The notes beneath the pieces are model-generated. The model worked only from the letters and a program-made list of their open reading frames with translations, was not told where the DNA came from and did no database searches. From contig CAXXHB010000003.1 of NCBI GenBank assembly GCA_963664815.2, positions 2,752,001 to 2,816,000 on the forward strand: 64,000 nucleotides of DNA, given 5' to 3'. This DNA is from Spirochaetota bacterium. Lineage in GTDB: Bacteria > Spirochaetota > UBA4802 > UBA5550. The stretch's first letter is position 1. Each line of letters starts with the position of its first letter. The position numbers were made by a program, and so were the translations under genes. Of the stretch, positions 1 through 64,000 are shown in pieces.

Positions 1-84
1 CCTGTAATCATTTCATCATCAAAAATTAGGATCATCACAAAACATCGATATTATAATACTAAAAAATCTGATTATCTCAGGCAT
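1..84 (-). pseudogene. DUF4160-family toxin-like gene, 5' remnant
   Basis: ATG at 84 reads MPEIIRFFSIIISMFCDDPNF*, resembling the DUF4160 start (MPEISRFxGIIIxMxxDDHNPPH), then breaks off; a related remnant lies at ~4627-4666. Confidence 0.6.
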
Positions 85-200
85 AATTTAACAGCTTACT
101 TTCAGCGATGTCAAGTATCTTTATGATTTGTTAAATACTACGTTTGAGGGAGTTAATATTGTGTTTTTTAAGAAATATTTTTTACAGATTACTACTACAT

Positions 201-507
201 TGTCTGAACACGATTACGGGATTAAGGGATTTACAGGATTGGCATCACAGCGGTTCTTTTACTTTGAAGATTCGCATTGTTCATAAAACCGGCAAAATTA
301 AACCGGTGGTGACATTCCCGTTTCGACTCCGCTCAACGGGCGGTGTTTGAGTGAACCTGCTCGTTTCGACTCCGCTCAACGTATAATGCACGAATGAACA
401 TGCTCGTTTCGACTCCGCTCAACGAGCGGTGCGCGAGTGAACATGCTCGTTTCGACAGGCTCACCAACCGTGATGTCGAAGGGCTTGCCTTGAGCGGAGT
501 CGAAGGG
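201..507. repeat. Composite repeat copy A: ~120-bp leader plus 43-bp REP-like hairpin units
   Basis: Leader TGTCTGAACACGATTACGGG...GGTGACATTCC; TTTCGAC cores at 321, 364, 407, 450 (43-bp period); inverted core TTGAGCGGAGTCGAA at 490-504. Confidence 0.95.
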
Positions 508-621
508 ATCCTGTTTCTTGTGGTAGTGTCAAATACCGAAAACAGTATTATGAAAATTCCTGAATCCTTTAATATCGATTCGGACAGTTGTTGCTTACCG
601 GTTAATTGTCCGCTCCTTGAT

Positions 622-1429
622 TTAAAACAACCTCCCCTGTAAATCATCTTCAGGATAAAATACACCTATTATAATAAATGGATTCCTTGATCTGAAATGA
701 TGTTCCTTAGTTGTTCCGAGAAAGAAGTGAAGATCCTTTTTAATGAATGCATCAAAATATTTTTTTCTCACATCATCACAGGCTTTCCTTTCATCATTGT
801 GTTTAGCCAGACAATTCCAGTACAGCTGTGAGGTCTCCCAGTCAGAAATCATAAGTTTACTTTTCTTCCCATTGATATCTTTAAACCTGTATGAAAAATT
901 ATAAGGTACTTTTTTAACTATTTCAAGATTCTTATGTTCAGGAAATAGAAGCATCTGTTCTTTGTTTATTGCCATAGCTTCTGCTTTGTTCCATTCCCTT
1001 TCAGTTTTTTCAATAACAACATCAATAATCTCAGTTGGTTTAAATACGGCGAGTGAAGTCATGACCGCTCTGTCTTTAGCTTCAACAATCAGCTTTTTCA
1101 TATCGGTATATACTTTCTTCAGACAGATTTCTTTTCTTCTGTCCCATGAGCCTTTATCTGTATCAATAAGATCATGAAGTATAATATTATCAACATTGAG
1201 TGGTCTACAGCTTTCAGGTCTGAAATCTGATTTATTCTTAATCAGCTCAAGCTCAATCCACCGGTATTTTTCGAACTGTTTATCATAGTCAAGTTTGCGA
1301 TATGGGACAGGATAAATCCTGATAAAAGAACCATCCTCTTTAAAGCCTGCCGTGCATACAAGCTCCTGATAAGTTTTTTAAGTAAGCCGGATAGGTCTTG
1401 ACTGTAATAAAAACCTTTTCTTTTGCCAT
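622..1429 (-). pseudogene. Conserved hypothetical protein (DUF488 partner), frameshifted near the 5' end
   Basis: ATG 1429 gives MAKEKVFITVKTYPAYLK; removing one A from the A6 run at ~1374-1379 continues into TYQELVCTAGFKEDGSFIRIYPVPY...KYRWIE...DFRPES and joins ORF 622..1101. Confidence 0.75.
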
Positions 1430-1437
1430 ACCTTCAT

Positions 1438-2325
1438 CTACAGATGGATTATTTTTTCTACCGGGCTGTACTTATCCTGTATGTAATCAGCGAGGATTTT
1501 CCTGTGGCATTTATTAATATCCGCCTCAAAGCATGTAAGCGCTATTCTTTTATATTTCCTGAGCAATTCAAGCAGATGCTTCTGCTGCCCGTCTGTACGG
1601 CTCAGTGTATCTTTTACATAATTTTTGAAAAGGATGCTATAACTGTTATTATCACAAATATTTTGTCTCTCTACGGAGTCTATTCCGAGCTCAGGTATCG
1701 ATACATATACAATACCTGTTTCATTGCAGATATGCTCAAGCCTGCTCTTTGTAAAACCGAACTTCATGCTTCGCGGATTTCTTCGTACATCTGCAAGGCA
1801 CCTGATATCATTCTTTATCAGTTTATTTATATATGCTTCAATACTAATCCCTTCGTACCCGATTGTGCATAAAGCCTTAACCGGCATATGAGGCCTTATT
1901 TTTTCTATTTCTTCTATTTCATCAGGTGAGAGATAATTTTCTTTAACCGAACTGTTTAGCGCGTAATATGGCGCAAATGTATATACATAATGCATAAGTG
2001 CATGGCCGGTTTTAAGCTCCATGCTTTTGCTCTTAACTTTTTTTATCCGGTCACGGTCTTCAGGTATAAGTTCCTTAAAATAGCTTTCCTGTACGGTTTT
2101 TATTATATCATTCTCATCAATCTTTACAATGCCTTTATTGCACAGAACATTAAGGTCGCTCCATGCGGTGAAGGAATAGCTGCCGTATTTATATGGTACA
2201 AATTCATAGACAGGTTCCTTTTGCGATACGGTTGTCAGGAAGAGATATTTCTGAAGCTCTATCTTTGAGAGTTTACCGTCAAAGGTTTCAAGGAGAGAGA
2301 GGAGGATTTTTCTGCGGTAGAACAT
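1438..2325 (-). CDS. DUF488-family protein with N-terminal winged-helix-like region
   Basis: C-terminal LCTIGYEG...LADVRRNPRSMKFGF...ELGI...ALTCFE...CHR motifs; N-terminal LQKYLFL...FVPYKYG. Confidence 0.8.
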   Translation of the reverse strand: MFYRRKILLSLLETFDGKLSKIELQKYLFLTTVSQKEPVYEFVPYKYGSYSFTAWSDLNVLCNKGIVKIDENDIIKTVQESYFKELIPEDRDRIKKVKSKSMELKTGHALMHYVYTFAPYYALNSSVKENYLSPDEIEEIEKIRPHMPVKALCTIGYEGISIEAYINKLIKNDIRCLADVRRNPRSMKFGFTKSRLEHICNETGIVYVSIPELGIDSVERQNICDNNSYSILFKNYVKDTLSRTDGQQKHLLELLRKYKRIALTCFEADINKCHRKILADYIQDKYSPVEKIIHL

Positions 2326-2400
2326 GGATTTACTTCACCTCGCCTGCTTCAATGATTGACTTCTTTGCAGAAATATTTTTCACATATTTAACTTAACATA

Positions 2401-2428
2401 ATTATAGTATGGCTGCATTTAGTGTCAA
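2401..2428 (-). promoter_or_regulatory. Sigma70-type promoter for the DUF488 operon
   Basis: Minus strand TTGACA-N16-TATAAT, ~75 bp upstream of ATG 2325. Confidence 0.75.
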
Positions 2429-2541
2429 GTCTTTAAACAGATTTGATTTTCTAATAAAGACTGCATAGATATTTATAATACGTGTGCGCGATGTGGTGAG
2501 ATAAATATTTTTTGTATTTAAGGAATATTTTTTTATTCAGC

Positions 2542-2868
2542 TGTCTGAACACGATTACGGGATTAAGGGATTTACAGGATTGGTATCACAGCGGTTCTTT
2601 TCCTTGAAGATTCACATAGTTCATAAAACCGGCAAAATTAAACCGGTGGTGACATTCCCGTTTCGACTCCGCTCAATGGGCGGGGTTTGAATGAACATGC
2701 TCGTTTCGACTCCGCTCAACGTACAATGCACGAATGAACATGCTCGTTTCGACTCCGCTCAACGAGCAGTGCGCGAGTGAACATGCTCGTTTCGACTCCG
2801 CTCAACGAGCGGTGCGCGAGTGAACATGCTCGTTTCGACTCCGCTCAACGAGCGGTGCGCGAGTGAAC
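2542..2868. repeat. Composite repeat copy B: leader plus five 43-bp units
   Basis: Cores at 2661, 2704, 2747, 2790, 2833; leader nearly identical to copy A. Confidence 0.95.
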
Positions 2869-3356
2869 TATATGGAACCGTTCTTTATGTACTATATTTT
2901 TCTTTATATGGTCATTGATGCGGAGCTTACCCTTTAAAATCTTCGAGTTCTCCTCCATTGTGATGTATCCTGACCTCATTCCCTGACGCACAAGCTCATT
3001 CATCTCATTGATAAACAGGTGGATGAATATCTCCATGATATGCATTTTGTATGTTGCAATGTCAGATTCATTAAATTGTTTGAAAGGTGAATCCTTCACA
3101 GTACGGAGCATTCGAAGGAAGAGCCTGCGGGTATCAGGAACACTCTCCTCCTCTTCTCTTTTTTCTCTATGGATTTTGGGGAGTATCTCAACAACAAGAC
3201 CTGAATCTGTCTGGATTACACCAACATAATTTTTTGACCGAAGGAAGCGGCCAATACCTTTTTTATGTAAAACACACCATCATGCTCCTTCTCTGCAATT
3301 GAAGGAGCAATTACACCGTATTCACGGATTGTATTATGGCATATATGGTGTTTCAT
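2868..3356 (-). pseudogene. mcrC: mcrC 5' fragment with internal 94-bp deletion, truncated at the repeat array
   Basis: Near-identical to 12382-12964; the segment between the CTTTTTTATGT direct repeats (12772, 12866) is missing. Confidence 0.9.
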
Positions 3357-3382
3357 TAACCGGTAATTCAGCTGAACGAAAT

Positions 3383-3625
3383 TTATCGTATAATCTGCAC
3401 AGGATGTATATCCCCTGTTACAGGGAGTTTAAAAATTTCATTCCTTAGGAGCCTTGTTGAAAAGAAGAGAACCTCCATACTTTCAATATTACCTGTATCC
3501 GGATTAAGGCGTGCGATTACATCATCGCCTAATTCTTCTGTCTCCTGTTCAGGATATGGATCAGTAAAATTTATATAGAGAATATCCGCTATTCTATCAT
3601 AATTGAATGTCATTTCTTTTCCCAT
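3383..3625 (-). CDS. DUF2283-family protein (putative antitoxin)
   Basis: YDRIADILYI...ELGDDVIARLNPDTGNIESMEVL pattern; overlaps the upstream nuclease-like ORF. Confidence 0.75.
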   Translation of the reverse strand: MGKEMTFNYDRIADILYINFTDPYPEQETEELGDDVIARLNPDTGNIESMEVLFFSTRLLRNEIFKLPVTGDIHPVQIIR

Positions 3626-3942
3626 TCTATTTCTCCATCACTTAGTTTTCTTGTTATATAAGCTGTGATGATCCAGTCACGCTGTTCAGGCTGAGTATCA
3701 CTTACAACAACTACAACAGTATATTTACCGCCTCTAATATTCTCAAAATACTTTGTAAGCATCCGCGCATTCTGAAACCTTGCACTTTTACGCACACTGT
3801 CAGGATCGAGAACTGTTTCGCAAACTGCCGATTCATAATCGGGAAGCAGTTCAGGATGCTGCTTTTTTATATGTTCATATCTTTCATCTGTTAATACAAC
3901 TTCTCTTTTAAGATACGGACAGAAAAAGATATTCATAATCAC
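3610..3942 (-). CDS. PBECR2/DUF4258-like (BECR-fold) putative RNase toxin
   Basis: LTDERYEHIKKQHPE...DPD...VVVVV...IITAY motif; paired with DUF2283. Confidence 0.65.
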   Translation of the reverse strand: MIMNIFFCPYLKREVVLTDERYEHIKKQHPELLPDYESAVCETVLDPDSVRKSARFQNARMLTKYFENIRGGKYTVVVVVSDTQPEQRDWIITAYITRKLSDGEIEWEKK

Positions 3943-3993
3943 ATTTATCCTTTTTTTTCAAATAGTACAACATATTTTCTCATAAAATTCAGT

Positions 3994-4153
3994 TATCACC
4001 TTATCCAGCAAAACTTCAGTTCTTTATTCCTGTCTATAATATCAAACTCATGATGATCAGAAGTTACCAGATACGCATCCTGATCTTTTCAAATCCCGGC
4101 TCCTTCTGAAAAAAAACAATAACGGAACAGGCATCAAGAAAATATACTTCCAT
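3994..4153 (-). pseudogene. VapC/PIN toxin remnant with internal deletion
   Basis: Starts MEVYFLDACSVIVFF and ends AYLVTSDHHEFD...CWIR*; the middle of the PIN domain is missing. Confidence 0.7.
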
Positions 4154-4383
4154 CAGCGTTCAAGCTCCTTATCCATCTGCTTCTGTTTTAAAAAAAATTC
4201 TGTATTAAACCTGCTCCCTTTTAAAGAGCCGCATGCCTTTTCAATTATTGCTTTTGATGAAGTTTTCTGCTGTGTCTGAAATACCAATATAATTTCAACA
4301 GGCCCTTCCGGAATATTAGCAGGTACATCTATTGAAATTTTCCTGCTTTTCGGTACATTTGCTGATAATTTATACGCATTCAT
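4153..4383 (-). CDS. Putative VapB-type antitoxin
   Basis: 76 aa, beta-rich N-terminus (ISIDVPANIPEGPVEIILV), abuts the PIN remnant. Confidence 0.55.
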   Translation of the reverse strand: MNAYKLSANVPKSRKISIDVPANIPEGPVEIILVFQTQQKTSSKAIIEKACGSLKGSRFNTEFFLKQKQMDKELER

Positions 4384-4467
4384 TCTGTTAACCTCACGCT
4401 GAAATTTGTACTATATTAACTATAACGTTCTCTATCGTAAAGATTAAAAATATTTTTACTAATTTCA

Positions 4468-4569
4468 TTAATATATCTTAATGAAAACCTCAGCATCCAT
4501 GCTGTATTCATTTAATTAAGGATTCACCCTGTATGTAACCCAGTCCTCGTAGAAATACTCCTGTAGCAT
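4468..4569 (-). pseudogene. mcrB: Diverged mcrB 3'-end remnant
   Basis: Reads LQEYFYEDW|VTYRVNP*LNEYSMDAEVFIKIY*; intact McrB has LQEYFYEDW...YEDRVTYRINPELNGCSIDVEAFIKIY. Confidence 0.8.
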
Positions 4570-4626
4570 CATTGAGATAGCGGTTATTTCAATATATATT
4601 CACTGTAACTTGTATGCACCTGGCAG

Positions 4627-4957
4627 CCTGTAATCATTTCATTACCAAAAAATCTGTTCCGAGCATAATTAAACTCCTCCCTTTCAGCGATGTCAAGTAT
4701 CTTTATGATTTGTTGATTACTACGTTTGAGGGCAGTTGATATTGTGATTTTTTTAGAAATATTTTTTATAGATTACTATTACACTGTCTGAACACGATTA
4801 CGGGATTAAGGGATTTACAGGATTGGCATCACAGCGGTTCTTTTACTTTGAAGACTCACATGGTTCATAAAACCGGCAAAACTAAACCGGTGGTGACATT
4901 CCAGTTTCGACTCCGCTCAACGAGCGGTGCGCGAGTGAACATGCTCGTTTCGACAGG
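4627..4957. repeat. Composite repeat copy C, extended duplicate of 1-457
   Basis: Homology to window start begins at CCTGTAATCATTTCAT; leader at 4785; cores at 4905 and 4948. Confidence 0.92.
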
Positions 4958-5148
4958 TCCAGAATCATCATTTATGAATTTAATACATACATTTGTTTCA
5001 AGCAGATATTTCATTTTATAGTAATCCTTTCAATAATATCTCCCTGAGTACCTCTGATTATTTCTTCGCTGTTGCCTTTATATTTTTCAAGCTCAGGTAT
5101 AACAAGCCTGCCTGACTTTATATCCTGTTTAATTTTTATTGCTATCAT
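4958..5148 (-). pseudogene. vapB-like remnant plus truncated vapC start
   Basis: 5148-5011 MIAIKIKQDIKSGRLVIPELEKY...; ATGA overlap into MKYLLETNVCIKFIN (PIN start), cut by the repeat at ~4957. Confidence 0.6.
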
Positions 5149-5183
5149 GAACAAGCCTCCTTTACGTCAATGCCTTAGCTACT

Positions 5184-5420
5184 TTATAAAATCAGAAGCT
5201 CTGTTTTTTTATTATCAGACTCGTTTATAAAGGTAAATGGTTTACCTTCAAGTACACCCAACTGTTCACCTGCATTAAGCAGTTCTATCCCGTAAACCTT
5301 CCCGTCCGGCGCTATATCTATATTCAGCTCATCACTTATTCTGATTGTTTTAACATTCTCAACCTTATCACGCAGTCTTATATATCCAATATTAAACTTT
5401 GAATCATAGCTTATTTCCAT
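5184..5420 (-). CDS. DUF2283-family protein (putative antitoxin)
   Basis: MEISYD...YIRL...LNIDIAPDGKVYGIELLNA motif. Confidence 0.85.
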   Translation of the reverse strand: MEISYDSKFNIGYIRLRDKVENVKTIRISDELNIDIAPDGKVYGIELLNAGEQLGVLEGKPFTFINESDNKKTELLIL

Positions 5421-5430
5421 ATACTACCTC

Positions 5431-5685
5431 TTAATTAAAAAACTTAACAATAGCTGTTATTACAAGCCAGCTATTATTTTCATTAATTCCAAATACTTCA
5501 ATCTGTTTTTGCCTGTAATGCCTGCCATTCCTCTCATTATTATATGGTAAAGTAAGCCGGAATCCCATTCTGCCGAATTTTGCCGGAAACATTTCACCAG
5601 TTAATATGGTTTTAATCACTTCTCCTTCTTCAGCTCCACGCTACTTAATCCGCTGTGCAGCGTGAGGATGCAAAATCACTTCCAT
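5431..5685 (-). pseudogene. DUF4258-family toxin with premature TAG
   Basis: ATG 5685 reads MEVILHPHAAQRIK*RGAEEGEVIKTI...LVITAI; stop at codon 15 (5641-5643). Confidence 0.75.
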
Positions 5686-5849
5686 CGGTTTACTCTCCCC
5701 AATCATGCAATTACCATGTGTGATAATCTGATCCGAAAAAGTAACCTGAGTTTATTCCAGATTAAATCTAATCTAAATATTGAGTTAAGTCTCTTTACGG
5801 ATTGATAATTGTAATACGCCGGAGTTGTATAAATTTAAAAATTTTTAAT

Positions 5850-6038
5850 TGTCTGGGCACGATTACAGGATTAAGGGATTTGCATCACAGCGGTTCTTTT
5901 CCTTGAAGATTCGCATTGTTCATAAAACCGGCAAAATTTAACCGTTGGTGACATTCCTGTTTCGACTCCGCTCAACGTACAATGCACGAATGAACATGCT
6001 CGTTTCGACTCCGCTCAACGAGCGGTGCTTGAGTGAAC
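5850..6038. repeat. Composite repeat copy D: leader plus two 43-bp units
   Basis: Cores at 5960 and 6003; leader slightly shortened. Confidence 0.9.
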
Positions 6039-6068
6039 TTTTATTTGAGAAATATTTTTACAGTTTTA

Positions 6069-6230
6069 TTATTTTTTGTCTTTCGGTGTGGTGATCTTTT
6101 TATCCATGCAGTAGATCATGGAGTTAAGGGCAAACTCCTGCAGGGATATGTCGTGCTCCACACAGAAATGCTTAATCTTCTTATGGAGTTCTTTTTCCAT
6201 TCTAAGGGTTGTCCTGACTTCTTCACTCAT
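6069..6230 (-). CDS. Small ribbon-helix-helix-like DNA-binding protein (53 aa, below ORF-track cutoff)
   Basis: MSEEVRTTLRMEKELHKKIKHFCVEHDISLQEFALNSM...: alternating beta-strand then two helices. Confidence 0.65.
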   Translation of the reverse strand: MSEEVRTTLRMEKELHKKIKHFCVEHDISLQEFALNSMIYCMDKKITTPKDKK

Positions 6231-6330
6231 ACTGCCACATTAATTTTTTTTTTATAAATGTCAAGAAAAACAAATTGACACCAAGACACCATAATGCAAT
6301 GACATTACTACACCATCCGGGAGGTATTGT

Positions 6331-6582
6331 ATGGAAATATTATCTTTCTCTACCAGTAATGTGGAAAACAAGCTTAACGATATATGCGGAGCTATTGAGG
6401 CTATGAAATTTGCCGTTGAGGGGCTGAGGTTCAGAAGCCTTATAAATGACAGCGAGCTTAACGGTCTTTATTCTGTTCTTAAGGATGCCGGGAAAAAGGC
6501 TGAAAGCCTTGCAGGAAACCTCAAGCCTGTGCTTATAGGGGATGGAAGGAGGATTGTTCTGGTGTTCTGCGAGGGCGAGTGA
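6331..6582 (+). CDS. Hypothetical protein
   Basis: 83-aa ORF with GGAGG RBS at ~6320; divergent from the RHH gene. Confidence 0.55.
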   Translation: MEILSFSTSNVENKLNDICGAIEAMKFAVEGLRFRSLINDSELNGLYSVLKDAGKKAESLAGNLKPVLIGDGRRIVLVFCEGE

Positions 6583-6644
6583 GAAGCCTGTATCACTCCT
6601 TATTATCACAGTTTAATTTAACATTTTAGCAAGATTGGTCCCCT

Positions 6645-7496
6645 TTATATCTTCCTGAACCAATCTTCATCAATACTTACCTGCTCAATAAGCTCGGTTT
6701 TAACACCCAGAGACAGCTCTTTCAGCTTCTCTGCCAGTTCATTCCCATCAATCAGATCAATAGGTGGTGCACCATCTCTCTGTGCCTCTTTAATCGCATC
6801 GCGAGTAAAAGAACCTGTGGTAATAAACAACCCCTTATCAGCCCTACCCTGCAAAGCTCCGCGAAAATCCCTTATATCTCTTGCAGCAACAACACCCTTA
6901 TACCTTTTACATTGAAATAACACATGGAAGCTGAGTAAGCCGCCGATTTTCATTATACCTTTACCATCAATTCCGCCATCTCCGCTTTTACCTGTGACTT
7001 CAACCTGGGTAAAACCTGACTCTCTTAGTAACCTCTGTGTTAATCTTTCAAATTGTGACGGTTCAATAGAAAGAAGAACTTCATTCAGGTGATCAATCCA
7101 GGTCGTTCTTTCATTAATTTCAGTTTCTGTATCCTGTAGCTGTTCTTCAAGTTTTTCGGTTGTCTTATCTTTAGATTCTTTTTCTCTTATAGCTTTTACG
7201 ACTTCTTTAGGATCAATAACAATAGGTTTATCTTTTATTTCAATCAGGGACCAAATACCTCTGGCAGAATTTTCAAGGAGTCCATATTTCTTTAAATATG
7301 TTTTTGTCCATGCAAGGCGATAATCAACTTCAGACATTGAACCGCTTTTACCATGAGGTATTTCAATAATAGAGTCAGGTAATGACATCAACTCAACAGT
7401 TTTGTTATTAATCTCTTCAATTGTTCCGGAACCGCCAAGCAGATGGAGTGCCTGAAGCAGTGGATTCATCATGCTATCATATGTTGGAATTTCCAC
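6645..7496 (-). CDS. mrr: Mrr type IV restriction endonuclease
   Basis: Mrr_N (PTYD...YRLAWTKTYLKKYGLLE) plus Mrr_cat (GDGGIDG...QCKRY...GLFITT). Confidence 0.93.
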   Translation of the reverse strand: MEIPTYDSMMNPLLQALHLLGGSGTIEEINNKTVELMSLPDSIIEIPHGKSGSMSEVDYRLAWTKTYLKKYGLLENSARGIWSLIEIKDKPIVIDPKEVVKAIREKESKDKTTEKLEEQLQDTETEINERTTWIDHLNEVLLSIEPSQFERLTQRLLRESGFTQVEVTGKSGDGGIDGKGIMKIGGLLSFHVLFQCKRYKGVVAARDIRDFRGALQGRADKGLFITTGSFTRDAIKEAQRDGAPPIDLIDGNELAEKLKELSLGVKTELIEQVSIDEDWFRKI

Positions 7497-7651
7497 AGTA
7501 TAACCCTTCCTTATTGAATCAAGAAATATAATTAACTTCTATATTTTACAAGTTTTTTATAAAAAGATTAATTTAATTGCTGGTTAAATGTTCGTATTTT
7601 TAATATAGTTTCAGCTTAAGAATTAAAAGGATACCGGCTAATAATAATTAA

Positions 7652-8963
7652 CTTGAGTTAGGCGTTTTTTTAAAAGAAAAAAGATAATGGGGCAAAAAAT
7701 AGTATTAATTTTTTACCCCATTATGAATAGTATTTTAAAAACTCTAATGAATAAAAAAATAAACAACAGATTACAGAAGACAAGTATTTTACAGCGGCGA
7801 AAGAAATTTTTTCAAAACCGCAAATGAGGCATTTTACTAAGATGCTGAAAGGGATAATAGAATATGATGGTCGTCATACAATCTCAAGTATCAACTCCAT
7901 TCAGGTTGACACAAGAGATGTTAGTAATGATATAAAGTTTATAAGAGATACAGCTTGGACCTGTAAAGATCTTTTAAGAGTTAACAGGAATTTTTTAAAA
8001 TGTATCGCTAAGAAAAACGGGACAGGCTTTTTAATAATAGATGATACTGTGATAGAGAAGCCGGGAAAACCGAAGAAGATAGAAAGTCTCGGGTGGCATT
8101 ATTCTCATTCAAAAGGCAGAACGGTATATGGTCACAGCTTGGTGACAAGTCATTATAGATCAGGGGATATATCTTTCCCATATGATTTCCGGTTTTATCT
8201 AAATGAGAAAGTGGCAACTGAATCCGGAGAAGTATTTAAAACAAAACCGGATATAGCATGTGAATTGATAGATAAGTTTGAACCTTTTACGGGAGATAAG
8301 ATATACTGTTTAGTAGATAGCTGGTACACATCGGAGAAAGTCGTAAAAGCTGTAAAAGACCGGGAATTTGAACTTATAGGAGCGCTTAAGAGCAATAGAG
8401 TATTCCAGTTTAAAGAGCATGGTAAAAAACATAAGCTGTCAGCTTATGTGAAAAACTTAAGAAACTCATCCTTTGAGAAAGTAAAATTAAAGGATGAAGC
8501 CTTCAAAGTCAGACGGATAGAAGTCTGGCTGAAAGGTATCGGTAATGCAATTATACTGATATCAAAGAGAGTCAAGGACGGATCTATAATGTTCATCCTT
8601 AGTACGGATATGAACTTGAATAATGAAGGCATCTTGAAATATTACAGCTTTCGCTGGGATATTGAAGTTGGATATCTTTATTGTAAAGATCGTCTTGGTA
8701 TGAGTCAATACCAGATGAGGAAACTGAAGGCAATAGAAAAATACTGTGCTCTTGTATTTGCTGCGTATGCTTTACTTGAATCATTGAGAGTTGCTAACAA
8801 TGAACAGAGTCTTGGGAAATCTCGACAGTATTTCAAAATAATGAAGAAGCGGGAGTACGTTGATCAAGTGATTATAATGCATAAAAAGGGTGTCTCCAAG
8901 AGGGACATTTATAAAAAACTAAAACTCATGGCGTAGCTATGTCCAAAAAACGCCTAACTCGAG
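7652..8963 (+). mobile_element. IS701-like insertion sequence
   Basis: TIRs CTTGAGTTAGGCGTTTTTT / AAAAAACGCCTAACTCGAG; flanking direct repeat TAATTAA at 7645-7651 and 8964-8970. Confidence 0.9.
7824..8936 (+). CDS. DDE transposase (IS701/IS4-like)
   Basis: LIIDDTVIEK, LVDSWY and RWDIE...K..LG motifs; frame is open upstream to ~7755. Confidence 0.9.
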   Translation: MRHFTKMLKGIIEYDGRHTISSINSIQVDTRDVSNDIKFIRDTAWTCKDLLRVNRNFLKCIAKKNGTGFLIIDDTVIEKPGKPKKIESLGWHYSHSKGRTVYGHSLVTSHYRSGDISFPYDFRFYLNEKVATESGEVFKTKPDIACELIDKFEPFTGDKIYCLVDSWYTSEKVVKAVKDREFELIGALKSNRVFQFKEHGKKHKLSAYVKNLRNSSFEKVKLKDEAFKVRRIEVWLKGIGNAIILISKRVKDGSIMFILSTDMNLNNEGILKYYSFRWDIEVGYLYCKDRLGMSQYQMRKLKAIEKYCALVFAAYALLESLRVANNEQSLGKSRQYFKIMKKREYVDQVIIMHKKGVSKRDIYKKLKLMA

Positions 8964-9069
8964 TAATTAATTGTGATGAAAGATATACCCATATTAAAAA
9001 TTCGACATTTTATGTTAAGGTATATTGTGTTTGATCCAAAAATCTGGTCTGCAAGCTCGGTTACTGCTT

Positions 9070-9273
9070 TTTCAAAATCAGCTTCATTTCACCAGACTAT
9101 AGTCCCCAATTCCTTTGATACAGTGAACTATTTAAACTTGTCTATATTTTTAAACGGCTCAAAGACTGTGCCCCACAGTTCATTTTCTATATTTACTTTA
9201 CTGGATACACCGTTGTTAAACTTTATCAATATGCTGTATTTACCTATATTTTTACTTCAACCACTTCTATCAT
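9070..9273 (-). pseudogene. DUF2442-family antitoxin pseudogene
   Basis: MIEVVEVK / IGKYSILIKFNNG...LWGTVFEPFKNIDKFK*FTV...GTIVW*NEADF; one frameshift and two stops. Confidence 0.7.
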
Positions 9274-9461
9274 TTAATCATTTTACTTTTCAGGGCCTTA
9301 TCTTTTGGAACAGTATTCTGTTGTTTTTTTAATTTAGCTGTACCTTTATTCCAGAAATCAAGCTCTTCTGCAACAGACATATTTTTTATCTCATTATAAA
9401 TCATTTCCTGAGATTTTCTTTTCATCTCCACACAATCAAACTTTTTATTCTTCATAATCAA
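9270..9461 (-). CDS. Small putative antitoxin, partner of the PIN protein
   Basis: KKFDCVEMKRK...IYNEIKNMS..EEL pattern, overlapping the PIN gene end. Confidence 0.65.
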   Translation of the reverse strand: MIMKNKKFDCVEMKRKSQEMIYNEIKNMSVAEELDFWNKGTAKLKKQQNTVPKDKALKSKMIK

Positions 9462-9904
9462 TTACCTCCGCAGGGGAATTTATAAAAATATCTTTATAGC
9501 CATTTATCCGGTTAACTGTATTATATAAGGCTATTTTGTCATAGTGAACAATATGTTTAAAATTCCAGCTTACAATTATATCGCAATTTGATACAGTTGC
9601 TATTACAACATGAAGAGCCTCATCCATATATTTCCGGCTAACAATATTATTTATAAGATACTCATCTCTCAACGACAGGCAGTTGATGTCAACTTCAAGT
9701 ATTTCACAATACTGAAGCAATTCATTATATAAATTGATAACTGTCTCCGGAGCTTTTTCAATCTCACTGCTTACTAATACCAATGTACACGGAATAATTT
9801 ACACTCTTTATCTCATTAATCAATTTATCTGTTCGTTCCATGAATTCATCATCAAACATACCTCCTATTACCGAGGTATCAAGATAGATTCTTAGTTTTT
9901 TCAT
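9445..9904 (-). pseudogene. PIN-domain toxin, frameshifted at ~9800
   Basis: ATG 9904 MKKLRIYLDTSVIGGMFDDEF...; a one-base shift joins ...DEALHVVIATVSNCDIIVSWNFKHIV. Confidence 0.8.
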
Positions 9905-9954
9905 ATGCTACCTTTAATCTTCTTTTTGATGTTAAGACATTAAATTTATCCATC

Positions 9955-10057
9955 GTCTGAACCTTGATTCTCATGATTACAGGATTAGCAGGATTTGCCA
10001 GCCGGTACCGGAAACCGAATCATGAAAATCCTTTAATCCTTAAATCATGGTTCGGAC
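9955..10057. repeat. Long imperfect palindrome (GTCTGAACC...GATT/AATC...GGTTCGGAC)
   Basis: Terminal inverted repeats with internal GATT/AATC arms; left arm resembles the composite-repeat leader. Confidence 0.75.
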
Positions 10058-10194
10058 TTTTTCCAGCAGAAATTCAGGTGCCAGTACTGTTTACCTCATT
10101 GCGTACTCATAATCAGGAAGTAATTCAGGATGTTGTTTTTGTAAATGTTCATACCTCTCATCAGTTAATATGACATTACAACCAGACCCTGAAT

Positions 10195-10512
10195 CTACAT
10201 TATTTTTACACCCTCTTTCTTAACTATTCCTATAAGCGGCGAACCTGTATCATCTCTAAAACGTCTGCTACCTACTGCCACAGGTTCAATCCTTGGATCA
10301 ACTTTTACTGTATATATCCAGGGGCGTGATAAAATCGAATCATCATCCGTATCAAATATATCCGATACAAGCATTACGTCAATGTCACTATTGATGCTGT
10401 CTTCTCCGCGCGCGCAGCTCCCGTAAATATATACATGTTCAATGTTTAACCCTTTATCATTTAATACGTGAATATATTTTTTAACTACTGATTCAATTTC
10501 CGCTTTAACCAT
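10195..10512 (-). CDS. Minimal nucleotidyltransferase (MNT) antitoxin
   Basis: YIYGSCARG...SDIDVMLV motif. Confidence 0.85.
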   Translation of the reverse strand: MVKAEIESVVKKYIHVLNDKGLNIEHVYIYGSCARGEDSINSDIDVMLVSDIFDTDDDSILSRPWIYTVKVDPRIEPVAVGSRRFRDDTGSPLIGIVKKEGVKIM

Positions 10513-10868
10513 TCTATCTCCTCCGAAGTCCTTTTGTAATACTGCAATACTGGTGCCTGGTCTGGTATGCGACCTGCATTATCCGGGTATCTTCCTGTTA
10601 TCTGATATTTCATAAGAATAGCATAAAATGTCATCTGTTCTTCTGTAAGTTCTATGCCGCACAATTCACACAGGTAAAGAAGATTATGGGTCTTTGGAGC
10701 AAAATCATCTTTTGTTTTTACATATAAAGCTTTGAGAATTTTCTCCATGGCAAGATGGCAGAAGAATAGACCATGCAGAAACCTTTCTTTTTCAATAAGG
10801 ATTTGCGCGGTATAGAAATCTTCACCGGAACCATCGAGCCAGTATTTTACTTGAAGTTCTTTATTCAT
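10485..10868 (-). CDS. HEPN domain protein
   Basis: FFCHLAMEKILKA...PKTHNLLYL...RYP. Confidence 0.85.
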   Translation of the reverse strand: MNKELQVKYWLDGSGEDFYTAQILIEKERFLHGLFFCHLAMEKILKALYVKTKDDFAPKTHNLLYLCELCGIELTEEQMTFYAILMKYQITGRYPDNAGRIPDQAPVLQYYKRTSEEIEWLKRKLNQ

Positions 10869-10872
10869 GCTT

Positions 10873-11067
10873 TTACCTATAAAATATCAATGAACATCGT
10901 CCAATCTCCTGTTCTTTAAATGCCAGATAAGATTTTAATGCCTTTTCTGCACACTGCTGTGTATGATAAATCGCGATATCATATAGAGGTTTTGATGCGT
11001 TCATCAGGATTTCAGCTGAATCGAGATCATTCCCGGCTTTAAACAGCCATTCTTCATGTGGCTTCAT
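10873..11067 (-). pseudogene. Truncated HEPN domain protein
   Basis: WLFKAGNDL...YHTQQCAEKALKSYL, ends at 64 aa without the THDL...RYP half. Confidence 0.75.
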
Positions 11068-11383
11068 ATAATTTCACTCCGCGATTTATCACTTTGTGGG
11101 CAAGAGTTGACGGATGATCTTTTTTTGTTTTTATCTCTTCTTCTGTATAAACAAGTATATCAACAGCTACATTCAAATCAAGAAGCTCTCTCTGCCCGAT
11201 CCTGATCCGGTCAGCACTGCCGAGTTTGGAATTTTTTACCACTATGAAAATATCGTAATCACTATTCAACTCCGGTGTTCCCCATGCGTAAGAACCGAAT
11301 AGATAGATTGTCTCAGGATGATATATTTTCACAAGTCTTGCAGTAATTTCTTTTATAATAGATTCGCTGTCAGTCATATGCAC
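11054..11383 (-). CDS. Minimal nucleotidyltransferase (MNT)
   Basis: IYLFGSYAWG...SDYDIFIV...VDILVYT. Confidence 0.88.
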   Translation of the reverse strand: MHMTDSESIIKEITARLVKIYHPETIYLFGSYAWGTPELNSDYDIFIVVKNSKLGSADRIRIGQRELLDLNVAVDILVYTEEEIKTKKDHPSTLAHKVINRGVKLYEAT

Positions 11384-11602
11384 TCCATGAATATGTTATA
11401 CATTACAGATTTATATTTATTTCTCAACTTTTCTTTTCGCATTTTCAAGAAGATTTTTACTCTATTAACGCATGTTATTCTAATTCATTGCATCCTCAAG
11501 GCTTTCGGATTCCATAAGCTTTGAGTATTTAACATAAACCGACCCGATGGAGATTTACCGGAATCTTTCGTTGAAATTACCCCTGTCATTTTACCCGTAC
11601 CG

Positions 11603-12964
11603 TTAAGAAGAAAATACATGTTTAATAAAATCATTAAAATATTCAGCACAGTAATTCTTATCTTTTACAGACTTTTCAATATCAAATGGCCAGAGCATCA
11701 ATGGAATACCATTGATATCATTATACCTGAGGTATACAGGTTTACTAAATTTTTCATTTCCAGGATAAATTAAAATCATTCGTAATGCTATGTCTTGATC
11801 AGTAATTACTGATGACTCATATATCTTCGCGTAAGATAAAAGCTGGTACATGTCAGCCTGGGAAACGCCGTATTTATTTCTCCTGTCGCTGCCGTCAATG
11901 ATCTTCCATTTCGTATCCATAATATAAAATGTATTATCTGCAGAAGCAGTTATATCAGGTACTACCTGAAAAATCCCTTTTCCATTTTCCTCCGCAAGAT
12001 ACTTCTCACTGCTCTGCGCTTTAATACCATCAAACAGCCCGCTCTGCCGTAGAACAGAAGTAATATAGCTTTCAAAAACTTCATTCATGGGGAAGAGTAT
12101 GGCATTAACTCTGCCGTTCCCCTTCCAGTTGGTGAAACTCTCTCCCTGCAGAAAAACTCTACACCATTTAAACACCGTGTCATAATGTTTCATCAACCTG
12201 TTGTTCACGCACCTGCTGAAATCGCCTTTTATATCAGAAGATTCACTGACGTCATCGAATATGAACACCAGTTCGCGGAGCTTTTTTATATTGTCATTGT
12301 TACCCGATGTTTTAAGGAGAAGTGACAGAGTTGACTTAATGAGCCTGTTCTCAGGCCTGTCGCGGATAAAGTCATCGTACTCTATATAGAACCGTTCTTT
12401 ATGTACTATATTTTTCTTTATATGGTCATTGATGCGGAGCTTACCCTTTAAAATCTTCGAGTTCTCCTCCATTGTGATGTATCCTGACCTTATTCCCTGA
12501 CGCACAAGCTCATTCATCTCATTAATAAACAGGTGGATGAATATCTCCATGATATGCATTTTGTATGTTGCAATGTCAGATTCATTAAATTGTTTGAAAG
12601 GTGAATCCTTCACAGTACGGAGCATTCGAAGGAAGAGCCTGCGGGTATCAGGAACACTCTCCTCCTCTTCTCTTTTTTCTCTATGAATTTTGGGGAGTAT
12701 CTCAACAACAAGACCTGAATCTGTCTGGATTACACCAACATAATTTTTTACCTGAAGGCAGCGGCCAATACCTTTTTTATGTGTAAGAGAAAAAAAATCA
12801 CTCCCTTCACTAACCGAATTACCGGAATTGCGGAGAACGAAATCTTCCAGGTTATTGTAATCCTGCTTTTTTATGTAAAGCACACCATCATGCTCCTTCT
12901 CTGCAATTGAAGGAGCAATTACACCGTATTCACGGATTGTATGATTGTAAATTTTATGGTGCAT
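11603..12964 (-). CDS. mcrC: McrC-family restriction nuclease subunit
   Basis: NYVGVI, EILPKI, FPMNEVFESY, PDI...DTKWK, ADMYQLLSY motifs. Confidence 0.92.
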   Translation of the reverse strand: MHHKIYNHTIREYGVIAPSIAEKEHDGVLYIKKQDYNNLEDFVLRNSGNSVSEGSDFFSLTHKKGIGRCLQVKNYVGVIQTDSGLVVEILPKIHREKREEEESVPDTRRLFLRMLRTVKDSPFKQFNESDIATYKMHIMEIFIHLFINEMNELVRQGIRSGYITMEENSKILKGKLRINDHIKKNIVHKERFYIEYDDFIRDRPENRLIKSTLSLLLKTSGNNDNIKKLRELVFIFDDVSESSDIKGDFSRCVNNRLMKHYDTVFKWCRVFLQGESFTNWKGNGRVNAILFPMNEVFESYITSVLRQSGLFDGIKAQSSEKYLAEENGKGIFQVVPDITASADNTFYIMDTKWKIIDGSDRRNKYGVSQADMYQLLSYAKIYESSVITDQDIALRMILIYPGNEKFSKPVYLRYNDINGIPLMLWPFDIEKSVKDKNYCAEYFNDFIKHVFSS

Positions 12965-12969
12965 CTTAA

Positions 12970-13182
12970 TCAGTTAAATACCATAATCTCGCTTTCAACA
13001 ACTGAAGGAGGAACACTCTGATTATCCTTTTCCATCCCTTCAATATGAAATTTTATTGCTTCATAAATCAGTTCTTCTGTCTCTTCTTTTGTATCACCAA
13101 AAGCAACACATCCCGGGAGATCAGGCACATATGCGCTGTATCCATCCTTTGACTTTTCAAATAGTACAACATACTTTCTCAT
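12970..13182 (-). CDS. hicB: HicB antitoxin
   Basis: YSAYVPDLPGCVAFGDTKEE. Confidence 0.92.
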   Translation of the reverse strand: MRKYVVLFEKSKDGYSAYVPDLPGCVAFGDTKEETEELIYEAIKFHIEGMEKDNQSVPPSVVESEIMVFN

Positions 13183-13391
13183 AAATCGTCCTCGCTTATC
13201 TGCGCCTGTTTAATGATACTTTTTAAAGTTAATACCGGTACATCTTTTGACAGTTTGTGACAGGATATAGTTACAAGTCCCCTTTTTTCAGGATGTTTAT
13301 ACTGCCTGTGACTTCCGCTCTGCCTGTTAAGATACCAACCGTCTTTCTCGATAATCCGGATGATATCTGATACTTTGTAAGTTTTCATCAA
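13179..13391 (-). CDS. hicA: HicA toxin
   Basis: DGWYLNRQSGSHRQYKHP...TLKSIIKQA. Confidence 0.92.
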   Translation of the reverse strand: MMKTYKVSDIIRIIEKDGWYLNRQSGSHRQYKHPEKRGLVTISCHKLSKDVPVLTLKSIIKQAQISEDDL

Positions 13392-13482
13392 TCTTATCCT
13401 GTTAAATCATTATAGTTCACAGGAATTACTACCTGTGTATACTATAACGATTCAATTAACAAAAGATTAAAAAAAATCATGG

Positions 13483-16350
13483 TTATTTCAAATTCCCTGA
13501 ATATATTTTAATAAACGCCTCAACATCAATACTGCAACCATTTAATTCAGGATTGATCCTGTAGGTTACCCGGTCTTCGTAGTTTTCATGGTCAAAACCC
13601 AGTACAGCCTTTTCACTGAAGTTCCTGCTCTGGATGAACCTTGTTCTGTTTATATTATCCTCAAAGGATGCGGTATCTTTCTCCCCGCCATTCAACTGTT
13701 TATAATGATCACCCAGCACCATCTGTATCTTCTCCCAGTCTTCGTAAAAGTACTCCTGAAGAAGCGGGATTATTCTTGTAGAGAAGATTGAACATAATTC
13801 TTTATATTTTTTTTCATCATTAAGTTCATTGTTTTTAAGTTTTATAAAATAAGCATGACCGATTGTATGGTCGCGGTCATATAGGAACTCAATGCGTTCG
13901 TTTATCTTAGAGAGCATCAATCTAATGTTAATAGCAGAACCATTTCTCATAATAATCAAATCGGATTCATTTTGAATAGAAGGATTTGACTTAACTATGT
14001 TTTTATATTCTTCTTCTTTTTCTTTATCATCAACAGTATTTAACAACTCCGGTTCCGGCATCATCTCTACAAAAGTAAACCGGCGGCGAAGAGCCGTGTC
14101 CATGAGCGCTATGGAGCGGTCTGCAGTGTTCATTGTACCGATTATGTAGAGGTTTGAGGGTACGCCGAACTTCTCTTTTGAATACGGAAGTGTTACTGTA
14201 AGTTCGTTTTCTGCTCCAAGGCGTTTGTCATCTTCAATGAGAGTTATTAACTCTCCGAAGATTTTGGAGATGTTGCCGCGGTTTATTTCGTCGATGATGA
14301 GTACAAAGGGTTTGATTTCACCTGCTGATTCATCTGTTGAAATCAGACTTTTAATATTATTCATGTTTAAATCTTTTTTATAAAACTCATATATTGTCTG
14401 CTGCGAAAATAATTTATTATTCATGATCTGGTCAACAGGGATTATTGCATCCTTGTATAACCATTCAACATTTCGATAATGCTTAAAATCAATTGGTCTT
14501 GAATTATCAAAAAAATAATTACCTGTAACTTTACCTATAGCACTTACTTTATGATTACCTGATGAAATGATGACAATGTCATTAATCTTCATCCAGTTCT
14601 TAAAGCGATCAACTGCCTGTGTGGGGTATGTCCTGTCATCCTTTTCGTCAGAGTATAGCTTATCGATATCCGCTTTTGTATCGGCATTACTGAAATCTAT
14701 GCTTCTGCCATATCCCATCGCTATTACATTGTTATAAAAACAATATCTTGCAATATCATCACCATCATCCTGGCTGTTGCCAAGCGACATCTTAAAGAAA
14801 TTTATACTATTCTCATCGAAATCATATACTGCCGTTTTTGAAGTACTTCTGATTTTTGCTCTTGTGCAGATTGATTTAAATACACCATCATCCATGATAT
14901 ATTTTAACTTATCTGCCACTGAATCCGATAAATCCGGTTTTATCCCCTCAATAAATTCTTCATAAGAAAAAGACTGATGGAATGTTATAAAATCGATCTG
15001 ACCTGAGTCTTTCAGTTCATTATAACGCTTAACAACATCGTCTCTGACTTCACTGCACTGACCATCAATTATCTCAACAGCCTTATTGATCACATTATAT
15101 GTTTTACCTGTACCGGGAGGGCCATAGAGGATCGTGTTCAAAGAAAGTTTAGAATTCGCCTCTTTATTATTCATAGCATCCTCAATCTGTTCTTTTTTAT
15201 AATATGATGGTATGGGAAGTGTAACACCAAGTGTTTTACCTACATACTCAACAAAGTCTGCATCGTGATTCTCCCGCCCTTTATGAGGCTTAGCTGCTCG
15301 CTCGATAAACCTGAAGTGTGCCTGTTTTGTTATTTCATATATTTCAGGTACATCACTTATATCAAGATCGAGTGAATAATTATTTTCTCTGGGAGGTACA
15401 CTGGGAACTTCCCAGTTAGTTTTGTATTGATTTATTTTTTCCAGCGTATTTGCATCAAGTGCCGGTTTATCAAGCACCAGGGCGGAGGGTTCATTTTTTC
15501 TTATACATATACACCAGGGCTGACCTGTGTTTAAATAAAACCTGTCGCTTAATAATCGGACATTCCATCCCGCAGGAGCAGAATCATTTGCTTTGATTAT
15601 AGATTCAGAAAAACACTTCAGGATTTTCAAATGTAATTGTTTATCAGGTATTATTGAGTTTAGAATCTTTTCTATTTGGGAATTGGTCTTATTCTGTTTT
15701 CTGTTCCATGCATCATATGAAATCTCTTCAAAACTATTACCATTAAACTTATTTTTAACAAATTTCATCAATTCATAATATTTACGGTAATCAAGTTTAT
15801 CAAAGTCTTCCCCGGTGTATTCCTTCATTACACTGTCAAGGCTCAGGTATTTATCAGGCATTATCCAGAAGAGTCCGATTGTAATATTTATTCTTACACC
15901 TTTTATACTAAGTACACTGTTAAATGTATTTTCAGTAATACCTGAAATAACTGCTTCTCTGAATAACTGCCAGAGGAGTTTAATATCATTCTCACCGCGT
16001 TCATACTTATATGCAAAAAGCCATGACTTCTGGTTTGTCATTACAGGTATCCCATTGAAATCGGCTGGTACTTCAGAGTTGAGTTTAAAAATATTTTTCA
16101 GTTCCGCAAGGATCTGCTTCCGGTTATCATTAGTAATCCCGCGATTGAAACTTGAATAAAAAGTAAACGGATCGATCTCTCTGAGTTCCGATGTTTCATT
16201 CATTGACGGTTTATCCTGCATCGGTATCATGGGGATGCCAGTTGTTGTTATCTTTTTGATTATATCAAGGAGATCGCCCTGCCTGTTCTCGTAATCAATG
16301 AGTTTAAGAGAAAGCTCTTTATATATCGGTATCCATGTGAAGTTTGACAT
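13483..16350 (-). CDS. mcrB: McrB-family AAA+ GTPase with extended N-terminus and inserted domain
   Basis: GPPGTGKT, ITFHQSFSYEEF, IIDEINRGN, GTMNTADRS, ALRRRF. Confidence 0.93.
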   Translation of the reverse strand: MSNFTWIPIYKELSLKLIDYENRQGDLLDIIKKITTTGIPMIPMQDKPSMNETSELREIDPFTFYSSFNRGITNDNRKQILAELKNIFKLNSEVPADFNGIPVMTNQKSWLFAYKYERGENDIKLLWQLFREAVISGITENTFNSVLSIKGVRINITIGLFWIMPDKYLSLDSVMKEYTGEDFDKLDYRKYYELMKFVKNKFNGNSFEEISYDAWNRKQNKTNSQIEKILNSIIPDKQLHLKILKCFSESIIKANDSAPAGWNVRLLSDRFYLNTGQPWCICIRKNEPSALVLDKPALDANTLEKINQYKTNWEVPSVPPRENNYSLDLDISDVPEIYEITKQAHFRFIERAAKPHKGRENHDADFVEYVGKTLGVTLPIPSYYKKEQIEDAMNNKEANSKLSLNTILYGPPGTGKTYNVINKAVEIIDGQCSEVRDDVVKRYNELKDSGQIDFITFHQSFSYEEFIEGIKPDLSDSVADKLKYIMDDGVFKSICTRAKIRSTSKTAVYDFDENSINFFKMSLGNSQDDGDDIARYCFYNNVIAMGYGRSIDFSNADTKADIDKLYSDEKDDRTYPTQAVDRFKNWMKINDIVIISSGNHKVSAIGKVTGNYFFDNSRPIDFKHYRNVEWLYKDAIIPVDQIMNNKLFSQQTIYEFYKKDLNMNNIKSLISTDESAGEIKPFVLIIDEINRGNISKIFGELITLIEDDKRLGAENELTVTLPYSKEKFGVPSNLYIIGTMNTADRSIALMDTALRRRFTFVEMMPEPELLNTVDDKEKEEEYKNIVKSNPSIQNESDLIIMRNGSAINIRLMLSKINERIEFLYDRDHTIGHAYFIKLKNNELNDEKKYKELCSIFSTRIIPLLQEYFYEDWEKIQMVLGDHYKQLNGGEKDTASFEDNINRTRFIQSRNFSEKAVLGFDHENYEDRVTYRINPELNGCSIDVEAFIKIYSGNLK

Positions 16351-16368
16351 ATGTATTCCTAAAATTTA

Positions 16369-17412
16369 TTATAAATCAATATCGTAATGTTCTTTATACT
16401 TAATCTTCACTACATCTCTTAACTCATCACTAAACTTTCTGAAACCATCGGTATTATCTTCATATTCATAATGACGAAGATGAGTAAAATCGAAAGGTAC
16501 ATCATTCATATTTTGCGTCATATGAATGCATGGTTTACTGATCGCATGGGCAATACCTAATTCGTACATGACATTCGGATTACGACCTGTTACATCTGCT
16601 ATAATGAGGCCTGCCTGGTTTATTTGAGTCCAGATATCTTCAATTACAATTTGTCCTTTAAGATTATCTGCTCTTAAACATTGAAGATTCAGAGACTCCA
16701 CATTTTCCCTGATCAACTCCTTGTATACACGGTCAGACCAAGGCTGGGTAAACGGCATCAGAACAAAGCATATCATTTGGGTTATTTGAGGTACATCGGA
16801 TCTGAAATATAGATTATTGTTAGCTTGACTAACTGTTTTTACTACTGGATTTGACTTTTCTTTGACTGTTTTATTAGATGTATCATGATCATCTAAAAAC
16901 TTTTTAATTTTCTTTTCAATACCGTCAAATTGGTAATAAGTATTAAAAGAATTATAAACAGCTATTGATTCAAAAACATTTGGTTGATTATTCACATATT
17001 TAGACTGCTGAAAATATTCACCAAATACATTATTTATGAGATTTAAAAAAAGAGTTATTTCGGCTGGTTCAATCGATATGTCTTTTGATAATCCGGTAAT
17101 ATCAATGTCGTTTAAAGAATTATCAGCTAATAATTGATCTCGTATAGCAAATACGATTTTATCAACTTTCTCCAAAATATCAGAATTCGGATCAATCAAT
17201 AGTATACCAGGTATAGAAATTGATGTGAAATTACCAGCGCGCAGTGGATATGGAATTAATTCCGGATTAAAATCTTTTGATATCATATTCCAGAGTTTTG
17301 ATCTAATTATTCTATTATCTGCTCTTTCTCCGGCAAGCGAAAGTTCATATACAGTTTTTAACCACAATCCCTGGTCATGATCTAAATTATAATTTGATAA
17401 ATCTATCGGCAT
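16369..17412 (-). CDS. Protein with C-terminal nucleoside 2-deoxyribosyltransferase/TIR-like domain
   Basis: CFVLMPF...RAD...IADVTGRNPNVMYELGIAHA...VPFD. Confidence 0.75.
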   Translation of the reverse strand: MPIDLSNYNLDHDQGLWLKTVYELSLAGERADNRIIRSKLWNMISKDFNPELIPYPLRAGNFTSISIPGILLIDPNSDILEKVDKIVFAIRDQLLADNSLNDIDITGLSKDISIEPAEITLFLNLINNVFGEYFQQSKYVNNQPNVFESIAVYNSFNTYYQFDGIEKKIKKFLDDHDTSNKTVKEKSNPVVKTVSQANNNLYFRSDVPQITQMICFVLMPFTQPWSDRVYKELIRENVESLNLQCLRADNLKGQIVIEDIWTQINQAGLIIADVTGRNPNVMYELGIAHAISKPCIHMTQNMNDVPFDFTHLRHYEYEDNTDGFRKFSDELRDVVKIKYKEHYDIDL

Positions 17413-17413
17413 A

Positions 17414-19243
17414 TTATTTACTATCCTTTTTTTCTTTTAAAGCCGGTATCATATCTCGCCATATTTCCGGTGGTAACGGTGAATTATTTTTAATACACCC
17501 GAGAATTTTCACAGACAGAGGCAAGCCACTCATATCTTCCCACGGAAATTGTTTTCTCATTTTATCAATTAAATCAAAGATAGCTTCGTTTATTGAAACA
17601 TCTTCACCAGATATTTTATTGAAATTCAACGTTGATATAGCGATTCCATCTTTAACAGAATTTTTAATAACCCTATTACCCCAATCATCAGGAGGAACCC
17701 AACTTACTAAATCAATTTCGTCTACATCTGATAATTTCTTTCCATCACTACCAAGACCTTTTACAATTCTTGTATAATACCTGTTCATCAAATCACTTCG
17801 AACAGGCTCATCTAATGAAAAACATAATTCCATAATCATGAGCAACAAGTAAGAACTTCGATCTGAAAAATTGTATGGCCGCTCACCTGAAACTACATAT
17901 TCAATAAGAGCATCCATATTACTTCTAGATTCAACAAATGGTATGTCAACATTCTTGTCAAATCTTCGGACTAAAAGACGTGATTCTAATTCAGATAACC
18001 ATAGCTGTATCTCTTTGATATTTCCAGATTGATATAAAATAAACCAGATGAGAAACAATTCAACATGATGTAAATCGATCAGCGGTCTTAATGATGCAGG
18101 ATTAAGATGAAGACATTGTGTCAACCATTCTGATGATCTGTTTAAAACAGTTAAAATTAATTCTTTGTATTTTTTTTCATCACCAACCATAAATTCCATC
18201 GGTGCCATTGTAAAAATTCCGAGACGTCCAATATGCCAAAAAATCCTATAAGCATGATTTATAGCTGAAACCGAAAAAAAACTACCATCAGATGAAAAAC
18301 CATGCTGAGTTATATAAAGCTTATGATACTTAATGTGATACTTCTCTAATTCATTGATATAGAATTGCAGCCATATATTGATTACTTTATCTTCAAAAAT
18401 TTTATCAGATTGAATTGATTGCCATAATTCTAGCATTGCCCATTCAATAAGATCAATCCAACCTGCATATGATATCTGTTCGTCTTTTTTATATTTTAAG
18501 AGAATTATCAAAGTGACAGGTATTAAATTCACCTTACGATCATCAAGTTTACCACTTAAAGCAATTTTTAAAAAATTCTTCCAATTAGGAATTAGCTGAT
18601 TATTCCATTCTTCAGAACTAAAGTTGAAATCATTATATTGGGAACATATATATAAAAAAGTGCCGTAAAGATGTTGAGGCATAATTTCTGGTGTTAATAG
18701 ATGCCCTACAACTTCGTCAACAATTCTCGTTAAATTCCATCTTATAAATTTTAATTCAATCTGATCATTTATCTTTTTAGGTAAATTATTTATTAGCCTA
18801 TTAAATAACTCTATTCCATTTGAATCTTCATCTTTGTTATATGTTAAAATTACATTAACAGTTTTGACTTTTTCTAAATCCTGGATTTGCATATCCGGAG
18901 AAGCTGCCATTCGAATATCAGAATCAAAGTTATGAGCTGTCCAATTTTTGTTATTAAGCACCTCATCTTTTAATACGAAAATAAACAATTCATCTTCCGA
19001 TTGACTTAAAAATGACATATCAATCCCAAACTCTGCTTCAGTTTTTGTTTTTGCAGCAATGGAATCAGATTGTCTTATGAAAGGTAATCTGACAGGAGAA
19101 TATCCCTTTATAAGGCATATCTGGTAAATTAACCAATCAAAACCCATTTTGAGATCACTTTTTTCCAGGCGAGTCCTTTCCAATAAACTCCCAATATAAT
19201 TTATTAAAAAAGGTTTAAATGAAAGAAGCTCCATGAAATTCAC
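17414..19243 (-). CDS. Hypothetical protein with N-terminal PD-(D/E)XK-like nuclease motif
   Basis: YIGSLLER...EFGIDMSF...FIFVLK; the rest is helical and unrecognised. Confidence 0.55.
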   Translation of the reverse strand: MNFMELLSFKPFLINYIGSLLERTRLEKSDLKMGFDWLIYQICLIKGYSPVRLPFIRQSDSIAAKTKTEAEFGIDMSFLSQSEDELFIFVLKDEVLNNKNWTAHNFDSDIRMAASPDMQIQDLEKVKTVNVILTYNKDEDSNGIELFNRLINNLPKKINDQIELKFIRWNLTRIVDEVVGHLLTPEIMPQHLYGTFLYICSQYNDFNFSSEEWNNQLIPNWKNFLKIALSGKLDDRKVNLIPVTLIILLKYKKDEQISYAGWIDLIEWAMLELWQSIQSDKIFEDKVINIWLQFYINELEKYHIKYHKLYITQHGFSSDGSFFSVSAINHAYRIFWHIGRLGIFTMAPMEFMVGDEKKYKELILTVLNRSSEWLTQCLHLNPASLRPLIDLHHVELFLIWFILYQSGNIKEIQLWLSELESRLLVRRFDKNVDIPFVESRSNMDALIEYVVSGERPYNFSDRSSYLLLMIMELCFSLDEPVRSDLMNRYYTRIVKGLGSDGKKLSDVDEIDLVSWVPPDDWGNRVIKNSVKDGIAISTLNFNKISGEDVSINEAIFDLIDKMRKQFPWEDMSGLPLSVKILGCIKNNSPLPPEIWRDMIPALKEKKDSK

Positions 19244-19250
19244 CTATGAC

Positions 19251-19901
19251 TTATTTATTGAATGAATAATTTTTTGTAATACTTCCAATTACTTTAAAAT
19301 GTTCAGACAATATGTCTTTGCATTCTTCATTACTTATTTGACCAGTCTCTATGAGAAGATGATATTTTTCATAGGATTCTAAAGTGATACTTTTTATTCT
19401 TTGTAAAGATTCATAGTATAATCGCACATCTTCATTCTTTTCCAAAATTTCCCAATTAGGGAACAACTTATCGCATAAAATATCTATATCCCATCTTTCA
19501 ATTGGACGTAGGAGTATACTTTCATCAATTACGTTTTCAAACTCAACTCTTTTAACTTCAAAGGTATTTATTGCACTTCTATTCCCTTCATCACCATTAT
19601 GAACTACTGTTACTGTTCTTTTCTTACTTTTGCATTCTTCATATTCCAAATCAATAAATAAAGCATCTTTCATTTGTTTAAGAATTCCATATTTTCCATC
19701 CAGATGCTCCTTAAGATTACCTGACTTTATTACGTAGCTACAGTAATCTCCAGTCGTTTCATTTTCCAATGCAACAACATCTTTACCTTGTTCTCCATAT
19801 CTACCTTTACTCGGTTTCATTAAAATTCTTTGACCAAGAATCAGATTCGTATAATCTATAATTAAGCTATCTAAAAATCCATCTTCTTTGATTGATGCCA
19901 A
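19251..19901 (-). CDS. Restriction-endonuclease-like protein, 5' end possibly disrupted
   Basis: LASIKE...LDSL...EQGKDVVA...YVIKSGNL...ERWD; ORF track uses a TTG start just after an in-frame TAA (19911-19913). Confidence 0.55.
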   Translation of the reverse strand: MASIKEDGFLDSLIIDYTNLILGQRILMKPSKGRYGEQGKDVVALENETTGDYCSYVIKSGNLKEHLDGKYGILKQMKDALFIDLEYEECKSKKRTVTVVHNGDEGNRSAINTFEVKRVEFENVIDESILLRPIERWDIDILCDKLFPNWEILEKNEDVRLYYESLQRIKSITLESYEKYHLLIETGQISNEECKDILSEHFKVIGSITKNYSFNK

Positions 19902-19952
19902 AAAGATTTTTTAAGTTTGTTTTAGATGCACCTGGTGAATAGATCATCCATA

Positions 19953-21866
19953 TCACCTTTTAGGCATTGACTTTATATGCAATTTTCTTAAAGCCATTCC
20001 TTCTGGATCTATGATCTCTAATCTGGGAAATTCAATAGATGTACTGAATTCTTTAAAATCAGATTTTTCACCAAGAGTCTTTTCATTAAGAATACTCCAG
20101 CTTGTTCCATAAAGGACTTCCGTACTTCGGGCTAAATTATAAAAAATTGATTTAGACTTTGAATCTTTTGAAACTTGTCCTGAAAATAACTGCATTTTTC
20201 TTTTTAAAGCCTTATCATATCCGGGAAATGAGAATGTTGATATAGTAAGCTCTGAATTAGATTTAAGATTATTAAAATAGTTATCTGAGATTTCAATTAT
20301 ATCTTTTAATAAAGAAGATGGTAAATCGATCTTCTTCCATCGTTCAAGACACTCACCCGGATAATTAAGAGCTTGAAGAGCCATTTCATTTTTAAAAATA
20401 CCTTGAAGTTCTTCATTAACATCACGGTAATATGGTTCAAGCATAAGTAAATAATCTGAAACTTGTTTGCTTAAAGTAGGGTAATTTATAAATTCATAGA
20501 TAATTAATTCGAGTATTGGCTCACTGACTTCAATTTGATTTATTGTTTGTTGTTTTTGTTCTGGCAAGATATTGTAAATTAAAAAACCAAATTTTCTCTT
20601 TTCAATTTCTCTCGAAAAAATATAGTTAGATAAAGATTGAATAAAACTTGATGAGATCACTTCATTTTTTAAATGATTAAAATGCTTACTAAACTTATCA
20701 CAAAAAACCATACAATCAACTAAAAGAACTTTATCTATGATATCTTTAAAATCATTTATATTATTTTTTAATCTATCGACTATATAATCCTCTAGTTGCA
20801 TCCATGTACCATTTTGGTCTTCAGGTAATGGCAACATCATCTCAATAAAAATATTTGCCTCTTTTACTGATATAGGCGAATTTGCAATGTTTTCTTTTGA
20901 CAACAAACGCCAGAAAAGATCTATGATATAATACTTTACTTTATCTGTTACAAACTTAGGTATTACTTTGTTATACCATATTTTTATGAATCTTAATAAT
21001 TCACTGTTCTGCTGATTTAACAAAAAACATCGATATAATGTAATAAAAGCTTCTTCATTTTCTGATATTTCACCATTCAACATATCATTAAGCTCGATAT
21101 CAAGTGATTGAATACTCAAAGCCCCAAGAATAAATGTATTAACTAATGACTTATAGTAACAAATTCTTAGTTGTATTTTATTAGAATGCTTAAGTTCACA
21201 ATCCCATTTATTAACATATTGCGCAATTTCAGAATCAGTTTCCTTTTTTGAGCGAAGTATGCCGAGGATTATTGATGCTAAACGTTGCCTTGTTATTTCA
21301 TTATTGATTGAAATTTCAGATAGATACTTTTCAAATACTAATTTTGAATTATTGCTCTCGTTTAGAACATAATTCTCAAAACCTTCATAAAATGGTCCAC
21401 CGGCTAAATCATTTTTTATACGTATTGCAAGATTATAAAACCAGCCAGAAGCAAAATCAGGTTCTAACTCGACTTCTTTACAAAAATCTGGAAGAATTTG
21501 AATAAATGTCCAAAAATCTATGCTTTCATTATTTAGGAGTAAATTTAATAATTGATGCTTCTCCGAAGGACTAATTCTGTTAAGACAATTATTCCATATT
21601 GCAAAAAGAAATTTCTTTGAAACAGAATTATATCCAATCAACAATTGTAATTTTTTAGCAGTTGAATAAAATGTTTCATTTATAGGAATTGATAACGGGA
21701 AAAGTTTAGAAGTAATCAAATCATAATCGTTTAAATTTAACAAATTGATCTCATCTTCAATTTCAGATCTTAATTCTTTGAAATGCTTTAGTGGTTCTTC
21801 CCAATCTCGCTTTTCTACGACTGCATCAATTACTTCTAATATTATTTTCATTACTAACACTATCAC
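19953..21866 (-). CDS. Large hypothetical protein, predicted alpha-helical
   Basis: 637-aa AT-rich ORF rich in L/I/E/K; C-terminal LNYPG...SIEFPRLEIIDPEG; no Walker A. Confidence 0.7.
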   Translation of the reverse strand: MIVLVMKIILEVIDAVVEKRDWEEPLKHFKELRSEIEDEINLLNLNDYDLITSKLFPLSIPINETFYSTAKKLQLLIGYNSVSKKFLFAIWNNCLNRISPSEKHQLLNLLLNNESIDFWTFIQILPDFCKEVELEPDFASGWFYNLAIRIKNDLAGGPFYEGFENYVLNESNNSKLVFEKYLSEISINNEITRQRLASIILGILRSKKETDSEIAQYVNKWDCELKHSNKIQLRICYYKSLVNTFILGALSIQSLDIELNDMLNGEISENEEAFITLYRCFLLNQQNSELLRFIKIWYNKVIPKFVTDKVKYYIIDLFWRLLSKENIANSPISVKEANIFIEMMLPLPEDQNGTWMQLEDYIVDRLKNNINDFKDIIDKVLLVDCMVFCDKFSKHFNHLKNEVISSSFIQSLSNYIFSREIEKRKFGFLIYNILPEQKQQTINQIEVSEPILELIIYEFINYPTLSKQVSDYLLMLEPYYRDVNEELQGIFKNEMALQALNYPGECLERWKKIDLPSSLLKDIIEISDNYFNNLKSNSELTISTFSFPGYDKALKRKMQLFSGQVSKDSKSKSIFYNLARSTEVLYGTSWSILNEKTLGEKSDFKEFSTSIEFPRLEIIDPEGMALRKLHIKSMPKR

Positions 21867-21922
21867 CCTTTCAATCTATTCCAGTTTTAAATCATCACTT
21901 ATCGAATTATGCAGGTTCTTCC

Positions 21923-24900
21923 TCAAACCCCAACATTATCAACTCCCAATATCCTCTTTATCGTATCCTGCATCGCTTTCTTGAATCCTTCATCCTGCGA
22001 CACAAGACGGTACAGGTCGAGTTCATTTTTACGCTGTTTCCCCATTACATCTTCGAATATTTTATTGAATGCCATATCCCTTGTTTCATAATCAGAATTC
22101 TCTTCATACTTTTCTTTGAAATCAGGGTGACTTCTCATCTTCTGTGCAAGCGTTAACAGTTTAACTTTTCGTTCATCGGGAGTAGCATCCCATCCCCTGA
22201 ACCAGCGTTCATTAAAACTTTGAATTATAACATCTAAGGGGTCTTCAATGCCTGTAGTATGCGCGCCTCGCGGATTAGGGTTTTGAGGATCAACCTCAGT
22301 TTCCGAAGCATCAAGTCCGATATTTACATTCAGCTTAACCCGTTCCAGTCCATAGGTAGAAAGGTCAACGGAGTTTAATAACTCATCAAGGAGGTCCTTG
22401 TCAGGATCAGTAATAATCATTTCAGGTATTAAAAACTTTAAAAACCAAAAGAGCTTTTCCCATGTAACCATTTCATATGGCATGATAGAGGCCATCTGGC
22501 CGTATATTTTAACAAACTGTTTTGCCTTTATCTTGTAGTCGGCTTTTTCTATTTCATCAAGCTCAAGGGTTGTGTTGAATCTTTCAGCGGCAACAGCTAT
22601 AATCGGGCTTAGTTCCTGCGAGTTCACACCCTGGAAATACTTAATGTTAAAATCCTCCACTTCATCCCATTCGCAAACCCCCGCGTCATCCAGTGTGGAT
22701 TTCAGTTCATGCAGTACGTTTACATCTGTAGCCTTGCTTAATGATGTGGATGTATAAAAGGGATCGAATGATTTTTTAATATCATCGGTTGTATTATAAA
22801 AATCAAGTATAAAGAGGTCTTCTGTTTTTTTCCCGAGTTTATCACATGAGCGGTTGAGTCTTGATAATGCCTGAACAGCCATTACATCCTGCAGTTTTTT
22901 ATCGACGTACATGGCAGTAAGCTTAGGCTGGTCAAATCCGGTGAGGTACTTATTGGCAACTACCAGAATGCGGTATTCATCCATATCGAAATATCTGGCA
23001 ATTTTATCGCTTATATAACCGGGATCTGTAGGTTTGGCAGTGTCCAGTTCCGGAGGAAAATTGTTTATAATATCCTCCGTGTATTCAATACCGTTTACTC
23101 TCTTTGTTCCGGAGAATGCTATGGCAATCCTGAATGGGTATCCGGTTTTCTCTAATAATCCTTTTAATGCAAAATAGTAATTTATTGCTGATTCAATGCT
23201 CTGCGTTGCAACAATTGCTTTTGCTTTACCCTTGAGTTTCTTTGTATTAACAATCCTTGAAGTAAAATGCTCCAGCATAATCTGTGCTTTGACTGCAATT
23301 GTATCTTTGTTCTGCTCGACAAATATTTTAAGTTTATTCTGTGCTTTTGCAGTATCGAATAACGGATTCTCTTTGATTGATTTAATTATTTCGTAATAGC
23401 TTCTGTAGGTTGTATAATTGGACAGAACATCAAGAATAAAACCCTCTTCTATTGCCTGCTTCATTGAGTAAAGATGAAACGGTTTAAATTTACCGTCAGG
23501 CTGTTTTACTCCGAACTTTTCCAATGTGGAATTTTTCGGTGTTGCGGTAAAGGCAAAATACGATGCATTCCCTTTCATCTTCCTTGAACGCATTGTTTCC
23601 AGGATTACATCCTGCGGGTCAGTATCTTCATCCTGTTCATCTGCCGAAATGTTCCCCATAGCCTGGTTCATTTTCCCGGCGGCCAGTCCCCCCTGGCTGC
23701 TGTGTGCCTCGTCAATAATAACTGCAAAACGTTTATCGCTCAGATCGGCTATACCATCGACAATAAAGGGGAACTTCTGAATTGTTGTGATGATAACTTT
23801 TTTACCGCTTTCCAGTGCCAGTTTTAAATCGGAGGATGAATATGCCGGTGCTACAATATTCTTAACCTCCGAGAATTCTTTAATATTCTCCCGAAGCTGT
23901 TTGTCAAGCAGCCGTCTGTCTGTAACTACAATTACAGAATCGAATAACGGATTTGAAATACCTTTGCTCCCCGGAACCGAATCATTTTCAGGATATGTTT
24001 CTATGAGCTGATAAGCGGCCCATGTTATCGAATTTGATTTCCCCGAACCTGCGGAGTGCTGAATAAGGTAAGTCTGCCCCACACCTTTTACACCTGCATC
24101 GGCGATCAGTCTCCTCACTACATCCAGCTGGTGATACCGCGGGAAGTATAAAGTCTTTTTATTTAACGGGTCAGTATCTTTACCATCAAATCTAACAAAA
24201 TGCTGAATGATATTTGCAATGCTCTCCCGTGTAAATATCTCCTCCCATAAATATGATGTTTTGTGACCATGAGGGTTTACCGGGTTACCCTTACCAAAGT
24301 TGTTTCCCAGGTTAAACGGGAGAAAGAAAGTTTCAGCTCCATTGAGCCTCGTGGTCATATATACTTCGTCTGTGTCAAGGGTGAAGTGGACTATACAGCG
24401 GCCAAAGTTAAGCAGGGGCTGTGATATATCTCTTTTAAATTTATACTGGTTCTGTCCATGAACTTTAGCGTTCTGCCCTGTCCACCGGTTTTTTAATTCT
24501 ATTGTAGCAAATGGCAGACCATTGGCAAAGAGCACCATGTCTATCTCCTCGCCAGGATTGCCTACGGAATAGCGCAGCTGCCGTGTAACGCTGAACTGGT
24601 TGTTTTTAAAATTATTTTTTACCGTTTCACTGCTGCTTGCAAGGGGTAATGGATACAGCATGGTAAAATGAGCATCATCAACATCAAGTCCTTTACGGAA
24701 AATACGGATTACGCCGTATTTCTTAATCATCCGGTCAAGCCTTTCCAGAATCTTCAGTTTCCAGTCACCCTGTTTCTGTAGCTTTAATAATTCATCCCTT
24801 TGAGTGTCCTGAAGAAAACTGAATAGACGGTATTCATCAATAGCCAGCTTTGCGTTAAAGTCTTCGGGTGTACTTATGTAGTAATTATTACCGCAGCGGT

Positions 24901-25027
24901 ATAATTCGGGATGTTCATTAACCATGCTTAAGGCAATACCCTTCTCTTTTAACTCCTCAAGGCATGTGCCAGTAAGACATTTTTCAATAGCAGATTCCAG
25001 AGCCTGTTCATTGGTTTTGCTTTGCAT
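21923..25027 (-). CDS. hsdR: Type I restriction enzyme R subunit
   Basis: IDMVLFANG...IELK, QHSAGSGKS, DEAH, FTATP, TGFD. Confidence 0.95.
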   Translation of the reverse strand: MQSKTNEQALESAIEKCLTGTCLEELKEKGIALSMVNEHPELYRCGNNYYISTPEDFNAKLAIDEYRLFSFLQDTQRDELLKLQKQGDWKLKILERLDRMIKKYGVIRIFRKGLDVDDAHFTMLYPLPLASSSETVKNNFKNNQFSVTRQLRYSVGNPGEEIDMVLFANGLPFATIELKNRWTGQNAKVHGQNQYKFKRDISQPLLNFGRCIVHFTLDTDEVYMTTRLNGAETFFLPFNLGNNFGKGNPVNPHGHKTSYLWEEIFTRESIANIIQHFVRFDGKDTDPLNKKTLYFPRYHQLDVVRRLIADAGVKGVGQTYLIQHSAGSGKSNSITWAAYQLIETYPENDSVPGSKGISNPLFDSVIVVTDRRLLDKQLRENIKEFSEVKNIVAPAYSSSDLKLALESGKKVIITTIQKFPFIVDGIADLSDKRFAVIIDEAHSSQGGLAAGKMNQAMGNISADEQDEDTDPQDVILETMRSRKMKGNASYFAFTATPKNSTLEKFGVKQPDGKFKPFHLYSMKQAIEEGFILDVLSNYTTYRSYYEIIKSIKENPLFDTAKAQNKLKIFVEQNKDTIAVKAQIMLEHFTSRIVNTKKLKGKAKAIVATQSIESAINYYFALKGLLEKTGYPFRIAIAFSGTKRVNGIEYTEDIINNFPPELDTAKPTDPGYISDKIARYFDMDEYRILVVANKYLTGFDQPKLTAMYVDKKLQDVMAVQALSRLNRSCDKLGKKTEDLFILDFYNTTDDIKKSFDPFYTSTSLSKATDVNVLHELKSTLDDAGVCEWDEVEDFNIKYFQGVNSQELSPIIAVAAERFNTTLELDEIEKADYKIKAKQFVKIYGQMASIMPYEMVTWEKLFWFLKFLIPEMIITDPDKDLLDELLNSVDLSTYGLERVKLNVNIGLDASETEVDPQNPNPRGAHTTGIEDPLDVIIQSFNERWFRGWDATPDERKVKLLTLAQKMRSHPDFKEKYEENSDYETRDMAFNKIFEDVMGKQRKNELDLYRLVSQDEGFKKAMQDTIKRILGVDNVGV

Positions 25028-25029
25028 AA

Positions 25030-26382
25030 TTAACTCACTTTTATTTTTCCTGTAACAGCATTATTTATAAGCGTGGATTTATATTCTTTTAGTTTTTCGA
25101 TTTCTTTTTCTTTGAGAGAGATGGCGTTGGAGAATTTGGCAGTTGTATTTTCAATATATTCTGAAATCTTTCCTTGCTCATCTATTGAAGGCAAAGGAAT
25201 AATAAAGTTCTTTATAGCTTGAAAATTCAATCCTTCTCTTCCACCACCTTGTTGGAAAAACCAAATTTGCCCCTGTCCAATTTCGGAAGCTAATAGACTA
25301 TTAAGGAATATCGAAGCTATATTTTTTGATGGTCTAACAATACAAACATGTTGATTTACATTGATTGGGAAATCCACATCAATATAATGACAACGTCCAA
25401 TTGATCCACCTGTAATATTCAAGAGTACATCCCCTTTTTTAACTTGACTATTACTCATGGAACTGTGTGTCTTTTCAGATATATATGCTACACCTTCAAA
25501 TTCAATCTTACCGAACATAATATTTTGACTTCTCAATAAAGGAATACCACTATCCAAGTAATTTACCCCCCCTCCTGAAGGGGTTATTCCACTACCGATC
25601 TTAGTTGAAATATGTTTAATTCTTTTAACTTCCCAATGTTCCGGGATCTCTCCGATCCATTCTACACCGCTATTTTTCATTTTAATATCAGGATTAAGAC
25701 CGCGTGTAACTGCGTTGTTTATTAGAATCTGCCTACGTTCTTTAAGCAGTTCAATTTGTTTTTCTTTGATGTCTATGGCCTGATCTATCAGGGCGGTTTT
25801 GCGGTCGAGGAAGTTGGCTATTGCGAGTTGTTCAGGGAGAGAAGGAATTGCAATAAATGTACTTAAAATTGCCCCCTGTGAAATTCCATAACGTGTAACA
25901 CCATTTGCATTGACACTAAAATGTGTCTTAATATATGGACTCGTTAATGCTCTATGCAAAAAATTACCGATAATTATGTCCGTTGGTCTTAGTATTGCCA
26001 AATGATAAGCACATATTAAATTATATTCTTCATATTTAACAAAAGATGGAACACCTATATCTAACCAGTCTTCTGAATCCTTAGTAATAATTACATCATC
26101 ATATTTTATTTTGAAACGGTTAATTTCATCTACTGATGCGGTCGCTTGCATAAAATCAATTTCCGATGTTATATAGTCATTTTTATATACATCAACATAA
26201 TTACAGAGTTTTACTGGTTTCTCCAAGAGTTTAGTATGTTTATCAACGTTACTTACAATCATTTCGCATATATTTTTTAATCTCCACACTTTCCATCCCT
26301 CAGGTATTTCGCCAAGCATTACCACACCGGAATCTTTATATGCTGGATATTTCTTATATTTAATTTCAGTCTTCATTTTCAC
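25030..26382 (-). CDS. hsdS: Type I RM specificity subunit
   Basis: Two TRDs with conserved GEIPxxW and PS..EQ..I...LD repeats. Confidence 0.93.
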   Translation of the reverse strand: MKMKTEIKYKKYPAYKDSGVVMLGEIPEGWKVWRLKNICEMIVSNVDKHTKLLEKPVKLCNYVDVYKNDYITSEIDFMQATASVDEINRFKIKYDDVIITKDSEDWLDIGVPSFVKYEEYNLICAYHLAILRPTDIIIGNFLHRALTSPYIKTHFSVNANGVTRYGISQGAILSTFIAIPSLPEQLAIANFLDRKTALIDQAIDIKEKQIELLKERRQILINNAVTRGLNPDIKMKNSGVEWIGEIPEHWEVKRIKHISTKIGSGITPSGGGVNYLDSGIPLLRSQNIMFGKIEFEGVAYISEKTHSSMSNSQVKKGDVLLNITGGSIGRCHYIDVDFPINVNQHVCIVRPSKNIASIFLNSLLASEIGQGQIWFFQQGGGREGLNFQAIKNFIIPLPSIDEQGKISEYIENTTAKFSNAISLKEKEIEKLKEYKSTLINNAVTGKIKVS

Positions 26383-26422
26383 TTTTTTTCTTTCAATATG
26401 TTTTATGCATCATAAACAGGTG

Positions 26423-26574
26423 CCCTCACCCGGCCGTGCCTATCGACCGGCCACCCTCTCCCGTCTGCGGCGGGCGAGGGTTTTTATCTGCCAGAAACTG
26501 TTTCAGGTTAACTACCCTCTCCCGGCCGAAGGCGGGGAGAGGGTGCTCCAGCGTCAGCGTCGAGCGGGTGAGGG
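26423..26574. repeat. 152-bp palindromic cassette, copy 1
   Basis: Ends CCCTCACCCG / CGGGTGAGGG; internal hairpin CCCTCTCCCGGCCGAAGGCGGGGAGAGGG. Confidence 0.92.
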
Positions 26575-26581
26575 CGCATAT

Positions 26582-26917
26582 TCAGTTTATACAACCCTTA
26601 ATCCTTTCTAGCAGTATATTTATATCTCTGTTTACCTCATCATTAGTGACACGGATAAATCTTATACCTTCATCCTCAATAAGCATCTGCCTCAACTCGT
26701 CGTAATCTTTCTGTTTACTATGAACTGCTCCATCTATTTCTATCGCAAGCTTAAGTTCATGACAATAGAAATCCACCACAAAACCTTCAATCACATGCTG
26801 CCGCCTGAACTTCAGGTTCATAGATTTTCTGTTTCGCAAAGCCTCCCACACTTTGGATTCTTCCGGTGTCTGTTCCTTGCGTAACTCTCTGGCAAAAATT
26901 TTCTTTATGTATTTCAT
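26582..26917 (-). CDS. DUF559 (Vsr-like) endonuclease, copy 1
   Basis: ARELRKEQTPEE...KFRRQH...VDFYC...IEIDG..H. Confidence 0.9.
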   Translation of the reverse strand: MKYIKKIFARELRKEQTPEESKVWEALRNRKSMNLKFRRQHVIEGFVVDFYCHELKLAIEIDGAVHSKQKDYDELRQMLIEDEGIRFIRVTNDEVNRDINILLERIKGCIN

Positions 26918-26944
26918 AAAACTGTCTCTGTTTTTAAACCAGCA

Positions 26945-27096
26945 CCCTCACCCGGCCGTGCCTATCGACCGGCCACCCTCTCCCGTCTGCGGCGAGCGAG
27001 GGTTTTTATCTGCCAGAAACTGTTTCAGGTTAACTACCCTCTCCCGGCCGAAGGCGGGGAGAGGGTGCTCCAGCGTCAGCGTCGAGCGGGTGAGGG
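26945..27096. repeat. 152-bp palindromic cassette, copy 2
   Basis: 522 bp from copy 1, near-identical. Confidence 0.92.
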
Positions 27097-27103
27097 CGCA
27101 TAT

Positions 27104-27439
27104 TCAGTTTATACAACCCTTAATCCTTTCTAGCAGTATATTTATATCTCTGTTTACCTCATCATTAGTGACACGGATAAATCTTATACCTTCATCCTCA
27201 ATAAGCATCTGCCTCAACTCGTCGTAATCTTTCTGTTTACTATGAACTGCTCCATCTATTTCTATCGCAAGCTTAAGTTCATGACAATAGAAATCCACCA
27301 CAAAACCTTCAATCACATGCTGCCGCCTGAACTTCAGGTTCATAGATTTTCTGTTTCGCAAAGCCTCCCACACTTTGGATTCTTCCGGTGTCTGTTCCTT
27401 GCGTAACTCTCTGGCAAAAATTTTCTTTATGTATTTCAT
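27104..27439 (-). CDS. DUF559 endonuclease, copy 2 (identical protein)
   Basis: Same 111-aa translation as 26582..26917. Confidence 0.9.
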   Translation of the reverse strand: MKYIKKIFARELRKEQTPEESKVWEALRNRKSMNLKFRRQHVIEGFVVDFYCHELKLAIEIDGAVHSKQKDYDELRQMLIEDEGIRFIRVTNDEVNRDINILLERIKGCIN

Positions 27440-27466
27440 AAAACTGTCTCTGTTTTTAAACCAGCA

Positions 27467-27618
27467 CCCTCACCCGGCCGTGCCTATCGGCCGGCCACCC
27501 TCTCCCGTCTGCGGCGAGTGAGGGTTTTTATCTGCCAGAAACTGTTTCAGGTTAACTACCCTCTCCCGGCCGAAGGCGGGGAGAGGGTGCTCCAGCGTCA
27601 GCGTCGAGCGGGTGAGGG
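27467..27618. repeat. 152-bp palindromic cassette, copy 3
   Basis: 522 bp from copy 2, a few substitutions. Confidence 0.92.
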
Positions 27619-27628
27619 CGCATACAGT

Positions 27629-29995
27629 TTAATCCATACTTAGTATTTCATGGATAAGCCCTTCACTCATCTTTTCCAGTTCCAGTATATCAGCTGTCAC
27701 CTCTTCAAGGCTTCTAAGCGGCTTATGCCTGTAAAAATACTTGTTAAAGCTGATCTCATAGCCAATCTTTGTGGCATCAAGATTTATCCATGCCTCTGCC
27801 ACATGGGGTTTTACTTCCCGCAGAAAGTATTCATAAATGTTTTCTTTCAAGGGTACATTCTCTGTATCACGCAGGTCACTTTCAGTTTCATACTCAAGGT
27901 GTTCATCTTTAACTGAAGCGGGGTAATAACCGTAATCGGGCAACTCATCCTCTTTACAATCCAGGTGAGACAACAATTTATCCAGTTTATCACCGGTCAG
28001 TTTAACTTTACTCTTTACAACTATTTCAGCATCTGCATCGTACCAGCTTACAGCATTGAGTATTATGTTCTTCTCTGAAGCGGATAGTTTTGATTCAACA
28101 GCTTTTAAAGCTTCATCAACTTTATCTTTAAAAATATTAAAGTCGCTGTATTCATCTTTCCCTATCTTTTTCATAAGTGCAGTTGCAGTGTTCATCAAAT
28201 CAAGCTGCTTCTGCCATGTGGCAGGGCTGGTCAGGGTTTTGCTCTGCTTGGAATTAAGGTTAAGTTCATTTTTTTCGCACCAGTCAAGGATCTCTTTTTC
28301 GTGTTTATTAAGTTTGTTATAGACTTCATCACCAAAATTTTCATACGCCCATACCATGGGCTCACGAAGTGATTTATCAAAGCGGAGTTCCGCCATACGC
28401 TCTTTTGTAAACTGCGCTTTAAGCCTTTTGGGGCGTTCAATGGTTACTTTGTAATAACCAAAATCTGTATTATCAAAAATCTTTGAGGCAATACCCTCTT
28501 CGTCTATAGTATCTGGATTGATTTTCTTCTCAATATCCTTCATCTCTTTGTATACTGATACTATCTCACGGATATGTTCAGGAGCAAACTCACAATTCTT
28601 ATTGCCTAGGTTTTTGCGGAGTTTGCGGTACATCAGTCCTGCATCAATTAACTGCACCTTCCCTTTTCTGTTCTGTGCTTTTTTGTTAGTTACAATCCAG
28701 ATGTATGTGGTAATTCCTGTATTGTAAAACAGGTTGTTCGGCATTTGGATAATTGCATCGAGCCAGTCATTTTCTATGATATATCTTCGGATATTACTTT
28801 CACCGCCACCGGCATCTCCAGTAAACAGGCTACTGCCGTTATGGACAGAAGCAATCCTTGACCCGGAAGGATTCTGCGACAGCGGTTTCATCTTGTTAAC
28901 CATCTCCATAAGGAAAAGAAGCTGTCCATCAGAAGAACGAGGTGTGGCTTCCGCATCCTCCTCTACACCCCTGAAATCTTTAAGTTTTATCTTAAAACGG
29001 GGATCAATAATGTCTTTACCATCTTTGATATACTTTAAATCGCCTGCCCAGGATTTCCCGTATGGCGGGTTGGATAGCATAAAGTCAAAGGTCTTACCTG
29101 CAAATTCATCAGTTGCAAGTGTTGAACCAACCTTAATATTTTCCGGGTTATTACCCTTGATCATCATGTCAGACTTGCAGATAGCATAGGTCTCGTCGTT
29201 TATCTCTTTTCCAAAGAGGTAAACGTCACCCTTCGCGCGTATCTGGCCATCTTCGTCTTTAATAAAATTCTGAGATTCGGTAAGCATACCGCCGCTTCCG
29301 CAGGCCGGATCGTATATGGTAATAACAGGAGGAAGTTTTTTCTGTACAGGTTCAAAAATTATATGCGTCATTAGGTCAATTACTTCACGTGGGGTAAAGT
29401 GTTCACCTGCCTCCTCATTGTTCTCTTCATTGAATTTGCGGATTAGTTCTTCAAATACATATCCCATTCCAAGATTGGTCAGTGGCGGGAGTTTTCTTCC
29501 ATCCGGATCGTTCTTTTCAAATGGTGTGAGGTTAATATTAGGCGATGTGAATTTTTCAAGCACATTCAGCAGAACATCTTTCGACGCCATGTGCTGTACC
29601 TGGCTTTTAAGTTTAAACTTTTCAACAATCTCTTTAACGTTGCTGCTGAAACCGTTCAGGTAATCTACAAAATTTGCCTGCAGTATCTGCTGGTTGTTTG
29701 TAGCAGTGTCATGAAGACGCTGCAGAGTCCATTCACTGATATTGTAAAATACATAACCTGAAGCCTGTCTAAGTCCATTATCATCAAGTTCAATGAATTT
29801 AGCTTCATTCCTCTGAAAAGAAACCTCTTCCATTACGGCTTTTTTGGTCGGTTCAAGAAGGGCATCAAGTCTGCGGAGAACCACCATCGGAAGTATTACA
29901 TCACGGTATTTTCCCCTCACATATACATCACGAAGGCAGTCATCTGCAATAGACCAGATAAAAGATACGATTTTGTTATGTACGGCTATATTCAT
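27629..29995 (-). CDS. hsdM: Type I RM methyltransferase
   Basis: GEHFTPREV, YDPACGSGGML, NPPY motifs. Confidence 0.96.
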   Translation of the reverse strand: MNIAVHNKIVSFIWSIADDCLRDVYVRGKYRDVILPMVVLRRLDALLEPTKKAVMEEVSFQRNEAKFIELDDNGLRQASGYVFYNISEWTLQRLHDTATNNQQILQANFVDYLNGFSSNVKEIVEKFKLKSQVQHMASKDVLLNVLEKFTSPNINLTPFEKNDPDGRKLPPLTNLGMGYVFEELIRKFNEENNEEAGEHFTPREVIDLMTHIIFEPVQKKLPPVITIYDPACGSGGMLTESQNFIKDEDGQIRAKGDVYLFGKEINDETYAICKSDMMIKGNNPENIKVGSTLATDEFAGKTFDFMLSNPPYGKSWAGDLKYIKDGKDIIDPRFKIKLKDFRGVEEDAEATPRSSDGQLLFLMEMVNKMKPLSQNPSGSRIASVHNGSSLFTGDAGGGESNIRRYIIENDWLDAIIQMPNNLFYNTGITTYIWIVTNKKAQNRKGKVQLIDAGLMYRKLRKNLGNKNCEFAPEHIREIVSVYKEMKDIEKKINPDTIDEEGIASKIFDNTDFGYYKVTIERPKRLKAQFTKERMAELRFDKSLREPMVWAYENFGDEVYNKLNKHEKEILDWCEKNELNLNSKQSKTLTSPATWQKQLDLMNTATALMKKIGKDEYSDFNIFKDKVDEALKAVESKLSASEKNIILNAVSWYDADAEIVVKSKVKLTGDKLDKLLSHLDCKEDELPDYGYYPASVKDEHLEYETESDLRDTENVPLKENIYEYFLREVKPHVAEAWINLDATKIGYEISFNKYFYRHKPLRSLEEVTADILELEKMSEGLIHEILSMD

Positions 29996-30480
29996 TGTTG
30001 CTCCATAATTATTCTGTTTTTAGCATTGTAAGATTATTATCTTTCTCCCCAATTACGGCAATTGGAACTACCCTTTAGTTAAACTGTTTAATTTTATATA
30101 TTAATTTGAAACAATATCGTAATTTAAATTACAAGCATAAAACCCAGAATAATTATATTAAATTTAAGACTTACTAAAAAATTTCTCTCTCTCTGTATAA
30201 TAATAGGCTGACAGGTCTTTTGTAATGGGCTTAACCCCTTATACCACATAAAAAATTAACCATCCCGTGCAGCTTCTCCGGTTCATCATTGTAAAGAATA
30301 TTTAAAATCCTCCATTTTTATAATAACAGTCATTAACAGAAAATCACTTTATGACTTATATATGCATTATACAATAACCACCACGACAGAGAGTGGACTA
30401 TACATTTATATAGTTAAAAAACTGAACACAACTGCAGGATTAAAAGATTTTCAGGATTTGTTTCGGCTCTTCATCTATTA

Positions 30481-30633
30481 CAGCCATTTATACTTACCTT
30501 CCCCAGCAACTCCCTCTTTGAGGTGAAACGGTGGGTATTGTCATGGGGGCGGGACGCAAAGGTGCTGGCGCCGCCTGAACTGATTGCCGAAATTAAAGAC
30601 GATATAGCCGTTATGATGGATATTTATACATAA
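30481..30633 (+). pseudogene. 3' remnant (WCX region) of a WYL-domain regulator
   Basis: QPFILTFPSNSLFEVKRWVLSWGRDAKVLAPPELIAEIKDDIAVMMDIYT*; no start codon and no HTH/WYL part. Confidence 0.75.
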
Positions 30634-30732
30634 TCTGAACAATCGCCTCATACTCCATCCGGAGATACAGACATCGAAGTTTATACACAAATCATGCCAA
30701 AAACAGCAACACCACGGGGAGTCCCTGCCCGC

Positions 30733-30786
30733 TTATCCGCTGTTTATCTGCCATTTATCCGCCATGTATACGCCATCTATCCGGCG
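30733..30786. repeat. Five imperfect 11-bp direct repeats (consensus TTATCCGCCAT)
   Basis: Units at 30733, 30744, 30755, 30766, 30777. Confidence 0.7.
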
Positions 30787-30809
30787 AAGTGACACTGAAA
30801 AAATTTTCA

Positions 30810-30927
30810 CTTTTTTTAAATCTTCAATCATCTCTGCGGGTGAACCGTGCCTTCCGATAATGCGTTTAATATCTGAGATTTATTTTGCAATAAGCTCTAG
30901 CTTTGCCGCATCAGATTTATTAAACAT
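30810..30927 (-). pseudogene. HepT/DUF86-like toxin 5' remnant
   Basis: ATG overlaps the MNT end: MFNKSDAAKLELIAK*ISDIKRIIGRHGS...IEDL; nonsense codon, then truncation. Confidence 0.5.
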
Positions 30928-31228
30928 ATACAACTTCCGGCAGAATATATTTATATCCTATCTCGTTAAGGGCATTTTTGTTGGCCAGGTCAACTTTATA
31001 ATTAAGTTCTTTCCGTATATCTCTTTCAATATTATCAAGAACCGGATATATTTCAAATCCCGGATACCTGTTATAAAATTCCGGTTTAAGTTCATATAAA
31101 ATATCTATATCGCTGTCATCCCTGTAATCGCCTCTTGCAAATGATCCGAAAACACCAAGAATGATAAAACCCTCATGTTTATATTTTTCTTTAAGGAGCC
31201 TGATTTTTTCAATAACCTGATTATCCAT
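30920..31228 (-). CDS. MntA-like nucleotidyltransferase antitoxin
   Basis: GVFGSFARGD...SDIDILYE...KVDL. Confidence 0.88.
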   Translation of the reverse strand: MDNQVIEKIRLLKEKYKHEGFIILGVFGSFARGDYRDDSDIDILYELKPEFYNRYPGFEIYPVLDNIERDIRKELNYKVDLANKNALNEIGYKYILPEVVYV

Positions 31229-31563
31229 AGCATAATCCTTTTGTACTGCTTTTTTAATTATTACTTACAAAACCGGCTCCATTTCAAGTATATATAATAT
31301 CCATTCCCCACTCGGGATTCTTCAGACAGCGTCCGGAGATTTCCCGGATAGTAAATATAAAACTGACGGTAAAGGTTCGGGTTTATGTATGAAAGCCCTT
31401 CATTTATATCCCCCGGGATTTTCTGATCATGTATGGTATCATGTATGGCATCATGTACGGTGAAAATGAAGAGTCTCCATATTCTCCCGGGCTGCCGCTC
31501 TCTGCCACTCAGTTCTTTAAAATATTAGAGGAGGTTTTTTTACCTTAAACCGGTTCATGCCAG

Positions 31564-31625
31564 CTACCCTCTCCCGGACTTCGGCCGGGAGAGGGTGCTC
31601 CAGCGTCAGCGCAGAGCGGGTGAGG
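31564..31625. repeat. Half copy of the 152-bp palindromic cassette
   Basis: CCCTCTCCCGG-ACTTCGG-CCGGGAGAGGGTGCTCCAGCGTCAGCG...GCGGGTGAGG. Confidence 0.85.
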
Positions 31626-31815
31626 AGCCTTTAATCTATTAAAGGATTAACAGGATTTCCTGCAAACAGAGGTTACCCTGCACGAACATACTTACGTTGT
31701 GCATCAGACAATTTATATGCAATACCACAACAGATTTAAGACAAAATCCCGACTCTCTTTACAGAAAAGTCAGTATCGCCTACATTTCGCTTCAATTACG
31801 CCTCAAACACGCTAC

Positions 31816-32361
31816 CTACAGTTTTAAACGTGCGTTTTTCTCTGTCGATAACGGAGTTGAAACGGTATTGAAACGGTTTTCAACAGGGTTTACATACTGC
31901 TTAAATCCCGCTTTAACAGATGCACATCTGTCTTTTACCGCATTAAAATTACTCTGTCCACCTGCTGATCTGCTGTTTGCTGAATAGTAACAGTTATATT
32001 CTGAAATTTCACCGGAGGGTGATACAACAACTGCATCCCCAGTTCCGCCGCCTCCCGATGGAATTACAGGTGAACCTGGAGCAATACCGCGGAGGTATTC
32101 AGACATAAAAAGGTTGTACCCCGACTTTCTCTTCCTCTTTGCCCTGTTTCTGTAGAGAGCCTTCTCCTCTTCCGGAAGAACCTGCCAGGCCTTTACGCCG
32201 CCGCCGAAATTACCCCTGCACTTCACCTGCGGTTCAGTACGCGGATTGGAGGGAATTGTGCGTGCTTTAATGTAGATTTTACCGTAACGACGATAAAAAA
32301 CAAGACCATCCATACCGCCATGCGCAGTCCTTAAATAAGGGTGAAGCTTAACCTTTGCCAT
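31816..32361 (-). CDS. Basic hypothetical protein (DUF6266-like, HMG-box-like motifs)
   Basis: PSNPRTEPQ...R..F, then WQVLPEEEKALY...AKRKRKSGYNLFMSEY; AGGAG RBS upstream. Confidence 0.6.
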   Translation of the reverse strand: MAKVKLHPYLRTAHGGMDGLVFYRRYGKIYIKARTIPSNPRTEPQVKCRGNFGGGVKAWQVLPEEEKALYRNRAKRKRKSGYNLFMSEYLRGIAPGSPVIPSGGGGTGDAVVVSPSGEISEYNCYYSANSRSAGGQSNFNAVKDRCASVKAGFKQYVNPVENRFNTVSTPLSTEKNARLKL

Positions 32362-32625
32362 AGATATACACTCCTTTATTGCTGTTATATTTTATCGTTA
32401 TTTATATAGAAACTTATGTCTCTAATAACCAGTGCGGAAAAACAAATGACATGGGGCAAGCAGAATTTTTAAAAATTTTTATATGTTAAAATATGTTTTG
32501 TTTTGCCCCTTCTGGGCGCCCGAGCGTAGCGACAAAGTACCCTTGGGGTAGGTGCGGGGTCTGATGAGTCCAGGTTGCTGAAGGTATACTTATACAGACA
32601 GTTCTGCCTTGCCACCTCCGGGGTA

Positions 32626-34329
32626 GCATGTTGAATAATAAAAATTCAAAACAGGAAGTATGAATTTTCTATAAATTTTTATTATACTTTCTAATTATTC
32701 AAATATTTTACTTCGACTTCATATACATCGCATAAACCATCCACGACATCTTCTCACGCTACTGCAGATTGAATTCCAACCCATCCTATATCCGCTACTG
32801 CCTTCTGAAGTTTTTTCAGGTTATATGTAATGCCGGCCAGAATCGATATAGTATTACATTTCTTTCGTCCCCGCCAATTCAAACGGCTCAGACCATTGTT
32901 GAATTTCAAGTCAAAGAAATTGTGTTCTTTTCCAATACGCCTGTTATATTTATACTTCCATTCTTCGCTTTGCATTCGATCTCTATATTTGAACCAGAGT
33001 TCTTTGTTATCAACATAGGTTTTTGATACCGTAAAGACTCTGCTCTTATTTCTATCCTTATCTTTCCAGCATGATGAATAATGCTCACATCCTACACAAA
33101 AATTACGGCTCAATGTGAATTTGTACTTATTGTCAGATTTTTCTAATCTCCCCTTTTTCTTACGTTTACCTTTGCAGAAAAAATATACTCCATCTTCTTC
33201 TTGTTGTACATGATGTTCTCCCTTTATAAACCAGCTCTCTGTAAAATGTAATGGGGGTGCTATATATAAATCTTTACCTTCCTGAATTAATTCACTCATC
33301 TGTGTAATGTTGAAATAACCTTTGTCTAATAAATACTCACTTTCACATTTAACTGCATTGCTTTCTTTAGCAACTTCTACTTTTTCTACCATATCTGAAA
33401 GCAGGCTTATATCGCTTTCTTTAGATGTGGCCTCTATTGAAAGAAGTATGTCGTTGCTGCAAAATGCCGCCTGCACGTTATATCCCTGAATATAGCTTTC
33501 ATCCTTTTTAAGAAGCTTACTCTCACTATCGGTTAAGTTCACTTTTGTTTCAGGTGTGATTCTTTCCTCTTTGACCTCATCCTCATATGACTTTATTTTC
33601 ATCATGATCTGGTCATATTTATTTTTCTGCTTTTCTATCAGATCTTTCTCTTTATTTAATTCTTCTTCGCTTATTTCGTCCTTATCTTTTAACTCTGATA
33701 TGTATTTTGCTCTCGCTAAAAGTTTCGCGGATAGGTTCTCATAATGTTTTAGCTTCTTATCGAAACCTTCCTTGTCTCGTGTAAATTCTTTACTGGCATT
33801 ACTGCTTATCTTTGTACCGTCTATCATTATTCTGCGCCAGTCTATCAGATTTAATTCTTCAAGTATATATAATAAACGGGCAAAGATAACTGGAATCTGA
33901 TCTGGAAAATCGTTAAGAAAACGGCAAAGTGTCGAATAATCTATTGATCTGCCGCCGCTTAAAAATAAAAATCCGGGATGATTGCGATTAAGCATTCTCT
34001 CGATCTTTCTCATCGACTCTATCCCCTGGCTTAATCCATATAAAATTACTTTCAATTTTGCCGAGGGCTCTATCGCCTTTTGCCCTACCGTATCATTCTT
34101 ATATTTTTTATCAAATGGTTTTGTATCAACATATTCATCTATGAATCTATCAATTACCTTCTCTATTGAATTATCATCAAATATTTCTTCCGGATATATT
34201 GTTAAAAAATATCCTTGCCCCCTCTCTATAGGTTTATACTTTGCCATGTATAATCTCCATACCTTTGATATTTTCATCATGGTTTATAATTTCCTGCCTG
34301 TCAATTAATACTTTGATTAATCAACAGGC
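32626..34329 (-). mobile_element. IS1182-family insertion sequence
   Basis: Imperfect IRs GCATGTTGAATAAT / ATTAATCAACAGGC around the transposase. Confidence 0.75.
32754..34280 (-). CDS. IS1182-family transposase
   Basis: DUF772-like N-terminus (SMRKIE...DYSTLCRF), IDGTKI.SNAS, TDSES, GYNVQ, LDKGY, YNLKK. Confidence 0.9.
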   Translation of the reverse strand: MMKISKVWRLYMAKYKPIERGQGYFLTIYPEEIFDDNSIEKVIDRFIDEYVDTKPFDKKYKNDTVGQKAIEPSAKLKVILYGLSQGIESMRKIERMLNRNHPGFLFLSGGRSIDYSTLCRFLNDFPDQIPVIFARLLYILEELNLIDWRRIMIDGTKISSNASKEFTRDKEGFDKKLKHYENLSAKLLARAKYISELKDKDEISEEELNKEKDLIEKQKNKYDQIMMKIKSYEDEVKEERITPETKVNLTDSESKLLKKDESYIQGYNVQAAFCSNDILLSIEATSKESDISLLSDMVEKVEVAKESNAVKCESEYLLDKGYFNITQMSELIQEGKDLYIAPPLHFTESWFIKGEHHVQQEEDGVYFFCKGKRKKKGRLEKSDNKYKFTLSRNFCVGCEHYSSCWKDKDRNKSRVFTVSKTYVDNKELWFKYRDRMQSEEWKYKYNRRIGKEHNFFDLKFNNGLSRLNWRGRKKCNTISILAGITYNLKKLQKAVADIGWVGIQSAVA

Positions 34330-34452
34330 AAGGGGGTGCGGGGGCTGAGGAGTCCAGGCTGCTGAAAGTATACTGTTCTGCTTTGCTCCCTCCCAGGGTA
34401 GGTGCAGGGGCTTAGCCGCATCGTAGTACAGGTCGCGATAAGTCCCATCCCC

Positions 34453-35763
34453 CTATTGCTGTTTGAATGGAATATTATTCTCCCGGGCAAACCTCTCTGC
34501 AGAGGAACCGTTTTTTCCATATATGGTTAAACCTTTACAGCCCCAGAATACACCGTTTTCTATCTTCATAACAGTGTCAGGTATAGTTATTGAAGCAAGT
34601 CCCGTGCATCTTATAAATGCATTTTCACCTATATCTGTAATACCCGCAGGGAGGATTACGGAGGTTAAACCGTCACATCCGCAAAACGCGCTCTTCCCTA
34701 TACCTTTAATGCCGGCTGGAAAGGTTATGGATGTCAGCCCCTTACAGTCAATGAAGGCATTCTCCCCGATAGTTTTAACGCCGGGGTGAACTGTTAAACC
34801 CCCTTTTTTGCCCGGAGGGTAAATAAACAGAAAAGTTTTATCTTTTGAATACAATACGCCATCAACAGATGAATAATATGGATTTTCATTTACCACATTG
34901 ATTGAAGTTAAATCTCCGCAGCAGTAAAATGCCTGTTTATCTGCGTTTTTAAGGCTTACAGGAAGAGTTACAGATTTAAGTCCCGAATAGGCAAAGGCAC
35001 ATTCCCCGATAGCGGCAACGCCCTGCGGAATAATTATCGATGTTAATGCGTTGCAGCTCCAGAATGCCCGGTCTTCTATATTTGTAACGCTTTCAGGGAT
35101 AGTGACCGATGTCAAGCCTTTGCAGTTTTCAAATGCCTGCTCGCCAATAACTGTAACGCCGACAGGCAGAGTAACAGATTTCAATCCGCTGCATCCGCTG
35201 AAGAGGCACTTTGATATCTTTGTAATCCCCGGCTGAAGCATCACGGATGTTAAACCCTCACATCCGGAAAAGGCACACTCCCCTATCTTTTTAACGCTGC
35301 CGGGGATACTTATTGAGGTTAAACCTGTACATCCGCTGAATGTGCAGTCTCCGATAGTAATCAGGTCTGCGGGGATGGTTACTGATTTCAGTCCGGTACA
35401 TCCGCTGAAGGCAAACGCCCCGGTACGTTTAAGGTCTGAAGGGAGGGTTATCGATGTCAAACCTGTACATCCGCTGAAGGCGAACTCGCCGATATCTGTC
35501 AGTCCCGAAGGGAGAGTTACTGATTTCATATCAGTGTAGTTGTTAAAAACTTCACGCCCTATGCCTGTAACGGTATAGCCTTCAATCTTCGCGGGTATTA
35601 TCACATCATTTTCTATGCCTATATATTTTTCTATTATGACATTGCCGTCTTTAATGGTGTATTTAAAATCGTCGGAATCATCACCCCTTGCCGGGAGAGC
35701 TGCAGTTATGAAAACAGTTATAAAGAGAACAGTCCGGGATAATGCATTATAATTTCTTTTCAT
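34453..35763 (-). CDS. BspA-like leucine-rich-repeat (LRR_5) surface protein
   Basis: Signal peptide; many 23-aa IGECAFSGCTGLTSITLP repeats. Confidence 0.93.
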   Translation of the reverse strand: MKRNYNALSRTVLFITVFITAALPARGDDSDDFKYTIKDGNVIIEKYIGIENDVIIPAKIEGYTVTGIGREVFNNYTDMKSVTLPSGLTDIGEFAFSGCTGLTSITLPSDLKRTGAFAFSGCTGLKSVTIPADLITIGDCTFSGCTGLTSISIPGSVKKIGECAFSGCEGLTSVMLQPGITKISKCLFSGCSGLKSVTLPVGVTVIGEQAFENCKGLTSVTIPESVTNIEDRAFWSCNALTSIIIPQGVAAIGECAFAYSGLKSVTLPVSLKNADKQAFYCCGDLTSINVVNENPYYSSVDGVLYSKDKTFLFIYPPGKKGGLTVHPGVKTIGENAFIDCKGLTSITFPAGIKGIGKSAFCGCDGLTSVILPAGITDIGENAFIRCTGLASITIPDTVMKIENGVFWGCKGLTIYGKNGSSAERFARENNIPFKQQ

Positions 35764-35866
35764 GGTACACCATCCGTAAATTAATTAAGCATAAGGGTTT
35801 TCAATCTGTGAAACAAAGATATTTCACGATTAAGTCAGTATAAACAATGCCGCTGCGGTGAATTGC

Positions 35867-36679
35867 TTATTTATTCTTTCCCCCCTTTTTATCGGCGGAA
35901 TATACGTCCCCCTGTGGGCCTATTAAAAGATACTTGTCCGCTGTTTCCGCAGTCAAAAGCCTGTTTACCCCGCCATAGGCGCCATTTAATATTGTAATAA
36001 GCCTCTCCTCCCTGCCGGAGGTTGACTCGGCCCAAACATTTTCATATTCATCACTGTTGATGATTTCAATGTTTACAATCGGACCTTCAACTGTATAGAC
36101 ACCGGTAAAGTCTTTATTATCCGAAAAGGATTCACCCCTGTAATAGTTGTGCGAGGCAGAGGTATTATATTCAAATTTTTTATCAGATGCAAAATTTACA
36201 GTTTCAGCGAAATAATGTGAAGTCCCGCCGGAAATTTCATCACCCTCAGATTCCACCTTTGTGGCTTCATTCCTGTAGCTTACATTAAGCTGCAGCGGAG
36301 TCCCGGCAACAGCTCCCATCGGTACATTGTATATTGTTTCAGGCTCTTCATCAGTCAGAAATCCGCTGAAGCACCAACCTTCATAGTATTCGGAACCGTT
36401 CTGTTTATTTTTGCACTTTGCCCTTATCCATATACCGCTTTTCATACCGCTTTTCCCCGATATGGTTGCGCCGGTTTTACTCTCTTCAAGCACCTTGACC
36501 TTTGTGTGATATGGTATTACCGCTGTTACAGGTGAGGATTGACTTTTATCCTGATAAAACGTCAACCCTTCATATGCTGTTACATACCTGATTGAACTGA
36601 GACCGGCTGCGGCTGACTGTATTGAAAGCAATGCGGAAAGAATTAATACGGGGTAAAGGAATTTATATCCTGTCATCAC
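35867..36679 (-). CDS. Secreted SH3-like domain protein
   Basis: Signal peptide; YVTA..GL...IPY...V...W...GWCFSGFL. Confidence 0.75.
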   Translation of the reverse strand: MMTGYKFLYPVLILSALLSIQSAAAGLSSIRYVTAYEGLTFYQDKSQSSPVTAVIPYHTKVKVLEESKTGATISGKSGMKSGIWIRAKCKNKQNGSEYYEGWCFSGFLTDEEPETIYNVPMGAVAGTPLQLNVSYRNEATKVESEGDEISGGTSHYFAETVNFASDKKFEYNTSASHNYYRGESFSDNKDFTGVYTVEGPIVNIEIINSDEYENVWAESTSGREERLITILNGAYGGVNRLLTAETADKYLLIGPQGDVYSADKKGGKNK

Positions 36680-36861
36680 CAGCCTCCGGTTGATTTGTGC
36701 AGAAACAGAACTTTCAGGGAAACATACAAACTTTTACATTAAAAGAGCAAATGTCAATAAAAATATCACTCCCGACGGAAAAGTATGCCGTTGTAATAAA
36801 AAAATTCTTGTAAAACTGTTTTTTTCAGGTATATTATGCAGATAAAATCCGGGAGGAAAAA

Positions 36862-37542
36862 ATGCGTCATATAAAACTTTTTTTAATTATGGTTTCGCTG
36901 ATATCACTTACAGGCATTCAGCAGATAAGGGCTGCGGCAAATGACATTACCATATACAGCTCCACTTCATGCGACTGGACAAAAGAGATGATCGATTTTC
37001 TTAAAACCAGAAACATCCCGTATGTTTTCAAAGATCTGGATAATGAAAACAATCATAACGAGATGATGGAGGTGGTTGAAAGAGCTGCATATCAGTCAGA
37101 CTTCTCATATCCTGTAATGAATATAAAAGGGCAGATAGTCATGCGCCCTGCGCCTGATGATGTTATAAAAGCCCTGAACGGCCAGACAATTCATGGAGTT
37201 GAAAAACGGTTTTACAAAGATGAAAACTGGCGCATCAGTTATCCTAAATCGATGCTGTACAGCCTGAATGATGTTTATAACAGAATAAAACAGGGTGATG
37301 TGACTGTTTATGACAACAACAGCCCTAAAGGCAAAAAACTGATTAAAGCGCTGGAGGCTGAAAAAATTCCATATAAACTGGAAACCGTTAACCCTGCAGA
37401 TAAAGGCTTCAGAGCTGTTCTTGATAAAAACGGATTCGGCAGGAAAATTGTCATGCCCGTAGCAGACGTTAAGGGTATAATGATCATGGATGCGGAGAGA
37501 AATTCCGTAGTACTTATGCTTATTCAGCTGCTTGGCGATTAA
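36862..37542 (+). CDS. Secreted protein with two glutaredoxin-like domains
   Basis: ITIYSSTSCDWT...NIPY...YPV, repeated in degenerate form. Confidence 0.65.
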   Translation: MRHIKLFLIMVSLISLTGIQQIRAAANDITIYSSTSCDWTKEMIDFLKTRNIPYVFKDLDNENNHNEMMEVVERAAYQSDFSYPVMNIKGQIVMRPAPDDVIKALNGQTIHGVEKRFYKDENWRISYPKSMLYSLNDVYNRIKQGDVTVYDNNSPKGKKLIKALEAEKIPYKLETVNPADKGFRAVLDKNGFGRKIVMPVADVKGIMIMDAERNSVVLMLIQLLGD

Positions 37543-37564
37543 ACGGGATACTTGACAGATAATC

Positions 37565-37600
37565 CGATACTGATGCGAGAAATCGCATCAGTATCGAAAA
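37565..37600. terminator. Hairpin terminator between convergent genes
   Basis: Perfect 14-bp stem CGATACTGATGCGA-GAAA-TCGCATCAGTATCG. Confidence 0.75.
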
Positions 37601-37719
37601 CGAATCTTTTAAAGGGATTCTAAACTCATGAAACTGCTTTAAAAACACAGGGAAATTGTCCGCCCAATACACGCTTTGGTCAGTTCACTTGCACCATAAG
37701 CCCTCAGAATTCCCTGTAA

Positions 37720-38100
37720 TCAGATCCGCCTCACCCATTCCGGGTTCTTCGTTCCGCAGATAATCTCCACATCTGTTCCGCTGGACATAATCCTCTTTGC
37801 AGTTTTATAAAATCCTTTATCCTCGCTTATAATAATGATCTTCCCGGCCCTGTTATTATTATCAGCAAGAACCTCATCAATCATACTTTTTATTTTTTTA
37901 TCAGCCGCGTTCTTTGAAATCAGCCCGGCATCGGCAAGTGTCCATCCGTTTAATGTCAGAACCTCTTTGCGCGCCTCTTTGATCTTTGAAAAAACAACAT
38001 ACCGTTTTATATCACCCTTAATGTTTACAGTATGCTCCATTATTCTCTCAAGGTTATGAAAGGATACATTTTCGATGTCCCAGAAGATAAAAGTTGTCAT
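37720..38100 (-). CDS. NYN-domain (PIN-like) protein
   Basis: FWDIENV...KNAADK...ISEDKGF. Confidence 0.8.
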   Translation of the reverse strand: MTTFIFWDIENVSFHNLERIMEHTVNIKGDIKRYVVFSKIKEARKEVLTLNGWTLADAGLISKNAADKKIKSMIDEVLADNNNRAGKIIIISEDKGFYKTAKRIMSSGTDVEIICGTKNPEWVRRI

Positions 38101-38470
38101 TTATGAATCTCCGGATTTTTTCCCCTTTCTTACCAGATGCGGCAGGCAGGGTAAATTTTGTTAAACAAATATAATGTTAATACTGGTTTTCCAAGTCTTA
38201 TAAGACATAAAACCATCAGTGTCAACACCTATAAACCGCCGACTATACAGTCATACCGGAAAATAAAGCATTATAAACATATGAAATTCATCAGACAAAC
38301 CCGCGGAGGTGACATAAGAAACATCTGACTGCATAATATTTCAAATAAATTAAAAAATTAAGAATAACAGCAGTTATACAGAATAAAAGGTTGAAAAACA
38401 AAGTGTTATATCCGGCAGTTGTAAATAAATCCGGGTCCGGTAAAAGCCTGGTAGAAGCAGGTAAGAAAAG

Positions 38471-39637
38471 ATGACAGATGCCGAATTTATTATAAAATAT
38501 TCGACCAGAAGCGTATTCCTTTTGGAAAACATCCTGTTTCTTTATGTTTTTCTGACACCGGGACGATTAAGATTTTTCCAGCTTGCCGCTTTTGTAATAA
38601 CATGGGTAATCGCGTATATTATACGCCATATATTGATGCTCTTCATCCCCGACCCGCTGCTGATCAGTTATATTATCGGTTGTCTGTACCTTATCCCCTG
38701 CGTGCTGATATTTAAAGAGACAATCCAGGCGAAGATCTTCGTTTTTTTCATGATCTATTCAATGTCACAGTGCACATTCCTGTTTTTCATGTATCTGGAC
38801 CGGTATATGACCCCGCCGGTACCCTATACCGTTGTTCTGTCAGGTATGCTGCTTGAGCTGGCATCCCTGCCTCTCATTAACCGCTATATCAGGCAGCCCG
38901 TGAGGAGCATTCTTGAGATTATAAATCTGCAGAATCCTGTTTTTACGCTGTTTCCAATATTGTCATTTTTTCTTCTGGCAATCTACGGTCTGCAGGATAC
39001 ATACCAGTTAACGAATTTCATAACACTGGCATTATCCATAACACTTATTTTTTTCGCCTACTATCTTACAGCCACATCAATAGCCGGAGCCAGGCGCCTG
39101 CAGCACCTGGAGTATATCTCAATGACCGACAGCCTTACAGGCCTTTACAACCGCCGGTATATGGAAAAGCTGATCAGTCAGGAATACGATCAGTATCTCC
39201 GCACCGGTTCAGGCTTTGCACTTGCAAGCGCGGATATCGACTTTTTTAAAAATGTCAATGACATATACGGCCATGACATCGGGGACACTGTACTCAGATC
39301 TATTGCTGATGAAATACTCGGATCGGTGAGAACATACGATACCGTAGCGCGCTGGGGCGGTGAGGAGTTTCTTATACTTCTGCCTTCAACCAACGAGCAC
39401 CATGCGATGGAACTTGCCGAAAGAATCCGAAAAAGAATCGAAGATGGAAGGTATATTCCCGGTGACAGCACGTCCATGATAACATTAACACTGGGAGTCT
39501 CGGTTATCACTCCGGCCGATACGGTTGAAAGCTTAATCCAGAGAGCCGATGTTGCTCTTTACCACGGGAAACGAGAAAGCCGGAACTGTGTTATTTCTTT
39601 TAACAGTATAGATCCTGCCGTAACTGCAGATATCTGA
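38471..39637 (+). CDS. Membrane-bound diguanylate cyclase
   Basis: Multiple TM segments; DSLTGLYNRR, DIDFFK.VND.YGH..GD, RWGGEEF. Confidence 0.92.
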   Translation: MTDAEFIIKYSTRSVFLLENILFLYVFLTPGRLRFFQLAAFVITWVIAYIIRHILMLFIPDPLLISYIIGCLYLIPCVLIFKETIQAKIFVFFMIYSMSQCTFLFFMYLDRYMTPPVPYTVVLSGMLLELASLPLINRYIRQPVRSILEIINLQNPVFTLFPILSFFLLAIYGLQDTYQLTNFITLALSITLIFFAYYLTATSIAGARRLQHLEYISMTDSLTGLYNRRYMEKLISQEYDQYLRTGSGFALASADIDFFKNVNDIYGHDIGDTVLRSIADEILGSVRTYDTVARWGGEEFLILLPSTNEHHAMELAERIRKRIEDGRYIPGDSTSMITLTLGVSVITPADTVESLIQRADVALYHGKRESRNCVISFNSIDPAVTADI

Positions 39638-39683
39638 CACTCGCCATAAAACCAGTGATATAAAAAACTGATTAAACAGTATT

Positions 39684-39715
39684 ACCCGCCGCGCTTTCAC
39701 CTGCGGCGGGTCTTT
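39684..39715. terminator. Hairpin terminator
   Basis: ACCCGCCGC...GCGGCGGGT followed by CTTT, between convergent genes. Confidence 0.65.
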
Positions 39716-39717
39716 GA

Positions 39718-40389
39718 TTAATCTTTAAAATTATTACCCTTCCCCTTATATCCCACAGTCTGGGACATGATAATTCTCTGGTTCTTCTTCAGTTTCATCT
39801 CCTTAGCAAGAGCCTCTGTATCAATATATGCCCGTATAACTGTCTCAAGCCCCTCGGAGGCACAGTACAGGTAGACATTCTGCCCGATAAACCCTGAGTC
39901 GGCCCCGGCATAGAGCAGTTTCTCCTCTTCCGTTCCACCTGCCACTTCACTCATATCGGCCACATAAACAAGGTTAAGGGCCGCGTCGCTTACGTAACCC
40001 TGTTTACCGGTAGCCGCACGGATATCCTTTTCAACAACAAGTTCAAGCTGGTGTCCCTTTGCGTTGTAAAGATATAACCCGTCTTTCAATGCCGCATAAA
40101 CAGCAATCTCCTGTTTGTCCATTGCAGTAGGCGCGGTGCGTTTTCCTGAATCTTTGCGGTTTATTCCATCAGCCGCCCAGAGAAGATTCGACAACACCTG
40201 CTCAGGGAGATCCTTATCCGAGAATGAGCGCGACGAATGCCTTTTACTTAAAGCCTCCATCAGCGGGATGCCCCCTTTTGTATCGGGTTTTAAAAGTTTT
40301 ACTGTTTTCGGCGCCGTAAAGCATAAATCGGGAACGATCAGCAGCGCAACAAAAAACGCGGCAGCAGCAGGTATAACCTTGAATTTCAT
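39718..40389 (-). CDS. Nitroreductase-family (SagB/ThcOx-like) protein
   Basis: ALSKRHSSRSF...LLWAA.GINR...RTAPTA...GQNVYL. Confidence 0.85.
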   Translation of the reverse strand: MKFKVIPAAAAFFVALLIVPDLCFTAPKTVKLLKPDTKGGIPLMEALSKRHSSRSFSDKDLPEQVLSNLLWAADGINRKDSGKRTAPTAMDKQEIAVYAALKDGLYLYNAKGHQLELVVEKDIRAATGKQGYVSDAALNLVYVADMSEVAGGTEEEKLLYAGADSGFIGQNVYLYCASEGLETVIRAYIDTEALAKEMKLKKNQRIIMSQTVGYKGKGNNFKD

Positions 40390-40673
40390 AAATTCCTCCT
40401 CTAAAATTAATTAGAATTAATAAGCCGGCAGTATTTCCGGTACTGACAGAATATTATCTGAATCTGCTATATATAAATTTCAACTTAAAATGTAATTTTT
40501 TTACCCGATTTGTCAAACCGGGCTTATATTTGAAATTGCTTCAAATCCCGCTTTAACAAACTGTCTTGTATACACATTCCAAATTGACCCCGGCCAGCAG
40601 GGCATACCATCCGGTAAAATATTTAACACAAATAATTTAATAACAGTATCTTCAAGTCCCCCGCCGGGGATTT

Positions 40674-40768
40674 AGGGGGCTGTCACCGGAGGATTATGGA
40701 TTCGCCGGGTGATTCAGGGGGCTGTCACCGGAGGATTATGGATTCGCCGGGTGATTCAGGGGGCTGTC
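40674..40768. repeat. 42-bp tandem repeat (~2.3 copies)
   Basis: AGGGGGCTGTC at 40674, 40716, 40758. Confidence 0.9.
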
Positions 40769-40785
40769 GCCGAGTTCAGGATATT

Positions 40786-41121
40786 CTACAGGCATTCCTG
40801 GTCGGTAAAATCTATAATTATATTGAATCCTCCATCTACCTTATCACACTTTAAAACTATACCTTCACAGGGGACAGTTAATGACGATTTATCGGAAGGG
40901 ATGGTCAGTTTAAAAGAAACAAGCATCCCTGTATTAATTTCTTTTTCAGCAAAACACAAAAGTCCGCTCTCGCTGATGTTTATACCGGATGTCTTTATTT
41001 CAGGGCCCTGACCGAGTGAAATCATGATATCCTGGGAAATAGGAAATCGTTCATGCCGGCGTTTTTCATTTTTCATATTCATACCTGAACCTTTTATACA
41101 TTTATAAAATGCCGAATACAA
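40786..41121 (-). CDS. PilZ-domain protein
   Basis: RRHER and NISESG motifs. Confidence 0.85.
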   Translation of the reverse strand: MYSAFYKCIKGSGMNMKNEKRRHERFPISQDIMISLGQGPEIKTSGINISESGLLCFAEKEINTGMLVSFKLTIPSDKSSLTVPCEGIVLKCDKVDGGFNIIIDFTDQECL

Positions 41122-41288
41122 CCGGTTAACTATTTTTTAAGCTATTGTCAGGATAAATTCCACTATTTTTTTGTTATTACAGGAAAAAAATGGCTAAATC
41201 CACCCCTCTGTGTTAAATCCGCAAAAGGAATTATTCTTGAAAAAATTATTCCCGGTTAATAAATTATCTTTTAAAAAGGGGAACATCC

Positions 41289-41957
41289 ATGAAACGTATA
41301 ATATTCTTCTGCATGTTCATTTTTACACTTGCATTTATCACATATACTGCTAATTCCGAATCGGAAGAGAGATTCGCAGATGCAAAAGCCGGCCTTGTAA
41401 TGAGAGAGACACCTGCAGCCAGCGGCAAAAAAATCTGCGTAATCCCCAATGGTGAGGTTGTTGACCTGATTGAAGAGACGGGTGAATCCGTTACTATTGC
41501 CGGTAAAAGCGGCAAATGGTCAAAAGTTAAATGGAATGATACAACCGGCTGGGTTTTCGGCGGCTTTCTGAAAAGCCCCGGGGACTTCGACACCATCCCG
41601 GTCTTTGACAGGTTTACCGGAAAGACATACGGTTTTCTCCTTAATGAAGATGAAAGGGCCGATGAGCTCACAATTACAGTGTACAGGGAGGGTACTTTCG
41701 AAGGTTCATGCTACCTCCACGGCAGCGGTGAGTCGAAGTTCAGCGGAAAGTATAAAAGCGCCGAGAAAGACCATGTCCTTACCTTTACGCTTAACGGCAA
41801 TGTTGACGGTGTTGTTGTTGCTGAAACAGAGGAAAAATTTACAAGGAAGATATCCAACTTGAAGTTTACAGTCAGTTACAAAGATGAAAAATTCTACGGT
41901 ACATTATATATACCATCCTGCGAAGGCTTCACCGGCAGGGAGATGGTGGAAAAATAG
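41289..41957 (+). CDS. Secreted SH3-domain protein
   Basis: GLVMRETP...IPNGEVV...KWSKVKW...GWVFGGFL. Confidence 0.8.
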   Translation: MKRIIFFCMFIFTLAFITYTANSESEERFADAKAGLVMRETPAASGKKICVIPNGEVVDLIEETGESVTIAGKSGKWSKVKWNDTTGWVFGGFLKSPGDFDTIPVFDRFTGKTYGFLLNEDERADELTITVYREGTFEGSCYLHGSGESKFSGKYKSAEKDHVLTFTLNGNVDGVVVAETEEKFTRKISNLKFTVSYKDEKFYGTLYIPSCEGFTGREMVEK

Positions 41958-41990
41958 ACCTTGCAATAAATATCGTCTCCGGAGATAATA

Positions 41991-42584
41991 ATGAAAAAGC
42001 TTTCAACTACGCTCTTTGTCGTTTTTATAATACTGCTATCCACGCAGTTTATACGTAATGCCTATGATTCCGTCTTCTACAGCAGGCACTCTGTTCTTGA
42101 TAAATCCGATAAAGACGCGGAGATAAACCTCGACAGTTCACTTTCACTTAAAGAACTCTCAATGATTTACGCCGATGCGGAGAAGAGGATCAAGCTTATT
42201 GAAAGCGGCAAAGGAAAAGATAAGTCCGGCAAATATACAAGCGGAGAGGATCCCTATGCAAGAAGGGTTAAAATACAGGAGCTGATACTGACGCGGGAAT
42301 CAAACAACAGGTCAATCACTGAACTGCTTTTTTTCTGGATTACCGGCATTATCCTCGCAGCGGGCGGTTCATTTCTCTACATGAAGTCCGAAAGATGGAC
42401 AGGTGTTGCCCTTGTAATCTCAGGCTTTACAGAGATGATATGGATAACCGGGCCTCTCTTCTTTCTTTCGAGGGTAAAACCGGAGACGTTTCTGGTTCTT
42501 AATATTAAACTGCTGCTCACAGCTTTAACCCTTGCAGCGGTAATACTATACTGGATATTTTTCAGGAAGTATATGGAGAAATAA
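41991..42584 (+). CDS. Hypothetical membrane protein
   Basis: Four hydrophobic segments; GGAG RBS. Confidence 0.7.
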   Translation: MKKLSTTLFVVFIILLSTQFIRNAYDSVFYSRHSVLDKSDKDAEINLDSSLSLKELSMIYADAEKRIKLIESGKGKDKSGKYTSGEDPYARRVKIQELILTRESNNRSITELLFFWITGIILAAGGSFLYMKSERWTGVALVISGFTEMIWITGPLFFLSRVKPETFLVLNIKLLLTALTLAAVILYWIFFRKYMEK

Positions 42585-42614
42585 ACCTCTTTCTACATAA
42601 GCCCCCGCACCGGT

Positions 42615-43859
42615 TCACTCCTCAGGGTAACGCCGTGCTATAGAGGCGAAATATTCATAATTCTCCATAAATATGTCAACAAGTTCAGGATCAAACTTCT
42701 TCCCCGAATCCTTTTTTATTTCTTTCAGTACATCCTCCTGCGTCCATGGCTCTTTATAAACCCTTTTTGATGAAAGCGCGTCATACACATCCGCAAGGGC
42801 AACTATTCTGCCGTAGACAGGTATCTCCTCCCCTTTTTTCCCCTCAATTTTATCGTCAACACAGGCGTTCATAAGATCGCCGGTTTCAATATCTATATAC
42901 CCGGGGTAACCGCTGCCATCCCAGTTTTCATGGTGGTTAAGCGCAACCAGTGACGCCATTTCGTCGAACTCAGAATGCATGTGGTTAAATAGTTTTGCGC
43001 CTATCCAGGTGTGGCTTTTCATTATGCAGAACTCTTCTTCGGTAAAGCGTGCGGGTTTTTTAAGTATAAGGTCGGAAATCCCCACCTTCCCCACATCATG
43101 GAGCATTGCCGCCATACGCAGTATATCCCTGTTATGTTCTATTTCCGGCTCAGGAATTCCTTTTCTGTGCGCCCACCTTTCGTAAAGTTCAACTGAAAGG
43201 GATGCAACCCTGTTTACGTGCGGACCGGTCTCCTTCGGATCCCTAAGTTCCGCCATGCTTATCATGCGGAGTATAAGATCGCGGGTCATCCTCGCGCGCT
43301 GCAGCACCATACTTGCCGAATTGGCAAAATGAAGAGCAAGCTGCTCATCCCTGGCGTTGAAGCTCCCTATGCCGCCGGTGGAATTACTGCCGTTTTCATC
43401 AGGCCTGACCGCGTTTATAATCTGCATAACCCCCATCACCTCATTCCGGTTTGTTTTCAGCGGAATGGATAGTATTGACCTTGTTACATAACCGGTTTTT
43501 TTATCGTTGGTTGAATCAAACCTGTATGGAGCATCAGCGCGGATATTATATGCGTCGGGAATATTTACAATCTCCCCTGTTGCAGCCACATAACCGGATA
43601 TTGAATTATGGTTAATTTTAGTCCTGAATGTTGTATACATCAGCTTCTGACCCGGGGGAAGTTTTCTCTGTATCGATTCTGTCTGTACATGACTGAAGAT
43701 CAGCTCATCCTTCTCTTTTATCTGTATTGATCCCGCATCGGAACTGAGAAAAATCCTTGCTTCGAGCAGTATCTTTTCAAGGAGAAAGTCAAGATCCTGA
43801 ATGGTATTCAGCTCCACGCTTAACTTTATTATTTCCTGTAACTGCTGATCATTATTCAT
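42615..43859 (-). CDS. GAF + HD-GYP phosphodiesterase
   Basis: GAF region, then LHDVGK...HHENWDGSGYP...ADVYDAL; ATG 43859 preferred as start. Confidence 0.9.
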   Translation of the reverse strand: MNNDQQLQEIIKLSVELNTIQDLDFLLEKILLEARIFLSSDAGSIQIKEKDELIFSHVQTESIQRKLPPGQKLMYTTFRTKINHNSISGYVAATGEIVNIPDAYNIRADAPYRFDSTNDKKTGYVTRSILSIPLKTNRNEVMGVMQIINAVRPDENGSNSTGGIGSFNARDEQLALHFANSASMVLQRARMTRDLILRMISMAELRDPKETGPHVNRVASLSVELYERWAHRKGIPEPEIEHNRDILRMAAMLHDVGKVGISDLILKKPARFTEEEFCIMKSHTWIGAKLFNHMHSEFDEMASLVALNHHENWDGSGYPGYIDIETGDLMNACVDDKIEGKKGEEIPVYGRIVALADVYDALSSKRVYKEPWTQEDVLKEIKKDSGKKFDPELVDIFMENYEYFASIARRYPEE

Positions 43860-44289
43860 AATAGTAAACCTTCTGCTGATATATCTAATATACAGCATTA
43901 ATATAAAATTTTCAACCAAAAACAGATTATTATGCCGAAGATATAATTCCGGTCAACTTAAATATATAATTTTTGATATTTATTATTAAATATTGTAATG
44001 CATTATCAACCGGTTTTTCTTGACTTTTATCAATATTAATTTATAAATTCTTATTATAACAGAAAATACTCTATTCTCACCGCCGCCGAAGACGGAGGCG
44101 GGATACAATCGTTTATTTTTAATAAAATATATGTTCAGGTATTATCATTGGACTTTTATAATACATCAGGATTATTATTTACCTGAATCAGTTAATTAAC
44201 ATATAACGGATAGACGGTATTTACTCATTCCGTAAATTGTTTATATTTCTCATGTACACGACATCAGATTTTACAAACGGAGGTATACT

Positions 44290-44802
44290 ATGAAACCGGG
44301 TTTAATGATATCTTTAATGTCAATGGCTGTAATCGGTTCCGGAGGGACGTCTGCAATGACGGTTTCATCTGATTCTTTCAGGAACGGCGAATATCTTTCA
44401 AAGGAGTTTTCATGCGAGGGGGAGGATCGCTCTCCGGATATCAGGTGGACATATTCCGGCAGTGCGGAGAGTTTTGCCCTGATCTGTGAAGACCCCGATG
44501 CGCCGGGCGGCTCCTTTGTTCACTGGGTAATTTACAGCATACCGGGAGATGTCAGGGAGCTTAAAAAAGCATTCCCCGCATTTCCGCTAAAAGACGGAAT
44601 ATTTCAGGGCATCAACGATTTCAGCACAGCCGGATACAAAGGCCCCTGCCCTCCGAAAGGGAAGGCGCACAGATATATTTTTACCGTTTATGCGCTTGAC
44701 ATAAAACCGGAACAGCCGGAACTTACTGCAGAATCACTGAAATCATTAATACAGGGTCATACGCTCATAAGCGCATCAATTACGGGAATGTACAAGAGAT
44801 AG
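44290..44802 (+). CDS. YbhB/YbcL (PEBP) family protein
   Basis: DPDAPGGSFVHW, GPCPPKG..HRY. Confidence 0.92.
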   Translation: MKPGLMISLMSMAVIGSGGTSAMTVSSDSFRNGEYLSKEFSCEGEDRSPDIRWTYSGSAESFALICEDPDAPGGSFVHWVIYSIPGDVRELKKAFPAFPLKDGIFQGINDFSTAGYKGPCPPKGKAHRYIFTVYALDIKPEQPELTAESLKSLIQGHTLISASITGMYKR

Positions 44803-44804
44803 AG

Positions 44805-45413
44805 ATGATAACATCACAGGAAGTTCTTTTTTTTATTAATACCTTTATCAAGTTCTTTTTTCTCCTTACGCCGTTCTTTGCCCTCAGCATGTTTCTTACC
44901 ATGACCGAGGGTATGGAGAACAGTTCAAGGAGAAATCTCTCGCTTAAAATAACGGCATCTGTCTATATAACATGTATAATACTCTTCCTTTTCGGTAAAG
45001 AGATATTCAGTATCTTCGGCATCACCATAGATGCCTTCAGGATAGGGACAGGCTCCCTCCTTTTTATCACAGCAGCCGGTCTGGTTAATTCAAAAATGGC
45101 TCAGTCAGCCTATAACTACGAGGATGATATTGCCGTTGTTCCCCTCTCCATACCTGTAATCGTGGGGCCGGCTACAATAGGGGCCATACTGGTCATGGGG
45201 GTCGAAATAGAGACATTCAGGCTTAAGGTAATCGGGCTCTCCGCTCTTTTTACATCAATTTTTGTTGTCGGGCTGATGCTATATCTCTCATCCAGCCTTG
45301 AGCAAATACTGAAGAAAAAAGGTTTGACTATTATAAGTAAAATTACCGGCCTTATACTGTCCGCACTGGCGGCACAGCTTGTCTTTACCGGTATAAAAAA
45401 CTTCCTGAAGTAA
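44805..45413 (+). CDS. marC: MarC-family membrane protein
   Basis: FGITIDAFRI, IAVVPLSIPVIVGPATI. Confidence 0.88.
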   Translation: MITSQEVLFFINTFIKFFFLLTPFFALSMFLTMTEGMENSSRRNLSLKITASVYITCIILFLFGKEIFSIFGITIDAFRIGTGSLLFITAAGLVNSKMAQSAYNYEDDIAVVPLSIPVIVGPATIGAILVMGVEIETFRLKVIGLSALFTSIFVVGLMLYLSSSLEQILKKKGLTIISKITGLILSALAAQLVFTGIKNFLK

Positions 45414-45579
45414 GGTTATCATATTAAATTTTCCCGTCCCGCACCGGTGACGGATGTGAAATAAATTAACAGCAGAACAATGAACCGGTGAATTATATCA
45501 TGAAAAGATCAGATGCCGGCCCGATATTCAGTGGAAAATAATTCATGGAAAAGTTAAATATATATAAAGGATCCTTAAA

Positions 45580-46251
45580 ATGTTAAACAAAAAAAACCTG
45601 CTGACTTCTTTAACTGTAATCATGCTTGGAATTCTCATCACAACGCCGGTAAAGCTCAACGCAGGGCTCAATTCTGATCTTATAACTGCCGCCAGAAGCG
45701 GGAAACTGAGTGATGTTAAGGCTCTTCTTCAGAGAGATGCAAGTCCCAACACGAGGAATGAGGATGGATTTTCACCTTTGTACTATGCCGTGGAATCGGG
45801 AAATGCCGACATGGTGAAGATTCTTATAAGCGCAGGGGCAAATGTAAACATGCGGTACAGAGACGGCACAACCTCCCTTATGCAGGCTTCCGTGAAGGGA
45901 TACGAAAGTATTGCTCGAATGATAATTCAGGCCGGGGCAAACGTAAACGCCCGGGACAGCAATGATAAATCGGTGCTTATACATGCCGTGCAGAACGGAC
46001 GTATTGAAATTGTAAAGATGATACTTGTTAAAGGCGTTAATATAAACTCATCCGACAACAGGGGCCGTTCACCGATTATGTATGCAGCTGAATACGGCTA
46101 TCTGGATCTGATTAATCTTCTTGCCGGAAAAGGCGCCAATATCAAGGCCAGGGATAACAGTGATAAAACAGCTCTGCTCCTTGCACAGGAGGGTGGTCAT
46201 AAAGAAGCCGCCCTTCTTCTTGAAAAGCTGATAAAGAAAAGTAACAACTGA
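45580..46251 (+). CDS. Secreted ankyrin-repeat protein
   Basis: Repeated G.TPL..A...G...V..L...GA.VN. Confidence 0.92.
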   Translation: MLNKKNLLTSLTVIMLGILITTPVKLNAGLNSDLITAARSGKLSDVKALLQRDASPNTRNEDGFSPLYYAVESGNADMVKILISAGANVNMRYRDGTTSLMQASVKGYESIARMIIQAGANVNARDSNDKSVLIHAVQNGRIEIVKMILVKGVNINSSDNRGRSPIMYAAEYGYLDLINLLAGKGANIKARDNSDKTALLLAQEGGHKEAALLLEKLIKKSNN

Positions 46252-46350
46252 TTGAACCGGAAAGTCCCCCCGTTACGACCATTTAACAGGGAAATCTTTC
46301 CGCAGACTGGATCAGGGTATAACTTATATTGTTAAAGCGGAGGATGCTCA

Positions 46351-46788
46351 ATGTATAACAAAAATTTTTATTCTGTAAATCTTCTTATCCGGCTTCTTAT
46401 ACCGTTATTTTTTGTTGCATGCGCGGCAGAGGTAAAAAAAACAGTCACTCCCCCTCCGGAGGAAAATGTAAAAGTATATTACGGCAAAGCTGTGATCACC
46501 GGCATTACAGATTCCGGTGATACCTCCGCTGCCGATAAAAGGGGTTACATGGAGATCTACTTTGACTATTTTCCCGACGATCCCGGCGCACTGAAAAAAT
46601 ATCTCTGCACCGGATGTCCCGACACAGGGAAAAAACTTTTCTACGACAACAGGGAGAATTTCCATGCCAACTGGATAAAGAAATGGGATATAAAGCAGGG
46701 TAACGCGTACAGCGCAATACGGCGTGAAGAGTTGAAAAACGGAAGACCCGATGTTTCCTACGAGGTATTTCTCGAACAGAGGAGATAG
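46351..46788 (+). CDS. Putative lipoprotein
   Basis: FVAC lipobox-like signal; GGAGG RBS. Confidence 0.65.
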   Translation: MYNKNFYSVNLLIRLLIPLFFVACAAEVKKTVTPPPEENVKVYYGKAVITGITDSGDTSAADKRGYMEIYFDYFPDDPGALKKYLCTGCPDTGKKLFYDNRENFHANWIKKWDIKQGNAYSAIRREELKNGRPDVSYEVFLEQRR

Positions 46789-46835
46789 AGAATCAGCTGT
46801 TAAACGATTCATTATAAAACATCCGGAAGGCCCTT

Positions 46836-47375
46836 ATGAAAAAAATTATTTTTTTATTTCTGATTATACTTATTTTTTCCCGGTGCGGTGAACAGGTAAA
46901 AGACACTCCGGGCGATGTACACAGTTTCAGTAGTACAACAGAGAATACAAAACCATCCACGGAAAAGATAGACGACTCCGAGACTTTCGAGATAATCTTT
47001 ACACTTGAAAAACCAGCTGACTGTATTTCTGTTGAAATTGAATCGGTATCTCTTCAGAAAACCTTCCCTGTTCAGAAAACACCAAGAAAGACTTTCTTCA
47101 TCGTGGAAAAAAAGCTCTCTCTTCCCGGGCTTAAACTTAAACCTGACAGGCAGTTTATTGCAATCGGCAGAAATTTTAATAATAACTGGGAAACCTTTTC
47201 ACCCGCAAAAATATGCAGCAATATAAATGATCCCATATCAAGACTCGATCTCTCAGAGTACAGGATAAGATTCACCATATTTGAAAAAACTGAATTCTAC
47301 TATATTATAACAATATCATCCCAATCAAAGGTAATATTCCGGGAAACAGCAACCCCTTCAGTTAAAAAGATATGA
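46836..47375 (+). CDS. Putative lipoprotein
   Basis: MKKIIFLFLIILIFSRC signal peptide. Confidence 0.65.
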   Translation: MKKIIFLFLIILIFSRCGEQVKDTPGDVHSFSSTTENTKPSTEKIDDSETFEIIFTLEKPADCISVEIESVSLQKTFPVQKTPRKTFFIVEKKLSLPGLKLKPDRQFIAIGRNFNNNWETFSPAKICSNINDPISRLDLSEYRIRFTIFEKTEFYYIITISSQSKVIFRETATPSVKKI

Positions 47376-47527
47376 ATTCATACCATGCATTTATCATTTG
47401 CAGTATCATAAAAAATTTAACAAAAAATTATAATTGGCAGGGTGTGAAAAGGAGTAACCCCTCATGCTGAATGTCACTAGACTCACTCATGCAGGCGGGG
47501 TTGACTCTCATCGAAGAGAATGGCTGA

Positions 47528-47758
47528 TTACTTGGCAGCTTCTTCTTTCTTTTCTTTTTTAGCTTTTTTCTTTTCTTTTTTAGATTCTTTCTTTTCTTTC
47601 TTTGCTTCTTTCTTCTCTTTCTTCTCTTTCTTCACCTCTTCTTTAGAAACCTCAGGTTTTGTGTCCTGAGCGCTGGCAGTTGTGATGAAAGCAGGGCTTG
47701 TAAATATTGTAAGAACAAGCGCAGCAAGAACAGCAGTTAAAAATTTTTTCATAAACAT
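47528..47758 (-). CDS. Small secreted Lys/Glu-rich protein
   Basis: Signal peptide then KKEKKE low-complexity tail; AGGAG RBS. Confidence 0.65.
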   Translation of the reverse strand: MFMKKFLTAVLAALVLTIFTSPAFITTASAQDTKPEVSKEEVKKEKKEKKEAKKEKKESKKEKKKAKKEKKEEAAK

Positions 47759-47797
47759 TTTCTCCTTTCTTTTATAAATACCGGTTAAACCGGAATT

Positions 47798-48160
47798 TTA
47801 CAAATCATTTAACGATGTAACAAGTTTTTCACCAGGGAGCATTACATAATAATCCTTAACTATTTTAATAGCTACAAGGTTTAATGCTTTACTCTCACTT
47901 ATATTATAAGCTACCTCCACATAAGACCATTGCTTTGGTTTAAAGCGCTCACAAACTTCTTTTGTTGTTCTGAATTGAACAATCCGCGAATCATGCTTAA
48001 CATAGACAGCAAGATGACGGATGCTGGCTTTTACAAGCTGACCCGTTATTTTCTGCACTTCCCCTTTTTCAGCATCTGCAGGTATTGTAAAAGTCATGAA
48101 GAGGATAATTATTAAAAACGATATCAGTCCTGCTGATTTTTTCATATTACCCCCCTTCAA
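47798..48160 (-). CDS. Hypothetical secreted protein
   Basis: Signal-peptide-like N-terminus. Confidence 0.55.
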   Translation of the reverse strand: MKGGNMKKSAGLISFLIIILFMTFTIPADAEKGEVQKITGQLVKASIRHLAVYVKHDSRIVQFRTTKEVCERFKPKQWSYVEVAYNISESKALNLVAIKIVKDYYVMLPGEKLVTSLNDL

Positions 48161-48672
48161 TTTATTAACTTTTTATATAACTGAACTTTTTTATTTAGCT
48201 TAACTTCATATTTATCTTAATTATCTTAACTTCTTATAATCTTAATTATCATCTGATACATATATAATATGCATTATTCATGCCGGTTTAATCAGCTGTA
48301 AAAACGGGCGGATTTAACAGTTTTTGTTAATAAATTACCATTTTATATAATAATGTCATGGTACTTTTACAAAAGTTGCGGTAAAAAAGCCATATAAAAT
48401 ATCATTTCCTTTTAATTCCATCAGGTTTGAAACTGTAAATTCCTGTCTATTGTATGAAATAATAAAATAAAACTGTTGTTTAAACAATTGACAAATAAAA
48501 TGTTAATTTTAACTTTACAGGGGCTTTTATTACTTTTATTAATATTAAAAGCGGCTGAATAAAAAATCTGTTAGCTGCCGTACCGGGTGCAATACCCATA
48601 TTCAACATCCGGTTTTATCAGCCCTTTATTTAATAAAAAATATTTTATGTTAAACACCGGTACTGATAGACA

Positions 48673-49914
48673 ATGAATCCTGTAAACAGCAACGATATCC
48701 CCCAGGATGGGGTAATAGATATCCGGCGCCTGAAGCCCGGCTATCGCTTCAGCCTTGATGTTTTCGACAAGGACAACAACCTTATACTCGAAGCACATAC
48801 TCCGCTTTCCGAAGGTGTATTGAATCATCTCATAACATCCGGCATCGATCACCTCTATTTTGATCCGACAAAGGTCGCCGATAAGGAAAGCGGCCCTGTC
48901 AGGAAAAGTATACTCTCTGAAGAGCTGAAAAATGAAGCCTATGAACACACAAAGAACCTTTTTGAAGAGATGAGGGAAACCTTTACGAAATCCCCCGGTG
49001 AAAGCATCTCAAGGGGGATGGTCGACAGATCGCGCTCATTAGTCGACAGGATTATCAGCGACACAGAGAAGAACGATGACGGAGTGTTTGATGTTGTAAC
49101 CAGGCTTAAGGATATGGATGACTTTTATTATCAGCATTCAATGAATGTAGCTATTATAGCATCAATACTCGGCTCCCGCCTCGATTTCAAGCCTGAAATG
49201 AAATCCGCCATGGGTGTCGGGGGGCTCTTCCATGATATAGGTTTTTCCTCTGTTTCAAAGGATATTCTGCATAAAGCACAGCTGAATGACGATGAGTTTG
49301 ATATCATGAAAAGCCATACGCATGTGGGATACAAGTTTGTTGAAAAAAATCAACGTCTGCACGATATTGAAAAAAGAATACTTCTTCTCCACCATGAACG
49401 GGCTGACGGCGAGGGTTACCCCTACGGATTTGACCTGGATCACTACCAGAATACCGTACCAAGAGAGGTAAGGCTGCTCGGGCTTATTGATACATTTATC
49501 ATACTTACAATGCCCAAACCGGGAGAAACAGCGATGAACCCCAGGGAAGCAATGCGTTTCATGGTAAATATGATTTTTACCCCCTATAAAACATCTTACG
49601 CATTTCTACCTGCCGATGTCAGGGATTTTATGCGGGCTCTCGGCTTTATAATCAATAAAGGGGAGACGTTCATGATACCCGGAGATCTTGTAAGAGTCAA
49701 CACCGGGGAGATCGGAATTGTTGAAGAGATGAACCGCCTCTACCCGCTTAATCCGAAAGTACGGATACTTAAAAACAATAAAATGGAAACATTAAAAAGG
49801 CCTATTACAATTGATCTGCTCAAATCGTATAAGAATTATGTTTCCAATATATATGACCGCAACTCATCCGGTAAGTTTTCAGTTAACAACCAGAACACTG
49901 TAAACAGAACATGA
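48673..49914 (+). CDS. HD-GYP domain protein
   Basis: HSMNVA...FHDIG...HHERADGEGYP. Confidence 0.88.
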   Translation: MNPVNSNDIPQDGVIDIRRLKPGYRFSLDVFDKDNNLILEAHTPLSEGVLNHLITSGIDHLYFDPTKVADKESGPVRKSILSEELKNEAYEHTKNLFEEMRETFTKSPGESISRGMVDRSRSLVDRIISDTEKNDDGVFDVVTRLKDMDDFYYQHSMNVAIIASILGSRLDFKPEMKSAMGVGGLFHDIGFSSVSKDILHKAQLNDDEFDIMKSHTHVGYKFVEKNQRLHDIEKRILLLHHERADGEGYPYGFDLDHYQNTVPREVRLLGLIDTFIILTMPKPGETAMNPREAMRFMVNMIFTPYKTSYAFLPADVRDFMRALGFIINKGETFMIPGDLVRVNTGEIGIVEEMNRLYPLNPKVRILKNNKMETLKRPITIDLLKSYKNYVSNIYDRNSSGKFSVNNQNTVNRT

Positions 49915-50061
49915 TTACCAAAGTCCTTATCAGAGTTGTTTCCAGACCTGAGTTTGTGTCCTTTAAAAAGTCATAACAGGGTTTTTTAAGGGACTCCACA
50001 TATTATACCCCGTAAAAATTTGTTCAATGAAACTGTTCTATTATTATAACATGGAGATAAG

Positions 50062-52854
50062 GTGATGAGTCAGGAGAATATAAGTGAAATAAGATCCCGT
50101 ATCATTGAGATGAAAAAACGTTTCACTGCCTACAACAACTCTAAAATAAACTCTCTTCACTCCTCACTCGGATCTCCTGAACTTATAAATTTCCTTAACT
50201 ATATCCCTTTTCTTTTCACTGTAAACCTGCCGGAGTTCCCCGGTTACCTGCAGGAACTTTCTGCACCGCATGGAGTTGACAATTTTCAGATCTCACCCAG
50301 ACTGATGGCTCAGCTTAAAACCAGCAACCCCTCTTTCTCCGTGCAGAAAACCCCTCAGGATGAACCGCTGATCCGGCTTGTGGCTATTATCGGAAGCGCC
50401 GGAACTATAGCTTTTACACCGGATTCAGATCTCGATTTCTGGATTTGCGGAAAATTCAACCTTCTCGATGCAGAGTCGATGAAACTGCTGCGCCGCAAAT
50501 GCGGTCTAATCGAAAAGTGGGCAATGGATACCTACAAGAAAGAGATTCACTTTTACCTTAACGATACCGACCATATTAAACTGAATATGTTTGACGAAGA
50601 CGAAGAGTACGGGCTTTCAGGGACATCGCTCGGGCAGATGCTGAAAGAGGAGTTCTACAGAAGTTCAATAATAATAAATGACATTGTCCCGTTCTGGTGG
50701 GTGGTTCCGGCAGACTGCAGCGACGGGGACTATAACCTGTGGCTCTCTTCAATCAGTGAAACAGATCTTGAGCGGCAGTTCATTGATCTCGGGAACATTG
50801 CGGATGTCAACAAGGGGGACTTTCTGATCGCTGCGCTTTTCCAGATTATAAAATCCCTGGGTAACCCCTTCAAATCAATCATAAAACTTGGTCTCCTTGA
50901 ACGCTACATTCATGATGACAACAAAAATCCCTTTATAAGCAACCTGATCAAAAAAAATGTTCATGAGGGTAAAACGGACAGGTACAGTGTTGACGCCTAT
51001 TGCCTTATGTTTGACGAGGTTTATGAATATTATCACCGTCTTGTGGATGACATGACAGCACTCAATATTATAAAGACATGCTTTTATCTTAAAGTCAACC
51101 CTCACCTTTCACGAACCGAAAAAAACCCCACAGATGAAGATTCCCGCCAGATAATGACCACATACTCAAAGAAATGGGGCTGGGATGCCGATACTATAAA
51201 GCATGTTGATAATTTCGAAAACTGGGATATTGAATCAACCAACAGAATGATGAACAATACCAAGCGGGTTATCCTCAAGGGATATAAAGATATCATATCC
51301 GTACTCGGTTCTGAGGTCGATGAAGATTCAATCGACAGGGAATCCCTGCTTGCAATCAACAGAAAAATATATTCACACTTTAATCCGGAAGACAGTAAAA
51401 TCGACAATACACTTAATTTCAAAAAGTATCCCCCGGAGAAACTTCTCTCTCTCAATTATGTGCGCGATGTCAAAGGTAACGAATCGTGGTATCTTAATAA
51501 GCGCGTTATAATAAATGAAAAAGCGGTTAAAGTTCTCATAAGAAAAAGCCCGTATCTTATTTCGCTCCTGGCATGGATAAGCCTTAACGGTCTTTACCAG
51601 AAAGATTATTCAAGGCTTGAAATTGAACAGGGTTTCTATCATATGGATACAAACTACATAAGGGACCTTATATCAGAACTTTCATCCGAATTCTCAATTA
51701 AAAGCCTCAATCTTCAGAACAGTTTCTTTCTCCGTGATTCATTCCCGGTGATGAGCTATGTAATAATTAATCCCTTTCTGAAGTATTCAAAAAAAGTCGA
51801 TGAATTCTTTTTTCTCTATCATAACAGCTGGGGAGAAACCCGCTTCGAGTCTTTCCGCAACGATAATGACCTCGCGGCTGTTGTGACGCGTATAATAAAC
51901 GGCGCGCTAATTACAGGGATGCACGATTCAAGCGCCCTGCATATTACCGCCTCTGAACCTTACAGTAATTCACGGGAATTTATTAAACTTAAATCCACCC
52001 TCAGAAAGATACTTCAGTTCTTTACTGAAAATAAAACCCCTGTAAAACAGCGGTTCATCACAATGATCGCCAACAGATATACCATATTCTCCAACACAGT
52101 GAGACGCGACGGAAATTCATCCGTATCATTTTCACAGTACAGTTCAGAATACCAGATGCTCTATACAATCTCATATAACCGCGGCGTGGAGAACCGGAAC
52201 CGTGTTGATGACAATATAGCCGGTCTTGAGTATCTTTCAAAAATTATGGAGTATGACTCTGATGATTCGGTGAAGATCTTTATTAACGAGGGGCGCAGGT
52301 ACTCCCGTTTTATTGTATTGAACGAGCGTGGTTCGCTGATGATGTTCAGGAAAAAGAGCGAATTCCACAATCAATACCTCGCAGGGCTCATTTCATTCGC
52401 TGAAAGCACAATAAGTCATATTATTCTCTCAAATCCCGGTTCAAACCTTGCACAAAACGGCGGTCTTATTAAAACTTATGTATTCGAAACAGACAACACC
52501 GGCCGGACCGAATTTACAGAATTCGAATACAGGAATCATGTAATTATCAACCAGTTCCGTGAAAAGCTGTTCCCTTCGTGTCTGTCGCTGCATCTCCTTG
52601 ACAGCGGTGAAGTCGGATATCGATTCACTCTTCCGGACGGGGGATTTTCGGAAATATTCAGCCGGAAGGATATAGAGAGTGTCAGCCGCGAAATATCATC
52701 CCTGATGGACAGCGTTGAGGGATACAGCTTTTTCCCGTCAACCGTAAACCTTGAAAACTCCGAGATCAGAATGTACAGCCAATACACATCCTTTGCTTTT
52801 TCTGAAAAAAACAGGTTTGAACTTCTTATAGAAAAGAACCTCGGATTGATATAA
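50062..52854 (+). CDS. cyaA: Class I adenylate cyclase
   Basis: GSAGTIA...SDLDFWI, LKEEFYRS, PFWWVVP, PFKSIIKLGLLE.Y, NSWGE. Confidence 0.82.
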   Translation: MMSQENISEIRSRIIEMKKRFTAYNNSKINSLHSSLGSPELINFLNYIPFLFTVNLPEFPGYLQELSAPHGVDNFQISPRLMAQLKTSNPSFSVQKTPQDEPLIRLVAIIGSAGTIAFTPDSDLDFWICGKFNLLDAESMKLLRRKCGLIEKWAMDTYKKEIHFYLNDTDHIKLNMFDEDEEYGLSGTSLGQMLKEEFYRSSIIINDIVPFWWVVPADCSDGDYNLWLSSISETDLERQFIDLGNIADVNKGDFLIAALFQIIKSLGNPFKSIIKLGLLERYIHDDNKNPFISNLIKKNVHEGKTDRYSVDAYCLMFDEVYEYYHRLVDDMTALNIIKTCFYLKVNPHLSRTEKNPTDEDSRQIMTTYSKKWGWDADTIKHVDNFENWDIESTNRMMNNTKRVILKGYKDIISVLGSEVDEDSIDRESLLAINRKIYSHFNPEDSKIDNTLNFKKYPPEKLLSLNYVRDVKGNESWYLNKRVIINEKAVKVLIRKSPYLISLLAWISLNGLYQKDYSRLEIEQGFYHMDTNYIRDLISELSSEFSIKSLNLQNSFFLRDSFPVMSYVIINPFLKYSKKVDEFFFLYHNSWGETRFESFRNDNDLAAVVTRIINGALITGMHDSSALHITASEPYSNSREFIKLKSTLRKILQFFTENKTPVKQRFITMIANRYTIFSNTVRRDGNSSVSFSQYSSEYQMLYTISYNRGVENRNRVDDNIAGLEYLSKIMEYDSDDSVKIFINEGRRYSRFIVLNERGSLMMFRKKSEFHNQYLAGLISFAESTISHIILSNPGSNLAQNGGLIKTYVFETDNTGRTEFTEFEYRNHVIINQFREKLFPSCLSLHLLDSGEVGYRFTLPDGGFSEIFSRKDIESVSREISSLMDSVEGYSFFPSTVNLENSEIRMYSQYTSFAFSEKNRFELLIEKNLGLI

Positions 52855-52894
52855 GCCATATCATTCCGCATATTCTTTAAGCTCTGTTCAGCTG

Positions 52895-53377
52895 TTATTC
52901 CTCATCAACGAATATGAGTGTTGTTCCGTTATCGTCTTCGATCTCTATCTGGTTTATTTTTTTTGCGGCATCTTTCTGAACATCAGTATTAATCACCTCA
53001 TTTCTTACCGCATTTTTACGGATTTTATCAGGTTTATGCAGCGGAAAATATTTATGGTAAAAATCTTCACTGCTCATTATGGTAAACAGTTTGTCAAAAG
53101 TCCCCATCCTGAAAATCTGGTGTATATTTTCATTCATATTAATAAGTACAAAATCTTTTCCGTTTTCAGTAAAAGACCGCGACATCTTAATAATGCGGCT
53201 TATTCCGAATGAATCAAGCGACGGCATGTTTAATAAATCCAGGGCAATCACCTTAAGAGTGGAGTTCATGTACTTTTTATAGGCATTCTCAAATGTATCA
53301 ACTGTAGTAAAAGAGATATCACCCTCAATACTGATAATGACACCATCCTCTTTTTCCAGAATATCAATTTTCATCAT
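52895..53377 (-). CDS. STAS-domain anti-sigma factor antagonist
   Basis: LDL.NMPSLDSFGI...IFRM. Confidence 0.85.
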   Translation of the reverse strand: MMKIDILEKEDGVIISIEGDISFTTVDTFENAYKKYMNSTLKVIALDLLNMPSLDSFGISRIIKMSRSFTENGKDFVLINMNENIHQIFRMGTFDKLFTIMSSEDFYHKYFPLHKPDKIRKNAVRNEVINTDVQKDAAKKINQIEIEDDNGTTLIFVDEE

Positions 53378-53727
53378 AAAACTTAACCCTCTTCTTAAAC
53401 CGAAATTAACACTAATATAAAATTTTTATTTATGCAACAATTTATTTAAAGCTCATTTAAAAAATGTGAGAAAAAATTTTTAAGCTCAGATAAATATTCA
53501 TGTATAGATCATTACAGTATGTTTTGTTAATATAATTTTAACGATATCTCCAGTTACAAATATCCGCACTGAAACATGGGACAAACACAGACATCATTGA
53601 CATCATTGACATCAAAGTATTAGCCCGGTCATGCTGAAATTATTCTGCAAATAAACATTTCAAAGTGCGATATTTATAATACAGCAGACTCAGCGTCAAC
53701 CAGTATTTGTATAATATTACATCCCGG

Positions 53728-54849
53728 TTAAACAGCTATCCCGGCAAGAGCCATCTCCACTTCGCCTTTAACCATATCAGAATCATCACTGACAGACTGC
53801 AGTACTGTTTCTGCATCTGTGCCCCCCAGTTTCCCGAGACTCCATGCAGCCATGCTTCTGACCCGTTCATCCTCCTCTTCTCTTAATGCCCGCGCCAGAT
53901 GCGGGATATACTCTCTGTTAAGAGAATTACCCATTGCCCTGGCTGTATTCATTTTCCATTTCCACAGAAACTCATATGACATATAGAACATTTTAGGCCA
54001 GATCAGCTTTTCGAAATAGTCCCTGTCCATGCTCAGCAGTTTTTCAGGAGAAAATGTTTCAGACATATCGATTAAATCTTCATCAACCGGCATCCGCACG
54101 GCAAGACGCGGCTGATTCCTGGGACATACGTTCTGACACCTGTCACAGCCATAGATATACATCCCCATAGGTTCGCGGAGTTCGGGGGGAGTCAACTCTC
54201 CGCCGTGATAGGTCAGGTAGGAGATACATCTCTGTGAATCTATCCTGCCGTTCCCTGCAAGAGCTTTTGTAGGACATGCAGCAATACAGGCATTTCTGCA
54301 CCACGAAGGACAATCTGTCTTTATGCTCGGAGTATCAGGATCAAACTCTGCATCAATAAGGATTACAACAGGAAAAACAAACGAGCTTCCGGATGCACCC
54401 CTTGACGCATACAGCAGGCAGTTTTTACCGAACGTACCGATACCTGCACGTGCTGCAGCCAGTTTATCCGGCATGCTTGCAGATTGTTTTGAGTTTATAC
54501 CGTTTTCTTTTAAATAATTCCTGAATTCCTTTATTTTCAGTGAAAGCCCGTCTTTTGTCATCCTGTCATCATTAAGATAGCATCTCCCGAAATTACCCGT
54601 TAATGAAACCGGTATGGTTTTCCGGAAATAATTATGCAGAAGAACAATAATGCTTCTACTACCCTCCATTACGGACGAGGGATACACCCCTTTCATAAGA
54701 GAGAGTCCCGTTCTCTCAGTCCACCCGTAATGCGCATCCGGATTATTAAGAAATTCCAGCTGCGAGATAAAAGGTTCCACACCGGTAAATCCGATATCTT
54801 CAAAACCAAGCTCTCCGGCCTTGTCTTTTATATTCTTTTTTGTAATCAT
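53728..54849 (-). CDS. queG: Epoxyqueuosine reductase (QueG)-like Fe-S protein
   Basis: AARAGIG.FGKN, C..ACPT.A, RCISYLT, YGCDRCQNVCP, C-terminal HEAT repeat; ATG 54849 preferred. Confidence 0.75.
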   Translation of the reverse strand: MITKKNIKDKAGELGFEDIGFTGVEPFISQLEFLNNPDAHYGWTERTGLSLMKGVYPSSVMEGSRSIIVLLHNYFRKTIPVSLTGNFGRCYLNDDRMTKDGLSLKIKEFRNYLKENGINSKQSASMPDKLAAARAGIGTFGKNCLLYASRGASGSSFVFPVVILIDAEFDPDTPSIKTDCPSWCRNACIAACPTKALAGNGRIDSQRCISYLTYHGGELTPPELREPMGMYIYGCDRCQNVCPRNQPRLAVRMPVDEDLIDMSETFSPEKLLSMDRDYFEKLIWPKMFYMSYEFLWKWKMNTARAMGNSLNREYIPHLARALREEEDERVRSMAAWSLGKLGGTDAETVLQSVSDDSDMVKGEVEMALAGIAV

Positions 54850-55387
54850 ATTCCGCTCCTTTCTGCATTGCCATAGTCCCTGACGTTTAAAGCATGTAAT
54901 AACCGGTCGGGAGATCCATTTTAATCCGGAAAGAATAAAAAAGCCAGCTGCATTTAAAAAATACCTCCGGTTACGATACATGCATATGTTGTCAATTTAT
55001 TCAATATGAAGACAATATATTTAAAAAAAATCATTCTTAATGTGGAAAGTGCTCATGATACTGATTATCTCTATATTAAATCCGGATAAACAATTCACTA
55101 TTAAATTGTTTATTAATTACACAGCTTTTACGCGGCATTGGAGGTTATTGAAGATTATTGGAGGTTATTGAGGAAATTGAAGAAATTGAAGAAAAAAGCT
55201 CTATGGAATTTAATTATATAGGATAAAAAGGTTTATTTTTATATATTTTAATTAATTTTAATTGATTAAAAATATATAATATATTTATTATACCTTATAA
55301 AATTATGATATTCGTAGAAAATACAAAGCCAGGGATATCTATTAAAAGAGTTAACAAGTGTTAATAATTAATTTTTGGAGGTTTTCA

Positions 55388-56659
55388 ATGAAAAAAGTTT
55401 CAATATTATTATCTTTGTTTATATTTACAGCATTTATTTTTATATCAGGTGCTGCAATATCACAGGAAAAGGCAGTAACAGAGGAAAATGGTGCAGCCAC
55501 TACAGATAATAAAGCTGCTGCAACTACAGATGATAAAGCAGCTGCGGTTAAAGATGAAAAAGCTGCCACGACTACAGATGATAAGGCTGCTGCAACTAAA
55601 GATGAAAAGGCTGCTGCAACTAAAGACGATAAAGCTGCCGCCACTAAAGATGATAAAGCTGCAGCAACTGCTGATAATCAGAATACAGCAGAACATCTCA
55701 CAAAAGAAGATACAGCTGCAGAACATGCTGAAAAGGTTTATGAGAAAGAGGATGTTCAGCTGCTAAAAGGTCAGCCAAAAACTTTTACAGATGGTTTCAA
55801 CACATATGTGAATGACAAAGTACGTTTTGAACTCTTCAACCTTGACAATGTTATGAAAGATCAGGTATTTTACAAAGTTGACGGGAAAGAAGAACAGAAA
55901 TACACGGAACCCTTCACCTTAAGTGATGAAGGAAATCATGTAATTTACTATTACAGCGTAGATAAAATGGGGAACAAGGAGTCCATGAAAAGCATTAATG
56001 TAATACTTGATAAAACTCCCCCTGAAACACTTGTAACAATAACAGCGCCCTTTGCAAAAAACAATGGGAATATCTATGCAGCTGAAACCTTCACCTACAA
56101 TTACATAATATCTTCAAAAGATAATATTGCCGGTGTAGCCGGGGTTACATATGCAGTAAAAGGTGAAGAACATAAGCAGTATGTTAAACCTTTTAACCTT
56201 AACTCAATTGCGCCGGTTGTACTGGAAGTTACTTCAGAAGATAAAGTCGGAAATATTACAAAAAAATATTCCACCAAAGTCGTTGATGAAAACGGTGCAA
56301 CTTTAACTGAAAGCATTGAAGATGTCAAGATAACCGTGGATAAAACAGCTCCTGTTGTTGAAATAAAAGCTGACAAACCTTTTTTCATGAAAGAAAAACT
56401 GAATGTTGCTTCAAAAGACTTTAAATACACTGTTACAGCTACTGATACTGAATCCGGATTAAAGGCAATTTACTATAGAATTGATAACAGCAGTGATTTT
56501 ATTCTATATACCGGAGAACTTCAGTTTAATACAAACGGTATGCATAAGATCGAAGCAATAGCCAGAGATGGTGTTGGTAACACAAGCAAAGCCGTAACAC
56601 TTGATATTTTTGTTGATATAATCCCGGCTGATACTAATATTAAACTTATTACTGAATAA
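55388..56659 (+). CDS. OmpL47-type beta-rich secreted protein with 8-aa repeat linker
   Basis: Signal peptide; (D/E)KAAATxD repeats; YYSVDKMGN, DKTPP/DKTAP motifs; GGAGG RBS. Confidence 0.75.
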   Translation: MKKVSILLSLFIFTAFIFISGAAISQEKAVTEENGAATTDNKAAATTDDKAAAVKDEKAATTTDDKAAATKDEKAAATKDDKAAATKDDKAAATADNQNTAEHLTKEDTAAEHAEKVYEKEDVQLLKGQPKTFTDGFNTYVNDKVRFELFNLDNVMKDQVFYKVDGKEEQKYTEPFTLSDEGNHVIYYYSVDKMGNKESMKSINVILDKTPPETLVTITAPFAKNNGNIYAAETFTYNYIISSKDNIAGVAGVTYAVKGEEHKQYVKPFNLNSIAPVVLEVTSEDKVGNITKKYSTKVVDENGATLTESIEDVKITVDKTAPVVEIKADKPFFMKEKLNVASKDFKYTVTATDTESGLKAIYYRIDNSSDFILYTGELQFNTNGMHKIEAIARDGVGNTSKAVTLDIFVDIIPADTNIKLITE

Positions 56660-56771
56660 TCGATTAAGTCCGGACGGCATGTACAATTACTGCTGTCCGG
56701 ATTTACAGAATAACAACAAAACAGCAGGTTGATTAATCAGCAGGATTAATCCTGTTAACAGGAGGTCATCA

Positions 56772-57350
56772 ATGAAGAAAAAAAATTATATTATACTCAC
56801 ATTCGCAGCAGTGCTGTCGTTGATCTTTGCTTCATGCGAATCAACACAAAAAAAAGAGGAGCCAACCCCGATTGTAAAAGCATATGGTACAGGGACAAAT
56901 TGTATTGAGGGTGACTGCCTTACCGGAAAGGGAAAAGTGAAATTTTCCAACGGCGAAGAATACACAGGAGATTTCAATACAAGCAAAGTAACAGGGTCCG
57001 GTGTTATGGTATGGCCCAACGGCGCGAAATATGAAGGCGCTTATGTCGATAACAAGCGTGACGGGAAAGGAACATATACATACAGCAATGGAGATTCCTT
57101 CTCCGGCGATTTCAAGGACAACAGTAAAACCGGAACCGGCGAATACAAATGGAAAGACGGGGACAGTTATAACGGCGAATGGAAAGATGGTAAACCCAAT
57201 GGTAAGGGTCTCTATAAATGGGCCAATGGAGTAACCTATTCCGGCGAGTGGAAAGACGGTAAACTGAACGGTAAAGGCACAATCACATGGCCAGATACGG
57301 CTAAGGTTTCCGGTATTTTTCAGGATAACAAGCTTATAAGCGAACAATAG
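56772..57350 (+). CDS. MORN-repeat lipoprotein
   Basis: FASC lipobox; Y.G.W.DG...G.G...W repeats. Confidence 0.9.
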   Translation: MKKKNYIILTFAAVLSLIFASCESTQKKEEPTPIVKAYGTGTNCIEGDCLTGKGKVKFSNGEEYTGDFNTSKVTGSGVMVWPNGAKYEGAYVDNKRDGKGTYTYSNGDSFSGDFKDNSKTGTGEYKWKDGDSYNGEWKDGKPNGKGLYKWANGVTYSGEWKDGKLNGKGTITWPDTAKVSGIFQDNKLISEQ

Positions 57351-57377
57351 TTACATTTTGCAATATAAGATGAATTA

Positions 57378-57415
57378 TAAAAAACCCTCATTACACATTA
57401 CATGAGGGTTTTTTA
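57378..57415. terminator. Bidirectional intrinsic terminator
   Basis: AAAAAACCCTCAT...ATGAGGGTTTTTT between convergent genes. Confidence 0.8.
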
Positions 57416-58474
57416 TACCCATTTTTTCTTTTTAAAATAAACAAACATAATTATTACAACTGAAAGCATCAATCCGAGTATATAATAATATCCGTTGTAC
57501 CATTCAGTTTCCGGCATACGCTTAAAATTCATTCCGTAAACACCTGCAATAAATGTCAGCGGAATAAATATTGTCGATATAAGCGTAAGCACCTTCATTA
57601 TTTCATTCATTCTTTTGCTGGTACTCGAAAGGTATATATCAAGAAGCCCGGACATAAAGTCTCTGTATGCATCAATCGTATCAATTACCTCCACGGTATG
57701 ATCATAGGCGTCTCTCAGATTAAAAACAATTGAATCCTGAATAAATTCGTTATCCGGACGAATCATTAAGCCAAGAACATCCCTTAGAGGCCAGACACAT
57801 TTTTTTATCATAAGCGTGTCTCTTTTTAATTCATGAATCTTTAATAATGTTTTATCCCCCGGGAAATTAAGAACCTCATCCTCAATTTTCTCTATTCTCT
57901 CACCGATTTTTTCAAGAACAATAAAATAGTTGTCGGCTATGTAGTCTATAAGAGAATAAACGAGATAATCAGGTCCCATTTTTCTTATTTTCCCCTTTTT
58001 TCTTATCCGGTCACGGAGTGGTTCAAAATCATCACCCTGTTTTTCCTGAAAAGAGAAAACAATTTTTGAATTAAAAACAATACTTACCTGTTCAGTCTCT
58101 ATCTCACCTGTTTTGCTGTTGTTTGTCAGCATCTTAAGGACAATATATATATAGTTATCATAATCTTCAATCTTTGCACGCTGATTTGAATTAACTATAT
58201 CTTCAAGAATAAGCGGATCAATGCCGTAATGAGATCCGATCTGTTCAATCATCTTTACATCATGAATACCGTCAAAATTAATCCATTCTACATCTAAATC
58301 GTTCTTGGTCGTAAAAAGCCTGTCTAAAGTTACATTCCGCTCTTCAGCATAACTTGTTTCATCATAGCAGCATCTTGTTATTACAACATCTGCAGTAATA
58401 TCCCTGCCGATATGAATCAATGTCCCCGGAGGCGCGCCGCTTTTTTTACCTCTTCTGCTTACATGAATTTTCAT
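57413..58474 (-). CDS. corA: Magnesium/cobalt transporter CorA
   Basis: GAPPGTL, MNEIMKVLT, YGMNF, two C-terminal TM helices. Confidence 0.95.
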   Translation of the reverse strand: MKIHVSRRGKKSGAPPGTLIHIGRDITADVVITRCCYDETSYAEERNVTLDRLFTTKNDLDVEWINFDGIHDVKMIEQIGSHYGIDPLILEDIVNSNQRAKIEDYDNYIYIVLKMLTNNSKTGEIETEQVSIVFNSKIVFSFQEKQGDDFEPLRDRIRKKGKIRKMGPDYLVYSLIDYIADNYFIVLEKIGERIEKIEDEVLNFPGDKTLLKIHELKRDTLMIKKCVWPLRDVLGLMIRPDNEFIQDSIVFNLRDAYDHTVEVIDTIDAYRDFMSGLLDIYLSSTSKRMNEIMKVLTLISTIFIPLTFIAGVYGMNFKRMPETEWYNGYYYILGLMLSVVIIMFVYFKKKKWV

Positions 58475-58505
58475 GATTCACCCTCTGAAATAAAAATAAA
58501 CTACA

Positions 58506-58925
58506 CTATTTATGATAGGCAACCCCTTCGCCGCTGGCAATAATTTTATCATCGCTGCCTCTGGCTTCAACTTTCCATACGCTGATCTTCTTCCCGATAT
58601 TCACCGGAGTAGCCTCCGCAAAAATCTTCTCGCCATCAACCGCAGCTGCTATGAAATTAACTGTAAAATTCAGCGAAACGGCAATGTTCCCTGTTGAATT
58701 TGATGCTACAGCGAATGCCTGATCCATTATAGCATATATAATCGCTCCATGTGCTCTCTCAACTGCATTTAAAAATTCAGGTTTTATAGTGACCGAACAT
58801 TTGGCATATCCATTTGTCACTTCTTCGGCTTCAATACCAAGAAAACTTGCCATGGGATCTTTTGCTACAACATCCCTTGCATAACGTACAGGGTCATTTA
58901 TATACTTTTCCATCTGTCTCTCCAT
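58506..58925 (-). CDS. PaaI-family hotdog thioesterase
   Basis: LN...AHGAIIY..MD.AFA. Confidence 0.88.
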   Translation of the reverse strand: MERQMEKYINDPVRYARDVVAKDPMASFLGIEAEEVTNGYAKCSVTIKPEFLNAVERAHGAIIYAIMDQAFAVASNSTGNIAVSLNFTVNFIAAAVDGEKIFAEATPVNIGKKISVWKVEARGSDDKIIASGEGVAYHK

Positions 58926-60221
58926 TTATTTTTTCAGCGGCGGATTATAATACCCGAGTCTGAGATCCGGATACTTTTCCCTCAGCATTTTAACAAGATT
59001 TTTTATTCCAATTGAATCCTCATCTGCAAAACCGGTTTTATCAAAATAATAATCCGGATCAATATTCATATTCCGGGTCTGTATCATTGAAACCGGATAT
59101 TTTTCAAGAAACCTGACAAGGCTTTCAACCTCTCCCAGGGAATCGGTAAATCCCGGCATAAAAAAAAGGTTTATTGATACAAATATATTATTTTCAAGTG
59201 AAGTTTCAATTGTTTTCATAACATCACTAAATCCATAATTAACCGGACGATGATATGCAGTATAATATTTTTCAGTTGGCGAACTTAAGCTTACCCTTAT
59301 TGAATCAAGACCTGAAGAGATAAGATCCTTAACGATATCAGGTCTTGAACCGTTTGTATTCAGGTTAATTGTACCCCGTCCGGTTTTGTTCCTTGCCATT
59401 TTAATTGCTTCTGCGAGATCATTGCCCCTGAGTAAAGGTTCACCTTCACATCCCTGCCCGAAACTTGCGACTCCATACTCCACCCTCTCAAGATGATGAG
59501 CAATAACCTGTGATATCTCAGAAGCATCGGGGGCAAAATCAAGCCTGAACTGCGACTGGCAGAAACCGGATTCCTCCTCCTGAAATGAAAGGCATCCCAG
59601 ACAATCGGCATTGCACGCCGGACTTGTGGGCACAGGGCATTCATATCTCCCCATAAAAAAGTTCCTTGCACACAGGCAGTTATATTCCGTGGAGCATATG
59701 CTCAGCTGGTTAACAAGTCTGTTTTCAGGAAACATTTCCCTGGTTTTCTTTATCCCGCGTTTAAGACCCTTATGATCCTCATGAAGCAGCGGATCAGACC
59801 TTGGATCCTCATCAATTCTCAATGCCGGGACATAGAATTCATCTTTATAAAGAACAACTCCGCAATAAGCCCACAGTGGAAGAGTAACTGATCTGTTTTT
59901 CCTTTCATATGCCGGAAGTTTTGTCCGCAGGTAACCTGAAGCGAGAAATGCCGAAACTGCATTAATGGGACCACCATCAGGAGTTTCCTTTATGCACCTG
60001 AAACCGTTACCGGTTGATGACACAGGAAACCTGTCCGGAAGAGTAAACATATAGCTTCCATAGGGGAGTTTAATAAGTTCATCCACATCAGCATCCATGA
60101 ACCTGTAACCGGACCTGAACGCGCCGGCAGCATCCGGATAATCATATATATTACCCTGCTTTTCATCCCCTTCCATTTCTGAAAAAAGCATAATGCATTT
60201 CTCATTTTCACCATGCTTCAT
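58926..60221 (-). CDS. Radical SAM protein
   Basis: CNADCLGC (CxxxCxxC), SFGQGCEGEP, NTNGS. Confidence 0.88.
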   Translation of the reverse strand: MKHGENEKCIMLFSEMEGDEKQGNIYDYPDAAGAFRSGYRFMDADVDELIKLPYGSYMFTLPDRFPVSSTGNGFRCIKETPDGGPINAVSAFLASGYLRTKLPAYERKNRSVTLPLWAYCGVVLYKDEFYVPALRIDEDPRSDPLLHEDHKGLKRGIKKTREMFPENRLVNQLSICSTEYNCLCARNFFMGRYECPVPTSPACNADCLGCLSFQEEESGFCQSQFRLDFAPDASEISQVIAHHLERVEYGVASFGQGCEGEPLLRGNDLAEAIKMARNKTGRGTINLNTNGSRPDIVKDLISSGLDSIRVSLSSPTEKYYTAYHRPVNYGFSDVMKTIETSLENNIFVSINLFFMPGFTDSLGEVESLVRFLEKYPVSMIQTRNMNIDPDYYFDKTGFADEDSIGIKNLVKMLREKYPDLRLGYYNPPLKK

Positions 60222-60442
60222 TTTTGATTTCCTTTACAGATTCTGTATTCAATATGCTTTATCATAAGTGACAGATGCTTCTGTTCTTTTTTTAATCTTT
60301 TATACGCTGTATTATGCCTTATTTCAGCAATAGTATAATCTTTTCCAGTCATAATTTTTTTCAACTCAAGCCGCCTTAACCTGACTTCACGCCACCTGCT
60401 GCGGAGTTTATCCCTTTCCGGCACATAACATTCAGGTTTCAT
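60218..60442 (-). CDS. Small basic hypothetical protein
   Basis: ATGA overlaps with both neighbours. Confidence 0.6.
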   Translation of the reverse strand: MKPECYVPERDKLRSRWREVRLRRLELKKIMTGKDYTIAEIRHNTAYKRLKKEQKHLSLMIKHIEYRICKGNQK

Positions 60443-61494
60443 GATATCTCCCGGTATGATTTAATTATATTATTCAGCTTTCGTGTATTTACGGCAATTT
60501 CTCCATCTTTATATAATGCTGAAATCACAGAGATAGATGAGACTCCGGCCTCCATCAGAACTCCTGCGTTCGATTCTGAAATACCCCCGATAGCAACAAC
60601 AGGTTTATCGGTTTTACTGCATATTTCTCTTACAGTATCAACCCCTATTCCACCGAGCATCGATCCGTCTTTTGAATACGTCGTGAATACCGGTCCTGCT
60701 GCTATATAATCTGCCTCCAAACCGGCTTCAGCCTCTTCGGCACTGCATGTGGATATCCCTGTAATAAGCCCGTTACCCGATAATGATTTCAGCATTGAAA
60801 CCGGAATATCATCCTGCCCTACATGAATTCCGTGAGCATCAGAAAGCATCGCTATATCAATACGATCATTTACTATAAACAATACGCCGTTATTCCTGCA
60901 GACTTCTGCAATTTTCACTGAGGCTGAAAGATACTCTCTGTCAGAAGCATTTTTCATTCTGAGCTGAATTATATCGGCGCCGGATCCGGCAAGTATCCGC
61001 GAAGTCTCTTCCATTAGTTCAACAGTAACAAATGCCGAATCAATGATTGCATAGAGTGAATACCTGAATTTATCCATCAATGCTTTTTTCCCGAGTATAA
61101 GCCATCCCGTTTTTTCAAGATCGTAGAGAGCAAACCTTATCTCCTGGATTCCGCCAGCAATATCCGGATGAACACTCTTTGAGAATTCCTCTATTACTCT
61201 TGCAGCCTCAATGGCTCTCCGGATATTTGATCTGAATAAATCTTTGATTCCCTCGCGCTTCAACTCTGATGAAGTATTCAGAAATTTCTGTTCATCTTTT
61301 AAAATATCCCTTGCCATCAGAAGATTCCATGATGGTATCAGTGAAAAAAGACCTGCTATTTTATGGCGAAGGTTTTTAAAATCAGCTGAAACTATGTTCT
61401 TTACACTGAATCTGAATATGTCCTCACAGACTCTTATCCCTTCAATACACCTGTTCAGATTCGCGTCGATGGCTGAATAAATTTCCTGATTCAT
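60439..61494 (-). CDS. thiE: Thiamine-phosphate synthase with N-terminal helical extension
   Basis: IDANLNR..EGIRVCED extension; QLRMK, VNDRID, HVGQDD, AIGGI. Confidence 0.9.
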   Translation of the reverse strand: MNQEIYSAIDANLNRCIEGIRVCEDIFRFSVKNIVSADFKNLRHKIAGLFSLIPSWNLLMARDILKDEQKFLNTSSELKREGIKDLFRSNIRRAIEAARVIEEFSKSVHPDIAGGIQEIRFALYDLEKTGWLILGKKALMDKFRYSLYAIIDSAFVTVELMEETSRILAGSGADIIQLRMKNASDREYLSASVKIAEVCRNNGVLFIVNDRIDIAMLSDAHGIHVGQDDIPVSMLKSLSGNGLITGISTCSAEEAEAGLEADYIAAGPVFTTYSKDGSMLGGIGVDTVREICSKTDKPVVAIGGISESNAGVLMEAGVSSISVISALYKDGEIAVNTRKLNNIIKSYREIS

Positions 61495-61732
61495 TTATCT
61501 CCCCTTCTGTAAAAATCGTATAAAGATCCGTCATTCTGTCTGCTGTTCCTGAAAACTGCTTTATTCATAATTCACTGATAATCTGCTGCAACTGATAAAT
61601 GTTTTTTAAAATAAAAAAGAGATTCCACATCCGAAGAGTTGATGCTGCTTTGAAATACTGTTTGTTGAGCCTGCCGTTACAGCGGTTTATTAAATACTTT
61701 ATTGACACCCATGACTGAACATGAAGACACTT

Positions 61733-62452
61733 TCAGCTCCAATGGTATATCAGGAGTGAGGGTAGAATAACCGCCGCTGTTTCCGCCCTGAGATGAGTAG
61801 CCCCGAAGTTTACAGGCATCCATCCTTTTCCGGAGGCAGCATGAATCTCCTGATCGCTGAATCCCCCCTCAGGGCCTATGATAATACTTACAGACTCAGG
61901 CTTGTCAGATGCCGATAAATAATCATGTAACTCTGTTAATGCCCCCGGATGTGCAATAATCTTCATTGCAGATTCATCTCTGCCGAAAATATCCGGAAAT
62001 GGTAACGGATAATCGATTTCCGGCATATTGCTTCTGAAACACTGTTTGGCCGCACCGTCTATTATTTTATTCCAGCGCGCATGCTTTTCTTCAATCTTCT
62101 TCCCCGGATCAGGGACTGTACGTGAGGATATAATGGGTATAATGCGGTTTACTCCGACTTCAACAGCCTTCTGAATAACAAATTCAAAATTGCCCCCTTT
62201 GATCAGAGCCATGTAAAGAGATATATTTATAATTGCAGGATTTAAACCAGTTTCACTTATTATCTTCAGGTTAATCTCCGATTTTCCTATACCGGTAATC
62301 CGCGCCGTATATCCCTTACCATCCTCAGATCTCAGTCTCAGTACATCTCCGGTTATAACTCTTCTTACATTTACAAGATGATGGTAGTCTTCATCTCTTA
62401 TAACGGCTTTGTCTCTGTCAAAATCTGATGCTTTAATAAAAAACTGCGGCAC
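61733..62452 (-). CDS. rsmE: 16S rRNA m3U1498 methyltransferase
   Basis: HHLVNVRR, QKAVEVGV, IGPEGGFS, LRAETAA. Confidence 0.95.
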   Translation of the reverse strand: MPQFFIKASDFDRDKAVIRDEDYHHLVNVRRVITGDVLRLRSEDGKGYTARITGIGKSEINLKIISETGLNPAIINISLYMALIKGGNFEFVIQKAVEVGVNRIIPIISSRTVPDPGKKIEEKHARWNKIIDGAAKQCFRSNMPEIDYPLPFPDIFGRDESAMKIIAHPGALTELHDYLSASDKPESVSIIIGPEGGFSDQEIHAASGKGWMPVNFGATHLRAETAAVILPSLLIYHWS

Positions 62453-62453
62453 T

Positions 62454-63215
62454 CTATTCCCCCAGCTTTTCCGGTCTGAAAATCTCCCCCTGATATTTTA
62501 TGCTCTCCTCAAACTTCAAATAGCTTAAAATAGTAACGGTTCCATCCTTGATATTAAGCATATCATAGCGGATCGGGATAATCCGGCCATTCTTCTCCAT
62601 TGTCTTTGCAAGAGACTGGAATTTGAATATAACCTTATCCCTGTCATGATAATCTATCCTCAGAGGAAGATACTGATCCATTGAAACAAACATTGTAATC
62701 AGGCCGTATTCACTGCTGTCAAAAATCGGTTCAAGAGAGAGTTTATAACACTCGATCCCTTTTATAAGAGTTTTGTCTATGATCCTGGCATTGTAATTAC
62801 TCTGGAAATCAGAGTTGGAGAGATCAATAAAAGAAAAGTTTGTAGACATCAGGCTGTCATATTTATCAATACCCATCTTGTGAAACAGTTTGACCGAGTG
62901 GATATTATAAACCCATATATCCTCTCCGCTCATATTGTAGAGTACCTTAAGGCTCTCTCCACGGGCAGCGCTGCTGAAGAAAAAGAGAAAATCATTCCTG
63001 GAAATATTCCCCTTTAAATCAATGTCGAATGATTTGCCATCCGGGAAAATATGTTTCATCCTCCCCTGAATCTCACCTTCAGGATACTGCATAATTCTGT
63101 CCACTCTTGCAAGAATCCCCTGCGCTGTTATCTCAACAGTATCCTTTTTCTGGGAGTAAACCGGAACGGATATTACTGCTGCAATTGTTAAAATTGTTAA
63201 AAAAAATCTGTTCAT
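62454..63215 (-). CDS. Outer-membrane lipoprotein-sorting (LolA-like) protein
   Basis: Signal peptide; DIWVY, STNFSFIDL, PLRIDYHD. Confidence 0.7.
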   Translation of the reverse strand: MNRFFLTILTIAAVISVPVYSQKKDTVEITAQGILARVDRIMQYPEGEIQGRMKHIFPDGKSFDIDLKGNISRNDFLFFFSSAARGESLKVLYNMSGEDIWVYNIHSVKLFHKMGIDKYDSLMSTNFSFIDLSNSDFQSNYNARIIDKTLIKGIECYKLSLEPIFDSSEYGLITMFVSMDQYLPLRIDYHDRDKVIFKFQSLAKTMEKNGRIIPIRYDMLNIKDGTVTILSYLKFEESIKYQGEIFRPEKLGE

Positions 63216-63227
63216 CTTTCCAATCAG

Positions 63228-64000
63228 TTATGCTTTTCTTTTCATGAATAAGCCGGTGAAATATGGTAAAGTTATATTTCTTCCGTCAAGTTTATAAATT
63301 TCACTTAAAATTCCGCTGTTTTCTTTTATAAATTTCTCCACTCTTTCCGAATCTGAATATCCATAAAGCCCGGTGATATGTTTTTTTATCTCGTCAATAT
63401 TATAATCAAAGTGTTCTATCCTGCCCTTAACGAAAGTGAAATCTTTCAGATTCATAAATGTTTTCAGGTCATCTTTAAGATAAAAATCATTATGAATCGG
63501 AGAGATAATTCTCATCAAATCGTCATATGTTCCCTCAACATCATCATCATCAAGCACTATGCCTGCGAACATGAAAAGAGCATCAACATGCAGCGCTCTT
63601 TTAAATTCATCCATTACAGGTGCTGTTTCCTGAAAATCAAGATTATCTATTGAGATTATGAGATCAGCAGCATAATAATCCACAGGCAGACTGGTGAACT
63701 CGCCATTGACAAAACCAATATCTTTTATTTTCTGGTTGTCGTTATTCTCATTTATAAAATCTTCAATAATTCTTAATGATGGTTCAACAACAACCAGTTT
63801 AATATCTTTTTTTGTATTTATCAGATCAAGCACAATCCTGCCAGATCCAAGGCCGACCTTGACAATAATTTTCGGTTTATATGTGTCAATTACATCATTG
63901 ATCTTTTCCATGATCATTTCATGTCTGGAGGGTGGTTCAATAAAAAATACATTCCCATACTCATAAATACTCCATTCCTGAAGCTGTTTTAATCTATCCA
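63228..64000 (-). CDS. SAM-dependent methyltransferase-like protein (5' end outside window)
   Basis: VGLGSG and VVEPS motifs; frame stays open from 63917 to the window edge (DRLKQLQEWSIYEYG...). Confidence 0.65.
   Translation of the reverse strand, partial: DRLKQLQEWSIYEYGNVFFIEPPSRHEMIMEKINDVIDTYKPKIIVKVGLGSGRIVLDLINTKKDIKLVVVEPSLRIIEDFINENNDNQKIKDIGFVNGEFTSLPVDYYAADLIISIDNLDFQETAPVMDEFKRALHVDALFMFAGIVLDDDDVEGTYDDLMRIISPIHNDFYLKDDLKTFMNLKDFTFVKGRIEHFDYNIDEIKKHITGLYGYSDSERVEKFIKENSGILSEIYKLDGRNITLPYFTGLFMKRKA

Follow-up and report, generated by a model that had tools for sequence, protein, structure and literature searches.

A putative divergent Olokun gene pair, with an optional third gene for a nuclease-like domain that is frameshifted here, in a restriction-gene island of a Spirochaetota bacterium

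The 64,000-nucleotide stretch of DNA analyzed here (the window) carries four co-oriented minus-strand open reading frames (ORFs) of 637, 216, 609 and 347 aa between hsdR and mcrB (Table 1). The surrounding island consists of a type I hsdM-hsdS-hsdR operon on one side of the block and mcrB-mcrC on the other. The G+C contents of the four ORFs (28.1, 29.4, 31.0 and 31.7%, respectively) are lower than those of hsdR (40.7%), mcrB (35.9%) and the whole window (38.2%), and a Walker A motif is absent from all four. Scans of the sequence for promoters (58 versus 47.7 +/- 6.9) and terminators (3 versus 4.0) gave numbers at chance level. An earlier, sequence-only reading had located the four ORFs correctly and had described them as more AT-rich (G+C 28-32%) than hsdR and mcrB, which is confirmed. 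It had further proposed that they form an unnamed four-gene anti-phage module in which a helical sensor acts together with two nucleases and a nucleotide-cleaving effector. The reading as a defence locus holds, given the profile matches described below; the module itself has to be taken apart.

Table 1. Open reading frames and features of the block between hsdR and mcrB
Feature	Position in the window	Strand	Basis
637-aa ORF	21866-19953	minus	
216-aa ORF	19901-19251	minus	
609-aa ORF	19243-17414	minus	
347-aa ORF	17412-16369	minus	
Putative oloA, divergent Olokun helical-repeat subunit	19953..21866, likely start ATG 21851 (632 aa)	minus	PADLOC PDLC03925; position upstream of oloB
Gene X (provisional 'oloC'), stand-alone OloB-type PD-(D/E)XK domain and C-terminal helical hairpin, frameshifted	19251..19947, open only from 19901	minus	homologues, profiles, model of the L047 homologue
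A6 and T5 runs, one-base slip of gene X	19900..19912	minus	three-frame translation against intact homologues
Putative oloB, divergent Olokun nuclease, PD-(D/E)XK (1-185) and helical domain, intact	17414..19243	minus	PADLOC PDLC03926, AF2 model, invariant residues
Apparently unrelated neighbour, N-terminal domain of no assigned family and NDT / N-glycosidase-like domain (YELG, E284)	16369..17412	minus	PF05014, absence from Olokun loci

The 637- and 609-aa proteins match the two PADLOC profiles for the Olokun system nearly end to end. The 637-aa protein matches PDLC03925 (OloA) with an E-value of 8.5e-16 and 56.3 bits, its residues 106-633 aligning to positions 74-591 of 596 (87% of the profile and 83% of the protein). 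The 609-aa protein matches PDLC03926 (OloB) with an E-value of 4.4e-21 and 73.6 bits (residues 66-599 on positions 38-554 of 556, or 93% of the profile); each half of this protein also matches the OloB profile separately, as do all 21 of the N-terminal domain pieces tested from its homologues. The assignment is made here on the HMM scores (56 and 74 bits), the available text of PMC9252829 giving no numeric values for the system-specific cut-offs of PADLOC. Two of the four genes thus fall in a described system, and the label 'unnamed' is wrong for them. The sequence-only reading had also taken the 637-aa protein for a helical partner without an NTPase motif, and the missing Walker A motif and the OloA match bear this out; OloA of Olokun counts as adaptin-like (a helical solenoid), and no Pfam adaptin match was found in the window protein. 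Its ORF is present as described, but the starts of homologues favour a later ATG, which shortens the protein to 632 aa.

The available text of PMC10121019 credits Olokun to Millman et al. 2022 (Cell Host Microbe), while the name is absent from the bioRxiv text 10.1101/2022.05.11.491447. According to the available text of a later preprint (bioRxiv 10.1101/2025.07.10.664194), OloA and OloB of PfOlokun assemble into a 2:2 complex in which the nuclease domains lie next to each other, and the system degrades the DNA of T7, SECphi17 and SPO1 whereas plasmid is only nicked. The locus in the window shares with Olokun a helical OloA encoded upstream of an OloB that combines a PD-(D/E)XK domain with a helical domain, the lack of an NTPase motif, the setting in a defence island and the near-overlap of genes seen in canonical pairs. 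The OloA profile, the OloB profile together with PD-(D/E)XK, and the oloA-oloB synteny are all found here. One discrepancy concerns domain order: the available text of the 2025 preprint places the helical domain of OloB at the N-terminus, whereas the nuclease motif is N-terminal both in the protein studied here and in canonical sequences.

The pair nevertheless differs from typical members in several respects. Canonical members score 357-652 bits on the Olokun profiles, some six- to eightfold above the window pair; for OloA, two canonical members reach 357-359 bits and the closest homologues of the window protein 76-82 bits. The window proteins are 30-50 aa longer, and identity to canonical OloB is approximately 20-25% in local alignments. 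In view of these low scores and identities, the 637/609 pair appears to be a distant form of OloA/OloB that belongs to a divergent clade. The nuclease domain of the resident OloB contains clade-specific insertions and a helix acid (D109) that is shifted relative to canonical OloB, and with such features its function could have diverged.

An AF2 model of OloB (pLDDT 91) consists of an N-terminal alpha/beta restriction-endonuclease domain followed by helices, and its best structural matches are the catalytic domains of BspD6I, AF1548 and FokI (Z 8.7-9.3). Foldseek, a check that the sequence-only reading had proposed, returned no match at E <= 0.001 for this model or for that of gene X described below. 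Residues E22, D36, K67, D75 and K92 are invariant in all 84 classified homologue rows and D109 in 83 of the 84. The residue two positions before the lysine is non-acidic, which is also the case in two canonical members (FTIK).

The distance to canonical members could also be taken to mean that the pair constitutes a separate system, homologous to Olokun but with another trigger and target. An identity of about 20%, the long branch on which the nuclease domain sits, an insertion of 9 residues and a basic loop, both missing in canonical OloB, and the occurrence of relatives in Planctomycetota, Verrucomicrobiota, Ignavibacteria and other groups rather than in the tested Pseudomonas host would all agree with this. 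However, both profiles are matched over their full length and co-linearly, the gene order and near-overlap are those of canonical pairs, and the PxxW-type C-terminal ending and the nuclease motifs align, so that a system of its own is judged unlikely. A plasmid search with the window OloB gave no match.

The gene neighbourhoods of homologues are revealing of which genes belong together. A search for related loci with one sequence returned none, and an alignment of 120 OloB homologues was then used as the query, which retrieved 46 genome and 79 metagenome loci (125 in total, forming 98 clusters at 95% DNA identity). Of the 87 clusters with enough room, 86 have oloA upstream of oloB. The oloA-oloB junction was resolved in 86 of the 98 clusters, with the two genes abutting in 72 and a third gene, here called X, between them in 14; 11 of the remaining clusters are cut by a contig end and one is an oloB remnant without oloA. 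No methyltransferase is a fixed neighbour at these related loci.

The 347-aa gene has no counterpart at these loci. A profile built from 89 of its homologues matched no ORF in the 125 loci, even though the downstream sequence was 1150 bp or longer in 75 of the 98 clusters, 10 of them with three genes. In a search of 401 genomes, four strong matches to the family were obtained, and the two of full length are both solitary in housekeeping surroundings, where no gene of Olokun lies within approximately 8 kb. The absence from the related loci and the solitary position of these relatives therefore indicate a passenger, and the 347-aa gene would be an unrelated neighbour of the Olokun pair. The idea that all four genes operate as one module (helical sensor, two nucleases and NDT/TIR effector) draws on their tight packing (a spacer of 1 bp separates the 347-aa gene from oloB), on their similarly low G+C content and on their position inside a restriction-modification island. 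Yet neither a relative of the 347-aa protein nor one of its NDT domain occurs in the 125 loci, and what directly follows oloB differs greatly from locus to locus (49 of 65 scanned). Homologues thus do not co-occur in the case of the fourth gene, an outcome that the sequence-only reading had itself named as a refutation, the proposed chain from sensor to effector breaks at this part, and with the 216-aa gene being optional (14 of 86 clusters) and broken here, a four-gene module is barely credible.

What the sequence-only reading had said about the 347-aa protein itself, namely that its C-terminus is NDT-like, stands: PF05014 matches with an E-value of 7.6e-5, a match that falls short of the curated cut-off, and 80 of the 89 homologues match the same family. 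The glutamate of the YELG motif (E284) is invariant in 89 of 89 homologues, there is a weak match to the Rcl/DNPH1 N-glycosidase (E 0.005), and the PADLOC profile 'Effector TIR' matches residues 256-321 only (E 3.2e-9). The glutamate and the Rcl/DNPH1 match recall the NDT/Rcl-type N-glycosidase effectors (PF05014), among them, in the source as available, the effector of retron Ec86. In contrast to such effectors, the 347-aa gene adjoins no retron, cyclase or Thoeris gene and is unlinked to Olokun: the 22 window ORFs scanned include neither a cyclase nor a TIR of the ThsB type nor a reverse transcriptase linked to it, and none is evident from the ORF starts near the two full-length relatives. 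It is probably a gene of defence or conflict that stands on its own. An Atlas search with its N-terminal domain yielded nothing useful (0.76). A viral search with the alignment of the family yielded 80 loci, matching in the NDT domain only.

Gene X is represented in the window by the 216-aa ORF, and its family comprises 29 representatives at 50% identity, the window copy included. Intact homologues have 228-244 aa (207 aa in one broken copy) and usually overlap oloA at its stop codon and oloB at its start codon. X consists of a PD-(D/E)XK domain of the OloB type, here standing alone, and a helical hairpin. An N-terminal pattern common to the 216- and 609-aa proteins had been noticed by eye; profile comparison by hhalign recovers it (E 1.3e-5 and 1.9e-5, probability 78-81%), but it is invisible to BLASTP, whose best E-value between X and OloB is 1.2. 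The conclusion drawn from it, that both proteins contain homologous PD-(D/E)XK domains, is upheld by the profile comparison and by the fold. The OloB profile is matched by 11 of 33 members of the X family, in the first of them at positions 7-152, and missed by the other 22 and by the X of the window itself. Longer relatives of X, where found, are canonical OloB proteins (4 of 4, 419-451 bits). In the model of the X homologue at locus L047 (pLDDT 89), the nuclease domain leads into a long helical hairpin; its top matches, tied or nearly so, are FokI (Z 10.4), the small subunit of BspD6I (9.6, with an rmsd of 4.1 over 135 residues), AF1548 and MspJI (9.2).

The putative catalytic residues of X are well conserved: E22 and D/E27 in 29 of 29 sequences, E53 and D57 in 31 of 31, K75 in 32 of 32 and D/E95 in 29 of 33 (D57 and K75 in the numbering of the L047 homologue). 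The constellation is the same as in canonical OloB. Two canonical OloB proteins also have no acid two residues before the lysine, and its lack is therefore no mark of a dead X. At the helix position that is a nearly invariant aspartate in the resident OloB, X has Q, S or E. X is under purifying selection: five pairs give it a dN/dS ratio of 0.12-0.27, similar to the 0.19-0.27 of OloA, and the most distant pair one of 0.54. An Atlas search with X gave only unnamed or Mrr-like leads, and X was not found in viral contigs.

X is optional and is co-inherited with oloA and oloB. Across 15 loci the distances of X track those of OloA (Spearman 0.79) and OloB (0.73), the value between OloA and OloB being 0.84 (Mantel p 0.0005), and the same groupings recur in the trees of X, OloA and OloB. 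The hosts of X belong to four named bacterial phyla, with one archaeon, among seven named loci. A branch with support of 100 divides the OloB tree into one side on which X occurs in 14 of 48 resolved rows and another on which it occurs in none of 36. Within the former, X loci are interleaved with X-less sisters, which requires nine changes, eight of them forced by strong branches. A single old gain of X followed by repeated loss fits this distribution best.

The patchy presence with its nine changes might instead reflect an independent solitary nuclease that was repeatedly inserted between oloA and oloB and has no role in the system, and the higher scores of X against canonical OloB domains (median 30 bits, versus 10 bits for the resident OloB domain) could be cited in its favour. 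This is very unlikely when set against trees that mirror each other, the confinement of all X loci to one side of the 100-support branch and the occurrence of X nowhere else in X-first searches of 1,053 genomes (301 + 401 + 351). These searches returned X in the window and at four loci, each time between oloA and oloB, a weak result in that those four were already known via OloB. Two other proposals were rejected. X does not stand in for a dead OloB nuclease and is dispensable to that extent, the catalytic residues of the resident OloB being the same in 14 rows with X and 70 without it; nor does an N-terminal extension of OloA track X, as no such difference exists in 75 rows.

In the window X is not intact. 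Its homologues start approximately 16 residues before the 216-aa ORF with the motif P-x-x-S-K-x-x-L, and the window encodes this motif from an ATG at 19947, just past the oloA stop, in another frame that ends after 26 codons. The ATG is preceded by a ribosome-binding-like site (AGGTGA), and the X profile match spans an internal TAA. Comparison of the three-frame translation with intact homologues places a slip of one base in the A6 and T5 runs at 19912-19900, near codon 13-16. The 216-aa ORF is therefore present as first described, but it is the 3' portion of a frameshifted gene and has no gene start, some 15 initial codons lying in the other frame. Two run contigs that cover the slip site are identical to the window and free of gaps, one of which may be the source of the window while the other, with a different study code, has a depth of 2; two further runs have no listed contig over the site. 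With this agreement between two contigs, of which one is possibly the source and the other of depth 2, an assembly error is unlikely. The window copy is likely a pseudogene, or at most yields a product from TTG 19901 that is devoid of its first helix. L081/L083 hold another disrupted X, together with an OloB that is short too.

The preferred reading, to which we give a probability of about 0.6, is that the locus holds a divergent Olokun pair, that X is an optional extra cutting subunit whose frameshift leaves a two-gene form here, and that the 347-aa gene is a separate passenger. By analogy with PfOlokun, OloA would scaffold OloB and the paired nuclease domains would cut phage DNA. X, where intact, is likely an extra catalytic subunit, an expectation modelled on the class III heterodimeric type IIS enzymes (BspD6I/BstNBI, BsrDI and BtsI). 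In these, as described in the available text of PMC3017599, a small adjacent gene encodes a domain homologous to the catalytic one in the large subunit, and the small subunit, active only in the complex, cuts the second strand and so makes a double-strand cutter out of a nickase. X is similarly encoded next to a gene with a homologous catalytic domain (oloB), while, unlike these enzymes, X and Olokun have no sequence-specific recognition domain or methyltransferase partner; the fold match of X to BspD6I is at the superfamily level, tied with FokI and MspJI, and the comparison is one of analogy and not of membership. X may dock on the Olokun complex through its helical hairpin or a nuclease dimer surface and add a further active site, in the manner of a BspD6I-type small subunit, that cuts the second strand or widens the target range. 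The window locus is probably a three-gene Olokun variant reduced to the two-gene form, and with X frameshifted it would work as an ordinary two-gene Olokun.

X might alternatively be a regulator or decoy that, paired with the nuclease domain of OloB, lowers its activity in an antitoxin-like way, or tunes activation, without cutting. X does resemble the domain whose self-pairing is predicted in the 2:2 complex, its translation is coupled to its place between oloA and oloB, and it replaces the helix aspartate of the resident OloB by Q, S or E. A needed inhibitor, however, should not be absent from 72 of 86 loci, and X retains its putative catalytic residues and has disappeared at 8-9 separate points of the OloB tree with OloB unchanged. 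Because X is lost so often, an inhibitory role is less likely, and we give it only a small chance.

With X as a cutting subunit, a more far-reaching and still tentative possibility is that the clade is a deep Olokun lineage in which a catalytic domain of OloB, duplicated or captured, gave rise to OloC, a third subunit that converts a nicking-prone OloAB into an efficient double-strand cutter or widens the phage range. Lineages would have kept or dropped it repeatedly, the frameshift in this genome being such a loss under way. This third gene, present in part of the clade, does not feature in the available text of bioRxiv 10.1101/2025.07.10.664194, and a three-gene form was not found in the literature searched, though the system tables of the 2022 paper or the bioRxiv supplements may list such loci. 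Olokun is known to act in defence but its mechanism is poorly understood, and a natural three-gene form with close X-less sisters offers a direct test of the number of active sites and of target range; were the OloC reading true, naturally matched two- and three-gene versions would be at hand to dissect how Olokun cuts and recognizes DNA. The value of the finding is limited by a core system that was already known, an X that is optional and a window copy of X that is broken. The clade scores weakly on current profiles, which X mostly escapes, and such loci would be missed or called hypothetical.

As to its origin, X may derive either from duplication of the resident domain or from capture from a canonical oloB, and both remain compatible with the trees. 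In a free tree X falls near four canonical OloB domains (SH-aLRT 84), which were themselves found with the profile of X, while a tree that forces X together with the resident OloB domains has a log-likelihood that is 25.7 higher (p-AU 0.79).

A complete three-gene oloA-X-oloB locus, in which the optional gene X encodes a stand-alone OloB-type PD-(D/E)XK domain, is present in a Methanosarcinales archaeal bin (L011:2774-7177), and this archaeal locus suggests cross-domain transfer of the three-gene form. In the related loci L083 (3366-5714) and L081, approximately 300 bp of other sequence splits X near its 3' end and OloB is only 469-484 aa in length; this is a decaying three-gene locus. A Tolypothrix plasmid carries canonical Olokun (L220:1-4777) with an ISAs1 element separating oloA from oloB. 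In a further related locus, L034, the ORF upstream of oloB is a 1124-aa open frame containing an OloA homologue preceded by approximately 500 additional N-terminal residues, and this homologue is possibly a fusion with an extra N-terminal region.

Four proteins that carry PF02190 (P0237, P0238, P0240 and P0241) share the NDT domain found in the 347-aa protein and its homologues, at 57-64% identity; two of the four are annotated as Lon protease-like.

Other features of the window are listed in the table. The AAA+ domain of McrB is interrupted at about residues 517-676 by an inserted domain that matches PADLOC PDC-S02. A second copy of mcrC survives as a remnant, which matches the intact gene over 300 nt at 99% and over 99 nt at 90%. 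The MNT/HEPN cluster is toxin-antitoxin-like.

Features of the window
Feature	Position	Remark
43-bp repeat clusters	269-499, 2609-2925, 5908-6052	
mcrC remnant and intact mcrC	2845-3356, 12382-12964	9.5 kb apart
Mrr gene	6645-7496	adjoins insertion sequence
Insertion sequence	7643-8972	
DDE transposase	7824-8936	within insertion sequence
Nucleotidyltransferase (MNT) and HEPN genes, small unassigned ORF	9445-11383	downstream of mcrC
McrB, 955 aa	13483-16350	
Tandem duplication, 522 bp	26413-27756	between hsdM and hsdS
98-nt element, further copy	31528-31625	

The duplication between hsdM and hsdS has produced two 111-aa DUF559 (Vsr-like) genes that are identical to each other, each accompanied by a 98-nt G+C-rich hairpin element. 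The DDE transposase is flanked on both sides by 28-nt inverted repeats, and its insertion sequence looks intact. The 43-bp repeat unit includes inverted copies and, together with a 37-nt element common to five places, makes up REP/BIME-like intergenic repeats.
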